Assembly (NCBI GenBank): GCA_963701075.1
Contig: OY969559.1
Coordinates: forward strand, 64,001 to 128,000
DNA: 64,000 bases
DNA from: an uncultured Nitrososphaerota archaeon
GTDB taxonomy: Archaea; Thermoproteota; Nitrososphaeria; Nitrososphaerales; Nitrosopumilaceae
Direction: 5' to 3'
Shown in pieces: positions 1 to 64,000 of the stretch. Every line of letters starts with the position of its first letter. Position 1 is the first letter of the stretch. The position numbers were made by a program, and so were the translations under genes. The notes beneath the pieces were generated by a model that saw only the letters and a program-made list of their open reading frames with translations, was not told where the DNA came from and did no database searches.

Positions 1-234
1 TTTTGCATTTCTAAAAACGTTCATTCCAATGTGATAGTTCTCCCATAAACCCTCCAAGACCTGCAATTGTTCAGCTGCTTCTTGCATGGTCTCTTGGCTC
101 GTATTTGGATCGGATTGTAGTTTTCTGACCTTTTCTTTAGTCTCTGCAAGTAAGGTTTCAAGTCCTACCTCATAGTTTGACTCCCCGTGGAATATCGGAT
201 CAACTGGAGTGATCTTCGTTGTACTTTCTGGCAT
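1..234 (-). CDS. Hypothetical protein, 3' end outside the window
   Basis: Open frame from ATG at 234 to the window edge (MPESTTKITPVDPIFHGESNYEVGLETLL...); not in the ORF track. Confidence 0.7.
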   Translation of the reverse strand, partial: MPESTTKITPVDPIFHGESNYEVGLETLLAETKEKVRKLQSDPNTSQETMQEAAEQLQVLEGLWENYHIGMNVFRNAK

Positions 235-303
235 TGATCACACTCTATTGAGGGTAAATTTTAACTTTTTACTCTTGACTGATCAAAGCACTGGCCAATG
301 AGT

Positions 304-621
304 TCAATCCTTTAGATTCAGGAGTGGAAAGCGGTTTGAAATGGCCTTTTGATAGAGAACAAAAACTTCCTTTCCCTCATGACATTTTTTGCATATGCAC
401 ATCTGCGAGACTTTGCTTCTGTCACAGTCATCTGTGAATTCACATTGTTGGCATCCTGCCGGCCCTCCACAGATAGCACATTTTAGATCTACAACTTCAG
501 CACATGCCTGATGTTTGACTCCTAATCCTTTTGCCCACAAGGCAATTTCATTTACTTCGATCTTCTTCTTGCAAACTATGCAAGTTCCCGGAAATCTCAT
601 CGGCATGGTGCGCCAGCTCAT
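304..621 (-). CDS. Small Cys-rich zinc-finger protein (MSWRTMPMRFPGTCIVC...), fused to RFC-L in this assembly
   Basis: Several CxxC motifs; its ATG (621) overlaps the corrected rfcL stop as ATGA. Confidence 0.75.
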   Translation of the reverse strand: MSWRTMPMRFPGTCIVCKKKIEVNEIALWAKGLGVKHQACAEVVDLKCAICGGPAGCQQCEFTDDCDRSKVSQMCICKKCHEGKEVFVLYQKAISNRFPLLNLKD

Positions 622-1782
622 TTTATGATAGACTATCTCCTTTTGGATAATTTCATTTTCAGCATCATTGAAATCCATTACTAGTGTCTTGTTTTTGATA
701 CACATCAAAAGATATGGAAGATAAAAAGTTGCAAAAACACTTCTAGAGACATGCATGCGTTTTGCTAGACCTGCTTCAAGTTCCTTTATTGCCTTACCAT
801 CCCATCTCAATCGAGTTATTAGAGGCCAAGGAAGGTTATATTGTGAATATCTAACCGGAGTATCATTCTTGTAGAGTCTAACAAGAATTGAATCCAGATA
901 TCGTAAAAGTCTCCACTGTTGTTCTCTCATTATTTTTCCGTAAAGCATGTCAGCTTCTGAGATTACATCCAACATCTCTTGCATGTCTTCTTTTGAGAGC
1001 TGGCTTGTTATTACACTTGAATAAAATGCGTCAATTTTTTCTCGCGGATCAATCCTTAAAGAATAAAGTATCATCATTGCTTCCTGGTACGATTTTGCTT
1101 TGAAAAATGCATTTATTGCAGATTCTATGTCTGTTGTTTCAAAGGACTTGTCGGTTTGCGGTTCAAATCCAGATACAAGAGCTTGAGAAGAATTTAGAAT
1201 GGACCTAATGTCGCCTCTTGAATCAAGAACTAATTTTATCATGGTTCCAATCTTAAGGGAAGCACCTTCCCGTCTCAAAATCTCTTCCAGATAAAATCGC
1301 AAAAGCCTAGGCGGAATAGGCCTCATTCGTATTGTTGTTGTAGCTTTCTTAATGTCCTTCATTTTATCAGAATTATCAGAGTTTGCAGCCAAGATTATTG
1401 GAACTGTTGGTTCCTTTAGAATGTCTACAAGTGCTCCCACTCCCCCAAAATCAGACCTTCCATGAATTCCATCCACTTCATCCACAAAGATCATCATGGC
1501 TTTGCCAAGGACACCGGCATTTCCCATAACCGGATTAAGTATCTCTTGTATGCGTTGTTTATTTCTGACATCACTTGCGTTGAGGCTTATCATATCATAT
1601 CCAAATTGTTTAGCACAAAGCATAGCCATGGTAGTCTTTCCAATTCCCGGAGGCCCAACCAAGAGCAGGGGTTTTGTTCCCTTGACCCACTTGGCAATCC
1701 ACTTGACAAACGATTCCTTTGCTTCGTCATTGCCAATCATTTCAAGAAGATTTTTTGGCCTATATTTTTCAGACCACATCAT
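618..1782 (-). CDS. rfcL: Replication factor C large subunit (1-nt insertion near 632)
   Basis: WSEKYRP, Walker A GPPGIGKT, LNASD, DEVDG; removing one base from AGACT (630-634) gives ...EIAIIK-stop. Confidence 0.9.
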
Positions 1783-1788
1783 TTTCTA

Positions 1789-2908
1789 TCACTTGGGTAG
1801 TTTTGAATCAAATTCTGACCAAAGTTTCTGTTTTTGTAGTTGATTAAACCAGAACGAATTGTAATGCTCTACAGTAAGAAATAAAAATTCAAGAAAGTCC
1901 CTGTGTGAAAAGTTTTCAGGTAAAAGTTCCAAAGCCAGTCTTGCTTCACTTAGATACAGTTCACTCTTTTTCATTGTAAATTCAAATCCCTTCTGTACAT
2001 CATTTGTCAGGATTGTATAATAGAGCGGCCAAGAAGGAACTTTTACAAACTTGTTCTTTATCGAGTCTTCGATCTCGTTGCCACATCCCACCGACTCGGC
2101 TGCCTTTGCCATTCCCAGATAGAAAATCTCACCCAGAGGAAGACGTGCAAGTGCCATGTTCTTTCCTGCTGTACCCATTACGGCTCTGTATTTTTTATAA
2201 CATTCAATCATGGATTCCTCTGTTATGCCCTTTGGTTTCATTTTCAGTTTAAAATCAACATACTGACCTATTCTTGCATCTTTGAATCCTCGTTCAAATT
2301 CCTCCAATACCTGCTGCCCCCCACTTCCAATCTTAGATCTGGCAAGTTGCAAAATGTATGGATTCATTAGCTTGTAGTCATCCAGATACTCTACATCCTC
2401 ATCTTTGTCCATTATCCTATCCATTGGCTCACTTAGATCTATTGCGATAATGTGTCCATCTATGATGTCGGTTTTCTTTTTGGTATCATTTGTATCCCCA
2501 AAGTATTGCGATGAAGCATCGTACAGAGCACTAAAAACTGGAAACGTCATTTTAACAAAGTTGGAATTGAGAATTCTGGTCACCCTATCAAGCAAGGTAT
2601 CATAGTCTTCAAGCCTCTTTTTGACCGAATCTATTTGGGATTTCTCTAGAGTTATCTCGCTTGAACCTACTTCAGCGGCGAACTTTTCTTGAGTTTCATT
2701 AGGAGCATTGTCAGACTTTATTTGCCTCAACAAGTCTTCAGCAAATCTCTTTGTAAATTTTGGAAGTTCATCTTCTGCTTCCTTTTTGTATTTATCAAAT
2801 TGTTTGTAACCCTTACTTTTGAACAAAGACTTGTTTTACTATGTCCTTTCCAGGTTTTGTTGACATCAAAGCCTCCTTGCTAAAAATTGATTCGTCTTTG
2901 CTGCTCAC
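1789..2908 (-). CDS. Hypothetical protein, probably conserved in AOA (1-nt insertion near 2829)
   Basis: 345-aa ORF extends to a GTG at 2908 (SSKDESIFSKEALMSTKPGKDIVKQALFKSKGY) once AGACT is corrected to AGCT. Confidence 0.7.
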
Positions 2909-2994
2909 ATATTGGCACAACTTCTTTTGCTATTTATGCATTGAGATGTTTTTCTGATTACTTGGAATAAATTAGGATCGAAGATAAAAAATAC

Positions 2995-3806
2995 ATGGAA
3001 AAAATTGAGATTTTAGAGCAAGCTGCAAAAAGAGTCTATGAGAGTGTCAAGCACCTTCCCGGAACAGAAGATGCTGCTGGAGATTTTGGCAGAGGGGCAG
3101 GCGGAGACATATCACGACGAATAGACATAGTAGCAGAGAAAACAGTTTTGGATTACCTAAGAGAGGTTAATTTTCCATGCATAGTTCTTGGCGAAGAATG
3201 CGGTAAGATTGAACTTTCAAAAAATCCTGAAGGCATCATAATAATGGATGCCGTCGACGGATCTACAAATGCAGTAAGGGGTATTCCCTTTTCGTGTTGT
3301 TCTCTTGCATTTGCCACAAAGGATAAGCTCAGCTCTGTTACTGACGCAGCAATCATTGATCTGTACACTGGTGATCTGTATTCTGCATCAAGAGGCAAAG
3401 GAGCTTTTATGAATGGAAAAAAAATCACAGTTCACAAGAAAAAGCCGCTTTACTTTGTGGTAGGATTGGATTTGTCTGGGATATCGCTAGACTCCCTGCA
3501 GAAATTATCCCCCATCATTTCAGCATCTAACCATATCAGGCATTTTGGTGCCGTTGCACTAGAGCTTGCAATATTTGCTCGTGGACTGGTAGACCTGTTT
3601 GTAGACCTCAGAGAAAGCTGCGAGTCACAGATGTTGCTGCTGGGTACCTTATCGCACTAGAGGCCGGCGGAATCATAGTTGACAAAAATGCAACCCCACT
3701 TGATTCAGATCTTGGCTATGACCAAAGAATTTCCTTTATCGCTGCAGCCAGCGAGGAAATACTTGATGAAACTCTTGAGAAATTGAATTTACCAAAGCGA
3801 CTCTAA
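2995..3806 (+). CDS. Inositol monophosphatase / FBPase family protein (frameshift near 3615)
   Basis: GEE, DAVDGSTN, HFGAVALE; the C-terminus KLRVTDVAAGYLIALEAGG... continues in another frame to TAA 3806. Confidence 0.88.
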
Positions 3807-3846
3807 CAAAAGATCGACATTTGATTTTGGGTGAAAAAAGTGTAAG

Positions 3847-3954
3847 CGCCCTTGGCGGGATTTGAACTCGCGTCGAGGCCGTGACAGGGCCCCATTCTAG
3901 ACCGGGCTATACAAGGATTGGATTTTACCCCAAGCCTCTCTATACTACAAGGGC
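3847..3954 (-). tRNA. tRNA-Asp(GUC) with a 33-nt non-canonical intron (3907-3939) at position 15/16
   Basis: Acceptor GCCCTTG/CAAGGGC, anticodon arm GGGCC-CTGTCAC-GGCCT, TTCAAAT T-loop; removing the intron restores the D-arm. Confidence 0.9.
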
Positions 3955-4013
3955 GTTGAAATATTGGGAACAAAAATCTGAGTTTAAAGCTTTCTTTTCA
4001 TCTAAAAATTTTG

Positions 4014-4021
4014 TAAAAGAC
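4014..4021 (+). repeat. Left target-site duplication TAAAAGAC
   Basis: Identical 8-mer at 5269-5276; each copy abuts an inverted-repeat end. Confidence 0.8.
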
Positions 4022-5268
4022 GTCTTTGCCAACATATGGGAGATATATATCATAATTACCCTGCTCTTTTAAGAAAACCAGCATGTGAATGCATATTGCA
4101 AAAGTAATAAAATGCGTCTGGCAATTTCATGATAAAAAAGACGATCTCAGACAAGTTTTTGATTATTTTAGATATTGTGCAAACGAGGCAATCAGAATAG
4201 GTATAGAAAAAGATCTCACGTCAAAATACAAGTTACATTACCAATTATATCATACACTGCGTCTACATTCACAGTTTCATTCCAAGTATGTCTATGGAGC
4301 ACTAGAATGTGCGGCGTCAAAGTTAAAGATGTATAAAAAGACATTGAAGAAAAAACTAGATGCTAAAAGGCCATACATTACAAGAAATCATCTCATACTT
4401 GACAATCAGTCATACAAAATTGAACATGATACAATCAGGATACCAATTAAGGCTACAAAATATCTATCCATTAAACTGACTAGTTATGTTTTAGAGAAGA
4501 TAAAGCATACAAAACTTGGTAGTCTTGTTATCACAGATGATAAGATCATAATCTCATATTCAAAAGAGATTCCAGAACAGAGACATGGTAATTTTATTGG
4601 TGTTGATAGAAACTTGAACAATGTAACCATATGGGATTCCAAAGGAGATTGTATTGTACACGATCTGTCTAGTGCCCAGAGAATAATCACTTTATATAGT
4701 ACAGTAAAAAGCAAATTCAGACGCAATGATTCCAGAATAAGAAAAAAGATTTTCCAAAAATATGGCAGACTACAGAAGAATAGAGTACAAAATATCTTAC
4801 ACTGTACATCCAAGAAGACAGTATCTCAAAATTCTGGAATTGTCATGGAAAACCTGAAAGGAATACGCAAACTGTATAGACGAGGAAACTGGCAGGGAAG
4901 AAAGTACCGGAGAAGATTGAACTCTTGGTCATTTTATGAACTGCAACGACAGATCGAGTATAAAGCAAGATGGCTTGGTCTGCCGGTAGAATATGTCAAA
5001 GCAGGTGGGACAAGCACAAGGTGTGCGGTATGTGGGTCAAGACTAGTACCCGAAGAGCACCGAAAGATGTTCTGTCCTACTTGCAAGAGTAGTGTTGACC
5101 GAGACATCAACGCTGCTCACAACATCTTGCTTCGAGGCACATGGGTCGTGCCAGACGGGACTGCAGGTGAAGCGGTGATGACAGAATCTGGTAGCAAGGA
5201 ACCGGTAATCTGTCGAGTCGATGCAGTCAAGTCAGGTCATCGGCATCTGCCGATAACTTGTCAGAGCC
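4022..5268 (+). mobile_element. Non-autonomous TnpB element with imperfect terminal inverted repeats (IS6-like) and an 8-bp TSD
   Basis: Left end GTCTTTGCCAACATAT vs right-end reverse complement GGCTCTGACAAGTTAT (11/16); flanked by TAAAAGAC direct repeats; no transposase gene. Confidence 0.72.
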
Positions 5269-5279
5269 TAAAAGACTAA
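4089..5279 (+). CDS. tnpB: TnpB-family RNA-guided endonuclease
   Basis: RuvC-I GVDRN, RuvC-II VMENL, SWSFYELQRQIEYKA, Zn finger CAVC/CPTC, RuvC-III DRDINAAHNI. Confidence 0.95.
   Translation: MHIAKVIKCVWQFHDKKDDLRQVFDYFRYCANEAIRIGIEKDLTSKYKLHYQLYHTLRLHSQFHSKYVYGALECAASKLKMYKKTLKKKLDAKRPYITRNHLILDNQSYKIEHDTIRIPIKATKYLSIKLTSYVLEKIKHTKLGSLVITDDKIIISYSKEIPEQRHGNFIGVDRNLNNVTIWDSKGDCIVHDLSSAQRIITLYSTVKSKFRRNDSRIRKKIFQKYGRLQKNRVQNILHCTSKKTVSQNSGIVMENLKGIRKLYRRGNWQGRKYRRRLNSWSFYELQRQIEYKARWLGLPVEYVKAGGTSTRCAVCGSRLVPEEHRKMFCPTCKSSVDRDINAAHNILLRGTWVVPDGTAGEAVMTESGSKEPVICRVDAVKSGHRHLPITCQSLKD
5269..5276 (+). repeat. Right target-site duplication TAAAAGAC
   Basis: Identical to 4014-4021. Confidence 0.8.
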
Positions 5280-5306
5280 ATTATACACAACTATGACCTT
5301 TCGCGT

Positions 5307-5380
5307 GGGTTCGTAGCTCAGCCAGGTAGAGTACCGGACTTTTAATCCGGCTGTCCGGGGTCCGAATCCCCGCGAACCCG
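5307..5380 (+). tRNA. tRNA-Lys(UUU)
   Basis: Acceptor GGGTTCG/CGAACCC, anticodon arm CCGGA-CTTTTAA-TCCGG. Confidence 0.95.
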
Positions 5381-5448
5381 CTTCTTCATTGGTCTCTTTT
5401 TGGGACTCAAGTAGCTGAAAACCCGTCCGCATTTCTCAATTCCAATGG

Positions 5449-6703
5449 ATGGTATGGGATATCATGAGCGGCAACATTAGGCTCTCAGCAGACGAGATAA
5501 AATCAGGACATGAAAATGCCCTTGACATCTTCTACTCCGGGATAAGATCTTCTGAGACTCGCAGAACAATGAACGGCAACCTCGAAAAGTTTCTTCTGGA
5601 CGCATGTGCCGATATATTCAGTGGAGATTACAGGGAGAGGGCAAGACAGTTTGCAGAGATGGCAAAGGAAGACCAGGAAAAGGCCACAAGTCTTGTCTTG
5701 GCATATGCGCGAAAGCTAAGGGAGAGGACTATGCTGGATAAATCAAATCCCGGCTATCTCAACCCCTCTACTCTGCCAAACAAGGTAAAGGCAGTCAAAA
5801 AGTTCCTTGACATGAACGGCCTCGGCCTTGGCTGGAAGAGGGTCTATGTGACATTTCCAGATAAAGACAATACCCACAAGGGAAGGGGATACACAAGACA
5901 CGAGTTGCAAAAGATGCTAGAGTATTCTCGTTCAATCGAGACTGATTTTGTAATACTTGCATCAGAGCTCTGGAGGTTTCAGGTCGGGCTCATGGAATGG
6001 CCAGAGATGGGAGAACGTATTTCCCATCTATGAAGTAAACGGTACATACAAGATAGAGATTGAAAAAGATGATGCCGCAAATGTTGTCTGCGCCGGCATG
6101 GTAATCTACAAGGGAACACCAGACGAGTATGTCTGTCTTATCTCACTTGAGGCCTGGAATAAGCTTGTAGAGTACAAAAAGATCTGGACCGAGAGGATGA
6201 AGAGGCCTCCGACAAGCTCTGATTATCTGGTACTTGCAAGATACGTCAAGCCAACACCGATAACGGATCTGGCAATAAAAAGAAGAATATGGGTGCTGCT
6301 TCTAAGGACTGGCCTTAGGAGTCCGCTCACAGAAGGTCGCAGAAGACACCAAGTTCCTATCACCAACGGGTTTAGACGATACTGGGATAGAATAATGATG
6401 GAGAACGGAAAGAGGCGCGGCACGCTCTCTGCCCTTGTGATAAAGGAGAGACTAATGGGCCATACAGGCGTGGTTACAACAGACAAGAACTATTTCTGGA
6501 CCGATATACTGGACCTTGTCCCAGAATACTTGGATGCCATGCCGGAGCTTGTGGTAGGCGAGGAGATGAGGTTGAGGCACAAGCTTGAGATTGAAAAACG
6601 GGAAAAGGAAAAGCTTGCCGCATCAAACAATGAAAAGGAACAAGCGCTGCAAAAGTTGGCAGAACTAGAGGCCAAGGTACGACGGATGGAAAAGTACAGC
6701 TAG
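5449..6703 (+). CDS. Tyrosine recombinase/integrase (frameshift near 5965)
   Basis: Joining ORFs 5449-6033 and 5957-6703 gives ILASSSGGFRSG (R), IYKGT (K), NGFRR, LMGH and DKNY (Y). Confidence 0.88.
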
Positions 6704-6709
6704 ATAAGA

Positions 6710-7753
6710 CTAGGACCTTTTCCCAGTTTTCTTTTTGTTTGACTTGTTAATTCTTCGCCGGTTTGAATGGTATACCGTGGGCTTGCCGTAATCTGCTTTT
6801 AAAAAATCCCTATCCATCAAGAGCGATATGTCTGAAGCATTAATCCAAGCATGAGCACTTTCTTTGACTAGTAGTCTGTACCATCTTTCATATTCTTTCT
6901 CTCCTATACCATGAAATAATTTGATCCTGTTGCCAATCTGTTTCATTGATATCTTTGATTTCTGAGATGCATCCTTTTTTGTTTCTAATGCGTTTACAAG
7001 AAATGTAGACAGTAACTCTTGAGCGTAAAGTCGATTAGTCAAGAGTTTGTTATAAAACTCGATGTCTTCGCGGTGGTCCCTGTTCAGATCGTCAGAGAGT
7101 TCTTTAAAACTTGAAAAAACCCTTGAATGAAAATTTAGTTCCTCGCCATATCTTGACAGAAAGTCTCTAAAGTTGGCCAGAAAGTTGACGATCTGCCCTT
7201 CTCTGAGTTCTTTTCTACGAATGGCAATGTAATCTCCAAACTTTTTATTCCTGCTGTATTCCATCAGCAAAATCTTCACTTTTAGGATATACATGATGAC
7301 GAGTTTTCTTAGAATTTGCTCAAATGGCAGCAGGCCAGAATTAATTTTCCATTTATACACCATCAATCCTCTTCTTAATGCTCCTTTCTTCATGCGTGCC
7401 ATTCCTCCTTTGAGGCCATAATAGGCGACAAATTTACTGTAAAAGTTACTCTTTGAAATCTGCTCATTTGATTCCATAAGTGAAGAGACCGCATCTTTTA
7501 GCAACAAATGATTGGCTGTGGTGGTTTGAAAAGGCTCCAAATGTCTGGGAACAAAATAGACTTCAGACGCCCACCAATTCCTCTTTTTCATGGTATTGTG
7601 TTTAGTAAAATATTCCAGGTCTGCTTTTACATCCTCCCAGTTTTTTGAAGCACGGCTTTTCTTGTGTATTTCATACAAGGTTGAAAAGGGATTAGCTATA
7701 ACATAATCGAGAACTCTTGACCGTCTGTAAGATAACCCGTCAGTGGGTATCAT
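6710..7753 (-). CDS. Hypothetical basic protein, possible N-terminal winged HTH
   Basis: 347-aa ORF; N-terminus RVLDYVIANPFSTLYEIHKKS resembles a wHTH. Confidence 0.65.
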   Translation of the reverse strand: MIPTDGLSYRRSRVLDYVIANPFSTLYEIHKKSRASKNWEDVKADLEYFTKHNTMKKRNWWASEVYFVPRHLEPFQTTTANHLLLKDAVSSLMESNEQISKSNFYSKFVAYYGLKGGMARMKKGALRRGLMVYKWKINSGLLPFEQILRKLVIMYILKVKILLMEYSRNKKFGDYIAIRRKELREGQIVNFLANFRDFLSRYGEELNFHSRVFSSFKELSDDLNRDHREDIEFYNKLLTNRLYAQELLSTFLVNALETKKDASQKSKISMKQIGNRIKLFHGIGEKEYERWYRLLVKESAHAWINASDISLLMDRDFLKADYGKPTVYHSNRRRINKSNKKKTGKRS

Positions 7754-7813
7754 AGGTCAATTTCACATATGACCATAAAGAAGGATCGTTTTTGTAAAAA
7801 GATACAAAGCAGA

Positions 7814-7835
7814 TCACTTTGGTTTACCAAAATGA
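7814..7835. promoter_or_regulatory. Inverted repeat, candidate operator
   Basis: TCACTTTGGT-TT-ACCAAAATGA (9/10) between divergent genes. Confidence 0.4.
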
Positions 7836-7890
7836 GGGTGACTAACCGCAGAACAGCGTTCCCTATCTAACTTTATGCTGTTTTACATTC

Positions 7891-8052
7891 ATGGCAAACG
7901 AGTTTTCACACAAAAAGATCTGCATCAGCCTGCCAGTATGGCAGATAAAGATGCTACAGGAAGAACAAGGAAATCTTTCCATGTCAAAGCTCATCTCTGG
8001 ACTTGTTAACAGGGAACTCATGGAGCAGAGAAAAAAGAGGAAACAAGATTGA
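7891..8052 (+). CDS. 53-aa ribbon-helix-helix (CopG-like) protein
   Basis: MANEFSHKKICISLPVWQIKMLQEEQGNLSMSKLISGLVNRELMEQRKKRKQD; below the ORF-track length cutoff. Confidence 0.72.
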   Translation: MANEFSHKKICISLPVWQIKMLQEEQGNLSMSKLISGLVNRELMEQRKKRKQD

Positions 8053-8209
8053 TAACACTTGGATGTACTCATACACCAAAGAGTTACAGGATGACCTTTG
8101 CCTGCAAGACAACAGGAGATTATGTCCTTGAACTTTGTGGGAACTGTCATGATTCTGAGAGCAGGGATTTCCTCATAAATGAGGAAGAAATTAAAAATTG
8201 AATCACTTT

Positions 8210-8719
8210 TTACTTCCAAGTTTCTGGGTTTTCACAAAAGTCGCATAGATCGCCGGATACCAGTTCCAGAAAGTGACAAACTGCAGTCTCCAAATATCTC
8301 TGAAGTTCATGTATTCCAGTTATTTTGCCGTCCTTCATCCATCCTGCCATCTCGAACAGAACCTTGATGAACCCTGCTGGAAGTACTGTCATTTTTTTCA
8401 TCTCGCAAAATTTGTCGTACATTTCCTTTACATATTCGGGACTGAGTTGAGTTTTTACAACTATATCACATAGAGATTCTCCTTCCTCAAATAGTTTGAA
8501 TAGAAGAGCCGCATTGGGGTCCTTATTTTCGGAGTCACTTGCCTGACTTGTGAATTTCTGCTTTATTTTGCTTATCCCGCTTATGTTGAATTTCTTGATT
8601 CTGCCGTCAATTCTGTATCTTGTCTTTACAATTTCACTGTAACTTTCTCCGCGTTGTATTCTTCTGAATATGTCCTTTTCTACCTCATCGAGTGTCATGT
8701 CTTTCTGTATTTTCTTCAT
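8210..8719 (-). CDS. Protein with two HTH-like segments
   Basis: IFRRIQRGESYSEIVK and LFKLFEEGESLCDIVVKTQLSPEYVK. Confidence 0.65.
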   Translation of the reverse strand: MKKIQKDMTLDEVEKDIFRRIQRGESYSEIVKTRYRIDGRIKKFNISGISKIKQKFTSQASDSENKDPNAALLFKLFEEGESLCDIVVKTQLSPEYVKEMYDKFCEMKKMTVLPAGFIKVLFEMAGWMKDGKITGIHELQRYLETAVCHFLELVSGDLCDFCENPETWK

Positions 8720-8766
8720 TAAAGATTTGGACGGAAGTATGAAGTAGATAAGTTTTTGAATGATCT

Positions 8767-8815
8767 TCTTGTTTTCTCTTGTTTTCTCTTATTCTCGCTT
8801 GTTTTTCTTGTTCCT
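8767..8815. repeat. Five ~10-bp tandem repeats (consensus TCTTGTTTTC)
   Basis: TCTTGTTTTC x2, TCTTATTCTC, GCTTGTTTT, TCTTGTTCCT. Confidence 0.7.
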
Positions 8816-8977
8816 AGTGGTACTTTACACTACAATTAATCTTGAAATTAGTTGCCTAGTGCCGCATATAGTATCTACTAGGTAGTGGAACGTAGCAGAA
8901 CCGGTTTCAAACTATACTCTTAGAAGTCTATTTTAGTAAATACCTATTCCATTATACAGAATTTTCAGTTTAAAATC

Positions 8978-9785
<808 letters not shown>

Positions 9786-10190
9786 CTATATCACTCCTCA
9801 ATTTCTGGCACGACTATCTGACTAATAAATAGGCAAGTGAGTGAATCGCAAGTTATGAGAGACCAGTTGCTGAACTGTAATAATCCTCATCCACTAATAG
9901 AAATTAACAAGTGGCGGTCTACAAGATCGTACAGCCAGTAGTTCCAATGCACAAAATACGTAGACCGCTGGATGAAAATTCATTTCACATTATCTAAGGA
10001 TTTACTATTGTTTTTCCATATGCTATATGATAGTACGGTATAATCATTTTAAGAATAAAAAGTCAATACAAGTTTCTAAAGTGAGGATCAGAATTTTAGG
10101 CCATGGCAAACTTTACTATGAAGACTGTGTTCTCAATGTAATAATAAATCAGATACTTTGAAAAAAATACTGGCAATGAAAAAAATTATT

Positions 10191-10204
10191 CCCGCGAACC
10201 CGCT
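10191..10204 (+). repeat. Distal att repeat (copy of the tRNA-Lys 3' end)
   Basis: CCCGCGAACCCGCT identical to 5369-5382. Confidence 0.85.
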
Positions 10205-10302
10205 ATATTACAATTTGACTAAGAATTCACATTATCCCAAAATTGTAAATTTTGCCCAATAGTTTTCACTGCAAACTCCCTCTAAAAAGAAGGGAATTCT
10301 AA

Positions 10303-10515
10303 CTAGTGCAGATGCAGTTCTGGAAATTCTGCTTGTTTTATTCCCAAGTCATTCTGAAGAGTTCTTATTTTCTTGGCATATTCTGACATTCTGGCGTGAT
10401 CACTTTGCACTTTGGCAATTTTGTATCCTCGCCATGCCTTCTTCAAAGCTCCCCACGTCTGACCTGCAGTGTAGTTAGGTTTATTGTCTGATTGTGGCTG
10501 TACGAATTGGTACAT
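10303..10515 (-). CDS. Small hypothetical protein typical of AOA
   Basis: YTAGQTWGALKKAWRGYKIAK...LGIKQAEFP; probable ATG start at 10515. Confidence 0.75.
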   Translation of the reverse strand: MYQFVQPQSDNKPNYTAGQTWGALKKAWRGYKIAKVQSDHARMSEYAKKIRTLQNDLGIKQAEFPELHLH

Positions 10516-10873
10516 ACTTGTATCTCGTCGCAGAAATTTTTTATCTATAGTGATGTGAAGTAAAATCAATGAAAAAGTCAAGAATGCTCCATTAAAATCA
10601 CGTCTTTAGGCATCATAGTTTGCAAAAAATTTTAGTTAAACTTGACTTTATCAATTTTTTTGGTTCTGTATCATAATCGGTTGTTCTCTACGGTTGTTTC
10701 AGAGTGGCGATATGAAATGCAAACCTTGTTCAAGCAAGATCTTGCCACTTTAGTAATTACAGTATAACCACCTGTTAATATTCCCCACAATGATCTGTTG
10801 ATGATTCATCATTAGATTACGCATTTTCATTTAGAAAAATATTCCAGTACAATTATACTACAAAATTTAAATA

Positions 10874-10886
10874 ATACTAATAGTAT
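10874..10886. promoter_or_regulatory. Palindromic operator ATACTA-A-TAGTAT directly after the TATA box
   Basis: TTTAAATA at 10866-10873, then the palindrome, then ATG at 10896. Confidence 0.5.
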
Positions 10887-10895
10887 AATGATCCT

Positions 10896-11093
10896 ATGAA
10901 GATTAAGTTGGATCCAACTGTAAAAAGAGAAACAACATCAATCAAGATAGACCCTACAATATGGAAGGAAGCAAAAAAAGATGCAATAGACAGAGATGTC
11001 GATTTGTCACAATTAGTAGAGATTGCGTTAAAGACATGGTTAGAAGACGAAGATCCAAAAAGAGTCAAAAATGAATTGAGGGAAAAAGAATAG
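10896..11093 (+). CDS. Ribbon-helix-helix protein
   Basis: RETTSIKIDPTIWKEAKKDAIDRDVDLSQLVEIALKTWL. Confidence 0.8.
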   Translation: MKIKLDPTVKRETTSIKIDPTIWKEAKKDAIDRDVDLSQLVEIALKTWLEDEDPKRVKNELREKE

Positions 11094-11465
11094 ATGCTTT
11101 ACCCAATAGAATATAGACAGAATCTAAAATTCATAGGAGACAAGGTACGCAAGTATTCTGATATGCTGCATCAGTATGGTGATGAAGAAAACGATATCGA
11201 TATGAAAATACAGTGGTATGCACTAGGCATGCTTTGTGAGTCAGTAGGTTACCAATATCAGATTACTACTAGCCACTTACAAGATCTTAACTCCTTATCT
11301 GACGCCATAGAAAAATTACCAAAGAGTGCAGAATTTGATGATCTCAAGGAAGCGTTACGTAAAACAAGTGAAAGGGTGAAGCAAACGCTAGAGCCTATCA
11401 AAGAGGCTTACGACAAGGCACGAGCTTTTGAAAAGAGGATGATTGAGAATGGAGTCTACACATAA
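11094..11465 (+). CDS. Helical hypothetical protein, paralog A
   Basis: Starts immediately after the RHH stop; aligns without gaps to the next ORF. Confidence 0.65.
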   Translation: MLYPIEYRQNLKFIGDKVRKYSDMLHQYGDEENDIDMKIQWYALGMLCESVGYQYQITTSHLQDLNSLSDAIEKLPKSAEFDDLKEALRKTSERVKQTLEPIKEAYDKARAFEKRMIENGVYT

Positions 11466-11805
11466 TCAAATCATAAGCAAAGAAACGTTATCAAATCTAA
11501 AAGATTTGCGCAAGGATTGCAAATGTATGAAGGATGCATTCCTAAAGGAATCAACTCACGAGTCAGATCCGCTAGTAAAAACATTCTACAAGTCTATCGC
11601 AGCTTCGTTTGTGAATGCGGAATTGATATCTTCGTGGGTAGAATTATCGCTTGTTGCGATTAATAATCTGGGCAAGGCCATAGACAAATTACCTAACAAA
11701 CAGAGGTGTGACACCCCAAGAAAAGAACTGGGGAATCAAAAAAAGAGAGCCAGAACAGAACTAATAGAAAAATCATTCAAAAAGACGAAAAATAACAAGA
11801 AATAA
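11449..11805 (+). CDS. Helical hypothetical protein, paralog B (may be fused to A)
   Basis: Shares the NLK...ExD...K...LxxxNxLxxAIxKLP pattern with paralog A. Confidence 0.6.
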   Translation: MESTHNQIISKETLSNLKDLRKDCKCMKDAFLKESTHESDPLVKTFYKSIAASFVNAELISSWVELSLVAINNLGKAIDKLPNKQRCDTPRKELGNQKKRARTELIEKSFKKTKNNKK

Positions 11806-11879
11806 GTCAAATATCAAAGATGCTTATAACATAAACGACTAGAGCATTAGCAAACTAAATCAGAAAAACCCGACTTGCA

Positions 11880-13349
11880 TTAGCCTTTGTTTTTTATCAA
11901 TGACAGTACCTTGCTATTCAACACTTCAATAACTTCTCTTGTCTCATTAGTCCTTTTGTTGGTGCCTGTAATGTAGGCTTGGACTTTGCGTTTCCTATCA
12001 GCAATCATGCGTTGTTGTTCGTGTTTTCCTGCAGAGCCTTGTGATTTCCTAGTTTCAAGTGAAGATTCAGGTGTTGTTGACTGGATTATTTTATACAATT
12101 CCCTTGGGTCTATTTCATTACTTGAGATCACATTTTTTATCTCACTAGTTGAAAGGGCAGAGAGTGGCTTTTTTGAATTGGAAGCAATTTGAACTAGATT
12201 ACCAACAATTTTGTGTGCAGCCCTGAAAGGAATTCCTTTTCTTACCAGAGCTTCTGCAATATCAAGAGATATTGAATATCCACCATCTATTGCTTGACGC
12301 AATTTCTTTTCATTTACTTTCATAGTCTTAAGAAGCGAGTTTGCAACCAAGAGTGATGATATTATTATTTTAGATGTTGGCCATATTGAGACCTTGATTT
12401 GTTGCAAGTCCCTATTGTATCCAGATGGCAATCCCTTGAGGTTTGACAATACTGCCATCTGGTACCCAATAACCTGTGATGTCTTTCCGCGAATCAACTC
12501 CAGTACGTCTGGATTTTTCTTTTGTGGCATCACGCTAGAAGTCGAAGTAAACCTATCAGAGAGTTCAATGAAAGAAAACTCGGATGTAGACCAGATAATG
12601 AAATCCTCTGCCATTCGGCTCAGGTTTGTCATCAGTATTGCCGCGTTTCCAAGATATTCAGCAACAAAGTCACGGGAAGTTGTTGCATCAATAGAATTTT
12701 CCACCAGGCCCTTGAAGCCAAGCATCTTGGCAGTATATTGCCTATCAATAGGAATACTGGTTCCACCTACAGGACCAGCCCCTAGTGGAGACTCGTTGAC
12801 TCGTCCGTATGCCACATAGAACCTATCAAGATCCCGGAAGAGCGCATCTGCATATGCAAGAAGAAAGTGAGAAAACAACCCAACCTGGGCCTGCTGTGTG
12901 TGAGTATACAATGGCATTATAACACGTTGGTTCTTCTCTGCCAGATCAATGAGAGTCTCTATTGTCTGATTCAGACAAAAGCAGACCATATTGATATCAT
13001 CGCGAATCTTCATTCGAATATCAAGTGCCACTTGATCATTTCTTGATCTTGCCGTATGCATCTTTCCTCCAACTTCCTTTCCTGCCTTCTTTATAACCAG
13101 GGATTCTATGAGCTCATGAATATCTTCTGCTTCAGATTTTTCTGAAATATCTTCTTTTTTTAACTTTTCAAGTGCACTTAGAATCTTGATTGTCTCTTTC
13201 CTGTTGATAATTTTATTTTCTAAAAGCATCAGTGTGTGGGCCTGACTTCCCAGAATATCATACGAGGCAATTGCAAAGTCGTCAGAAATTGATGAAAGAA
13301 ATTCTAATGTGACATCGTCTAACTTTCCGTCTAATCTAGACCTGTACAT
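11880..13349 (-). CDS. argH: Argininosuccinate lyase
   Basis: HTARSRNDQV, TSSVMPQKKNPD, GYNRDLQ; probable start MYRSRL. Confidence 0.96.
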   Translation of the reverse strand: MYRSRLDGKLDDVTLEFLSSISDDFAIASYDILGSQAHTLMLLENKIINRKETIKILSALEKLKKEDISEKSEAEDIHELIESLVIKKAGKEVGGKMHTARSRNDQVALDIRMKIRDDINMVCFCLNQTIETLIDLAEKNQRVIMPLYTHTQQAQVGLFSHFLLAYADALFRDLDRFYVAYGRVNESPLGAGPVGGTSIPIDRQYTAKMLGFKGLVENSIDATTSRDFVAEYLGNAAILMTNLSRMAEDFIIWSTSEFSFIELSDRFTSTSSVMPQKKNPDVLELIRGKTSQVIGYQMAVLSNLKGLPSGYNRDLQQIKVSIWPTSKIIISSLLVANSLLKTMKVNEKKLRQAIDGGYSISLDIAEALVRKGIPFRAAHKIVGNLVQIASNSKKPLSALSTSEIKNVISSNEIDPRELYKIIQSTTPESSLETRKSQGSAGKHEQQRMIADRKRKVQAYITGTNKRTNETREVIEVLNSKVLSLIKNKG

Positions 13350-13399
13350 CAATTTAGGAAATAGAATGGTTATATATAGCATAGACGCTTTTTTGATTT

Positions 13400-13720
13400 A
13401 TGGCTCAGGCATCTACAGATTTGAGAAGACAGATCTTCGATGAGTTGACAAAAGTAGTTGATCCAGAAATCAATGTCTCAATAATGGAGCTTGAATTGAT
13501 AGATAATATTGATATTGTAGGTCCAGATGTCAAAGTAGATTTGCACCTTACCAGTCCTTTCTGTCCTGCAATATTTGGATTTAAGATTGCCCAAGATGTT
13601 CATGACAACTTGTTGAAGATAGATGGAGTAAGCGATGTGAAAGTGAATGTCTCAAATCATTTCATGGCCGAAGCCATCAACAATCAGGTAAACTCTAGTA
13701 AAAACCCTAAAAAGCCTTAG
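13400..13720 (+). CDS. DUF59/SufT/MIP18 Fe-S cluster assembly protein
   Basis: VVDPEI...LTSPFCP. Confidence 0.9.
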   Translation: MAQASTDLRRQIFDELTKVVDPEINVSIMELELIDNIDIVGPDVKVDLHLTSPFCPAIFGFKIAQDVHDNLLKIDGVSDVKVNVSNHFMAEAINNQVNSSKNPKKP

Positions 13721-13733
13721 AGAGAGAAAAAGA

Positions 13734-14513
13734 CTATTTTCTAAATCCTAACAGATATCCTCTGAGTAGTTGTATTGCCATTGCTGGGTCCACTCCCTTG
13801 GGGCACACATTGCTACACGAGCCGGCAAAATGACATCTCCATATTCCATGAGACTGATCAACTATTTTGAGCCTCTCCTTTTTCCCTTGATCTCTATTAT
13901 CTGCGGTGTATCGGTAGGCTTGGGCAAGACCTTGCGGTCCAACAAATGACTTGTCTGTTGCCATGGTTGGGCAGGCAGAGTTGCATAAACCGCATTTGAT
14001 ACAATATGAGAATTGCAAAAACTTTTCAAGATCTTGCGGAGTCTGGATGAATTCCTTGGTACCCGGTAGTACCTCCGATTCCTCGTTTACAATGAATGGT
14101 TTCATCTTCTTATGGGTAGAGAAGAGCTGCTTGAAGTCAACTGCCAAATCTCTAATTATAGGAAAATTGTTCATCGGCTCTACTGTAATAACATTTGATT
14201 CAAGTTCAGAGACCTTGGTATAGCAAGCAAGGCGAGGCTTGCCATTAATTTTCATCCCACATGAACCACATGATGCCTGTCTACAAGAGTATCTAACAGC
14301 AACGGAATGATCAAGGCTCTGTTTTACATATAGAATTGCTTCAAGTACAGTGGTCCATTTTTGGACCGGGATCTTGAACTCTTCAAATTTTGCTTCTGCA
14401 TTCTCTGATGGGTTTGACCTAGATATTCGAAGTGTTATTGTCTTTGGCTTTGACGGTGCAGGAGCGGGAGTAATTGTTTCTGCTTGTTCCTTTGGAACCT
14501 CTACTGTTGCCAT
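13734..14513 (-). CDS. sdhB: Succinate dehydrogenase Fe-S subunit
   Basis: SCRQASCGSC, CIKCGLCNSACP, CHFAGSCSNVCP. Confidence 0.96.
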   Translation of the reverse strand: MATVEVPKEQAETITPAPAPSKPKTITLRISRSNPSENAEAKFEEFKIPVQKWTTVLEAILYVKQSLDHSVAVRYSCRQASCGSCGMKINGKPRLACYTKVSELESNVITVEPMNNFPIIRDLAVDFKQLFSTHKKMKPFIVNEESEVLPGTKEFIQTPQDLEKFLQFSYCIKCGLCNSACPTMATDKSFVGPQGLAQAYRYTADNRDQGKKERLKIVDQSHGIWRCHFAGSCSNVCPKGVDPAMAIQLLRGYLLGFRK

Positions 14514-14515
14514 GG

Positions 14516-14856
14516 TTAGAGCCCCACTCCAGCCATCAATATAGTTCTTGAACCATAGGCTACCAAAACAATCATTGCTACAATCGAACCATAGTTAATT
14601 GCTCTTTCATATACAACACCTTGCTTTACTCCAATAGAATAACCCGCAGTCCATTGAATCCATGTACGGATAACAAGATCAGTATCACTTCAAGCATAAG
14701 CGCATACGGTAAAAAGTGATAATTTGCAATTACATTTTGATATTGTAACGAATCAGAGAATTTCTGTGACAGTCTCATGAGAATGTGTACAGCTACTAGT
14801 GCCACTGCTCCAAGCGCAGTTCCATAATGTATCTTCATGATTATGCTTTCTCGCAT
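14516..14856 (-). CDS. sdhD: Succinate dehydrogenase membrane anchor (1-nt deletion near 14628)
   Basis: MRESIIMKIHY...HGFNGLRVILLE; restoring AGCT gives ELKQGVVYERAINYG...AGVGL-stop just before sdhB. Confidence 0.85.
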
Positions 14857-14857
14857 C

Positions 14858-15292
14858 TTAATCACCAAATAATACTCCAGCACCATACATCATTGCCAAT
14901 GCTGCAAGTGCTATTGAGACCCAAATGCAAAGCCTCTGCTTGGAGTTCAGCGAAGAAGCGCGATACGGATATTCAGGTTGTCCAGGCTTTCCTACACCCT
15001 TTCCACCTTCGCTTATCATAAGTCGTATTCCATTTCCAGTATGAAAAACACACATTCCTATTACAAGTACAAGTACCATATGACCCCCTGGAGTCTCCGT
15101 TAGTGACAGCATATTGTTCCATGCAGCCTTTCCGTTGAGAATTGTACTTGTCTCGTAAATGTGGCCAATCAGATATGCAAGCAGGCCAAGCCCACTCAGC
15201 CTTTGCATCCAATATGCAACTCTTTCTAACCCATAACGAGTTGGATTTATCATTCCCTTGATGCCTTCACGGTTGGAGAATTGTTTGGCCAT
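14858..15292 (-). CDS. sdhC: Succinate dehydrogenase cytochrome b subunit
   Basis: QRLSG, FHTGNGIR, three TM segments. Confidence 0.9.
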   Translation of the reverse strand: MAKQFSNREGIKGMINPTRYGLERVAYWMQRLSGLGLLAYLIGHIYETSTILNGKAAWNNMLSLTETPGGHMVLVLVIGMCVFHTGNGIRLMISEGGKGVGKPGQPEYPYRASSLNSKQRLCIWVSIALAALAMMYGAGVLFGD

Positions 15293-17004
15293 CAGTATTT
15301 TCTCTCCACTGGCTTGTATTTAGTAATAGTGACAGGATGAGTCTTGATAACTGGCTCTTTTGTGTCAAAGTAAACTAGAGTGTGAGCCAAAAAGTTCTTG
15401 TCGTCTCTGTCAGGATAGTCAGTTCTTGCGTGAGCTCCTCGAGATTCTTTTCTCCAAATTGCACCCATCAAAATTACTTCAGATACCCGAAACATGGAAT
15501 CAAGTTCCATCACATTTGTAAAGTTTGTATTGTACTCTTTAGCTTTGTCGTCTACATGTTTCCATGTTTTTTGTCTTAATGCTCTTACCAACTTGAGGCC
15601 ATCAACAAGATCAGTTTCATTTCTAAAAACGTAAGACTTGTTATTCATTATCTCTGTTAGTTCCTGTCTAACCTCGTATGGATTTACACTGCCTGTGCCT
15701 CGAAATATTCCATCATAGATCCTTTTTTCCTCAGTCGCAACCAAATGCAATGGAAATGGCGGAGAGGATGTTTCTTCTAAAATGTATTTAGCGGCAAGTT
15801 CACCTGTAATTTTACCCCATACAAGACACTCGGCAGTAGAGTTTGCACCTAACCTGTTTGCTCCATGAACGCTGTTGCATGCAGCTTCTCCTGCTGCCCA
15901 TATGCCTTGAATTTCAGTTGCCCCGTCTATGTTACTGTGAATTCCGCCCATCATGTAATGGCATACTGGTCGGACATCTACCGGCTCATTAGCCGGGTCA
16001 ATTCCTGAGAATTTCAGTGATATCTCGCGTATTGCAGGAAGTTTTCTTATAATCAATTCTTTTCCCAGATGCCTCAAATCTAGTTTTAGGCAATCCACTC
16101 CAGTATCGTGTTTGAAGCCATGTCCTTGGTTGATTTCAGTAATCATGGCACGTGATACGACATCTCTTGATGCAAGCTCTAGTTTGCTTGGGGCATACTT
16201 TTTCATAAAACGCTCACCCTTGTTGTTAAGAAGATACCCACCTTCCCCTCTGGCACCCTCTGTAATCAAAATTCCCGAAGGCAGTATGCCAGTAGGATGG
16301 AATTGAACAAACTCCATGTCCTTTAGCGCCATTCCAGCCCGGTATGCCATATCCAGACCATCAGGAGTTGAAGCTAGCGCATAAGTTGAAAAACTGTATA
16401 CCCTTCCTGCTCCGCCGGTAGCAATAATCAATGCCTTTGCCTTGAATGTATAGAAAGTGCCACTTGAGATCTCGATGGCGGTAATACCACAAAACTTTTG
16501 GCCATCATGAACTATTGACGTAACAAACCATTCGTTATAGAACTCAATGTTGTCAAATTTTTGGCATGTATCATACAAAGTCTGCATTTCATAAAATCCT
16601 ACTTTGTCTTGAGCATACGTTGCCCTTGGAAAGCTATATCCTCCAAAGTTTCTCTGGCCAATTCTTCCATCATCTCTCCTTGACCATGGCATTCCCCAAT
16701 GTTCAAGTTGATAGACCTCAGATGGCATCTCATTGACGAGTCTCTCAATTACATCTTGATCGCCAAGAAAATCGCTCCCCTTTACAGTGTCATAAACATG
16801 AGACTCTATTGTGTCACCATCTTCAGGATATAGAACAGCTGCAGTGCCACCTTCAGCAGAAACAGAATGTGAACGCATAACTTGTAGTTTTGAGATAACG
16901 GTGATTTTGATATGCGGGGCAATCCTTGCTGCCTGAATCGCTGCTCTCAGTCCAGCAAGACCAGAACCTACGATTAGAAGATCACTGTCAATACTGTTAA
17001 CCAT
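15292..17004 (-). CDS. sdhA: Succinate dehydrogenase flavoprotein
   Basis: GSGLAG, RSHSVSAEGG, QFHPTG, HGANRLGANS. Confidence 0.97.
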   Translation of the reverse strand: MVNSIDSDLLIVGSGLAGLRAAIQAARIAPHIKITVISKLQVMRSHSVSAEGGTAAVLYPEDGDTIESHVYDTVKGSDFLGDQDVIERLVNEMPSEVYQLEHWGMPWSRRDDGRIGQRNFGGYSFPRATYAQDKVGFYEMQTLYDTCQKFDNIEFYNEWFVTSIVHDGQKFCGITAIEISSGTFYTFKAKALIIATGGAGRVYSFSTYALASTPDGLDMAYRAGMALKDMEFVQFHPTGILPSGILITEGARGEGGYLLNNKGERFMKKYAPSKLELASRDVVSRAMITEINQGHGFKHDTGVDCLKLDLRHLGKELIIRKLPAIREISLKFSGIDPANEPVDVRPVCHYMMGGIHSNIDGATEIQGIWAAGEAACNSVHGANRLGANSTAECLVWGKITGELAAKYILEETSSPPFPLHLVATEEKRIYDGIFRGTGSVNPYEVRQELTEIMNNKSYVFRNETDLVDGLKLVRALRQKTWKHVDDKAKEYNTNFTNVMELDSMFRVSEVILMGAIWRKESRGAHARTDYPDRDDKNFLAHTLVYFDTKEPVIKTHPVTITKYKPVERKY

Positions 17005-17074
17005 GGTTCGACATCTTCCTTTTCACACTTCATAAATATGTCTTGTGAAGGACTGATGTCAGAATCGTTAATAT

Positions 17075-17100
17075 ATATCGCTAGCGATATCACTAGTGAT
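17075..17100. promoter_or_regulatory. Two abutting 12-bp palindromes, ATCGCTAGCGAT and ATCACTAGTGAT
   Basis: At 17077-17088 and 17089-17100, between a TATA-like box and the PadR start. Confidence 0.65.
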
Positions 17101-17608
17101 GATTTCGGATTGGTTTCAAAGAGTAGGAAGTTCAATTCCTAGAGGATTTTCAAGATACTTCATTTTAGAGGCATTAAAGAAGAAACCAAGTACTGGAAAG
17201 GAGATAATAGATGTAGCAACTGCTCAAAGTGGAGGAAAGTGGAAACCCTCTCCTGGACTGATATATCCTCTACTTGGGAGATTGCTAGATGAAGGACTCA
17301 TAGAGGAGACAAAAGATGGCAAATATCAGATAACCAAGAAAGGAAGAATAGTTTCAGAAGACCTTGAGGCTTTGGATAAGATAGTCAAGAACCAACTTGA
17401 TGTAATTTTTAGAATAGGCGATATTGGCAAATTTGTAGCCATGGATCTGATAGAACGAATCAATACAATTGGGAACTCGCTTAGTTCAAACGTTTCATAC
17501 ATGACCAAGGATGAGACCCAGCGATACAGAAAATTCCTAGAATCCGAGCTGCGAAAGATGGAATCTGCTGAAAAAAAGTCCCAGGGCAAGGAAATCAGGA
17601 TCAATTAA
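17096..17608 (+). CDS. PadR-family transcriptional regulator
   Basis: WKPSPGLIYPLLGRLLDEGLI, YQITKKG. Confidence 0.9.
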   Translation: MMISDWFQRVGSSIPRGFSRYFILEALKKKPSTGKEIIDVATAQSGGKWKPSPGLIYPLLGRLLDEGLIEETKDGKYQITKKGRIVSEDLEALDKIVKNQLDVIFRIGDIGKFVAMDLIERINTIGNSLSSNVSYMTKDETQRYRKFLESELRKMESAEKKSQGKEIRIN

Positions 17609-17641
17609 GCAATAAATAATTGTAAAACATTATAGCGACAG

Positions 17642-18505
17642 TTGAAAAGCATTAGAAAATTAGTATATGACAAGTCAAAGCCTCTTGTTTTTCCTGGCGT
17701 GTATGATGCAATTACGGCCAGAATAGCCCAAAAAGCAGGGTTTGAGGCTATGTTTCAAACGGGATATGGAACTTCAGCCGCGTTGCTTGGGATGCCCGAT
17801 TATGGTTTTATTGGATCCACGGAAACTATTGAAAATGCAAGACGAATTTGCAAATCTGTTTCAGTTCCAGTAATAGTTGATGCTGATACAGGGTATGGAA
17901 ACCCTTTGAGTGTATGGAAACTTGTTAACGAATTAGAAGCGGTTGGAGCCGCCGGTATTTTCCTAGAAGATCAGAAATGGCCAAAGAGGTGCGGGCACAT
18001 GTCAGGAAAGGAAGTAATTGCCAAGGAGGAATACAGTGAAAAACTCAGGGCGGCAGTAGATGCTAGAAAAAGTAACGACTTCATGATAGTAGCAAGGACC
18101 GATGCTCGCGCAACTGAGGGCTTGGATGCTGCAATTGAGCGGGGCCTTTTGTACAAGGATATAGGAGCAGATGCCATATTCGTAGAAGCCCCCAAATCAG
18201 TTGATGAAATGAAAAAGATAGGAAGATCGATAAAGGCACCATTGGTAGCAAACATGATAGAAGGAGGAGCTACGCCGCTACTTTCTTCAAGCGAGATACA
18301 CAAGATGGGGTTCAATCTCATTCTTTACCCACTATCCGTATTGTATGCCAATACATTTGCAACAATGCAAATTCTAAAGGAGTTAAGAAAGAGCGGAACT
18401 ACTGCAAAGCTAAGAGACAGGCTTGTTGATTTCGATCAGTTCAATGAAATTGTAGAATTATCGAAATTCAAAAAGATGGAAGACAAGTACGAAACAAAGT
18501 CATAG
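17642..18505 (+). CDS. Isocitrate lyase/PEP mutase family enzyme (methylisocitrate lyase-like)
   Basis: DADTGYG, EDQKWPKRCGH, ARTDA. Confidence 0.88.
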   Translation: MKSIRKLVYDKSKPLVFPGVYDAITARIAQKAGFEAMFQTGYGTSAALLGMPDYGFIGSTETIENARRICKSVSVPVIVDADTGYGNPLSVWKLVNELEAVGAAGIFLEDQKWPKRCGHMSGKEVIAKEEYSEKLRAAVDARKSNDFMIVARTDARATEGLDAAIERGLLYKDIGADAIFVEAPKSVDEMKKIGRSIKAPLVANMIEGGATPLLSSSEIHKMGFNLILYPLSVLYANTFATMQILKELRKSGTTAKLRDRLVDFDQFNEIVELSKFKKMEDKYETKS

Positions 18506-18541
18506 AAAATAACAAAAAAGAAAGGTTTCCGTCAAGGCTTC

Positions 18542-18823
18542 CTAAGAGTTTCTCTTTACTTCTATGTCTATAGTAGAAACATTCCTAGAGCGTCCATCTT
18601 GTGATTGAAGTTGTTCTGATCCAATCTTGATGTTTCCTATTGAGTAACCAGCATTTTCTGTCTTTCGTGCAATTATTTGTGCTACGTCAACTGCACGGCC
18701 AATGCTTAGCCCTCTTGCCTTGATAGATATCCTTGGTTGATTTGCCAACTGTATGAGCGAAGAAGTAACGTACGCCATCAGTGGCTTCTTGCCGATGTAG
18801 ATAGTTTCTCTAGATTCGGACAT
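18542..18823 (-). CDS. alba: Alba DNA/RNA-binding protein
   Basis: IGKKPLMAYV, KARGLSIGRAVDVA. Confidence 0.95.
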   Translation of the reverse strand: MSESRETIYIGKKPLMAYVTSSLIQLANQPRISIKARGLSIGRAVDVAQIIARKTENAGYSIGNIKIGSEQLQSQDGRSRNVSTIDIEVKRNS

Positions 18824-18876
18824 GCGTTCCCTGTCTCTTGGGATAATTTAAATCTAAGAATGCAAGAATTGCAGCA

Positions 18877-19284
18877 ATGAAGTTTCTCCTCGTATTACTT
18901 TTTGCTCTTGCAATAATTGGAATTAATTCGGCATATGGATATGGCGAAGTTTCTGTATCTAATTTCAAGGTAGTTAATTCTCTTGGAGAAGAGATCAATT
19001 CTCCGGTAGTAGACCAACAACTTAACTTACAAACATCGCTGCAAAATGTGAGCCAAAACGAGGTAGACTGGGCATATGTTGTTCAGGTAATTGATTCAAG
19101 CGGAGCTATATCAGATCTAAATTATGCCACAGGTTCCCTTGTTGCCAATCAAACTCTTACCGCAGCTCTTTCTTGGACGCCACATGCAAGCGGAACATAC
19201 GAAATTCAGATACTGGTCTGGGATAATTTACGCGATATAGATCCGCTTGCACCTGTGTCAACATTTAACATGACCGTGACTTGA
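18877..19284 (+). CDS. Secreted Ig-like beta-sandwich protein
   Basis: Signal peptide; LSWTP..GTYEIQILVW. Confidence 0.75.
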   Translation: MKFLLVLLFALAIIGINSAYGYGEVSVSNFKVVNSLGEEINSPVVDQQLNLQTSLQNVSQNEVDWAYVVQVIDSSGAISDLNYATGSLVANQTLTAALSWTPHASGTYEIQILVWDNLRDIDPLAPVSTFNMTVT

Positions 19285-19296
19285 TTTTTAAAAAAG

Positions 19297-19370
19297 TGGA
19301 CCGGGTGGGATTTGAACCCACGATCTCACCCATGCCAAGGGCGTATCCTACTAGGCTAGACGACCGGCCC
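19297..19370 (-). tRNA. tRNA-Ala(GGC)
   Basis: GGGCCGG/CCGGTCC with G3-U70; anticodon loop TTGGCAT. Confidence 0.95.
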
Positions 19371-19502
19371 GATTTTAATCAGAGTAGGAATCTGATTTGC
19401 ATTAACTTTTTTTGTGAGGTTATTAACGTTTAGCGTGACTCAGAAAATTAGCTTGACCAAAATAGCATAAGATATTTAACTATCAAGAATGGAATTCTTC
19501 GC

Positions 19503-20342
19503 GTGGTAGTAGAAAGTAAAGCAATAATTTCCTACATTCAAATTCAAAAAGAAGACTTGGCAGTTTTCAGATTTAAACCAAAAGAAGGAGAACTGCCCCA
19601 ATACAAGTCAGGCCAATTTTTAACTCTAGGTGCCCATATACAATCAGAGAATAAAGTAATCAGAAGAGCTTACTCGATTGCCTCAAATCCAGAAAACAGA
19701 AAGTACATTGAACTATACATAAGATGGGTCAGAAAACCGCTTCCTGGTCGCCTTACAACAGTTTTGTTTAGCGCAAAAGAAGGAGATGAAATTACTTGGA
19801 TAAAGCCTACCGGGGCCTTTACCATTGAAGAAAAGAAACCCAACGGAGACCCAGACGACAGAAGAATTGTTTGCTTAGGGGGCGGTACAGGTCTAGCCCC
19901 GTTTGTCAGTTATGCACGTCATCTTCATGATACTGGAAGCAAGAGAGAGATAGTTGTTTTGCATGGAGCAAGCTATGTAGATGAGCTTGGCTACAGGGAG
20001 GAACTGACTCAGCTTGAAGAAGAAAGTCTAGACCGAGGCAAAGACAAGTTCAACTTTAGGTATAGATCAGCTATCAGTCGACCCGATGAATGGTTCAACA
20101 GAACTTGGAACGGGCAAAAAGGAAGAGTAGAGACTTTCTTGCAGTCAAAAAATGGAGAGATGTCACCACTTGAGAAACTGGTTGGAGAGAAAATTACCAA
20201 GGATAATACAGTGTTTTTCATTTGTGGCTGGCAGGGAACCATAGATGGATGTCTCGACGTGTTGACTCCAAAAGGATTTGTAACTGAGAGAACCAAAAGA
20301 CCTGACAAAAGCTTTGAGATAAAATACGAGTCCTACGGATAG
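19503..20342 (+). CDS. Ferredoxin-NADP+ reductase
   Basis: RRAYSIAS, GGGTGLAPF, FICG. Confidence 0.9.
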   Translation: MVVESKAIISYIQIQKEDLAVFRFKPKEGELPQYKSGQFLTLGAHIQSENKVIRRAYSIASNPENRKYIELYIRWVRKPLPGRLTTVLFSAKEGDEITWIKPTGAFTIEEKKPNGDPDDRRIVCLGGGTGLAPFVSYARHLHDTGSKREIVVLHGASYVDELGYREELTQLEEESLDRGKDKFNFRYRSAISRPDEWFNRTWNGQKGRVETFLQSKNGEMSPLEKLVGEKITKDNTVFFICGWQGTIDGCLDVLTPKGFVTERTKRPDKSFEIKYESYG

Positions 20343-20390
20343 TCAAATTTCATTTGAAAAGATAATATTCTATCATTCTGGCCAGACTAC

Positions 20391-20464
20391 GGGGACGTAG
20401 GTTAGCTTGGCAGACTGCCAGCCTCGGGCGCTGGATGTCGTGGGTTCAAGTCCCATCGTCCCCA
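20391..20464 (+). tRNA. tRNA-Pro(CGG)
   Basis: GGGGACG/CGTCCCC; CCAGC-CTCGGGC-GCTGG. Confidence 0.95.
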
Positions 20465-20534
20465 TTTTCAAATTGGAATATTTTGATCAAATTCAGTCAA
20501 GGATTGAAATATACCAGACAAATATAGAAGGCAA

Positions 20535-21131
20535 TTGACAATCGCAATCTACCTTGCTCATCTCAATCCTGTTACCAAAGCTCACGTTGAAATCATCAAC
20601 GAATTAAAAAATGGCAATGACGTGAGGGTTCTTCCAGTCATATTCAGAATCGATGGCAATGAAATCAACAGTAAGAGTTTTCCATTCAGTTATGAGTTGA
20701 GAAAAAAAATGCTTGAATCAGTGTTTGGAGACTCTATATCCATAGTATCAAATTACACATTTTATTCGCCATTTTCAAAATACATGCCTCCATTACTTTC
20801 ACCTTATTCGTGGAACATCAAAAAGCAAATTTTGGACGGAATTAAAACAGATTACTTTACGTATACTGGAGACAAGGCAGAAGCCTTTGTGCTAAGGATT
20901 TACGGATTGAATCCAAAGGTCGGTCAAAGAAAAGAAACATCAGCTTCATTTGTAAAACAAAAAATGTTTGAATCTGCAATGGGAAAGGATACTGACTGGG
21001 AACAGTATGTGGAACCTGAAATTGTAAAGATCATACATGAGAATTGGGATGTTGTGAAGAAATTTGCAAATTCTCCTGACCTGACATATAGAGTACTTGG
21101 CATGAAATTTCCAAGTACTGGGTTTTGGTAG
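20535..21131 (+). CDS. HIGH-type nucleotidyltransferase-like protein
   Basis: HLNPVTKAH (degenerate HxGH), PFSYELRKKM, SASFVK. Confidence 0.7.
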   Translation: MTIAIYLAHLNPVTKAHVEIINELKNGNDVRVLPVIFRIDGNEINSKSFPFSYELRKKMLESVFGDSISIVSNYTFYSPFSKYMPPLLSPYSWNIKKQILDGIKTDYFTYTGDKAEAFVLRIYGLNPKVGQRKETSASFVKQKMFESAMGKDTDWEQYVEPEIVKIIHENWDVVKKFANSPDLTYRVLGMKFPSTGFW

Positions 21132-21166
21132 AAATAGATTAATTATAGGCAGAATGGGTTTTGTAT

Positions 21167-22084
21167 ATGAAAACTTTTGTTCCCAAGTTTGTTTGGTTTG
21201 ATGGCAAGTTTGTAAAGGACGATGAAGCGAAAGTTTCTGTAATGACCCATGCCGTTCATTATGGAACTTCTGTTTTTGAGGGATTACGGGGTTATTGGAA
21301 TTCAAAAAATCTTTACATTTTCAGATTGCAGGATCATATCAAAAGATTTAGGAATTCTGGAAGGGTGTATTCCATTTCACTGAGATTTACAGACAAGCAA
21401 ATAGCTGACGCAATAACAGGACTCTGTAAGAAAAACAATGTAAGAGAATCATGTTACATACGACCGTTTTATTTTGTAGGACGATATGGGATAAATCTTC
21501 ATGTGACAGAAAGCAGCCCAACTCATGCAGCAGTTGTAATGTTTCCCTTCGGAGATCTATTCAATAAAAATGGAATCAGTGCAGGTATTTCATCATGGAG
21601 AAGAATTCATGACATTTCTACTCCTCCCCTTGCAAAGATGGGCGGTAATTATTTGAATTCAATATTGGCAACCCAAGAGTGTAAGAGAAATGGATATGAT
21701 GAAGCAATCCTGCTAGATCATCTCGGGAACATCAGTGAAGCTCCTGGCGAGAACATATTCATTATAAGAGATAAGAAATTACTGACACCGTCTTCTAGTT
21801 CTTCGGCATTAGAAGGAATTACAAAAGATTCTGTGATTAAAATAGCAAAAGATCTTGGTTACGAAACAGTAGAACGTGACATTCCAAGAACAGAGATTTA
21901 TTTTGCAGATGAAGTGTTTTTGACTGGCACCGCAGCCGAGATAACACCTATTGTTTCCGTCGATGGCAAAAGCGTTGGAGATGGCAAAGTCGGAAAAATA
22001 ACACAGAAACTACAGAGCACATATTCAGAAATTACAATGGGAAGAAACAAAAGGTATTCCAGATGGATAACACCGGTGTATTAA
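21167..22084 (+). CDS. ilvE: Branched-chain amino acid aminotransferase
   Basis: HYGTSVFEG, AKMGGNY, EAPGENIF, LTGTAAEI. Confidence 0.95.
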   Translation: MKTFVPKFVWFDGKFVKDDEAKVSVMTHAVHYGTSVFEGLRGYWNSKNLYIFRLQDHIKRFRNSGRVYSISLRFTDKQIADAITGLCKKNNVRESCYIRPFYFVGRYGINLHVTESSPTHAAVVMFPFGDLFNKNGISAGISSWRRIHDISTPPLAKMGGNYLNSILATQECKRNGYDEAILLDHLGNISEAPGENIFIIRDKKLLTPSSSSSALEGITKDSVIKIAKDLGYETVERDIPRTEIYFADEVFLTGTAAEITPIVSVDGKSVGDGKVGKITQKLQSTYSEITMGRNKRYSRWITPVY

Positions 22085-22085
22085 A

Positions 22086-23021
22086 ATGAAAATTGTACAA
22101 ATCGGAGTTGGAGGTTTTGGCAAGAACCACACAAGAATTCTTTCCCAACTTGGAGTTCTTTCAGCAATCTGTGACGCAGATTTATCAAGAGCCAAGGAAT
22201 TTGGAACAAAGTACTCTGTTAATCACTACTCAAGCATCGATTCTCTTTTAGGATCAGAGCAATTTGATGCCGCCTTTGTTTGTACCCCTACATCAACTCA
22301 TTTTGGAATTGCCAAGACATTGCTACAAAAGAAGAAAAATGTATTTGTCGAAAAACCCATGACATATCTCTCTCTTGAGGGTGATGAACTGCTAGAATTA
22401 GCAAAGAAGAACAAGGTAACCCTAACATCAGGATATATCGAGAGATTCAACCCAGCAGTCTCACTTGTAAAGGAATACGTCAAGACAAAAAAATACGGAG
22501 AGCTGATAATGTTAGAATTTCATCGAGAAAACAGAATGCCTCCCCACATCAAAGATGTTGGGATAATTTACGACACTTCAGTTCACGATATAGATACAGC
22601 CATGTGGCTTTTTGATGATGTTCCTGAAGTGGTCTTTGCAAGATCCGGTAGAATAAGACATGAGCATGAAGATTTTGCTACAATAATGCTAGGTTTTAGA
22701 GAAAACAAAGTAGCCATTATTTCATCAAACTGGATAACTCCAATTAAAGTTAGAAGATTCAATGCTGTTTGTGGAGATGCAATAATTTCTTCTGATTTTA
22801 TCACACAAGAAGTAAAGATAGAAACCAATTCAGGAGCCGAGATTCCACGAAAAGACGTAGAAGAACCACTTCTTTTGGAAATTAAAAATTTCATTGCTGC
22901 GTCAGAGGGCAAAGAAAACATAAGGGTAAGGCCGGAAGACGCATTAAATACAACAAAGATAGCTGAGGCGGCACTTTTATCTAGTCACAAAGGGACTCCA
23001 ATTTATCTAGATCTCAAATGA
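22086..23021 (+). CDS. Gfo/Idh/MocA oxidoreductase (WbpB-like sugar dehydrogenase)
   Basis: GVGGFG, VEKP, ERFNPA, DTSVHDID. Confidence 0.85.
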   Translation: MKIVQIGVGGFGKNHTRILSQLGVLSAICDADLSRAKEFGTKYSVNHYSSIDSLLGSEQFDAAFVCTPTSTHFGIAKTLLQKKKNVFVEKPMTYLSLEGDELLELAKKNKVTLTSGYIERFNPAVSLVKEYVKTKKYGELIMLEFHRENRMPPHIKDVGIIYDTSVHDIDTAMWLFDDVPEVVFARSGRIRHEHEDFATIMLGFRENKVAIISSNWITPIKVRRFNAVCGDAIISSDFITQEVKIETNSGAEIPRKDVEEPLLLEIKNFIAASEGKENIRVRPEDALNTTKIAEAALLSSHKGTPIYLDLK

Positions 23022-23288
23022 ACAAAAAAATGATGGAAATTCTTGCATGTCCAATAGACAAACATTTCCCACTTGATATTTTCGAGATTTTATCAAAAGA
23101 AGACGTTATTTCAGAAGGTGCAATATTTTGTTCCAAGTGTTCTAGATTTTATCCCATAATAGATGAGATTCCCATCATGCTACCAGATGAACTAAGAGAC
23201 AAAAATCAGGAGATAGAATTCTTGAAAAAGTACAAAGACAAACTACCCGAAAAGATTGTCAACAAGAGCCTCTCCTTGGCATTTGTGA
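23018..23288 (+). CDS. Trm112-family protein (1-nt insertion near 23270)
   Basis: ILACPIDK...CSKCSRFYPIIDEIPIML; correcting AGCCT to AGCT gives ...NKSSPWHL-stop. Confidence 0.85.
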
Positions 23289-23294
23289 TGAAAA

Positions 23295-23772
23295 ATGGTT
23301 ACAAATTTTGTATCAGAGAAGGCAAAATTGGGCAAGAATGTGAAAATATGGCATTTTGCATACGTGGGTGACAACGCAGAGATCGGAGACAATGTAAAGA
23401 TTGGTTCTCTTGCTCATGTGGATTACAATGTAAAAATTGGTGACAATACAATGATAGAAGGCATGGTATACATACCTCCTCTCTCCAGAATAGGAAAAAA
23501 TGTTTTCATCGGACCTGCTGCTGCTCTGACAAATGACCCATATCCGGCAAGTAAGAAAATGATCGGAGTTACCATAGAAGATGGTGCAGTGATAGGCTCA
23601 AGAGTCTGTCATAAAAGCTGGAGTAACAATTGGAAAAAATAGTGTAGTGGCAATGGGGGCAGTAGTTATCAAAGATGTTCCTGCAAATACAGTAGTTGTC
23701 GGAGTTCCAGCCAAAATCAAGTATTCTCGTGAAGAATATGATAAAAAGAAGAAAGATTGGGAAGATAGCTAA
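23295..23772 (+). CDS. Hexapeptide-repeat N-acetyltransferase (WbpD-like; 1-nt insertion near 23605)
   Basis: IGDNVKIG repeats, TNDPYP; corrected tail [22 protein letters not shown]...GVPAK. Confidence 0.88.
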
Positions 23773-23999
23773 TTTCTGATTTGCTTGTGAAATATCCAGT
23801 TCTTTATCTTTGACATGATAAAGATCCAGAGCACTACAAGAAATACAGCAATGATTGCCTTTATGCCTGAATCTAAAAATTCACTATATTTTCCAAAACC
23901 TTGTATCGAGATTGGCGCAATTGTTAAAACAAGAAGGCCTCCACCGGCTAGAATCATTAGCCACATTATGAAGACATATACAAAGATCTGCCCTTTCAT
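23769..23999 (-). CDS. Small two-TM membrane protein
   Basis: Two hydrophobic segments; ATGA overlap with the upstream gene. Confidence 0.7.
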
Positions 24000-24991
24000 A
24001 TCTTAATACCTGTCATAAATGCCGTAATGATTGCAAGTGCAGCTGAAAACAGCGCTAGCTTGAAAATTGTAAATCCTACCTCTTTTTCTGTCATAGGTCC
24101 ATTAGCTAAAATCAAACGCACCAACGTCACTGGAGCGTCTTTGTGTTCAGTAGCTTTGAGTTTGAAATCTTCGGTATGTTCCACAGGATTTGATTTTAGT
24201 TGCCTGTGTTCAACTATTCGTTTTACGCTTGATAGAAATAGAAATGAGTTTATCACTGCGGGCAACAAAGCAACCGCAGCGATTATTTCTACATGACCTA
24301 CTATAGCAATTGTTCCATACATAGCACCTAAGGTGAGTGCTCCTGAATCACCAGGAAATATTCTGCTAGGAAACTTGTGGTATTTGTAAAAAGCAAGAGA
24401 TACAAAACCTAGAGGCAAACTTGCTATACCTATATCATAATGATGAACGATAAACAATGATATCGTGAGCGCAAAACTAGCAATTGTCATAAATCCACTT
24501 GCAACACCATTTAGCACATCAATAGAATTTACCGTATTTCCCGTAATTGGAATCATGAGAATTATCAAGGCCAGATACAATTCAGGAATGTGAACAGAGC
24601 CAAATAGTGGAAAATCCAAATGTGAACCATGTGCTCCTAACAAAATTATTGGAATTGCAGTAGCTGCTAGAGCAAGAGGTTTGAACCACCCACCCAATAC
24701 TTTTCTATCATCTGCCAAACCTACAAGAAATGCCAGAAAAGTGGTAAGAATTATTGCCAATACATCTACTGAAGAAAAGAACGCATAAAGAACAAGTTCT
24801 GAGACCAAGATTCCTGCAAGAAGGGATGGACCCCCAGGCCTTGCCACCATTGCACCTCCAACTCTATTGTAATCTTTGACTACAAGTTTTCTTTTTTCTA
24901 GGTTTTTGATAAGAATTGGAGTAATGGCGTAAACAGTAACAAATGCTATGGCTGAAACTACTATAGCCGCTATTGTTTTGTCAAACATCAT
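23996..24991 (-). CDS. UDP-GlcNAc:dolichyl-phosphate GlcNAc-1-phosphate transferase (AglH/MraY family)
   Basis: GLADD, NSIDVLNG, IFPGDSG, multiple TM segments. Confidence 0.88.
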   Translation of the reverse strand: MMFDKTIAAIVVSAIAFVTVYAITPILIKNLEKRKLVVKDYNRVGGAMVARPGGPSLLAGILVSELVLYAFFSSVDVLAIILTTFLAFLVGLADDRKVLGGWFKPLALAATAIPIILLGAHGSHLDFPLFGSVHIPELYLALIILMIPITGNTVNSIDVLNGVASGFMTIASFALTISLFIVHHYDIGIASLPLGFVSLAFYKYHKFPSRIFPGDSGALTLGAMYGTIAIVGHVEIIAAVALLPAVINSFLFLSSVKRIVEHRQLKSNPVEHTEDFKLKATEHKDAPVTLVRLILANGPMTEKEVGFTIFKLALFSAALAIITAFMTGIKI

Positions 24992-27114
24992 CTTATCTTT
25001 TTGAGTTGTGTCTTTATGTTTTCTGCAATTCCAGGCCCAATCTTATCAATTTTGGCAAGTTTTTCAACAGGAATCGATGCTAATTCGTCTAGGTTCTTGA
25101 TTCCATTTTTGTACAGAATTCTTGCACGTATTCTTCCAATGCCCCGTACTTTGACAAGATCAACAAGTTCTTCCTTTATTCCATATGCCATTCTAGTTCG
25201 TAAGACGTCTAGTTCGTCCATTACGTTATTTGACTTTTCAAGCTTTGCAATCTCATAAAATGCATGAATGAGCCAGTCTGCTGTTTCAGACATTCTATGC
25301 ATGTCCCCTGATTCGATACCCAGATTATCAGAAAGAGAGATCTCGCTTGATTCAGTGATCCAAGCATGCATTGCAAGTAGGCTTCGATTGCAATCATATT
25401 CTGAAATGCTTTCAATCAATTGATCAGAATAGTTTTCAAGAAGCGTACTGAGTAATTCATAATCTTTGTTCCTTAATGAAAACTTGGGGAAAAAATCCTC
25501 ACAGCTTGTGATAATGTGTAATATCCCAAGAGTGTGTTTTCTGCCTTTTGAAATTTGCTGAAGTGTTTTTCTGAAATAAACAGCTGTTAGTGGATCTATG
25601 TACAAAGTTGAAGTCTTTTTGCCAAATTCTGTTGCGATGAATCTACCTCCTTTTTGTTTCAAGAGTTCTTCCAGTTCAAGATAGCGTAATGCTATCTGAA
25701 TCTTGAATTTTATAGTTGATTTTCTTTCCTGAAATCCCGAAAGTGTTTTTGAAAAAAAATCAACAATTTCTTCATTTTTTATTCCAGGAGTAGTTGAAAC
25801 TAGGCTCAATATGTGAATTCGTAGTGCCTTGTCATCTGTAAGTTTTGAAGAAATTGGCTCCGGCATGCCATTGATGTAATAATCAAAGAGATCATTACTG
25901 TTAGAGCTTCCAACGATAATAGATTCTCCATATTCATCATATTGAGGCCTCCCTGCTCTTCCAGAAAGCTGTTTGTATTCAAGAATGCTGATAGGTTTGT
26001 TGACTCCATATTTTCCGTCATATCTATTGATGCTAGAAATTATTACTCTTCTTGCTGGAAGATTTACTCCAGCAGCCAGTGTAGGCGTAGAAGTCAGGAT
26101 CTTTATTCTCCTATTCCTAAATTCTAACTCTACAATGTCTCTGCAGTTCTGGTTCAGCCCTGCATGGTGAAATGCAACACCTTTTTTCACTAACGTTGCT
26201 AGATTTCTAATGAGTTCTGTATGTTCATTGTTTTCAAGAAGTCTTTGTGAGATTTGTTCTAGAATTTTCTTCTCTTCTTCTGTGATATGTTTTGAAACTG
26301 CATCAGATGCCTTTGTTGCAAGAGATACAGATCGTGCTCTAGTTTCAGCAAACAGGATTGCTTGGCCTCCATTTTTGAGAGAATCCAAGCCCAAGTCAAC
26401 TGGCGCTCCCCTAATGCTTGTCTCAATTTGAAAATTCTTCTTGTTCTGCATTGTTACCATACCCTGATCGTAAACTCCTTCCCAGAGCGGAACTGGCCTC
26501 CAGTCGCTTTCTACAAGTTTGCAATCAAGCCACTTCGATATCTCATCAGCATTAGTCACGGTTGCACTAAGTGCAAGTATCTGCGGTTTTTTCTGGAGTG
26601 ACATTAGTTTGGTGAGCACAATATCAAGGGTTGGTCCCCTATCCTCATCCCCCAGTAAATGGACCTCGTCTGCAATAACAAGACTGATTTCATTTAGCCA
26701 TTCAGCGCCTTGCCTCATTACAGAGTCCATCTTCTCATTGGTAAGAACAAGAATATCGTTTGATCCTAGATTTTTATCAGTCTGATCATAATCACCTGTT
26801 GAAATCTGAATCTTAATTTTTTTATCAAGGTCTACAGATTCTAGTTTTTTAAATTCAGAAAATTTTTCAGAAGCGAGTGCTTTGAGAGGACTGAGATACA
26901 CTACTTTGCCCTTTTTCTCAGAGATGTGCTTTATTATGGCAAGCATGGCAATTAGCGTCTTTCCGCTTGCAGTTGGAGCAGAAACAAGGATGCTTTTTCC
27001 ATCTAATAACCCAGCCTTTACACTCTTTTCTTGCGGTGGATAAAGAGTAACAAATCCACTATCGCAAAGAAATTTGATTGCAGTTTTGGGGATATCTAGT
27101 TCCGATACTTTCAT
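24988..27114 (-). CDS. hel308: Ski2-like DNA helicase Hel308
   Basis: PTASGKT, DEVH, LSAT, GVNLPA, GRAGRP, RIRAR. Confidence 0.93.
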   Translation of the reverse strand: MKVSELDIPKTAIKFLCDSGFVTLYPPQEKSVKAGLLDGKSILVSAPTASGKTLIAMLAIIKHISEKKGKVVYLSPLKALASEKFSEFKKLESVDLDKKIKIQISTGDYDQTDKNLGSNDILVLTNEKMDSVMRQGAEWLNEISLVIADEVHLLGDEDRGPTLDIVLTKLMSLQKKPQILALSATVTNADEISKWLDCKLVESDWRPVPLWEGVYDQGMVTMQNKKNFQIETSIRGAPVDLGLDSLKNGGQAILFAETRARSVSLATKASDAVSKHITEEEKKILEQISQRLLENNEHTELIRNLATLVKKGVAFHHAGLNQNCRDIVELEFRNRRIKILTSTPTLAAGVNLPARRVIISSINRYDGKYGVNKPISILEYKQLSGRAGRPQYDEYGESIIVGSSNSNDLFDYYINGMPEPISSKLTDDKALRIHILSLVSTTPGIKNEEIVDFFSKTLSGFQERKSTIKFKIQIALRYLELEELLKQKGGRFIATEFGKKTSTLYIDPLTAVYFRKTLQQISKGRKHTLGILHIITSCEDFFPKFSLRNKDYELLSTLLENYSDQLIESISEYDCNRSLLAMHAWITESSEISLSDNLGIESGDMHRMSETADWLIHAFYEIAKLEKSNNVMDELDVLRTRMAYGIKEELVDLVKVRGIGRIRARILYKNGIKNLDELASIPVEKLAKIDKIGPGIAENIKTQLKKIR

Positions 27115-29192
27115 ACCCGGTTATAATGACCGGGTTTTGATTCATAAATAGCTGACTCTCGTTGCAATTTCTTGATGTATTTTCTTGCTTCCTCTTCAGT
27201 GAATTTGCCTGTCTTGACTAGTTCTTTTACGAAGGTTTTTTCTTCGACAGGTCTTTTCTCATCTCCTTCCAATGATTTCATTACATCCATGAATAGTTGC
27301 ATCTTTGATACTTCACTGTGAGGCCTACCTTGAAGAACTCCAAGGTCCACCTTTCCAGTGTTCACGTCGACTCCTGCGTCTTGAAGCATGCTTTGTATTA
27401 GAAATATTGCCCTTTCTGCATCTTCGCTCTCAACTTGTGTCTTCATCAATAGCCTTGCTCTAGCAGTAGCTAATCTCACAAGCCCTTCTAATTGTCTTGG
27501 GGTTACTGTAATCATTCCCTCAGATTCTACGTTTCTCATTGTCATATAATATTCTAGAATCTTTTCCTCTGCTTCTGATGTAAGTATCGGATCAAATCTT
27601 TTCGTATATGTCAGATACTTTGTAAGAATATCTACGTCAATTAGTGATTTAATGTCAGTTCCTGAAGTTCGATGTAGATTCAATATGTGTCGTGCTATTC
27701 TTGTATCTCTTTCTTTTGATGGGATATCCCTAACGACAAAGATGAGATCAAAACGTGTTAAAAGTGGGACTGGCAGGTTAACATTTTCCGTTATGTTCTT
27801 GAATGGATCATATTTTCCATACATTGGGTTTGCAGCAGCCAAAATTGAGGTTCTTGCGTTCAACGTTGCAACAATTCCACCTTTTGCAATGCTTACTGAC
27901 TGTTGTTCCATAGTTTCATGCAATGCACTTCTGTCTTCTGGCTTCATTTTATCAAATTCATCTATGCAAACAAGGCCTTGATCGCCCAGAACAACCGCTC
28001 CTGCTTCAAGCATCATTATACCAATCTTATCTCTCACTACAGCTGCTGTGAGTCCTGCTGCAGTGGAACCTCTTCCTGATGTGTAGAGTCCTCTTGGAGC
28101 AATTCTTGCACAGAACTTTAACATCTCGCTTTTTGCCGTACCAGGATCACCCACCAAAAAGACGTTGATATCTCCACGAATTTTAGCACCATCAGCAAGA
28201 AGTTTCTGAGTAGAACCTACAATCAACAACAAGATTGACTCTTTGATGATATCATGACCATGAACGTGAGGAGCAAATGAAGCTACAAGCCTGTCGTAAA
28301 TGTCTGCATTTTTTCCAAGCGATTTGATTATCTTCTCTTCATCTGGAGAGATTTCTTCCCTTTCAGTGCTCCTAGAGCTCTTGTTTCCCCTACCACCTAG
28401 AAACTCTATATTATTTCCCTGAATTCTTAATCTGTAAATCCCGCTCTTTCCTCTCATAGAAGGTATGTGCTCTTGTTCAATCCTTACAATTCCCGTAAGA
28501 ATTACACGGTCTCCTGGTCTTGCGTTGTCAACCAAGTCTTGAAGCACTGTAACGTCAAGATAATGAGGTAATTGACCTGGAGGTAGATCTTCAGGTAGTT
28601 CCTGGAGTCGCACCATTTGAAAATCAATGAATTTGCTTTGTTCAGGATTTAATTCTAGATCTCTATGAGTACATTTTCCATTATCACATTTTAGGGGTTC
28701 CTTGAATTCAAGACCTTTTTCCTGAATTCTTTTAGTCTGATGTCCATCTGGACAGATGTAAACTAGTTCTTTTGCAAGTGGTTTAATCTCAGAAGATCTT
28801 ACAACCATTCCCGAAACACTTATCATTTTTCCTATAACCTCTGCATTTACTTCACGCAGACTTCGCTGTGCTGGATAGTTTGAAATCCTGACTCTAATAT
28901 CATGACGGATTTTTTCTGCATATTGCGGAAATCTTTCCTTGAGAATGTCCTTGATTGCCCCGCTGAAAGCATGAAGAATTTCATCTGGATCCACATTGAA
29001 AACAGATTCAATTTCGTGGTATGATACCAGTTCGTTGTAATCTACCACAATGTATTGAATTTTCTTTGCCATCATCTGGTCAATTTCGTCAACATACTTG
29101 TATGAACCCGATTTATCTTTGAATTGACTTAGGAATTCCCTTACCTGATCCTGAAGCTTGCTTGATGAAATAGATTCAGACTGTACGGTCAT
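27111..29192 (-). CDS. mcm: MCM replicative helicase (no intein)
   Basis: GDPGTAKS, IDEFDKM, TRFD. Confidence 0.97.
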   Translation of the reverse strand: MTVQSESISSSKLQDQVREFLSQFKDKSGSYKYVDEIDQMMAKKIQYIVVDYNELVSYHEIESVFNVDPDEILHAFSGAIKDILKERFPQYAEKIRHDIRVRISNYPAQRSLREVNAEVIGKMISVSGMVVRSSEIKPLAKELVYICPDGHQTKRIQEKGLEFKEPLKCDNGKCTHRDLELNPEQSKFIDFQMVRLQELPEDLPPGQLPHYLDVTVLQDLVDNARPGDRVILTGIVRIEQEHIPSMRGKSGIYRLRIQGNNIEFLGGRGNKSSRSTEREEISPDEEKIIKSLGKNADIYDRLVASFAPHVHGHDIIKESILLLIVGSTQKLLADGAKIRGDINVFLVGDPGTAKSEMLKFCARIAPRGLYTSGRGSTAAGLTAAVVRDKIGIMMLEAGAVVLGDQGLVCIDEFDKMKPEDRSALHETMEQQSVSIAKGGIVATLNARTSILAAANPMYGKYDPFKNITENVNLPVPLLTRFDLIFVVRDIPSKERDTRIARHILNLHRTSGTDIKSLIDVDILTKYLTYTKRFDPILTSEAEEKILEYYMTMRNVESEGMITVTPRQLEGLVRLATARARLLMKTQVESEDAERAIFLIQSMLQDAGVDVNTGKVDLGVLQGRPHSEVSKMQLFMDVMKSLEGDEKRPVEEKTFVKELVKTGKFTEEEARKYIKKLQRESAIYESKPGHYNRV

Positions 29193-29704
29193 TTCTTATC
29201 GCCTATAACTTGTTTTTTAAATTCTGCACTGTTATCATGAATATAATCAAATAGGGCTCGCTCTTCAACTGTCAATTTCTTTGCTAATTCAGTAGCCATC
29301 TTGGATGAATCTGCCAATCTAATGATCTTTCCTTGTCTTTTACGAACAAGGGAATTTAGCATGCTTTCTATTTTATCACGGTCTTGCTGGGGCAGTCTTT
29401 GCATGAATGAATTCATTTTTATGTAAAATTCTGGCTCTAGGGTAGAAAGATCAAAATCTCCCTGTACGTTTTCTTTCACAATGGCTTGCTTCAAAGCTAC
29501 TACCATATCGGTGTCCTGTACTTCAGCAAGTTTTTCTGACGATAATACCTCAGCTACCCATCGCGGTATACTCAAAATTTCACCATGTTTGGCATCAATT
29601 GATACTTCAGGTGCATCGATTTTGAGATCATACCCAAAGTTGACTTTGACCTCCTGTAAGCGATACCCTATACTATGCATCTGTATTAGTTCCGATATAT
29701 CCAA
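29189..29704 (-). CDS. gins: GINS subunit (Gins23-like)
   Basis: IPRWVAEVL motif; ATGA overlap with mcm. Confidence 0.8.
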   Translation of the reverse strand: MDISELIQMHSIGYRLQEVKVNFGYDLKIDAPEVSIDAKHGEILSIPRWVAEVLSSEKLAEVQDTDMVVALKQAIVKENVQGDFDLSTLEPEFYIKMNSFMQRLPQQDRDKIESMLNSLVRKRQGKIIRLADSSKMATELAKKLTVEERALFDYIHDNSAEFKKQVIGDKK

Positions 29705-29714
29705 TTTACTTCAT

Positions 29715-29955
29715 GATCCTCCATTAGGCCCTAAAGCTGATCGATCAATTCTGTTAACAATTTACTCTGATCATTTGATCTAGTTACTCGTACATTACTT
29801 TCTATCATGATTTGCCTCGTGATATTTAATATAAAGTTCATCGGATGATCGCTCTAGTAATAATCCATTCTACCCCTTCTTAATAGATGGGTATTATGGC
29901 ATTACCAATAGCCCACATCAGATCGGCATCAAGAACAATGCATCCATGCAAGATC
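29715..29955. promoter_or_regulatory. GATC-dense divergent promoter region
   Basis: GATC at 29715, 29739, 29743, 29769, 29777, 29847, 29921, 29952. Confidence 0.6.
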
Positions 29956-29996
29956 ATAGACTTAATTTTATTAGTAGGGCAAAGAGGTAGGACCAT

Positions 29997-30950
29997 ATGA
30001 CCGAATCCTCCATGTGGGTTGAAAAATACCGCCCGATGAAACTATCATCCATAATAAATCAGAAAGAGATAGTAGGCAGTTTGAAATCACTTTTAAAAAA
30101 TACATCCGAGATGCCACACCTGATGTTCTCTGGATCGGCAGGCGTAGGTAAGACCACCACTGCCCTATGTCTTGCAAGAGAGATTCTGGGGGATTCATGG
30201 AAAGAATACACCTTAGAGTTGAACGCTTCAGATGAAAGAGGAATAAACATGGTAAGAGACAGAGTAAAAAAGTTTGCAAGGTTCTCAGGACTTGACACCA
30301 AAATACCGTTTAAGCTTGTCATACTAGACGAAGCTGATGAAATGACCTCTGACGCTCAGACTGCCCTTAGGAGAATCATAGAAGATACAGCTGGTCATTG
30401 CAGGTTTATCATGATTGCAAATAACATATCAAAAATTATAGAACCACTTCAAAGTAGATGCGCCGTATTCAAATTCACCAGGATCTCTGAAGAAGAGATA
30501 ATAGGACATCTAGAAGAGATTTGCAAAAAAGAAAAAATCAAGTACAACAAGGAAGGCCTGAAATCGCTATATTCGTATTCAGAAGGCGATATGCGCCATT
30601 CTATCAATATGCTACAAGCAACTGCAAGTCTTGGAATAATAAATGAAGATAATGTAAAGGCATCTGCCGGGCTTACAAAGATTAGTGATGTAGGAGATAT
30701 CCTGAAGATTGCACTATCTGGAAAGTTGACAGAGGCAAGAAACAAGATGGTTGAACTCATCAAGATATATGGAATGTCGGAATCGGATTTCCTAAAATAC
30801 CTTAATGAAGAATGCTACAAACTAAAGACGGATAATCTTTCAGATATTTTGGAATCCATCGCCAAATACGATTATCGGCTCATAATAGGTGCCAATCCCG
30901 AGATTCAACTTTCCGCCCTTTTGGCAGAGCTAGGAAAAATAGGTAAATAG
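29997..30950 (+). CDS. rfcS: Replication factor C small subunit
   Basis: WVEKYRP, GVGKT, ELNASDERG, DEAD, QSRC. Confidence 0.96.
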   Translation: MTESSMWVEKYRPMKLSSIINQKEIVGSLKSLLKNTSEMPHLMFSGSAGVGKTTTALCLAREILGDSWKEYTLELNASDERGINMVRDRVKKFARFSGLDTKIPFKLVILDEADEMTSDAQTALRRIIEDTAGHCRFIMIANNISKIIEPLQSRCAVFKFTRISEEEIIGHLEEICKKEKIKYNKEGLKSLYSYSEGDMRHSINMLQATASLGIINEDNVKASAGLTKISDVGDILKIALSGKLTEARNKMVELIKIYGMSESDFLKYLNEECYKLKTDNLSDILESIAKYDYRLIIGANPEIQLSALLAELGKIGK

Positions 30951-31034
30951 CGCAGAGAGAGGGATTTGAACCCCCGCGTGCTTGCGCACATAGGCTCTCA
31001 AGGCCCACGCCATGCCGGGCTAGGCGACCTCTGC
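30951..31034 (-). tRNA. tRNA-Ser(UGA)
   Basis: GCAGAGG acceptor, TGGGC-CTTGAGA-GCCTA, long variable arm. Confidence 0.93.
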
Positions 31035-31151
31035 AATACTTTTTCAGAAAAGACTTGTTAAAATTTGTTTAAGAACAAACGTTATCTGGCAAATAACAAG
31101 TATTTGTACAATATATCAGATAATTAAGAAAAATAAAAAAGTCGAAAAATT

Positions 31152-31709
<558 letters not shown>

Positions 31710-31735
31710 TTAAACCTAGACAAAGTTAGTTTAAA

Positions 31736-32182
31736 CTAAGATAGGTTAGCAAACTCTTTTTCGTGAATTTCTTGATTTGCCTGATCAACTTTGATTGCTT
31801 TTGTGGGGCAAACTTCTACGCATGCCATACACCAAATGCAGTTAGCTTCCTGTACAGGGCTTGCCTTATCAGTAAAGTCCTTTCTATCGTTTCTGCCTGT
31901 TTCTCCTGGATTTTTGTACCACTCAAATACTTTTACTGGACAACTCAATAGACATATTCCGTCAGCAACACAGGAATCCCAATCTACTGCGACATATGTC
32001 CCATGCACCCCCATAGGTTTGATTTCTTCACCTGCTGTCTTGTAATCAGCTATGACTTTTGGATCTGATGCCGCCTCTGCAAGACGTCCAGGTCCCCAAA
32101 CTAGATAATAACTCTCACTTAATGGATCTTTGAATTTTTCTTCCACTTTGTGGTTCTTTGGAAAGTTTGGATCTATTGGCAC
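31736..32182 (-). CDS. Dicluster ferredoxin, Zfx-like, copy 2
   Basis: CVADGICLLSCP and [12 protein letters not shown]. Confidence 0.92.
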   Translation of the reverse strand: MPIDPNFPKNHKVEEKFKDPLSESYYLVWGPGRLAEAASDPKVIADYKTAGEEIKPMGVHGTYVAVDWDSCVADGICLLSCPVKVFEWYKNPGETGRNDRKDFTDKASPVQEANCIWCMACVEVCPTKAIKVDQANQEIHEKEFANLS

Positions 32183-32335
32183 GATATTGCAAGAATATTT
32201 CTACTTATTTAAAGTGTGTACAAGAATACGGGCAAAGCAATCTGCCAAGCGGTCAAGTCAGGTAATGAGTTTATCTTCCTATAATTTGCCAGTCATGCAA
32301 GATAAATTCATATCTTTCAGAAATTGGTTGTAAGC

Positions 32336-33007
32336 ATGGGAATTTTCAAGTATGATGTATATCGCAGTCCTAATGTAGGCATTTATGCAAAATGTAATGA
32401 CAGTTTTGTCTTTATTCCAAATGGTTTTGCTATAACAAAAGTTAAAAATTTGTGCGAGTTCCTCAAAACTGATTATGTCTTTACATCAGTAGCTAACACC
32501 AGACTTCTTGGAGTTTTAATGGTGATGAACAACAACGGAATATTGTTACCACGAAATTCTCTTGAGGAAGAGGTGGTTCATCTAAAAAAATCAACTGGCC
32601 TTAATGTAGACATACTTGATACAAAGTACACAGCTATAGGCAATCTGCTATGCGTAAATGACAAAGGCGGAATAATGTCACCTCTAATTCCATCTGAATA
32701 TGTAAAAAAAGTCGAAGATGTTCTAGGAATAGAAGTGATAAGAAAAAAAGTTGCCGGATACTATCAAAGCGGTGCCATGGCAAAGGCCAATTCCCATGGC
32801 GGAATCATACATCCTGAAACTGAAGAAGAAGACATCAGAACCATATCACAAGTTCTAGGGGTAGAGCTTGAACCTGCTACCATCAATGGTGGATCTCCTT
32901 TTGTCTCCTCAGGAATACTGGCAAACAACAAATCCATGGTAGTAGGTTCACTTACAAACGGTCCTGAGCTAGTGATGCTTACAAAAGCATTCAAAGTTGA
33001 AGACTAG
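32336..33007 (+). CDS. eif6: Translation initiation factor 6
   Basis: SPNVGIY, TINGGSPFVSSG, TNGPEL. Confidence 0.93.
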   Translation: MGIFKYDVYRSPNVGIYAKCNDSFVFIPNGFAITKVKNLCEFLKTDYVFTSVANTRLLGVLMVMNNNGILLPRNSLEEEVVHLKKSTGLNVDILDTKYTAIGNLLCVNDKGGIMSPLIPSEYVKKVEDVLGIEVIRKKVAGYYQSGAMAKANSHGGIIHPETEEEDIRTISQVLGVELEPATINGGSPFVSSGILANNKSMVVGSLTNGPELVMLTKAFKVED

Positions 33008-34274
33008 ATCGCGGATCATTTAGAAGGGAATCGAGTTTAATCTGTTTCTCAGAGCCATCCTTCATATTACGAATTAAAACCGATTTTTCACTATACTCCT
33101 TTGGAGTTATTATTATCACGTACTTGGAATTTGATGCCATGTCCATTTGTTTCCTAAGTGACCTACCTGCCAAATCCACCTCAGACGGTATACCTTTGAG
33201 TCGGAGTGCAGATGCAATGCTAATGGCAATTTTCTTCATTTCATCATTTACAGATGCTACCCATACATGTTCTTCATTATTTGACAAATTTGTAATTCCT
33301 TGTTTCTCTAGGGAATGTACTATGCGCTCCACACCACCTGCAGCACCAGTTGCACCCATGTCGTCTCGCCCAAATGCTTTTGTTAATGTGTCATAACGAC
33401 CGCCACCAACAAGTGCTCCCAGGTCTGAGCTGCTGTCAAATACCTCAAAAACAATTCCAGAATAATAATCAAGGCCTCGCACAGTACCAAAGTTTACTCT
33501 GACATTTTCTACGCCTCTATTTTTTAGTGATTCAAACAGTTGCAGTATCTTGTCCCAGTTTTTGAGCTTGCCCGTATCAATCATTTTCTCAATTTCTCGT
33601 GGAGTTCCCTTCATTTGAGAAAATTCCAAAACCAGTTCCAAGTCTGGAACAGAATATCCCTTTTCTTGATATTCTTTGATTATTTCCTGTTTTCTCTTCT
33701 TTTGTATCTTATCTACAGCCCTTAGAATATCGCCGATTACATCAGACGAATCAGTCTTGAAAATGCTTTTTACATATGATTCAACTAGTTCTCGGTCACA
33801 GATATCAATTACAATATTTCCAAGTTTGAGGCTTGAGAAAAACTTTGAAGTAAAATCTATTATTTCCGCGTCAGACTCTGTATTTGGTTCTCCATATATT
33901 TCCACATCCCACTGATGAAAGAATCTGTATCGCCCTTTTTGTGGCTCGTCATATCTCCATACCCCCCCAAAAGTACAGAACTTTGCAGGAAGCCTCATTG
34001 ATTTTTGAGAGGTGGCATATCTAGTAAGACCAATAGTAAAGTCAAAGCGCAGCGCAACTTCTCTGTCTCCCTTGTCTATAAAATAGTAAATTTCATTTCT
34101 TATAGAAGGCCCACTCTTTGTTTCTATCACTGAGACAAGTTCTATGGGAGATGGCTCCATGAATTGAAATCTGAATAGATTTGATGTTTCTATGAATTTT
34201 TGTCGTACGTATTCTATTGTGGCAGATTCCTTGTGTTCTATATCTCTCATCCCACGTGGTAAGTCCAAATTCAA
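32991..34274 (-). CDS. hisS: Histidine-tRNA ligase
   Basis: LPRGMRD, LRFDFT, GRYRFFHQ, RGLDYY, GGGRYD. Confidence 0.96.
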   Translation of the reverse strand: MNLDLPRGMRDIEHKESATIEYVRQKFIETSNLFRFQFMEPSPIELVSVIETKSGPSIRNEIYYFIDKGDREVALRFDFTIGLTRYATSQKSMRLPAKFCTFGGVWRYDEPQKGRYRFFHQWDVEIYGEPNTESDAEIIDFTSKFFSSLKLGNIVIDICDRELVESYVKSIFKTDSSDVIGDILRAVDKIQKKRKQEIIKEYQEKGYSVPDLELVLEFSQMKGTPREIEKMIDTGKLKNWDKILQLFESLKNRGVENVRVNFGTVRGLDYYSGIVFEVFDSSSDLGALVGGGRYDTLTKAFGRDDMGATGAAGGVERIVHSLEKQGITNLSNNEEHVWVASVNDEMKKIAISIASALRLKGIPSEVDLAGRSLRKQMDMASNSKYVIIITPKEYSEKSVLIRNMKDGSEKQIKLDSLLNDPRSSLQL

Positions 34275-34373
34275 GACTCACTTTTGTTCCAATGCATTTA
34301 GACTTTCTGATTTTACAAAATTGCAATTGTGATAAATTAATAACACAAGTGAAACTTACCAAAGGTCGGCCAT

Positions 34374-34790
34374 ATGACATATCGCTATTTAGAACACATG
34401 ACAGATGCATTCATTGAAGTAACTGGGCAAACCCTGGAAGAAGCCTTTGAAACAGCTGGAATTGCTGTAGTCGATACAATTTTTGATATTAAATCAGTTG
34501 AAAAAAAAATGGAAAAAAAAATTGAGATAAAGGCACGAGATCTGAACAACTTGCTATATAGCTGGCTTGAGGAGATAATCATACTTACAATAACGGATGG
34601 ATTTGTTGGAGCCAGCTTTAAAGTTTGCATAAGCAAATCACAAGAATATGTTCTAAATGCAACGATAAATGGGGAAGAGATTGATTTTCAAAAACACCAT
34701 TTTAAATTAGAAATCAAAGCCCCCACCTTTCATCTCATGGAAATAAAACTGGAAAAACCAGTTGTGATGAGATTTCTTCTTGATCTCTAG
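34374..34790 (+). CDS. Archease
   Basis: LEHMTD, EIKAPTFH, C-terminal LDL. Confidence 0.93.
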   Translation: MTYRYLEHMTDAFIEVTGQTLEEAFETAGIAVVDTIFDIKSVEKKMEKKIEIKARDLNNLLYSWLEEIIILTITDGFVGASFKVCISKSQEYVLNATINGEEIDFQKHHFKLEIKAPTFHLMEIKLEKPVVMRFLLDL

Positions 34791-34829
34791 TACAAATTAT
34801 TAAATACTGTTTGAATTCATTTTATCAAG

Positions 34830-35213
34830 TTGGTAGACGAGGAAATAGAAAAGATAATGAAAAAGAAGTTAGCTGAAATGACTTCTCACAAGGAGCAGGA
34901 AATTTTAGAACTAAATGATACAAGTTTTGACAATGGAATAGCTGGTAATGCTCCAGTAATAGTTGATTTTTGGGCCACATGGTGTGGACCCTGTCAGTTT
35001 ATGTTGCCCATATTTACTAGATTGGCAAAAAAATACAAGGGCATCAAGTTTGCTCGCGTAAATGTGGATGAAGCACAAGGAATTTCCCAAAGATACCAAG
35101 TGTATGCAATACCTACATTTTTGGTCTTCAAGGGAGGTAAACTTGTCGATAAGGCAGTAGGTGCAGTAGGGGAACCAGGCCTCCACATGCTTGCCCAGAA
35201 ATATTCTCAATAG
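34830..35213 (+). CDS. Thioredoxin
   Basis: DFWATWCGPC. Confidence 0.93.
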   Translation: MVDEEIEKIMKKKLAEMTSHKEQEILELNDTSFDNGIAGNAPVIVDFWATWCGPCQFMLPIFTRLAKKYKGIKFARVNVDEAQGISQRYQVYAIPTFLVFKGGKLVDKAVGAVGEPGLHMLAQKYSQ

Positions 35214-36991
35214 CCGTAAACGGAATTTGATTTTCTCTGAAGCTCTATTATTTTCTGCAAGGTCTGAAGTTCCTCAGGATTTAACTTGTGAGAAAATTCC
35301 TTGAGTAAAAGCCTAGCTTCTCTAGATGGAGGCAGTGAATAAAAGACATCTTCTTCTGAAACCTGTCTTCCAACAGTGACATTTTGAATAGATATGGCTA
35401 CTTCTTGGCCCTTTTTGGCAGAATCTATGTTCTTTCCATTATCCTGAAGTTGGTGAACAAGACCAATTTTTTTTCCATCTGCGTTCATTATATTGATTTT
35501 TTGTTTGAGGGTACCAACATCCACCCTGACTCCAAAGACAGCTGGATTGCTTTTTCTAAATATGTATCCCTTTAGAAATGTCAGTTTGCAAATAGGAGTT
35601 AGTTCCTGAAATATAGCGTTTTCTTCATTGGCCGTGTCCTCTTGGACCCAGTTGACATAATTATCAATCAGACTGTATATGACTTGATCATGGAAAATTC
35701 TAATGTGGTTTGCCTCCGCTTCTTCTTGAGCATCCTGTAAAATTTTTACATTAAATGCAATCACTACTCCAAGATGCCTGTCATTTTCCTTTATTGCAAG
35801 AGCCTCGACAACATCACGCCTAGTTACTGGACCTATGTCAGCCATTGATACTGGAACGCTTTGTCGTTTTAACATGTCAGTGATGGCTTCAAGAGATCCA
35901 ATAGTGTCACATTTTAGAATCACGCCTTTTTTGTCAGTCTTTACAAAGACTGACTTCATTTCAGACTCGATTAATTTTTTAAATTCTTCAATCTTTGATT
36001 CGTCGGCAGAGGCATAAACTGGACTTCCAGGTAAGACTCCTTCCAAGTCTGGAGATGCAATCTTAATTCCAGCAGCGGCATAGACTTCGTTTACTGGTCG
36101 GAATTTGTCCCTTGGATCGCGCATTTCATCCAATGGTTTTGGTAAGAGTATTGCTTTGGGTTTTGTAATTACTACAGAATCTCTTTTGGCAAGAACTATG
36201 GAGTCACTCTTTTTAAGATTTCCATCAATCAAAATAATGTTGGCAGTTACTCCAAGGCCAGTCTCTTCTTTTACTTCAAGAACTATGCCTCTTGTGGGTT
36301 TCTCTGTCTGGTCGAGTTTCTTTTGTAGATATTGTTGGGTAAGACCTACAAGGACTGCTAGCAATTCTGGAATTCCTTCTCCTGACCTAGCGCTAACGGG
36401 AACGATTGAAACTTCTTTTGTAAAATCTTTGACTCTGTAAAATGCTTCAGAACTGAAGCCAAGTATCGATAGTGTTCCCACAACATTGTACAGAAGCTCA
36501 TCGAGCGAAGTTTGCACGAAAGGATCTTGTTCTTTTATGGATTGAGTGATAAACTTCGTTGTTGGGTTCTTTTTCCAGCCTGAAACCATATCCACCTTGT
36601 TGAGAGCAATTACAAATGGAACCTTTCTACTCTGCAAGATTTTCAGACTTTCATTGGTTTGTGGTTGAAAACCTCGATTTACGTCTACTACCAAAATAGC
36701 AATGTCTGCTGCAGAGCCTCCACGTGCCCTCAAGTTTGTGAAAATTTCATGCCCTGGCGTATCAATGACTAACAATCCAGGAATTTCTTGGCTATCGCCT
36801 GCCATTTTTGCGAACAGTGGTCCGCACACTTTCTTGATTACGTCAGTAGGAAGAAAACTAACTCCTATGTGTTGCGTGATACCGCCTGCTTCACGGGCTT
36901 GGACACCTGTACCTCTTATCTTGTCTAATAGTGAGGTCTTACCAGAGTCTACGTGACCTAGAACTGCCACTATCGGCTGTCGTATTTGCAA
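35207..36991 (-). CDS. infB: Translation initiation factor aIF5B (IF-2)
   Basis: GHVDSGKT, EAGGITQHIG, DTPGHE, NKVD. Confidence 0.96.
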   Translation of the reverse strand: MQIRQPIVAVLGHVDSGKTSLLDKIRGTGVQAREAGGITQHIGVSFLPTDVIKKVCGPLFAKMAGDSQEIPGLLVIDTPGHEIFTNLRARGGSAADIAILVVDVNRGFQPQTNESLKILQSRKVPFVIALNKVDMVSGWKKNPTTKFITQSIKEQDPFVQTSLDELLYNVVGTLSILGFSSEAFYRVKDFTKEVSIVPVSARSGEGIPELLAVLVGLTQQYLQKKLDQTEKPTRGIVLEVKEETGLGVTANIILIDGNLKKSDSIVLAKRDSVVITKPKAILLPKPLDEMRDPRDKFRPVNEVYAAAGIKIASPDLEGVLPGSPVYASADESKIEEFKKLIESEMKSVFVKTDKKGVILKCDTIGSLEAITDMLKRQSVPVSMADIGPVTRRDVVEALAIKENDRHLGVVIAFNVKILQDAQEEAEANHIRIFHDQVIYSLIDNYVNWVQEDTANEENAIFQELTPICKLTFLKGYIFRKSNPAVFGVRVDVGTLKQKINIMNADGKKIGLVHQLQDNGKNIDSAKKGQEVAISIQNVTVGRQVSEEDVFYSLPPSREARLLLKEFSHKLNPEELQTLQKIIELQRKSNSVYGY

Positions 36992-36997
36992 CCACTT

Positions 36998-37399
36998 TCA
37001 CTTGAATATTACAGCTACCTCTTTTTCAAAACTTTCCTTAGAATCGGAGGCATGAATTATGTTATCTGATATTCCAAGTCCAAAGTCACCCCTAATTGTT
37101 CCCGGAGCTGCCTCAAAGGATTTGGTAGAGCCTATCATGAGTCTTGTTGTAGCAATAGCATTATTTCCTTCAATCACTGCTGCAACAACTCTTCCTGATG
37201 TAATAAAAGAGACAAGTTCGCCAAAAAATGGCTTTGATTTATGATCCGAGTAAAATTCTTCTGCCATCTGTTTTGTAAAAGTAAACATCTTTAGTTTTAC
37301 AATGTTGAAGCCTTTCTTTTCAAATCTTGAAATAATTTTTCCTGCAATTTTTCTTTCTACACCGTCAGGTTTTACTATAAATAATGTCTGTTCAGTCAT
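36998..37399 (-). CDS. ndk: Nucleoside diphosphate kinase
   Basis: [20 protein letters not shown]. Confidence 0.96.
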
Positions 37400-37400
37400 T

Positions 37401-37604
37401 TTATTTTTTGACCCTTATTCCGCCTTTGACGTATTTGTTTGTCCACTTGAGTCTTCTAGGATCACGCTTGAGAACAAGCATGTTCTTTTTGCATTTAGAA
37501 GAACAGAACCAAAATACTGTGCCGTCATTTTTTACAAGCATGGTACCAGATCCCTTTGCTACTGGCCTGTTACAAAAACTACATGGCTTAACTAGAACGC
37601 TCAA
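37401..37604 (-). CDS. rpl24e: Ribosomal protein L24e
   Basis: CSFC...FCSSKC...PRRLKWT. Confidence 0.95.
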
Positions 37605-37611
37605 TTTCTAA

Positions 37612-37818
37612 TCACTTTATCTTCCTTGCTTCACGCTCGGTTTCACGTAACATGAGTATATCTGACATTCTAACAGAGCCCTTTACATTTCTTGTCAGAA
37701 CCCTACCTTTGTCTTTTCCATCCAATATCTTTACTCTAACTTGTATAACCTCTCCTGCAATGCCTGTTCGGCCAACAATTTGTATTACTTCGGCTGGAAT
37801 GGGTACTTCAGAACTCAT
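37612..37818 (-). CDS. rps28e: Ribosomal protein S28e
   Basis: [20 protein letters not shown]. Confidence 0.96.
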
Positions 37819-38201
37819 TTGCTAGCTTGACCACCTTTTATCTGCGCCAGCGATGCCACAATTTGGTCAACTATGTGTTGAGCATCTCCTGAATCTATTA
37901 TCGCAGCTGCTGCAGAGGTGACATCGATTCCTAATGCCTTGCCCAATTCTTGTCTGCTTGGCACAAAGCTATACGGTAAATTATGTTCCTCACAGAGTAT
38001 TGGCAGATGTGCTACTACCTCTGGTGGTTCAACATCCTCAGCTATAACTACGAGTTTACTTATTCCTCTCTCAATTGCCTTTGTGACTTCGTTTGTACCT
38101 TTCTTTACTTTACCGCTCTGATGAGCAACCCTCACTGCTTCGTAGATTGGGCTAACTAGGTCAGCGGGGACTTGGAACTTTACGTAATAAGCCTTAGTCA
38201 T
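37815..38201 (-). CDS. rpl7ae: Ribosomal protein L7Ae
   Basis: [21 protein letters not shown]. Confidence 0.96.
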
Positions 38202-38663
38202 AGGTATCACCCATTGGGATCATTTCCATTCCTTTGGGTGCTTTCAATTGGTTTTAAAAGTGTTCAGGTTACCAAATATTCCAATTAAATTTGGTTTTCA
38301 ATAATTTTAACCCAGTAAAAGGCAGTAATTCTGATCTTAGGACATTTCAAGTGTATACAAGTGCTAGTAAGAATATATCAGACGGTACCAGATAAAAATT
38401 AACTATATAAAAAATGAATTAGATTATTTGAACTGACATGTTATGAGTTAGATCTTGTTTTTCAAACATTGCAAGTCTACTTTGCATTTTTGAGAGCGAC
38501 TATTACTGATATGCATCATTAATTTGCAAGGTTCTAAGTAATGGTATAGTTACCAGCTTTTTTTATTCTTATAAATATCATAATCTCATTTGTCGAAGGC
38601 AAACAATCCAATAAACCAAGATTTCCGATCTAATCATGAATTTGCGTGTATCATATTTCTTGA

Positions 38664-39870
38664 CTACATGCAGACTACTATGGATGTAATAAAATTGCAT
38701 GTGGAGACTTAATGCATATGCGCAATCACAAGTTCAGGTTATATCCAAACAATGTCATCAAGGCCAGACTAGATGCAACACTTGAAGCCTCACGCTGGTT
38801 ATACAACTACCTTTTGTCCAAAAACCTTCAGTCAAAGGAAGACATGCAGTTTGCTCTTACAGAGCTGAAAGAGAATGAATCGTGGCTGAAACTGTATCAT
38901 AGCAAGATGCTCCAGATGATACCACATAGGATAGATAGTGCAAGAAGATCACTAATAGAGAAGAAAAAGAGAGGATATGATACAGGTCAGCTGCAATATG
39001 CTACAAGGGATGAATGGAGCACATTTGTCTATAACCAATCTGGGTTTGAGATCAAACTACATGGTAAGGCGGATCTGCTCTGGCTGTCAAAGATAGGATG
39101 TATGGAGATAAGATTACACAGGCCAATAAATAGCAATATCAAACAGGTAACCATAACAAAGAAGGCTGAGAAATGGTATGCTATTATTGCAATAGAGACA
39201 CAGCCAATTTTGCCTAAACTCATCAATCTAAAGAAAAGTGTTGGTATTGATGTTGGCATCAAGAATTATGCATATGATTCAGATGGAAATGTAGTACCAA
39301 ATCCACATAACTTGCAGAAGATGTTAAAGCCGCTGGTGAGAGCGCAGAGAAAGCTATCACGAAGAGTCAGGGGTTCATGCAACTACAAGAAGGCAAAACG
39401 TTGGTATCAGATTCTGCATCAGCGAATTGCAAACAGGAGAAAGGATTTTCAGCATAAACTCTCTGCACACTATGCTAAAAAATATGATGTTGTTTTCATG
39501 GAGAGATTACAATTACGGAATATGATAAAAAACCATAATCTTGCCCAGAAAATATTAGATGCAGGATGGGGTTCATTCAAAGATATTGTAGATTACAAAT
39601 GCATGGTTGTAGATGTAGAACCAAGGAACACAACAATAGATTGTTCTAAATGTATAAACAAGGTACCAAAGACACTTGCCATAAGAATTCATGTGTGCGA
39701 TCAATGTGGTTTATCTATTGATCGCGACCATAACGCAAGCCTCAACATACTCAAGCGAGGACTGGCGCTGTGGAACCTACCGATGGAGCATCGGGAAGTC
39801 ACGCCTGTGGAGATCTCACAGAGATCAAGGAAGCAGGAAGAAGCCTATCTACAAGGGTAGAGTAGCTCAC
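38664..39870 (+). mobile_element. tnpB-only IS200/IS605 (IS1341-like) element; left boundary uncertain
   Basis: Right end ...GTAGCTCAC at 39870; hairpin ACATGCA...TGCATGT at 38666-38702; no tnpA, TIR or TSD seen. Confidence 0.7.
38712..39860 (+). CDS. tnpB: TnpB-family RNA-guided endonuclease
   Basis: KFRLYP, GIDVG, FMERL, CSKC/CDQC, DRDHNASLNI. Confidence 0.95.
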   Translation: MHMRNHKFRLYPNNVIKARLDATLEASRWLYNYLLSKNLQSKEDMQFALTELKENESWLKLYHSKMLQMIPHRIDSARRSLIEKKKRGYDTGQLQYATRDEWSTFVYNQSGFEIKLHGKADLLWLSKIGCMEIRLHRPINSNIKQVTITKKAEKWYAIIAIETQPILPKLINLKKSVGIDVGIKNYAYDSDGNVVPNPHNLQKMLKPLVRAQRKLSRRVRGSCNYKKAKRWYQILHQRIANRRKDFQHKLSAHYAKKYDVVFMERLQLRNMIKNHNLAQKILDAGWGSFKDIVDYKCMVVDVEPRNTTIDCSKCINKVPKTLAIRIHVCDQCGLSIDRDHNASLNILKRGLALWNLPMEHREVTPVEISQRSRKQEEAYLQG

Positions 39871-39875
39871 AAGTG

Positions 39876-41222
39876 TTATCTGCCAGCTATCCGCTTTATT
39901 TTTGACATGTATTTATCAAAAATTTCAACCAAATTATCTTCGGTGTTAGATTCAGCATATATTCTTGCTATTGGTTCAGTCCCACTTAGCCTAACCATAA
40001 CCCAGCTTGATTTATCAAGAAAAATCTTGATGCCATCAGTAAGATCTTTTTTGTATGGTTCATTTTTTAGTCCTTGAAGTATTTTTTTAAAACTGTCTTT
40101 TGAACATTCTATCTTGCCCTTTGTTGTAAACGATTGTGGTAAGCTACTCATCTCCTCTGACAAGACCTTGTTAGTTTTTGACAATAGATCAAGTACCAGA
40201 GCCATAGTCATTGAACCATCCCTGACTTGATTGTGTTTTCCATACATGAATCCACCATTTTCCTCAAATCCTACTAGTGCCTTTTCCTTAACCATTTTAC
40301 GTGAGACCTCAACACTTCCTACTCTTGTCCTCAACACTTTGGATTTGGTTTGTTCTGCTATTTCCTCAATTGCAGAAGTGGAGTTGAGTGTTGTCACAAC
40401 CTTTGATTGCGGATATTTATTCAAAAGGAATCTGGAAATGAGAAGTGCCGACCTATCACCTGTGAGAATCTTGCCCTTGTCATCACAAAAGATGCTCCTA
40501 TCACCATCTCCGTCAAATGCTATACCAAAATCGGCTTTTGATTTTACTACGACTTGTGATAATTTGTTCAAGTTTTGTGGAGTTGGCTCTGAGCCTCGCC
40601 CCGAAAATGTGCCATCTATGATATCATTTATGGCAATTACTTCACATCCAAGCTCTTTACAAAGAAGAGGAGCTGCTACTGCCTGTGCACCATTTCCCAA
40701 GTCAAGTGCAACCTTGAATCTACTAGATCTTATTTTCTTGATATCTACCTGAGACTTGATTCCGTCAAGATATGTCCGAATAGATCTGGTTTCGTTTCCA
40801 ATTGAACCGAGTTTATTTAAAGTGCTCCATCTTTTTTTAAAATAAATATCCTCTACTTTGAGCTCATCTTCTCTTGAGATCTCAACACCATCTCTTGCAG
40901 TAGGTTTTAACCCGTTATACTCGGGTGGGTTGTGTGAAGCAGTTATCATTATCCCTCCATTATAGCCTAGTTTTTTTGTGGCAAACTGTAGACATGGAGT
41001 AGGTACCAGACCACATACCGAAGAATCAAGCCCTACCGCACTAAGAGATGAGCATACTACTTTGGACATTATTACACTTGACTCTCTGCCATCGTATCCA
41101 ACAAGTATTGGGCCTTTTCTGAAGAAAGTTCCAAGCGACGATACAATATCAGAAACAAAATCTAGGGTTAGACTCTCTCCGAAGACTCCTCTAATCCCAT
41201 TAGTGCCAAATAATCTTGCCAT
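39876..41222 (-). CDS. glmM: Phosphoglucosamine mutase / phosphohexomutase
   Basis: LFGTNGIRG, ITASHNP, FDGDGDR, RLSGTEP. Confidence 0.9.
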   Translation of the reverse strand: MARLFGTNGIRGVFGESLTLDFVSDIVSSLGTFFRKGPILVGYDGRESSVIMSKVVCSSLSAVGLDSSVCGLVPTPCLQFATKKLGYNGGIMITASHNPPEYNGLKPTARDGVEISREDELKVEDIYFKKRWSTLNKLGSIGNETRSIRTYLDGIKSQVDIKKIRSSRFKVALDLGNGAQAVAAPLLCKELGCEVIAINDIIDGTFSGRGSEPTPQNLNKLSQVVVKSKADFGIAFDGDGDRSIFCDDKGKILTGDRSALLISRFLLNKYPQSKVVTTLNSTSAIEEIAEQTKSKVLRTRVGSVEVSRKMVKEKALVGFEENGGFMYGKHNQVRDGSMTMALVLDLLSKTNKVLSEEMSSLPQSFTTKGKIECSKDSFKKILQGLKNEPYKKDLTDGIKIFLDKSSWVMVRLSGTEPIARIYAESNTEDNLVEIFDKYMSKIKRIAGR

Positions 41223-41268
41223 GGATACCTCAACAATAGATAAATTTGTCTTAAAAGTCATGGTGCAT

Positions 41269-41353
41269 GCGGGAGTTGCCAAGCCTGGTCAAAGGCGCAG
41301 GGCTTAGGACCCTGTCTTTCAGGAGTTCGTGGGTTCAAATCCCACCTCCCGCA
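41269..41353 (+). tRNA. tRNA-Leu(UAG)
   Basis: GCGGGAG/CTCCCGC; CAGGG-CTTAGGA-CCCTG; long variable arm. Confidence 0.95.
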
Positions 41354-41356
41354 TTT

Positions 41357-41542
41357 TTAATGAATTATGCAAAGTTGCATTTCTTTATGACCGTGAAAAT
41401 GGGTGCTACAAAAGTCATTTGAGCACTCGTAACAATGCCAGTCACCAATAGTAGAACAAACCCTACAGGTCTTCACGGGATTGTTATGATCATAACTATT
41501 TACTCTACCACGGCTTTTGCTAGAATTTTTTGATCTGTCCAT
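41357..41542 (-). CDS. Small B-box-like zinc-finger protein
   Basis: CRVC...CYEC...FCSTHFHGH. Confidence 0.6.
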   Translation of the reverse strand: MDRSKNSSKSRGRVNSYDHNNPVKTCRVCSTIGDWHCYECSNDFCSTHFHGHKEMQLCIIH

Positions 41543-41695
41543 TATTTTGCCTCAGAGTATAAAATTGAAAAATCTTCTTCCATTCAATCACTCATTACAG
41601 AATTGAGATATCTAGTTCTACTAGCATTTGATAATACGTTATATTTCAAAAGGGTATTTAAGCATTAATAAAGCGCGAAATACGTACCAATTAAA

Positions 41696-42553
41696 ATGGA
41701 GAAAATAGTTGTAGAGATCACAATAGTTGGAAGGGATCATGAGGGAGTAGTTGCTGGTTTTACTAATTTCATTTTCCAAAATGGCGGAAACATTGAGAAA
41801 ATAAATCAAAATGTGATTAAAAGCCTGTTTGGTATGTACTTGGAAGCATCTTTTACCAAAAAAATTGATACTGCAAAATTCAATCAGGAAGCAGAAAAGC
41901 TAGCAAAGAGCCTGAGAATGGAAGTCAACATCCACTATGAAGTCTCAAAGAGAAAAAGAGTTGCAGTGTTGGTAACAAAAGAGCCTCACTGTCTAGAAGC
42001 GATATTGGATGCCAGAGCAAAAAACCAGCTAAGAGGCGAGATTGCCGTAATTATCGGTACAGAAAACACGTTATCAAAGTTGGCCAAGAAAGCAAAGATT
42101 CCCTTTGTGCTTGTTAGCGAAAAAGAACAGAGCAGGGCAGAAGAGAAAATAATTTCGATTTCAAAAAAATATAATGTTGACTTGATAGTTCTTGCAAGAT
42201 ATATGAGAATACTTTCTCCAAACTTTGTATGGAGATATCCAAATAGGATAATCAACATACATCCTTCTTTATTACCTGCATTTCCTGGAGCCTTTGCATA
42301 CGTTCAAGCATATGAGCGGGGTGCAAAGATTGTAGGCTGTACTGCACATTACGTCACTGAAGACTTGGATCAGGGGCCAATAATATTCCAAGATGCGTTT
42401 GCAATTGATGAAGACGAGACTCTAGAATCTCTGAAAAGAAAGGGCCAGAGACTGGAAGCAAGAACACTTCTTGAGGCAGTAAAGATGCACCTAGATGGCA
42501 GACTTGAAGTATATTGGGGAAAGGTGCATGTCAAGCCAAGACGATCTAAATGA
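41696..42553 (+). CDS. purU: Formyltetrahydrofolate deformylase
   Basis: N-terminal ACT domain, LARYMRIL, INIHPSLLP, LDQGPII. Confidence 0.93.
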   Translation: MEKIVVEITIVGRDHEGVVAGFTNFIFQNGGNIEKINQNVIKSLFGMYLEASFTKKIDTAKFNQEAEKLAKSLRMEVNIHYEVSKRKRVAVLVTKEPHCLEAILDARAKNQLRGEIAVIIGTENTLSKLAKKAKIPFVLVSEKEQSRAEEKIISISKKYNVDLIVLARYMRILSPNFVWRYPNRIINIHPSLLPAFPGAFAYVQAYERGAKIVGCTAHYVTEDLDQGPIIFQDAFAIDEDETLESLKRKGQRLEARTLLEAVKMHLDGRLEVYWGKVHVKPRRSK

Positions 42554-43278
42554 TAGCAAGAGATCTCTCAAATTCGCATCTTATCAAGCAAATAAGAAAG
42601 AAGCCTGTTGCCATAATACCGGTAGGATCTACTGAGCAGCATGGGCCACACTTACCGGTATCAACTGATTCGGATATTGTATCTTTCATAGCAGAAAAGG
42701 TATCAGAAAAGACAGGCTTTCTTCTTCTGCCCACCATTGAATATGGAATCTCATTTGAGCATCATCCTTTCTTCAACCTGAGTATAAGATCAGGTACGCT
42801 GCAAAAGTATGTCATTGATATATGTGCATCACTTTGGAAAAATAAGATAAAGACAATAATAATACTCAATGGTCATCACAGCAACCAGAAAGCGCTAAAG
42901 GAGGTACCAACAAAAGTTGCCAGAATTCATGGCATCAGGCCAAAAATCTTGGTCTATTCCTATTGGCATTTTATGAAGAGAAGATTCGATCATGCAGGAT
43001 TTGTTGAGACCTCAATTATGCGTGCTATATCAAGGCAAGTAGACATGAGTAAGGCAGAAAAAGGACTGGTAGAAGACGGATTGTCAAAAAAGGAGCTATA
43101 TAGGCTAGGCAAGATAGCAAACAAGTCCTTTATTGCAGTAACAAGAAACGGCGTCTGGGGAGACCCCACCCAAGCTACTGCAAAAGAGGGAAGGAAGATT
43201 TTAGGCGAGATCATTGCATCCATCGTAAAAGAGAGTCAAACTTGCCTTACCGGAGAAAGCCGAAAATTACACCAATGA
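42550..43278 (+). CDS. Creatininase-family amidohydrolase
   Basis: PVGSTEQHGPHLP, NGH, DHAG..ETS, GVWGDP. Confidence 0.9.
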   Translation: MIARDLSNSHLIKQIRKKPVAIIPVGSTEQHGPHLPVSTDSDIVSFIAEKVSEKTGFLLLPTIEYGISFEHHPFFNLSIRSGTLQKYVIDICASLWKNKIKTIIILNGHHSNQKALKEVPTKVARIHGIRPKILVYSYWHFMKRRFDHAGFVETSIMRAISRQVDMSKAEKGLVEDGLSKKELYRLGKIANKSFIAVTRNGVWGDPTQATAKEGRKILGEIIASIVKESQTCLTGESRKLHQ

Positions 43279-43323
43279 AATTTTAATATATACCCTCGAT
43301 AGAGTGGGTAATAAGTGAAATAA

Positions 43324-43554
43324 ATGTCAGTAGATATGGCAGTAAAAGTACTTGATGAAAGCCTCAACAAGGTTGTTCTTATCAAGCTCAAAGGGGGCAA
43401 AGTGATAAGAGGAAACCTGCACGGCTTTGATCAGCACATGAATCTGCTACTTGATTCTTCGGAAGAGATCCCTTCTGAAGGAGAGACAAAAAGTCTAGGA
43501 ACCATAGTAGTTAGAGGAGATAACGTGGTTATCATATCTCCTCCGCCAAAGTGA
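43324..43554 (+). CDS. Sm-like (Lsm) RNA-binding protein
   Basis: [14 protein letters not shown]. Confidence 0.95.
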
Positions 43555-43561
43555 AAGTACA

Positions 43562-43729
43562 ATGACTAAAGGCACAACCTCCATGGGAGGGTACACCAAA
43601 AAGCATGTCCACGTAAGATGCAGAAGATGTGGAAAGAATTCTTTTCATGCAAGACATGACAAATGTGCAAGCTGTGGTTATCCAGAGGCAAAAATAAGAA
43701 AGTACAACTGGATCAAATGGTATACGTAA
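43562..43729 (+). CDS. rpl37e: Ribosomal protein L37e
   Basis: MTKGTTSMG...CRRCG...CASCGYP; 55 aa, absent from the ORF track. Confidence 0.95.
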
Positions 43730-43730
43730 A

Positions 43731-44705
43731 TTGGAAGAAATAGCTCTCGTTTTTAGTTCTCTGGCGGGCGCTTGTACTGCAGTTGCTTTAGATAAAATCC
43801 CAAAACGAAAATACAAACAAACCATTACAGTAAATTCTGTAGTAGAAGATCAATTGCATTCCTTGAAGATTGAAAAGGATATACTAACAAAAACAATTAC
43901 AAGGCTTCACCATGAAGAATCAAATATTTCAAGGGTTCAGCGAGACAAACTGCTCATTAGATATCAGCATCAACTTGGAACTACAATTGCTAAGATAGAA
44001 AAATTAGAGACTGCAAGCAAATACCCGGATCTTGGACCCATAGGCGACAGCTTGGTAACCTTGATGGACAACAAACTATCAAAAATGGACCAGAGGTTAC
44101 ATGAAATTTCTTCCAAGATCTCAGTAAATACTGTGCAGCCATCTGTACAGCCAACCGTACAACCTACTGTTCAAGTCAAACAACAAGAACAGCCAAAGCA
44201 AATCGTACAGGAAAAGCCACGAATTGAAAAGATTGAACCAAAAGTAGAGTACCAACAAGAAAGAGCCGAGATTCAAAAAGAAAATATCCTTCCACCAATG
44301 CCTCCGATTGAGATTCCTGCTCAGGCAAGACATAGATCAATTGAGCTTAGTACATTGACAGAAATTCCAAGCAAAATGCCAGAGTTTCCATCAGAGATAA
44401 CAAGACCGCCACAAGTTCACGTAGAACCTGAAAAAATTATTGTAGAGCCCATCAAGGAAACGCTTGAGATCCCGCAATCAATTGTTCCACTAGAGTCTAC
44501 TCCTCTTGTACCAAGAGAAGAGATTGTAACAATAGAGACACCAAAACCAGATGTAGTAACACAGGTCGAAAAGAAAGCACAGCTTCCAACTCCAATAAAG
44601 ATACCAGAAGAAGAAAAAATCGAAGACGATGACAAGGATTTAGATAAAATAAAAAGCGAAATAATGAAAGCCCTGTCAAAACTAGAACAAGTAGAGGTAG
44701 AATAA
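43731..44705 (+). CDS. Membrane-anchored coiled-coil protein with a Pro/Glu-rich linker
   Basis: N-terminal hydrophobic helix, coiled coil, VQPS/VQPT repeats, C-terminal amphipathic helix. Confidence 0.75.
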   Translation: MEEIALVFSSLAGACTAVALDKIPKRKYKQTITVNSVVEDQLHSLKIEKDILTKTITRLHHEESNISRVQRDKLLIRYQHQLGTTIAKIEKLETASKYPDLGPIGDSLVTLMDNKLSKMDQRLHEISSKISVNTVQPSVQPTVQPTVQVKQQEQPKQIVQEKPRIEKIEPKVEYQQERAEIQKENILPPMPPIEIPAQARHRSIELSTLTEIPSKMPEFPSEITRPPQVHVEPEKIIVEPIKETLEIPQSIVPLESTPLVPREEIVTIETPKPDVVTQVEKKAQLPTPIKIPEEEKIEDDDKDLDKIKSEIMKALSKLEQVEVE

Positions 44706-45380
44706 TTGACAGTAGATGATGCCATAAAGGCATTGTCGCCCCAAGCGCTAAAAATGGTAAAAGACAACTATGTCATAGGTCTTGGCAGCGGCAGGGCTGC
44801 AACTGCCATTGTTAGGTCGTTATCATCATACTTGAAAAAAAATCATCTTTCTGTCAAAGCCATTCCAACATCGCTGCAAATCAAGATGGAGGCAGAGAGG
44901 GGAGGCATATCAATAATCGAGCCTGATCAGATTGATCATGTGGATTTAGTTTTTGACGGAGCTGATCAAATAGACACAAAAGGCAACATGATAAAGGGTG
45001 GAGGTGGAGCACTCCTTCGAGAAAAAATACTAATCAGTATGGCAAAAAAAGTGGTAATCATAGCTGATGAATCTAAATTTGTAAAACAACTAGACCGTAG
45101 TGTACCAGTAGAGGTACATCAGTTTGCAAGAAACACGGCAACAATTCAAATTAAAAAACACGGAGGTAAGCCACACATACGATTGTTAGAACGTGGATAT
45201 CCATATGTAACTGAAAATGGAAACATAATACTTGACTGTGAGTTTGGCACAATTTCCAATCCCAAAGGATTGGCGGCAAAAATAATAGCAATTCCAGGTG
45301 TCATAGAGGTTGGAATATTTTCAAAACCTGATATAATTTACAAGGCAAAAGAAAACGGCAAGTTTGAGATATTATGCTGA
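44706..45380 (+). CDS. rpiA: Ribose-5-phosphate isomerase A
   Basis: GLGSG, DGAD, IKGGGGALLREK. Confidence 0.96.
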   Translation: MTVDDAIKALSPQALKMVKDNYVIGLGSGRAATAIVRSLSSYLKKNHLSVKAIPTSLQIKMEAERGGISIIEPDQIDHVDLVFDGADQIDTKGNMIKGGGGALLREKILISMAKKVVIIADESKFVKQLDRSVPVEVHQFARNTATIQIKKHGGKPHIRLLERGYPYVTENGNIILDCEFGTISNPKGLAAKIIAIPGVIEVGIFSKPDIIYKAKENGKFEILC

Positions 45381-46766
45381 CACAGGTCTTTGGATGAATT
45401 TTCCATATCCTTGCTTTCCTGTTACTTTGGAATCTTCGGCCACAACTGTTCCCCTGACTAGAGTTTTTACGGGCCAGCCCTTGAGATTCCATCCATCATA
45501 GACGGTATAATCAGAGTAGCCATTTAGGAGCTCAGGGCTGACTTTCTTTTCTGCTTTCATATCAACCAGTACAACATCAGCGTCAGAGTCCTTTTGGATT
45601 ATTCCTTTCTTGGGGTACATTCCAAATATTTTTGCAGTGTTCAGACTGGTAAGATTTGATAACTGTTGCAGGTTTATCCTGCCTTTATTGACGCCCTCAC
45701 TTAGCAATATGGGCATCATTGTACCTATTCCTGGAAATCCTGCCAAGGCATCCCAGACGGTATCCCCTCCAAGCTTGAGGCCGAGCCGGTTTGCCACATG
45801 ATCTGTGCCAATTGTATCAATGTTGCCACTCTGAACCTCTTGCCATATTCTTGCAGTATCGTTTTCTGATCTAATAGGTGGCATTACTTTTGCAAGATAT
45901 CCTTTCTGTGATTCGTATGATAGTGTTAGATAATGTGGACATGTCTCCACAAAAATTGTGGTGCCGTTTTTCTTTTCCCTTGAGATTGCATCCATTGCCG
46001 CCTGTGATCCAATGTGCACAAAGTAGAGCTTGCATCCTGCCTTTCTTGCCATATCAGATGCAGTAGTTATCGATTTGACTTCAGACTCTACCGGTCTACT
46101 TTCTGACCAAGCTCCAAGTCCATTTTTGTTTTTGTTCTTTGCCTCACGTATACCACAGGAGCACATCTGGTAATCTTCTGCATGGACAAGTACTGTGCAT
46201 CCAAGTTGCGATGCGTTATGAATAACCCGCTCGACAATTTTTGCATTAACCTCTACTTTTTGCTCTACAAGCAGATTCTGTCCTGGCTTCATGTCCATGT
46301 ATACATGACCAACCTCATCTCCCAGATTCATGTACAACTTGAATGATGTAATTCCTTTTTTTGCACAAAATTCCATCTCGTCAACCTGGCTTTCCTCAAG
46401 AATTGATGCATGGAGTGAATAATCGATATAGTGAGACTGCGCGCTTTCGATAAGATGCGAGTCAAGGTTTCTTTTGTATGACCCGCTTAAACGTAACATT
46501 CGCATCATGGTAGTTACTCCCCCGACTGCTGCAACTCGAGATTCAGTTACTGCGGCTTTCTCTATTGGCGAATAGACGCCATAATGTACATGCGGGTCAA
46601 TTATACCAGGCAGAGTAACTAGGCCCCTTCCATCAATTTTTGCGTCACATTGAGGAGTGTCATTTGTTAGGCCGACAATTTTTCCGTCATCTATTACAAT
46701 ATTTTTATCGACTATGCCGCTTGGCAGAACAACATGTGAATTCAGTATTATACTATCAAAAGTCAT
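45372..46766 (-). CDS. Cyclic amidohydrolase (dihydroorotase/allantoinase/hydantoinase family)
   Basis: DPHVH, FKLYM, HAED, ETCPHYL, GTDH; probable start MTFDS. Confidence 0.88.
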   Translation of the reverse strand: MTFDSIILNSHVVLPSGIVDKNIVIDDGKIVGLTNDTPQCDAKIDGRGLVTLPGIIDPHVHYGVYSPIEKAAVTESRVAAVGGVTTMMRMLRLSGSYKRNLDSHLIESAQSHYIDYSLHASILEESQVDEMEFCAKKGITSFKLYMNLGDEVGHVYMDMKPGQNLLVEQKVEVNAKIVERVIHNASQLGCTVLVHAEDYQMCSCGIREAKNKNKNGLGAWSESRPVESEVKSITTASDMARKAGCKLYFVHIGSQAAMDAISREKKNGTTIFVETCPHYLTLSYESQKGYLAKVMPPIRSENDTARIWQEVQSGNIDTIGTDHVANRLGLKLGGDTVWDALAGFPGIGTMMPILLSEGVNKGRINLQQLSNLTSLNTAKIFGMYPKKGIIQKDSDADVVLVDMKAEKKVSPELLNGYSDYTVYDGWNLKGWPVKTLVRGTVVAEDSKVTGKQGYGKFIQRPVSA

Positions 46767-46843
46767 CGAAAACTTTGCCAAAATCCCAGTATTATTCTTT
46801 GAGTAAAAATGAATAAAAGCAGATGCCATTCTTGATAACAAAA

Positions 46844-46916
46844 GGGCCGGTAGTCTAGTGGTAGTGATGCCTCGTTCGCAACGAGGATGTCGGGGGTTCA
46901 AATCCCCCTCGGTCCA
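46844..46916 (+). tRNA. tRNA-Ala(CGC)
   Basis: GGGCCGG acceptor; CCTCG-TTCGCAA-CGAGG. Confidence 0.92.
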
Positions 46917-47034
46917 CTCCTACACATATCAAAATGATTTTACTGACCATCATGTGAAAAACGAAAAACAAGTAAAAGGCTAGAAAATCAAGGATGTTCT
47001 ACTTTCAAGTACTGCAACCATTAATTCATTTGAT

Positions 47035-47445
47035 CTAATGTGTACAAAATCTGCTTACTGTGTTCATGATTTTGCTCATATTGATTGGTTTTTCAAGAAT
47101 TGCTGTTGCATGACAATTGTCTAGTTTTTTCTCAGTGTTGGCAGAACCAGTTACCAAAAATACTACTGCCTTAGGATTACATTCCCTGATCTTTTCAAGT
47201 CCATAAAATCCATCATATTTAGGCATTAGTGCATCCATGAAAACAACATCTGGATGAAATTTCAGATATAATTCAACTGCGTCTTTTCCATTAACGCCAC
47301 TACCCATCACATTAATTCCATGGACTTGGAGTAATTCCACAAAGACATCTAGGAGGTCTTTATTGTCGTCTATAACTATTGCATTAATACCATTATGGAC
47401 ATTGTGGACTTGGGTTACCATAGTTTCATTCCCGGACAATTTCAT
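47035..47445 (-). CDS. Stand-alone receiver-domain (CheY-like) protein
   Basis: IDD, MDALMPKYDG, VTG, KP. Confidence 0.9.
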   Translation of the reverse strand: MKLSGNETMVTQVHNVHNGINAIVIDDNKDLLDVFVELLQVHGINVMGSGVNGKDAVELYLKFHPDVVFMDALMPKYDGFYGLEKIRECNPKAVVFLVTGSANTEKKLDNCHATAILEKPINMSKIMNTVSRFCTH

Positions 47446-47492
47446 ATTAGATAGACTATGTTTTTTATAAACAAACTAGAAACAATACCGCA

Positions 47493-47515
47493 TATTGCAG
47501 TATGTAACTGCAATA
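47493..47515. promoter_or_regulatory. 9-bp inverted repeat TATTGCAGT-N5-ACTGCAATA
   Basis: Perfect IR between the divergent REC and FN3 genes. Confidence 0.5.
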
Positions 47516-47628
47516 CTTTGCAATCATTGGTGTTGATCAATTTTTATTATCACTATTTTGGTTTATTATCTATTAGCTGAGAAAATGGTTAAACGTAAAT
47601 ATTCGTTTTTACAAATACAGTTTAGCAA

Positions 47629-48309
47629 ATGATCCGCAAAGCAGTTTTAACTATACTACTTGTTGCCATATTTGCTACAGGACTATCAGCCACAAGTGCA
47701 ACATATGCAGATTCTCAGTATCAAATTAACGTACATGTAACAAACTCTCTGACTGGCTCTGCCGAGTCTGGTTCCACATGCACGTTTACCTTCAATCCAT
47801 CTGGAAATATAGTCACCAATACCACTGATTCAAGTGGTGCAACCCAAGCTGCAGATTCTACCACATATGATACTACAGTAGACGTTAGTTGTACCGGTAC
47901 TGATGGCAATGTAGGGACTGTAACAGATACACCGTTGAGTGTGCAACAGGGAAATACTATACAGATAATGTTGTCCAAGCTAATTGCTCCGTCCCAGGTC
48001 CAGAATATCCAGGCTAGTGCCGCATCGTTTGGAACAGGTCCTGTCACATTGACTTGGCAGGCACCCTCTTCTAATGGTGGCTCACCAGTGCGAGACTATT
48101 ACATCTACAGAGGAACGTCGCAAGGAACAGAGACATTCTTTGCTCTAGTGCCTGGCAATGTCTTGACATACCTAGATGACTCTACAAGCCCAGGCAGTTC
48201 CTACTATTATTATGTCACTGCTGCAAATGCAGCCGGATCATCTCAGCCCTCAGATGAGGTTTCAGTAGAGGTCAGCTGCTTTGGAGACGGCGGCGCCTTT
48301 TGTAATTGA
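47629..48309 (+). CDS. Secreted fibronectin type III domain protein
   Basis: Signal peptide; LTWQAPSSNGGSP...YYYYVTAANAAGSS. Confidence 0.88.
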   Translation: MIRKAVLTILLVAIFATGLSATSATYADSQYQINVHVTNSLTGSAESGSTCTFTFNPSGNIVTNTTDSSGATQAADSTTYDTTVDVSCTGTDGNVGTVTDTPLSVQQGNTIQIMLSKLIAPSQVQNIQASAASFGTGPVTLTWQAPSSNGGSPVRDYYIYRGTSQGTETFFALVPGNVLTYLDDSTSPGSSYYYYVTAANAAGSSQPSDEVSVEVSCFGDGGAFCN

Positions 48310-48388
48310 ATATCTGGTACAACTAGATAGAGACATACGAAATATTATCACACAAAAAACAATATACATCCATTGCAGTTAGTCAACA

Positions 48389-48760
48389 GTGATGAAAGTA
48401 TTCAATGCAAAAGTGGCTGCAGAAGATTATATGTCAAATCATACTCTGACTTTTTCCACACCAGAAATGACTCTAATGAGATTTGCATCTTGGCTTGGAG
48501 ATATGGTACCAGACCCCAAGAATCCTGGACAACAGGTGCCACGAATTATGGTTTTTGTTGAAGAGAAAGACTTTGCACCAGTTCCCATAATAGATGATGA
48601 CACGTTTGTCCCAACAGGAGCTGTGAAGACCATCAATAGTGATCTATACGGAAGTGTAAATACAGAGGCAGGTCCAAGTTCAAAATTCTGTTCTGAATGT
48701 GGCACAAAACTTTCGACAAATGCCAGATTTTGTATAGAATGTGGTGCAACCCAAGAATAG
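48389..48760 (+). CDS. Zinc-ribbon protein
   Basis: C-terminal FCSECG...FCIECG. Confidence 0.8.
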   Translation: MMKVFNAKVAAEDYMSNHTLTFSTPEMTLMRFASWLGDMVPDPKNPGQQVPRIMVFVEEKDFAPVPIIDDDTFVPTGAVKTINSDLYGSVNTEAGPSSKFCSECGTKLSTNARFCIECGATQE

Positions 48761-48773
48761 ATTTTCTGTTTTA

Positions 48774-49295
48774 TTAAATTTTATTTCCGCACTTGGTGCA
48801 AAACTTGGATGTTGCTTTCACTTGGGAGCCACAAGAACCGCATGTTGGTCCCACCGAAGACCCTTTTGGCAAAAGAGATGGATCGGGTGGAGGCAGGACT
48901 CCAGGCGTTGAAAAAGCCGCTGCTGCAGAGATGATAGACGGAGGTTGACCGGCACCTGGCAATGTGGCAGCTGTCACGCGAGATGCCTGCTGGCCTCCAA
49001 AGCTCATTCCGCTTGGCATGGTGCCACCACTTTGTCCACCCAAGGCCTGACCACCAGCAATTTTGTCAAGTGCCTTTTTTAGTTCAAAAATCACTTTGAT
49101 AGAGAGGAATTCGAGTGCCGAGTATGCAACAACATAGTCACCTAGTTTTTGGAAAAATTCCTTTTCAGATAATTTTCCTTGCTTATACAGACCGTTGGTA
49201 TCAAGAAATGATTCATAGTAACCTTGAGTATCGTTGAGTAGGTTTTGCAGTTTATCAAATAATAGAGTAAGAGTATCTACTTCGCCAAATGACAT
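48774..49295 (-). CDS. Zinc-ribbon protein with an N-terminal helical domain
   Basis: C-terminal CGSCG...KFCTKCG. Confidence 0.8.
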   Translation of the reverse strand: MSFGEVDTLTLLFDKLQNLLNDTQGYYESFLDTNGLYKQGKLSEKEFFQKLGDYVVAYSALEFLSIKVIFELKKALDKIAGGQALGGQSGGTMPSGMSFGGQQASRVTAATLPGAGQPPSIISAAAAFSTPGVLPPPDPSLLPKGSSVGPTCGSCGSQVKATSKFCTKCGNKI

Positions 49296-49329
49296 GTTGA
49301 CTGTTGACTCTGACCGGTATTAATTATTT

Positions 49330-49384
49330 GGTTCTGTCAAATCTACGGTTGATAATATCATGCCGAGACTAACTTGACAGAACT
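49330..49384. mobile_element. 55-bp mini-element with IS6-like inverted ends
   Basis: GTTCTGTCAA (49331-49340) / TTGACAGAAC (49374-49383) perfect IR; right end resembles the TnpB element right end. Confidence 0.5.
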
Positions 49385-49413
49385 GATTAAAAAGATGGGT
49401 AAGATTTTTGTCT

Positions 49414-49746
49414 CTAGGCTTTTTGAAGAGCTTTGTCTATCATGTTCTTATAAGACGACTTTGATGCGGCGCCCACCTGTTGTGCAATGATCTGACCTTT
49501 GTTGAAAAGAGCCAGTGTTGGAATGCTAAACACGTTATACTTTGATGCAAGTTCGTTGCTTTCGTCAACGTTTACCTTCACAAAGCTAACCTTGCCTGCA
49601 TATTCACCTGCGAGTTCCTCAACGACAGGACCTACCATTCTGCATGGACCACACCATTCAGCCCAAAAATCTACAAATACAGGAACCTGAGAATGCATTA
49701 CCTCGGTTTCCCAATTTTTTTCGTTAACAGGTTTTGCTTTATCCAT
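49414..49746 (-). CDS. trxA: Thioredoxin
   Basis: DFWAEWCGPC. Confidence 0.93.
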   Translation of the reverse strand: MDKAKPVNEKNWETEVMHSQVPVFVDFWAEWCGPCRMVGPVVEELAGEYAGKVSFVKVNVDESNELASKYNVFSIPTLALFNKGQIIAQQVGAASKSSYKNMIDKALQKA

Positions 49747-49787
49747 ACCTATCAAAAGATGATATCCCTAAATATATTGAACGCTTT

Positions 49788-51074
49788 TTACCAACGGCTT
49801 CTCAAGCCGTAATAGTTGTTCCTATCGCCATATCTTCGCCTTCCGTCGCCTCTTGCTTCATGTCTTCCCTCATATTTTCTTCCTCGGTTTTGGTGTTCAT
49901 ATCTGCCGCCGCCTCTTCTGTGGTTTACTTCTCGCTTTAATGGATCGGGGATATTTACCACAATTCCAAGCTCTTTGTTTAGATCTTTCATGGTTACCTT
50001 GGTTTGGCTCGATATTGCCTTAAAATCACCAATTGAAGAATATGATACTAGAGTGATTGCCCTTCCCTTTGCTCCAGCCCTTGCAGTTCTTCCTATCCTG
50101 TGGAAATAAACCAGATCATGGCTTGGCACATCATAGTTTACGACCAACGCTACCTCTGGAACATCAATTCCTCTTGCTGCCACATCAGTTGCAACAAGAA
50201 TGTCAGCCTTTCCTTTTCTAAACATGTACATGGCTTTATCTCTCCTAAACTGCGACATGTCACCCTGAATTGACACTACATTGAATCTCTCTTTTTCAAG
50301 ATCGTGTGCAACTCTTCTTGTTCGCTCCTTTGTAGAACAAAAGACAATAGTTTGACCGGTGGTATTTTCTTTGATAAACTTTAAGAGAAACTCCATTTTC
50401 TCCCTGTCCCTTATTACTAGGAAGGCCTGTTCTATCCCCTCGCCGCTGAGGTCATCTGCATCAATAAAGATTTTCTGTGGACTACGCATGTATTTTTCTG
50501 CCAACATGAGTATTTCTGGAGGCATTGTTGCAGAGAATAATGCCGTCAGGTGGTCTTTTGGAACAAGGTCCAAGATGAATCTTATATCATCAATGAATCC
50601 CATGTCAAGCATTGTATCAGCCTCGTCGAGCACTACATACTTGACGTTTTTTAGCTTGACTGAACCGCGTTTTATGTGATCTATGAGTCTGCCAGGCGTT
50701 GCAACGACAATTTCAACTCCCCTATCGAGTTCATTGAATTGTACATTGATGCTTTGACCGCCATAGATTGTTACGTATCTAACATGTGAATTCTTTGAAA
50801 ATCTTTGAATTTCTCCTGTTATCTGTACTGCAAGTTCTCTTGTTGGTGCAAGTATCAATGCCTGTATTCCACCTTTTGGAACAATGTTTTGGATGATTGG
50901 TAGTGAGAATGCTGCAGTCTTTCCTGTACCAGTATGTGCTTGCCCTATAACATCTTGGCCCGATAATAGTACAGGTATAGAAGCCGCCTGAATTGGAAAT
51001 GCTTCATGAAATTGTATCTCACTTAGCGCTGTCAGTATCGGATTCTTTATCCCTAATTCTTCAAATTTTGTCAA
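49788..51074 (-). CDS. DEAD-box RNA helicase
   Basis: HTGTGKT, PTRELA, DEAD, SAT, HRIGRTAR. Confidence 0.95.
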   Translation of the reverse strand: MTKFEELGIKNPILTALSEIQFHEAFPIQAASIPVLLSGQDVIGQAHTGTGKTAAFSLPIIQNIVPKGGIQALILAPTRELAVQITGEIQRFSKNSHVRYVTIYGGQSINVQFNELDRGVEIVVATPGRLIDHIKRGSVKLKNVKYVVLDEADTMLDMGFIDDIRFILDLVPKDHLTALFSATMPPEILMLAEKYMRSPQKIFIDADDLSGEGIEQAFLVIRDREKMEFLLKFIKENTTGQTIVFCSTKERTRRVAHDLEKERFNVVSIQGDMSQFRRDKAMYMFRKGKADILVATDVAARGIDVPEVALVVNYDVPSHDLVYFHRIGRTARAGAKGRAITLVSYSSIGDFKAISSQTKVTMKDLNKELGIVVNIPDPLKREVNHRRGGGRYEHQNRGRKYEGRHEARGDGRRRYGDRNNYYGLRSRW

Positions 51075-51301
51075 CTTTAATCATCATCTTTTTTTTATTG
51101 AAATGACAGAGAAGATTGTTATTAATTTCCGTCATTATTTTTGTTTAACTTTCCAGTCTGGCTCTATTAACTCTTTCCAAATTATTGAAAAAAAACGCAT
51201 TATTTTTTAAAATTGTATAATCTGTTACGTCTGTACGTATTAGAGATTTGACCAATCGATATCATATACATACTTAAATGACTTTTTGATAGACTAAAGT
51301 C

Positions 51302-52024
51302 ATGAGCAGTGAATTGCGCTTGAAAAAACTCAGAGGGTCTGGAGGGTATATCATGGCAAATGTCAACGATGACCAACAAAGAAAAGGGAGCCTTGGCGGT
51401 CCGGATCTGTTCTTGGCACCTGTAGGCCGTCTGGATTCTGAAAAGATTACAAAATATTATTGCAACACTTGCGAGAAAGAATACGAAGGCGGACCCAAGA
51501 TTGATTTTGAAACACCAAATGAGGTGGTGGCAGAAAACCTAGTTCTTTTGGAAAAAGGGCAATACATATGCACTACTTGCGGATCAGTTCTTGCAGAATA
51601 TAGAAACTTTAGCAAGCCAGACGAAAAAGCAGAAGTGGGTGCTGCAAAACCAGAGTTGGCTTCTCAAGACACATACTTACCTCCAACGAGTTCTGCTCCA
51701 CAACAATCATTTCAAACAACTACTGACTCGGTAGTAAAGCCGTTTAATTCAATTGTAGGACTTGTGGTATATGATTCAGAGGCAAGAAGATTCGGTGTCG
51801 TAAAAGAGATCGGCATCCAGCTAGGACAATCTGGAATAGTTCTTGTTGTGACAAAAAACGATAACACAAATGTCACTATAAAGTGGGAGGAGATCAGAAA
51901 GATAGGGGAAGTGGTTCTTCTTGGCGGACAGATAGCAGACAATGATTCCAAGTGTACCAAGTGTGGAAATACCAATATTCCTGGCTCAAAATTCTGTGAA
52001 AGTTGCGGTAATAAACTAAAGTAG
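51302..52024 (+). CDS. Zn-finger / PRC-barrel / zinc-ribbon protein
   Basis: CNTC...CTTC; IVGLVVYDSEARRFGVVKEI...IRKIGEVVLL; CTKC...FCESCG. Confidence 0.78.
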   Translation: MSSELRLKKLRGSGGYIMANVNDDQQRKGSLGGPDLFLAPVGRLDSEKITKYYCNTCEKEYEGGPKIDFETPNEVVAENLVLLEKGQYICTTCGSVLAEYRNFSKPDEKAEVGAAKPELASQDTYLPPTSSAPQQSFQTTTDSVVKPFNSIVGLVVYDSEARRFGVVKEIGIQLGQSGIVLVVTKNDNTNVTIKWEEIRKIGEVVLLGGQIADNDSKCTKCGNTNIPGSKFCESCGNKLK

Positions 52025-52076
52025 AAATACAATGTAAAGCAAGATTTATCTTACGAGTTTAAAGGACGAAATATAA

Positions 52077-52712
52077 TTGAAGAAAAATTCCGCCACATCA
52101 GGTTTTGTAAAAGATATCATAATTGTGGTTATAGGAATTGCAATAATATGGATAGGATTGAGGGTTGCATTGGGTACTGAAAATCCGTTTTATGTAGTAT
52201 CTAGTGGAAGCATGATTCCAAAGCTGAACATATTTGACGTCATTGTTATTAATGGAAATATTCCCTTTGACCACATCAAGATAGGAGACATTATTGTTTT
52301 CCACGCGCCATCTGAGGACTTGGTCATAGTTCACCGGGTTGCCGAGGTACTCAATCAGAATCCGCTCACAATTAGAACAAAAGGTGATGCCAACCCAGGT
52401 TCCATACCAGGAGTTGACTTTCCAATAACACAGGGGAATTATATTGGAAAGGTAGTGTATGTAGTTCCACAGATAGGCTATGTTACCAGAATTCTCACTC
52501 CACCCATCAATTACATCATAATAGCAGTAATAGTTGGAATAATGATTGTAAAGCAATTTGGAAAATCTAAAATAGATACTACAAGTGTTCTTTCAAGCAA
52601 GGACCTTCCAAGCTCTGACAATTCAAGTGCAGCAGCTGAAACGAGGAACTTGGCTGATAAGGAATATTCCACGCCTGACAAAGACCAAGAACCAGAAGAA
52701 AAGAAAGAGTAA
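52077..52712 (+). CDS. Signal peptidase I (Sec11-type)
   Basis: SSGSMIP, IVHRV, TKGDAN. Confidence 0.93.
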   Translation: MKKNSATSGFVKDIIIVVIGIAIIWIGLRVALGTENPFYVVSSGSMIPKLNIFDVIVINGNIPFDHIKIGDIIVFHAPSEDLVIVHRVAEVLNQNPLTIRTKGDANPGSIPGVDFPITQGNYIGKVVYVVPQIGYVTRILTPPINYIIIAVIVGIMIVKQFGKSKIDTTSVLSSKDLPSSDNSSAAAETRNLADKEYSTPDKDQEPEEKKE

Positions 52713-52718
52713 ATTTTT

Positions 52719-54230
52719 CTATTGTTTTGTCGTGCTTACCTTAAACACTCTTTCGAAATAATCAGACAGTTCGGGCGTAGATTCTTCATCCTCTTTTACA
52801 TTTGCCAGGCTCTTGGCAAGTTGTTTTTTGTACTCTAGTTGCATCTGTCTTGCTATATTGATTCTCTGAGCTTGTGGCGAGCCTGCTCCGTGCATAGATT
52901 CTGTAAGATATCCTACTGCATTTCTTCCAAGAGTCATGTTCTCTATCAACCTCAAGATTCGCATTCTGTTTTCAACGTCAACACCTTTTCGACCCTTTAG
53001 GTATTTTTTCAGCATGGGACCCGTCTCTGGATTTCTAAAGTCTTTTTCAGATGGGAGTGTAACCATGAGTCCTCCGGCAATGTCTTGTGCGAGTCTTCCT
53101 ATCTCATATGGGAATCTTGTAACATTGTGCTTGCATACGTTTGCCAGCATATCGTCGTTTATCCAGTTACCAGACTTGGTACGATAAGATTGATATGAAG
53201 ACGCTACACCTGCTGCGTATATCGTCTCATTTAGATGAGTCATCTCTACTAGCTTGTCTCTAATATGAGATACATGTGGCACTCCATTATAATCAGCAAT
53301 TGCTGCAGATGCTCCAATCAGTACGTCTCCAAGGCCTGTCTTGCAGACATAGCTTCTTCTATGGTAACAAGTGAATCTCTCTACCAGCATTGACGCAAAT
53401 TCATACTCTCCGTTCATAAAGACATATTCCCATGGAACAAAAACATTATCAAAAATTATCATTGCCTCTTGGCCTGAAAACTTGGAGTTGCCTGAATCAA
53501 GGTCACCTTCTTCCATGCTTCGCGTGTCACACGACTGTCTGCCGTAAATGTATGTTATACCTGGCGCATCTGCTGGCACTGCACCCACTACTGCATAGTC
53601 GCGGTCGTTTTCATGCAGTCTCATTGTGGGCATGAATATTATCCAGTGTGAGTTAATGCAACCGGTTTGATGTGCCTTGGCACCTTTTACAATAATTCCT
53701 TTGTCATTTTTTTCAACGATATGCAAAAAGACATCTGGGTCTTCTTGTTCATATGGCGCCTTGCTCCTGTCTCCCTTGGGATCTGTCATGGCACCTCCGA
53801 TTACAAAATTTTCTTTTTGAGCCATCTTGATAAACTCTACCAGTCTTTTGTGATAGTCTGTCTTGTGTTTTTCATCAATTTCAAAAGTAACAGAATATAA
53901 TGAATTTATTGCATCCATTCCTACACATCTCTGAAAACATGTACCTGTAAGTTGGCCCAACTTTCTCTGCATCTTGTTTTGGTTTACCAGATCATCTGCA
54001 CTCTCTGCTATATGCAAAAACCTGTTTACTTGCTGACCGCTAAGCGATGATTTTGCACTTGCAAGCTCGCCTTCTTGTACTGCCAGATCAAAAGTTTCCG
54101 CCACAGCGTTAATTGATGGACGAATCATGGGGTGGTCGACAGGTTCTGGTACAAGCTCACCAAAAAGATAGACCTTCATCTTTCTTCCCCTGAGGCTTTG
54201 TATGTACTCGGCACCTGTCTTAATTGGCAT
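52719..54230 (-). CDS. hcd: 4-hydroxybutyryl-CoA dehydratase (HP/HB CO2-fixation cycle)
   Basis: TCFQRCVGMD, MTDPKGDR, YHRRSYVCK, MHGAGSP. Confidence 0.95.
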   Translation of the reverse strand: MPIKTGAEYIQSLRGRKMKVYLFGELVPEPVDHPMIRPSINAVAETFDLAVQEGELASAKSSLSGQQVNRFLHIAESADDLVNQNKMQRKLGQLTGTCFQRCVGMDAINSLYSVTFEIDEKHKTDYHKRLVEFIKMAQKENFVIGGAMTDPKGDRSKAPYEQEDPDVFLHIVEKNDKGIIVKGAKAHQTGCINSHWIIFMPTMRLHENDRDYAVVGAVPADAPGITYIYGRQSCDTRSMEEGDLDSGNSKFSGQEAMIIFDNVFVPWEYVFMNGEYEFASMLVERFTCYHRRSYVCKTGLGDVLIGASAAIADYNGVPHVSHIRDKLVEMTHLNETIYAAGVASSYQSYRTKSGNWINDDMLANVCKHNVTRFPYEIGRLAQDIAGGLMVTLPSEKDFRNPETGPMLKKYLKGRKGVDVENRMRILRLIENMTLGRNAVGYLTESMHGAGSPQAQRINIARQMQLEYKKQLAKSLANVKEDEESTPELSDYFERVFKVSTTKQ

Positions 54231-54283
54231 ATCTGCTATTTCCTCTCAAAGTAATATAAGCATTATAACCAGGATGTGAGGCT

Positions 54284-56390
54284 TTAAGAGAGGCCAATTC
54301 TTACATCAACCACTTTGCAGCCCTTGCCCTTTTCAAATACAAGCACTGGGTTCAAGTCAAGTCTCTTTTATCTCCTCAAAATCAGTCACAAGCTGAGAAA
54401 TTTTCTGAATACACTCTGATAATTTTTGCACGTCAGATGGCTTTTCTCCTCTTACGCCCTGCAACAATTTGTTTGTCTTGATAGACGATACCATTTCATC
54501 TGCCTCAAAATTAGTGATTGGTGTTATTCTAAAAGTAACATCTTTGAGAACTTCGACATATATTCCTCCCATTCCAAACATGACGACTGACCCAAATCCT
54601 GGCTCTTGTTTTGAGCCAACAATTGTTTCCTTTCCTCCCTTTACCATTTCTTGTACCAAGACTCCTTTGATTATTGCCTTTTTATCGTATTTCTTTGCGT
54701 TCTTGATTATTTCCTTAAATGCTGTCTTTACTTCTTGTGGAGTTTTCATACCTACCTTTACTCCACCTGCATCAGACTTGTGAATAATTTGTGGTGATGC
54801 GATCTTCATGACAACAGGATATCCAATTTTCTTTGCTGCAAAGAGTGCCTCTTTTTCTTTGGTGACCAAAATGCTTTTTGGAAGCGGTACGCCATAGGCT
54901 TTCAGGACCTCTTGTCCTTCCTCTTCTAGCAGGTTCTTTCTTCCGTCTGATCTTACCTTGACAAAAATTTGTTCTACTTTTTTCTTGTTTACCTTGAATT
55001 GCTGCACCTTGCCCTCAGGGGCCTGGGACCACTGCATAAATCTCAGCATGGCCTTCAGTGCCCTGATTGCACTTTCTGCATATTTGTAATGAGGAATACC
55101 ACCTTCGGCAAGTATCTCCTTGTTCTGTATTCCCTCGTCAAGCCCCATCAGACTTGCCAAGATGGTTTTGTTGTGTTTTTTTGAGACGTTTACTATGACT
55201 TCTGCTAGCTTGTTGTAGTCTAACGTTGCTGAAGGTGTACACATTGCAATTACAGAGCCGACATTTTTGTGAGCAAGAACTAGATTTAGGACATGATCAA
55301 ACCTGTTGTAATCTGCATCGCCTACAATGTCAACTGGATTTCTTGATGTGCCCCACGGCGGAATAACTGCGTTAATTTGAGGTCTAATGTCTTCTATGTT
55401 TGCCATCTTTATGCCAAGCTTTGAGCATGCATCCGTTGAAATAATTGCAGGCCCTCCTGCGTTTGACACAATCACTAGATCCCCTTTGGTTGGAAGCGGT
55501 TGCTTTGAAAATGCTGTGGCATAGTCAAACAACTCCTCCATGGTATCAACCCTAATTGCGCCTGCCTGTGTGAGTAAAGCGTCATAGATCTCGTCAGAGC
55601 CCATGAGTGCACCAGTATGAGACATGGCAGCCTTTGCGCCCTCTGGGCTTCGTCCTGACTTTAAAACAAGAACCGGTTTTTTAGCTTGGCCTAGTCTTGT
55701 GATTTGTTTGCATACTTTGAGAAACTCTCTTCCATTTGCCATGTCTTCAAGATACATGACAATGACCTTGGTTTGATCATGTTCTGCTAACATTTTGAGC
55801 ATGTCAACCTCGTTTAGGTCTACTTTGTTTCCCATGCTGATTACAGCTGAAAATCCTATTCCTTGTGCACTGGCATCTTCGACCAGTGCAGCACAGATAG
55901 CACCACTTTGTGAAACTAGTGCAATTCCGCCAGACTTGGGAGTTACCTTTAGAAAAGTAGAATTCATCATTGTCTGCGGAGCAAGGTTCATGACTCCAAG
56001 ACAGTTTGGTCCTATTATCCTAATGTTGTATTGTCGTGAGATCTCTGCCAACTTTTGTTCAAGCTTTGCCCCCTCTTCGTCTACTTCTTTGAATCCTGCG
56101 GTGATTACAATTGCGCCCTTGATTCCCTTTTTTCCACAATGTTCAAGAACAGTAGGCACAACATCATTTTTTGTTACCACTACTGCAAGGTCTATCTCCT
56201 CTGGTACATCTAGAACGCTGTAGTAGGCTTTTTTACCAAAGACCGTTTCTCGAGTGCGACTTATTGGAAAGATCTTGCCGGTATATCCCTTGAGGATGTT
56301 TGATGTGATCGCTCTGCCAACACTGCCTTCTTGGTCTGATGCGCCAATTATGGCAATTGATTTGGGAGAGAGAAAGAAAGAATCAGTCAT
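54284..56390 (-). CDS. ADP-forming acyl-CoA synthetase, probable 4-hydroxybutyrate-CoA ligase (1-nt insertion near 54362)
   Basis: IGPNCLG, SQSGA, SHTGAL, HKSDAGGV; corrected tail ELDLNPVLVFEKGKGCKVVDVRIGLS; adjacent to hcd. Confidence 0.88.
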
Positions 56391-56463
56391 TTTAACGAGA
56401 TGGTTTCAAATTGTTATGTATAATAAGTTTATCCAAGATCCTTCCAATTATTGGGCAGTCGGT

Positions 56464-56817
56464 TCAGCTTCCAAGCATTTTTCCTGCCATGTTTTTCTCT
56501 CGTGGAATCCATGTTATCTTTAGATTCTTGCATTTTGCAACAAGTCCCCAAGCCTCCATTGCAAGGAGTCGTAGCTGGCTGTTGTTTATTGCAAACTCGT
56601 GGTTTAGCTGAGATACGGTATTTTTGGAATCACTGTATATGACAATCTCGTCTTGCAAGTTGTGATGTTTTTTTAGTGCAGCAATTATTGCCATGTATTC
56701 GGCTTGATTATTTGTTATACCCGGCTCCTTTTTGTAAAATGATTCTCCAGTCTCTTGGACAAAGAACCCAAAGCCTGAATCTGGTCCGCCAGAACCGTCG
56801 ACAAATATGCTAAGCAT
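56464..56817 (-). CDS. rnhA: Ribonuclease HI
   Basis: FVDGS, TNNQAEY, SDS, WIPREKN. Confidence 0.88.
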   Translation of the reverse strand: MLSIFVDGSGGPDSGFGFFVQETGESFYKKEPGITNNQAEYMAIIAALKKHHNLQDEIVIYSDSKNTVSQLNHEFAINNSQLRLLAMEAWGLVAKCKNLKITWIPREKNMAGKMLGS

Positions 56818-57259
56818 TCTTGTACAACCTCATTAGTTTGACGCTCAGATTTATTGTTACCATATAGATGCAAGTTGAGATGGACTGTGACACAAGAGAT
56901 GCAAGATATGCTTCATAGGAATCTGTCAGCAAGTAATATTGCAGCGACCACCTTGCAATTGTATAGACGACTTCACCTATTCCAAGCGATGAGATTATTT
57001 TTATTAGATCTCTTCTCAGGTTTGTCCTGTCAACCTCACCTGATTCTAGCATGTACTTTTTTTTGTTGTCGAAATAAAACAGGGCACCAAAAGTTGTGAA
57101 ATATACGATATAATCAACAACAAGAGTTATTGTTGTGTTAACATAGCTTTGTTGGTTTGACATGGACTGGGCTACAATGGCAGAAATTACAATTGATGCA
57201 GAGAATCCAAGTAGAATGTTTTTGTTAAGCCTCAGATATTCTTTGTATTGCTGTTTCAC
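56810..57259 (-). CDS. Four-TM membrane protein (GtrA-like)
   Basis: Four hydrophobic segments in 149 aa. Confidence 0.65.
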   Translation of the reverse strand: MKQQYKEYLRLNKNILLGFSASIVISAIVAQSMSNQQSYVNTTITLVVDYIVYFTTFGALFYFDNKKKYMLESGEVDRTNLRRDLIKIISSLGIGEVVYTIARWSLQYYLLTDSYEAYLASLVSQSISTCIYMVTINLSVKLMRLYKNA

Positions 57260-57294
57260 GGGTTGACTTTGTTCTAGTTACAAATAAACTGAAT

Positions 57295-57579
57295 CTATTG
57301 CAGTGTTATTTTCAAAAGTATTAGGATTCCTGCTAGCTCTGCCGTATGCACTGCCAAAAGATATGGCAGAAGAGCCACTGCATAAAGTTCCATCATTGAG
57401 AAATATGCATAAACCGTGATTACATTGTGCAAGAAGAGCAGGCCTGAGAAAAATATCATGCCCAGCGGAAGCTGTGCCTTTGTTTTCGAATACATCTTGC
57501 CAAAGACTCCCATTAGTATTCCCAATACTACCATGTTGGCGCTTGAGACAATTGTGCTTGCAGTCATTATGGGTTCCAT
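57295..57579 (-). CDS. Small three-TM membrane protein
   Basis: Hydrophobic 94-aa ORF directly downstream of the wHTH gene. Confidence 0.75.
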   Translation of the reverse strand: MEPIMTASTIVSSANMVVLGILMGVFGKMYSKTKAQLPLGMIFFSGLLFLHNVITVYAYFSMMELYAVALLPYLLAVHTAELAGILILLKITLQ

Positions 57580-57606
57580 GTGTAAAAAACTTCAGCCTCG
57601 CAGAGC

Positions 57607-57909
57607 TTATTTACTTTTTTCCAATTTGGCTACAATTTCATCAAATGCCATCAAGTTGACCTCCAAAAATGTAGATATGAAATAAGTCGCGCCGTATTTT
57701 TCTCCTACACGCGTTATGAGGTTGTTTTTTTCAAGCACACCGATATGGTGCTGTATTGCCTTGTAGTCTAAATCCAGCTCTTTTGCCAGTTGGTTTGCAT
57801 TAAGAGGCCTTTCACGTATAACAGAGATGATTCTCATCCGGTTCGGCCCGCCTTTTGAGCCCATGAACACAAACCAGAGAAGGCGCTTTGCATAAGGATC
57901 TGCAGGCAT
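57607..57909 (-). CDS. ArsR-like winged-HTH regulator
   Basis: GSKGGPNR, NANQLAKELDLDYKAIQHH. Confidence 0.88.
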   Translation of the reverse strand: MPADPYAKRLLWFVFMGSKGGPNRMRIISVIRERPLNANQLAKELDLDYKAIQHHIGVLEKNNLITRVGEKYGATYFISTFLEVNLMAFDEIVAKLEKSK

Positions 57910-58096
57910 TGATGCCTTCCTGTACCCCTACTAATTAAAACATCTTTGGGGTTTTTTTAACAATTGTAAAGTTCAGGCTTCAAGTAATGGTAAATTTGTA
58001 TCAGAAAGATAGGGCGCCTTTGTTTGGAACAATGTCATACAACATTCTTACATTTGAAGAAACCTTTTTTGTAGAATTTTGCCCATACTCAGATAA

Positions 58097-60199
58097 CTAT
58101 GAAAGACCAATCCTAACATCTACTACCTTGCATCCCTTTCCTTCCTCAAAAACTACGGCAGGATTCAAGTCAAGTTCCTTTATTTGAGGAAAATCTGTTG
58201 CTAATTGTGATATTCTCTGTATGCATTCTGCCAGTTTTTTGATATCTGATGGTCTCTCACCACGTACCCCATGGAGAAGTTGACTTGTTCTAATTGAGGA
58301 TACCATGCCAGAAGCTTCCACGTCTGTGACTGGTGCAACCCTAAAAACAACATCTTTTAGGAATTGGACATAAATTCCACCCATTCCAAACATCACTACT
58401 GGACCAAATCCAGGCTCTTGCTTGGAACCAATTATTGTCTCCTTGCCACCAGCAACCATTTCCTGCACAAGAATGCCTCTTATCTCGGCGTTTGGGTTGT
58501 ATTGCTTGGCATTTTTTGCTATCTGCACAAAGGCATCTCTCGCTTCTGTCTCGGTTTTGACATTTACTATTACTCCACCTGCATCGGATTTGTGCAATAT
58601 TTGAGGCGATGATATCTTCATCACTACTGGAAACCCAATATCTTTTGCGATTGTAACGGCCTCATATTCGGTTTTGGCAACTTTGCTTATGGGAATTGGA
58701 ATACCATAAGCTTTCAAAACATTCATCCCTTCTTCTTGAAACAGCGTTGATCTTCCCTCGTCTCTTGCCCTTCTTAGCAACTCCTCAACCTCATCTTTGT
58801 TTACTTCAAATTTTGCGATACTTCCTTCTGGAGATTTTACCCATTCTGCAAATTGCAGCATGGCCTTGAGCGATTTTATTGCTTCCCCACAGTAATTGTA
58901 GTACGGTATGTTTCCCTCTGCCAGAATCTCTTTATTTCTATGTCCTTCGTCTTCTCCTATCAGACTTGCAAGCATCGTCTTGCCGTATTTTTTTGACATT
59001 GCAACAATTACCTCGGCAAGCTTGTTGTAATCAAGTATTGCAGAGGGTGTACACATTGTTACCACAGATCCCACATTTGGATGAGCAAGAACAATGTCGA
59101 GGACATTTTTGAAGCGTTCATGGTCTGCATCGCCTACTATATCTACGGGATTTCTGGAACTGCCCCAAGGCGGTATCACGGCATCTATATTTGGCCGAAT
59201 ATCAGAAATATCAGCCATCTTTATGCCAAATTTCTCGCATGCGTCAGTTGAGATTATGGCAAGACCTCCTGCATTAGATACAATTACCATATCTCCTTTG
59301 ATAGGTATTGGTTGTTTTGCAAAAGCTGTAGCGTAATCAAATAATTCCTCCATGTCATCAACTCGTATTGCACCTGCCTGTCTTAGGGCTGCATCGTAGA
59401 CCTCGTCTGAGCCCATGAGTGCACCTGTGTGCGACATTGCAGCCTTTGCGCCACGTGCACTGCGACCAGATTTTAAGACCAGAACTGGTTTTTTGATATC
59501 ATTGCGTTTTGTTATCTGCTTGCAAATGTCAATGAACTTGTTACCGTCATGCATGTCCTCAAGATACATCACTATAACTTTGGTCTGGGGATGCAAAGAT
59601 AGTATTTCAAGTATCTCAACCTCGGTTTGGTCAACCTTGTTTCCCATACTTATTACCGCAGAAAAGCCCACATCTTCCATACTTGCATTTTCAACCAAGG
59701 CAGCACATATCGCGCCGCTCTGAGATACCAGTGCAATATTTCCTGGCTTGGGAATGCTTTTGAGAAATGTCGCGTTCATCATCACCTTTGGATCCAAATT
59801 CATTACCCCAATACAGTTTGGTCCTATCACTTTGATGCTATGTCTCTGGGCGATGGTTCTTACTTCGTCTTCAAGTTTTGCTCCCTCCTTGCCGGTTTCT
59901 TTGAAGCCTGCTGTGATTATGATTACGCCCTTCACTTTTTTTATTCCGCATTCCTCCATTATTTTTGGAACAGTTGTATTCCTTGTTACAATGACAGCCA
60001 AGTCAATTTCCTGAGGTACTTCTACTACGTTTTTGTATGATTTTATACCAAAGACGGAATCCTTGGTGGGGTTTACTGGAAAAACTAATCCTTTAAAGTC
60101 TTTTACAATATTTGAGGTTATCGCGTGACCAACACTTCCTTCCTTGTCTGTAGCACCTATTACTGCAATAGATCTTGGGGAGAGAATGGAATAACTCAA
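58097..60199 (-). CDS. Second ADP-forming acyl-CoA synthetase, paralog of 54284-56390
   Basis: Collinear with copy 1; SHTGAL catalytic His intact. Confidence 0.9.
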   Translation of the reverse strand: MSYSILSPRSIAVIGATDKEGSVGHAITSNIVKDFKGLVFPVNPTKDSVFGIKSYKNVVEVPQEIDLAVIVTRNTTVPKIMEECGIKKVKGVIIITAGFKETGKEGAKLEDEVRTIAQRHSIKVIGPNCIGVMNLDPKVMMNATFLKSIPKPGNIALVSQSGAICAALVENASMEDVGFSAVISMGNKVDQTEVEILEILSLHPQTKVIVMYLEDMHDGNKFIDICKQITKRNDIKKPVLVLKSGRSARGAKAAMSHTGALMGSDEVYDAALRQAGAIRVDDMEELFDYATAFAKQPIPIKGDMVIVSNAGGLAIISTDACEKFGIKMADISDIRPNIDAVIPPWGSSRNPVDIVGDADHERFKNVLDIVLAHPNVGSVVTMCTPSAILDYNKLAEVIVAMSKKYGKTMLASLIGEDEGHRNKEILAEGNIPYYNYCGEAIKSLKAMLQFAEWVKSPEGSIAKFEVNKDEVEELLRRARDEGRSTLFQEEGMNVLKAYGIPIPISKVAKTEYEAVTIAKDIGFPVVMKISSPQILHKSDAGGVIVNVKTETEARDAFVQIAKNAKQYNPNAEIRGILVQEMVAGGKETIIGSKQEPGFGPVVMFGMGGIYVQFLKDVVFRVAPVTDVEASGMVSSIRTSQLLHGVRGERPSDIKKLAECIQRISQLATDFPQIKELDLNPAVVFEEGKGCKVVDVRIGLS

Positions 60200-60564
60200 A
60201 GTCTTAGAATCGTTCCCTGTATTTCTTAATTAGGTCAGCAATCTTTCTTCCCATTGACAAAGGACTGTTTTTGTTCAACCTGAGAATGGAATCACACAAT
60301 GGTTCAAGGGACATATAGGACGACATCAGATCACGCTTATGCTGAAGTATTAACTTCTTTTAACAATTCTGGTAATTCTCAATGTTAATAATGAAGATTG
60401 GAAATGATCGCATCAAAAATAATTCTTTACTCTTCAGCTGTTTGATTAAATCCAGTCCCAAAGATAGTGTCATACCACCAGAAGATTGACTTTTCAACAA
60501 TAATGACGAGTCCTGTATGAGGCCTAAAGAATAACTGATAAATTGGATCATATCATAACTGAGC

Positions 60565-61446
60565 TTGATGCTAGACTATGATTACCCTTTGTACAGGCCA
60601 CCATCGGAGGGCAAGTCACTTATTTTTCAGGTAACATTGGGATGCTCATTTAACAAATGTTCGTACTGTGACATGTATAGAACAAAAGAATACCAAGAAA
60701 GGCCGTGGGATGAGATAAAGATGGAAATTGATCTTGCTTCAAAACACATGCCTGGAACAACAAGAATATTTCTTGCAGATGGAGATGCGTTGAACCTGTC
60801 AACAGAGAGAATGTTACAGATTTTAGATTACATACAAGGCAAGTTTCCAAATCTTGAGAGAATTTCGTGCTATGCCATGCCAAAAAATATTTTGGAAAAA
60901 TCTACAGAGGACCTGAAAAAACTTTACGACGCCGGGCTTACCATGTTCTATATCGGCATAGAGACAGGTTCTGATATCATACTGAAAAAAATTACAAAGG
61001 GTGCAACTAGCCAGACAATCATCAAGGCATGCCAAAAGGCAAAGGACTCTGGCTATACTATATCATGCATGGTGATTCTAGGCCTTGGCGGAAAAAAGTA
61101 CTCAAAGCAACACATTGAGGATACTGCAAAGATTCTCAGCGTGACCTCCCCTCATTATGTGGGAGCCCTAACTTTGCACCTAGACAAAGGAATACGCGAA
61201 GAGTTCCTCACCAAGTTCAAGGAACCTTTTCTGGTAATTGATGATTCTGATGCGCTAGATGAGATAGAGTCTCTTGTGAGCAAGATGGAACCCAAGACTC
61301 CGGTAATTTTCCGAGCCAACCATGGCTCCAATGCATATCCAATAGGTGGTACATTTCCACAAGAGAAGCAACAGATGCTGGAAAAAATTACATATCTTAG
61401 AAAACATCCGGAATTGTGCAGACCAGTAGGTTTTAGGGCATTCTAG
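60565..61446 (+). CDS. Radical SAM protein
   Basis: YRPPSE, CSFNKCSYC, FRANHGSN. Confidence 0.9.
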   Translation: MMLDYDYPLYRPPSEGKSLIFQVTLGCSFNKCSYCDMYRTKEYQERPWDEIKMEIDLASKHMPGTTRIFLADGDALNLSTERMLQILDYIQGKFPNLERISCYAMPKNILEKSTEDLKKLYDAGLTMFYIGIETGSDIILKKITKGATSQTIIKACQKAKDSGYTISCMVILGLGGKKYSKQHIEDTAKILSVTSPHYVGALTLHLDKGIREEFLTKFKEPFLVIDDSDALDEIESLVSKMEPKTPVIFRANHGSNAYPIGGTFPQEKQQMLEKITYLRKHPELCRPVGFRAF

Positions 61447-61579
61447 AATTATTGTCTAGCGACCAGCACAATTGTGAATGCAGTTTGCCAGAAATGCCAA
61501 CGCATAAGCTAGCAAGTCCATCATAGTGCCAATTCATCGAGCATGTATGAAAAACTGCGCATATTTTTGTGTAATGATA

Positions 61580-62212
61580 TCAGCTTGTTGAATTTGTTAC
61601 TGTGAAATGATTTATCGAGAGATGGCCCCACTCGTCATCTCCCACTAGGGTGTATACTCCGGGCATGAGTGTTTGGAATTTCTGGCCGTTATAGTATCCA
61701 TCAAATGCCACATGGTACTGCATTGGTACTTGATAGTTTGTTGAATTGTAGGTTTCAATTACTGCTTGGTTGCTTGAGGGCTGGAATACATAGTCTACAA
61801 TACCAATTGTTTTACACATGTAGACACCGCTCTTATAAAACGCTAGACGTTTACCTTCAGTCATGTTCTCTACTGAATAGTTTCCCTCAAACAAGGCCAT
61901 GCCAAAGGGCAGATGAAATAGGCAAGGCAGTATGCTCCATTGTTTTACAGGCCAGTTATGTTGTGGACGCAGGGTCAGTACGTTTGGTGATGTGTTGTCA
62001 AGTACAATATCCATTGCAATCCCCTGCCCTGCCTTTATTTGAGTGGAATTCACAGATACATCAAGCGAGAGCATGGACGGCGGCGTATTTTCAGAGATTG
62101 GCTGATATGGTTGACTGGGGTTGAATATATGAGAGAACGATACAATTGCTCCAAATGTTACAATTACTCCAATGCTTATTGCCATAATGATGTAAAGAGT
62201 TAGTGACTTCAT
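61580..62212 (-). CDS. Membrane-anchored exported protein
   Basis: N-terminal TM; PGVYTLVGDDEWG; ATGA overlap with the upstream gene. Confidence 0.75.
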   Translation of the reverse strand: MKSLTLYIIMAISIGVIVTFGAIVSFSHIFNPSQPYQPISENTPPSMLSLDVSVNSTQIKAGQGIAMDIVLDNTSPNVLTLRPQHNWPVKQWSILPCLFHLPFGMALFEGNYSVENMTEGKRLAFYKSGVYMCKTIGIVDYVFQPSSNQAVIETYNSTNYQVPMQYHVAFDGYYNGQKFQTLMPGVYTLVGDDEWGHLSINHFTVTNSTS

Positions 62213-62697
62213 ATTCTTCCACCCAGTTTTACGCTGCCCAGTCCTCGATTAGATACTATTCCATAAAAAATAAGAAGCGTTGCTATACTTGCTGCAAGTA
62301 CAATCCCAGATGCTGGAAACTCTGGCACAGGAGTTGTTTTTTCTGTACTTTGAGTGATAACAAACCCGTCAATTCTTGCACTAGCTGTTATGTTCAGGTT
62401 ACCTGGAGCGGCAGTAAGCGGCACCTTGAACTGAAGATTAAAGTTTCCATTCTGATCTGCCTGTACAGTTCTAATCAAAAGCAGATTTCCCTTTGCATCC
62501 TTTACTTGGATGGCAACAAGTTGGCCTGGAGTTACGTCATTGACAAAACCCGTGAGGTTCACTGTATCCCCTGGACCATACATGCTCTTGGATGTGTTAA
62601 TAGTAATTGATTCATTGCCCAGCTGTGCATAAGAGCTTGGCATAGCAAGCGCTACCAGAGACAAGGCAACTATTGCAAGTAGTGATGAGATTTTCAA
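62209..62697 (-). CDS. PEF(G)-CTERM sorted surface protein
   Basis: Signal peptide, Ig-like domain, PVPEFP followed by a TM helix. Confidence 0.85.
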   Translation of the reverse strand: MKISSLLAIVALSLVALAMPSSYAQLGNESITINTSKSMYGPGDTVNLTGFVNDVTPGQLVAIQVKDAKGNLLLIRTVQADQNGNFNLQFKVPLTAAPGNLNITASARIDGFVITQSTEKTTPVPEFPASGIVLAASIATLLIFYGIVSNRGLGSVKLGGRI

Positions 62698-62707
62698 TTT
62701 GCCATAC

Positions 62708-64000
62708 CTACAAGAGTCCTACAAAATATGATAATTCATGTGATTCGGATGTGCCTCCTTTATTTGGCCAGGCAGTTAGTACGTTAGCGTATATGCTGGC
62801 AAGGCCTGTAGAGGCCTGGGTGGGCACGTAATATGGAATTACTACCTCTGAAGTACCTGGGTTTATCGTGTATTGTGCTGAGCCTGTCCCCAATGTATCA
62901 AGGTTTGAATCAAAGAGGTCTATAGTTACAAGAGTTGGAATAGTATAGCTTGATGAAATATTTACCCGGACATAGCCGTTCTGGCCTCGGGTAAATGTTG
63001 ATACTGGGTTTCCATTTTGGTCAGTTGGTTGGACTGATGTTATCTGGATACCACTTGAATTGGTAGAGTTGTTCTCCAAGTTTGCAATGCATGGGTTTGT
63101 CCCATCAACAACTGTCAGATCTCCATTGCTGTCAAAACATGACTGTACATTGCTGTTTGCAAGACCATACTCGACGTTGAGATTGTCGTTTATTTGTACG
63201 ACTTGTTCTCGGTTTACTGCTGCATAGCTGTCAAATGTTTGCATTGCTTGGTCCAAACTTCCGCCGTTAGCAAGTACGTTTTGCATGGCAGCATTTGCAG
63301 CAGCTACTCTTTGTTGCATGAAATTAAACTCTCCCTCAAAGACTCCCTGTGTAGCGTTATTTGGTATCGTAGAGAGGAAGGAAGAATAAGCCGCACTAGG
63401 AGTGGTAGAAGCAGTAGATTGTTGAAGTGCTGTCAGGTCTTGCTTGAGCTGGCTTGCAGCAACTACTCTTTGTTGTTGTACCAGTTCATTGTTAACTGTT
63501 GCAGCTGTTTCATTTCCAAGTATATTTGCCACTTGTTGCTTTGAGGCCTGAATCTCTTGCAAGATCTTTTGTGCCATAGGATCATTTTGTAGAGACGGAC
63601 CAACAAGAGTTGTAAACTGGGTGACGTTTCCAGAATTAGTTAGATTAGATACAGCGCCAGTAGAGTTGAGTGCAGCAAGATTGAGGTTTACTAGTGCAAT
63701 TGATTGGGCACCAGCGTTTCCAGCAGTACCATTTTGATATGCAAGTGCCAAAAGTTGTGCTTGGGTAGGACTCATAAACGTCATGGTATCGTTTTGTATG
63801 GCAACACCCAACATAACCTGTGCTTGAGCATTAGTCATCTTGGCTGATGCAGCAGATACCAGAGTTGTTCCAGTCAGGTTTTGTGGATGTACTGTACAAG
63901 TTTGTGGAGAAGTTGGCTGATATGATACTGGAATGGTAGCAGGATTCTCTAGACTAGCCGAGAGACATGATTCTGTAGTAAGAGGTGTTCCTCCATTGCT
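62708..64000 (-). CDS. Large S/T/N/Q-rich exported protein, 5' end outside the window
   Basis: Frame stays open from 63838 to the window edge; helical region, then a C-terminal Ig-like domain. Confidence 0.78.
   Translation of the reverse strand, partial: SNGGTPLTTESCLSASLENPATIPVSYQPTSPQTCTVHPQNLTGTTLVSAASAKMTNAQAQVMLGVAIQNDTMTFMSPTQAQLLALAYQNGTAGNAGAQSIALVNLNLAALNSTGAVSNLTNSGNVTQFTTLVGPSLQNDPMAQKILQEIQASKQQVANILGNETAATVNNELVQQQRVVAASQLKQDLTALQQSTASTTPSAAYSSFLSTIPNNATQGVFEGEFNFMQQRVAAANAAMQNVLANGGSLDQAMQTFDSYAAVNREQVVQINDNLNVEYGLANSNVQSCFDSNGDLTVVDGTNPCIANLENNSTNSSGIQITSVQPTDQNGNPVSTFTRGQNGYVRVNISSSYTIPTLVTIDLFDSNLDTLGTGSAQYTINPGTSEVVIPYYVPTQASTGLASIYANVLTAWPNKGGTSESHELSYFVGLL

Follow-up and report, generated by a model that had tools for sequence, protein, structure and literature searches.

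A tnpB-only element family of archaea with IS6-like inverted ends and 8-bp target-site duplications

What kind of mobile element carries the tnpB gene that lies between a tRNA-Asp gene (minus strand) and a tRNA-Lys gene (5307-5381) in the archaeal DNA studied here? The stretch analysed, hereafter the window, is 64 kb long and has a low G+C content (0.40); its probable source is an ammonia oxidiser of the Nitrosotalea group. A sequence-only reading of the window had set this gene apart from known carriers on the premise that IS200/IS605 and IS607 elements have neither terminal inverted repeats (TIRs) nor target-site duplications (TSDs). This premise agrees with excerpts of a 2026 review, which describe these groups as using an HUH or a serine TnpA (PMC13565253). 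IS200/IS605 elements have subterminal hairpins, and IS607 elements insert at a GG target. Because both families lack inverted ends and duplications, the borders described below exclude them for the present locus.

The element occupies positions 4022-5268 (1247 bp), and its sole gene is tnpB (Table 1). We found TAAAAGAC directly outside both ends, as the sequence-only reading had stated, and could confirm that the ends themselves (GTCTTTGCCAACATAT from 4022 and ATAACTTGTCAGAGCC up to 5268) match at 11 of 16 positions as inverted repeats, a value just below the threshold of at least 12/16 used in our family scan. The 8-mer occurs four times on the plus strand and twice on the minus strand of the window. 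When the sequence was shuffled, the two intergenic stretches shared an 8/8 direct repeat in 121 of 1000 cases, and an 8/8 repeat abutting an inverted repeat of at least 11/16 arose in 0 of 1000. The 8-mer repeat in the window is by itself weak evidence, and the stronger evidence comes from the relatives of this element.

Table 1. Features of the tnpB element in the window, and alleles of the L008 insertion site
Feature	Position	Strand	Remark
TTTG, TAM-like target motif	4010..4013	+	directly 5' of left TSD
left TSD copy TAAAAGAC	4014..4021	+	8 bp
left TIR GTCTTTGCCAACATATGGG	4022..4040	+	conservation border in left-end alignment, 19 close loci
conserved upstream block ATATCATAATTACC...TCTTTTAAGAAA	4047..4076	+	nearly invariant across close loci; probable promoter
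tnpB, 396 aa	4089..5279	+	intact RuvC D/E/D and zinc finger
omega-RNA-like structured region	5136..5268	+	overlaps tnpB 3' end, terminates at right end
right TIR CCGATAACTTGTCAGAGCC	5250..5268	+	right-end alignment: conservation border at 5268
right TSD copy TAAAAGAC	5269..5276	+	8 bp
predicted guide segment (TSD and right flank)	5269..5288	+	from known TnpB guide positions, excerpts of PMC13565253
mini-derivative, left end plus right end of related element	49330..49384	+	55 bp, no recognisable TSD
L008, occupied			...gggaga TAGGTAAG (element) TAGGTAAG acattaattt...
L003, empty for L008 insertion			...cgaaagg TAGGTAAG acattaattt...
L020, empty for L008 insertion			...agaaac TAGGTAAG acattaattt...

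The product of the gene is recognised by the NCBIfam model guided_TnpB at 128.8 bits (cut-off 100) and by the Pfam model Cas12f1-like_TNB at 6e-19, and it fails the NCBIfam model IS607_TnpB (44.7 bits, cut-off 350). Its matches in the PDB are TnpB and Cas12f chains and cover the C-terminal part only. The catalytic triad that had been judged intact from the window alone consists of D173, E254 and D337/D339, and these residues are invariant in 42 aligned homologues, as are the zinc-finger cysteines C312, C315, C329 and C332. Among the named homologues, proteins of Nitrosotalea MAGs are the most similar, and database names among the homologues include ‘IS605 OrfB’ and ‘IS200/IS605 family accessory protein TnpB-related’. 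The open reading frame continues across the right end and the right TSD to a stop codon at 5277-5279, because the TGA that usually lies inside the TIR in this family reads TGT here. Upstream of the gene, the conserved block at 4047-4076 is probably the tnpB promoter.

A protein search returned 1247 homologues. Of these, 42 were aligned, and with this alignment 80 loci were retrieved from contigs of a set with one genome per species. Similarity among the 19 closest loci has sharp borders: GGTACTGTCAAGTTATCGG marks the left one and its exact reverse complement the right one, such that the conserved region of the relatives is bounded by inverted ends of ~19 bp (GGTACTGTCAAGTT and GGTTCTGTTAACTT). 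The hosts belong to Nitrososphaerota, Bathyarchaeia and Atabeyarchaeia; ends of the GGTTCTGTTAACTT type are present in more distant loci from Bathyarchaeia, from other Nitrososphaerota and from two complete Atabeyarchaeia chromosomes. In the window, the left TIR has diverged from the family consensus GGTACTGTCAAGTTATCGG to a TTGCCAA variant, and only 7 of 14 positions match that consensus. Since the same variant is common to L004 and L012, the left end in the window represents a lineage variant rather than random decay.

TIRs and TSDs were then scored jointly at 79 loci (the 80 loci plus the window, two having arms too short). A TIR of at least 12/16 and, beside it, a direct repeat of at least 7/8 are present at 28 of the 79, including 17 with a perfect repeat, and the 8-mer differs from site to site, which is the pattern that the sequence-only reading had proposed to look for in homologous loci. 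Decoys that join the left arm of one locus to the right arm of another yielded 0/79, and 0/79 again when repeated. When borders were set by the TIR alone, a TSD of at least 7/8 was found in 24 of 61 cases, versus 2 of 3660 mismatched pairs. The remaining 51 of 79 loci lack the combination; some of these lie at contig ends, and L063 and L067 are off by one base in register. Good ends without a TSD, an outcome that had been named as speaking against the interpretation, do occur at L004, L012, L024, L036, L043, L046, L048 and L074, set against the 28 loci that carry duplications.

Unoccupied alleles provide a direct view of the insertion event. Flanks of confidently delimited elements were compared separately against all loci, and the site occupied in L008 proved to be empty in L003 and L020, each of which carries a single copy of TAGGTAAG where L008 has two (Table 1). 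This comparison shows that the 8-bp repeat is a true duplication and that the element border lies exactly at the inverted repeats. The insertion site of L003 is also unoccupied in L020, with intergenic sequence too diverged for exact comparison. The sequence-only reading had proposed to look for an empty allele at the tRNA-Asp/tRNA-Lys site of the window, and for this site none was found among the loci: the only relative that has this locus, L019, is occupied. We considered tRNA genes as a preferred target and dropped this candidate, as tRNA adjacency is confined to the window and L019, L022 and perhaps L037 among 36 loci scanned.

These data also decide the fate of the simplest alternative, namely that the locus is an ordinary TnpB element of the IS200/IS605 (IS1341-group) or IS607 type, in which the repeat and the inverted ends are coincidence. 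Such an origin would agree with the database names of the homologues and with the frequency of the 8-mer repeat alone in shuffled sequences, but it is contradicted by TIRs found throughout the family, TSDs that differ between sites, the single 8-mer at an empty site and the complete lack of decoy matches. Furthermore, a second, unrelated TnpB in the window (38712-39860) has no such ends, with a best TSD of 4/8. We therefore regard coincidence as extremely improbable. The idea that the TIRs are an artefact of palindromic IS605-type hairpins was likewise rejected: TSDs are present, and the terminal 19 bases show no self-complementarity. An archaea-wide clade of tnpB-only elements thus has ~19-bp TIRs of the IS6/IS26 type and 8-bp TSDs. 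The original observation is confirmed, and its interpretation as a DDE-like element with TIRs and a TSD, not an IS200/IS605 element, is supported as largely correct by the 28 of 79 loci, the empty decoys and the L008 site.

The window copy itself is old. The same insertion is present at the same place in L019, which is 96% identical and carries 179 extra bases inside tnpB, and the insertion must therefore predate the split of these two genomes. Its age is further evident from the diverged left end and from the loss of the stop codon within the TIR. Across the family, no pair of copies at different sites exceeds 92% identity, copies within one genome included, and there is thus no sign of very recent bursts.

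The ends of these elements resemble those of a known group of DDE transposons. The IS6/IS26 consensus end is GGTTCTGTTGCAAA, in which G1, G2 and G7 are nearly universal, and in archaeal members the ends measure 18 bp or more and the TSD is mostly 8 bp where one is recorded in the consulted part of Table 5 (PMC6807381). TIRs of the tnpB family, which are GGTTCTGT-like or of the GGTTCTGTT type, carry GG at positions 1-2 and G at position 7, and the 8-bp duplication of IS6/IS26 is likewise present, as evident by the counts above and the empty site of L008. In most tnpB clades, the first nine bases are identical to the consensus (9/9). ISH17, a 745-bp element of the Haloarcula marismortui plasmid pNG500 with ends GGCACTGTCTAGTT and a perfect 8-bp TSD, shares 12 of 14 positions with the consensus of the Nitrosotalea clade; it matches the right end in the window at 11/14 and the left end at 7/14. 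The earlier description of the ends as IS6-like is supported by this comparison, which covered the IS6/IS26 consensus and ISH17.

Which enzyme recognises these ends? Each of the 35 delimited tnpB elements is 1.2-1.36 kb long and carries tnpB only, and in the window copy the gene leaves no room for a second one; no tnpA lies inside. Given that no IS6-type DDE gene lies between the ends, the element is at most a non-autonomous derivative of an IS6-type transposon and not a member IS. A 271-bp non-coding derivative at L033 (6059-6329) shares these ends and is flanked by a perfect TSD, from which it follows that the ends suffice in cis. We searched about 700 kb of flanking DNA for a transposase. 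Pfam models applied to 150 flanking open reading frames of L001-L036 revealed no IS6-like transposase, only housekeeping genes, more tnpB copies and one unrelated DDE_3 gene, and NCBIfam models detected no transposase in 131 of the remaining 232, which brings the flanking frames scanned to 281. With the ISH17 and ISH15 transposases as tblastn queries, no match in the 80 loci or the window had an E value below 0.6. Likewise, no partner transposase emerged when all loci were searched by regular expression for additional TIR pairs; the hits were further copies of tnpB, a MITE, a tnpB into which a LAGLIDADG domain is inserted, and fortuitous matches within coding sequence. Because neither the elements nor the scanned flanks encode an IS6-like transposase and the ends suffice in cis, mobilisation in trans by an IS6-like DDE enzyme is the best inference. 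The earlier account of a non-autonomous element mobilised in trans by such an enzyme is supported in its first part by the tnpB-only copies and the 271-bp derivative; with regard to its second part, no IS6-like transposase was found in the flanks scanned.

Another DDE family that generates 8-bp TSDs and has ends starting with GG (ISH6, IS1595/ISH4, ISL3 or IS256) might instead supply the transposase in trans. ISH6, IS1595, ISL3 and IS256 elements also give 8-bp TSDs and have GG ends, and neither this duplication length nor the GG start is unique to IS6. Harmer and Hall state that G1, G2 and G7 are present in other families as well (PMC6807381), and 11 DDE IS families are reported for thaumarchaeal genomes (PMC6563490). 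The failure to detect an IS6-like transposase in about 700 kb of flanks would also be expected if the mobilising enzyme were of another kind. Against this stand the 9/9 agreement with the IS6/IS26 start in most clades and the 12/14 agreement with ISH17, in a comparison that covered IS6-type ends. On balance, we judge a different DDE family to be unlikely, although it is the strongest competitor of an IS6-like enzyme.

The sequence beside the duplication is not random. Among 25 elements from outside the Nitrosotalea clade (two of them with hand-anchored borders), the bases preceding the left TSD are T at position -3 in 20 of 25 (binomial p = 5e-8), T at -2 in 22 of 25 (p = 3e-10), and G at -1 in 14 of 25 (p = 3e-4 for G) or A in 6 of 25, and TTR occurs in 17 of 25. 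No mirror motif is present 3' of the right TSD in the same 25 elements. The window copy reads TTTG and then TA. In ten elements of the Nitrosotalea clade (four hand-anchored, one with a TSD of 5/8), the duplication is preceded by A-T-A, its first position is T in 9/10 left copies and 10/10 right copies, and its second position is A in 9/10. As this clade has ATA followed by TA versus TTR elsewhere, a reading of the motif as a TAM is not uniform across the family.

Where it occurs, TTR appears to have the place and orientation expected of a TAM. At an occupied site, the end of the element (GAACC) precedes the sequence that would match the guide, whereas the empty allele presents TTR, a single 8-mer and the right flank. 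The TTR bias may reflect target choice by the transposase, or it may reflect the survival of insertions that TnpB can defend.

Several features of the right end suggest that it doubles as the end of a structured RNA. DNA conservation in the last ~130 nt before the right end is far above that expected from a protein identity of ~75%. A consensus fold of 17 loci has 31 pairs, with 97% of cells paired and 8 pairs in which both partners vary; no more than 1 of 500 shuffles reaches 8 covarying pairs, and controls slid along the alignment have 20-41% of cells paired, although these values are supportive and not independent evidence because the fold was derived from the same sequences as the pair counts. 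No Rfam family matches the tnpB 3' region. In one helix, CTTGAC of the right inverted repeat pairs with an upstream GTCAAG; in the window, the right TIR has CTTGTC, which pairs with upstream bases of the GTCAAG type (helix 5 of the predicted fold). Since the right TIR takes part in an RNA helix, the right end would be both a transposase site and the 3' end of the omega-RNA-like scaffold. From the arrangement in other TnpB systems, we infer that the guide corresponds to the 8-bp duplication and the flank just past the right end, which in the window would overlap the upstream region of tRNA-Lys.

Could TnpB itself be the transposase? The elements might be autonomous if TnpB, alone or with its RNA, bound the IS6-like ends and inserted them beside a TAM with an 8-bp stagger. 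The RuvC domain of TnpB has the RNase H-like fold of DDE transposases, and if autonomy were true, an RNA-guided nuclease would still be working as a transposase. Such an arrangement would explain why 35 delimited elements from several phyla carry tnpB only with no transposase nearby, and it is in keeping with an invariant catalytic triad, with a right TIR that belongs to the RNA that TnpB should bind, and with a target motif that has a fixed orientation to the element, a feature not usually seen with a symmetric DDE transpososome. However, TnpB is dispensable for transposition in the tested systems described in excerpts of PMC13565253 and PMC3119063, the ends resemble those of a known DDE family that has its own transposase, and transposition has occurred in a derivative that lacks tnpB, even if a TnpB supplied in trans could have been at work there. 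Taken together, these points make autonomous transposition by TnpB distinctly improbable, well below mobilisation by another DDE family.

We favor, with some reservation, the explanation that 4022-5268 is a non-autonomous tnpB-only transposon that depends on an IS6-like DDE enzyme supplied in trans, produces an omega RNA and homes into empty alleles. This enzyme, an archaeal transposase, would be encoded at another place in the genome, and the ~130 nt that precede the right end would be transcribed as omega RNA, with a scaffold that terminates in the right TIR and a guide formed by the right TSD and the flank that follows it. TnpB and this RNA would cut the unoccupied allele, which presents TTR as the TAM-like motif, the single 8-mer and the right flank, and a chromosome copy that holds the element would then serve as the repair template, so that the cut allele acquires the element. 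Homing in the absence of excision fits a replicative transposon of the IS6 type.

The benefit usually ascribed to TnpB is the restoration of transposons after scarless excision, as in IS200/IS605 and IS607. Here, a whole archaeal clade of TnpB is found on ends typical of IS6-type elements, which copy without excising and leave variable 8-bp duplications. If the model above is true, TnpB would act here as a pure gene drive into empty alleles, with a guide drawn from the TSD bases and a TAM located just outside. Three matters would become testable: the role of TnpB for DDE transposons, the coupling between TAM and insertion site, and the identity of the mover of orphan archaeal tnpB genes. Moreover, for dozens of compact nucleases of archaea, the exact borders yield the natural guides and the candidate TAMs.

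The association of TnpB with DDE-type ends has been known since 2023. The parts of Altae-Tran et al. consulted describe six DDE-associated TnpB branches with TIRs (DDE-1 to DDE-6), with IS630 named, and solo TnpBs that have the same ends and are probably moved in trans (PMC10691335); in excerpts of the 2026 review, the DDE types carrying TnpB are ISL2, IS630 and IS1031 (PMC13565253). The first suggestion that the system is undescribed must therefore be narrowed, given that DDE-linked and solo TnpBs were already in print, and it survives with respect to IS6-like ends, which are not named in the consulted part of that study. Within the portions of the full-text literature consulted, we found no TnpB with IS6-type ends or 8-bp duplications in archaea, although the clade may already be listed among the DDE branches in the supplementary files of PMC10691335. 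To the extent of these sources, the IS6-like ends, a wholly non-autonomous archaeal clade and the geometry of TAM, TSD and guide appear new.

Compared with the archaeal IS6-like ISs, of which ISH17 is an example, the tnpB elements have in common the GG start, G7, ends of at least 18 bp and the 8-bp TSD. They differ in size and content, as IS6 ISs are ~0.7-0.9 kb long and carry a transposase, whereas the elements described here carry tnpB and an omega-RNA-like region instead. Unlike IS6 ISs, they also have an oriented TTR motif beside the TSD, and their range of hosts differs from that of the known IS6-like group. With IS200/IS605 (IS1341 group) and IS607 they share membership of the guided_TnpB family, a putative omega RNA that runs over the tnpB 3' end to the right end, and, to the left of the element, a target motif that is short and rich in T, but here the motif is set off from the left end by the 8-bp TSD.

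The closest parallels are found where TnpB or its relatives ride on DDE transposons. As in the DDE-associated TnpB branches, TnpB lies between TIRs and the tnpB 3' end is near the transposon end (excerpts of PMC10691335 and PMC13565253), but no member examined here has a transposase in cis, and the guide would have to begin with a variable TSD. Fanzor, the eukaryotic TnpB, likewise travels as an RNA-guided nuclease in TSD-making transposons of the DDE type, with the TSD taking part in target recognition; some superfamilies that carry it have, by contrast with the variable TSD here, short, mostly fixed TSDs (TA in IS630/Mariner, TTAA in piggyBac) that are read as part of the TAM. The elements presented here differ in that they involve an archaeal TnpB clade, another transposon family and non-autonomous elements only.

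Two non-coding sequences carry the ends of the tnpB element family. One, of 55 bp in the window, unites the left end of a related element with its right end (GGTTCTGTCAAAT...ACTTGACAGAACT) and also includes the ATAATATCAT block known from upstream of tnpB. No recognisable target-site duplication surrounds this sequence, which looks like a remnant left after internal deletion. The other is a 271-bp element in L033, a locus from another archaeal genome, where the same inverted ends as in the tnpB elements are accompanied by a perfect 8-bp duplication, TGCCAAAA. Three copies of tnpB lie within the 8.9-kb stretch that contains it. As a negative control, we used a second, unrelated TnpB of the window, at which both the inverted ends and the duplication are absent.

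At the left end of the window element, the target-site duplication combines with the element's first six bases into a perfect 12-nt palindrome, AAAGAC-GTCTTT (4016-4027). Three homologous loci (L007, L008 and L015) carry ~100 additional bases that separate the left inverted repeat from the conserved promoter-like block.

The window element (right flank, 5269-5306) and a Bathyarchaeia element (L037), the flanks of which are unrelated, are both followed after 30-40 nt by a tRNA-Lys-like sequence. In L022, the distance between the element end and a tRNA-Arg is 42 nt; for most of the remaining loci there is no adjacent tRNA gene. On the other side of the window element, a perfect 7-bp acceptor stem for tRNA-Asp (GCCCTTG/CAAGGGC) requires a 5′ end near 3955, unlike the ARAGORN call. 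With the 5′ end there, ~33 nt in the D-arm region would form an intron-like insert. This gene is absent from the hits of the Rfam tRNA model.

The final 14 nt of tRNA-Lys (5369-5382) recur 4.8 kb downstream at 10191-10204, and the similarity between the window and the orthologous locus of a related MAG (L019) ends at ~5383. These features may mark a small integrated element, the first ORFs of which matched no Pfam or NCBIfam family.

Coordinates of features in the window and in homologous loci
Feature	Location	Strand	Remarks
tRNA-Asp	window 3848-3917	-	ARAGORN call; feature region 3848-3957
First ORFs of putative integrated element	window 5449-6033 and 5957-6703		overlapping, different frames
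Second TnpB	window 38712-39860		24% identity; guided_TnpB 243 bits
55-bp sequence	window 49330-49384		
Non-coding element	L033 6059-6329		
Orthologue of window element	L019 3934-5359		
Enlarged tnpB ORF	L028 1464-3407		647 aa

Two tnpB copies in other loci are altered. The L019 orthologue contains 179 extra bases within tnpB, in part a tandem duplication of positions 438-516 of the window element, and its tnpB is probably disrupted. In L028, an in-frame insertion of ~300 aa within the zinc-finger region carries LAGLIDADG-like motifs; it could be an intein, or a homing-endonuclease gene lodged in the gene for another homing-type nuclease.
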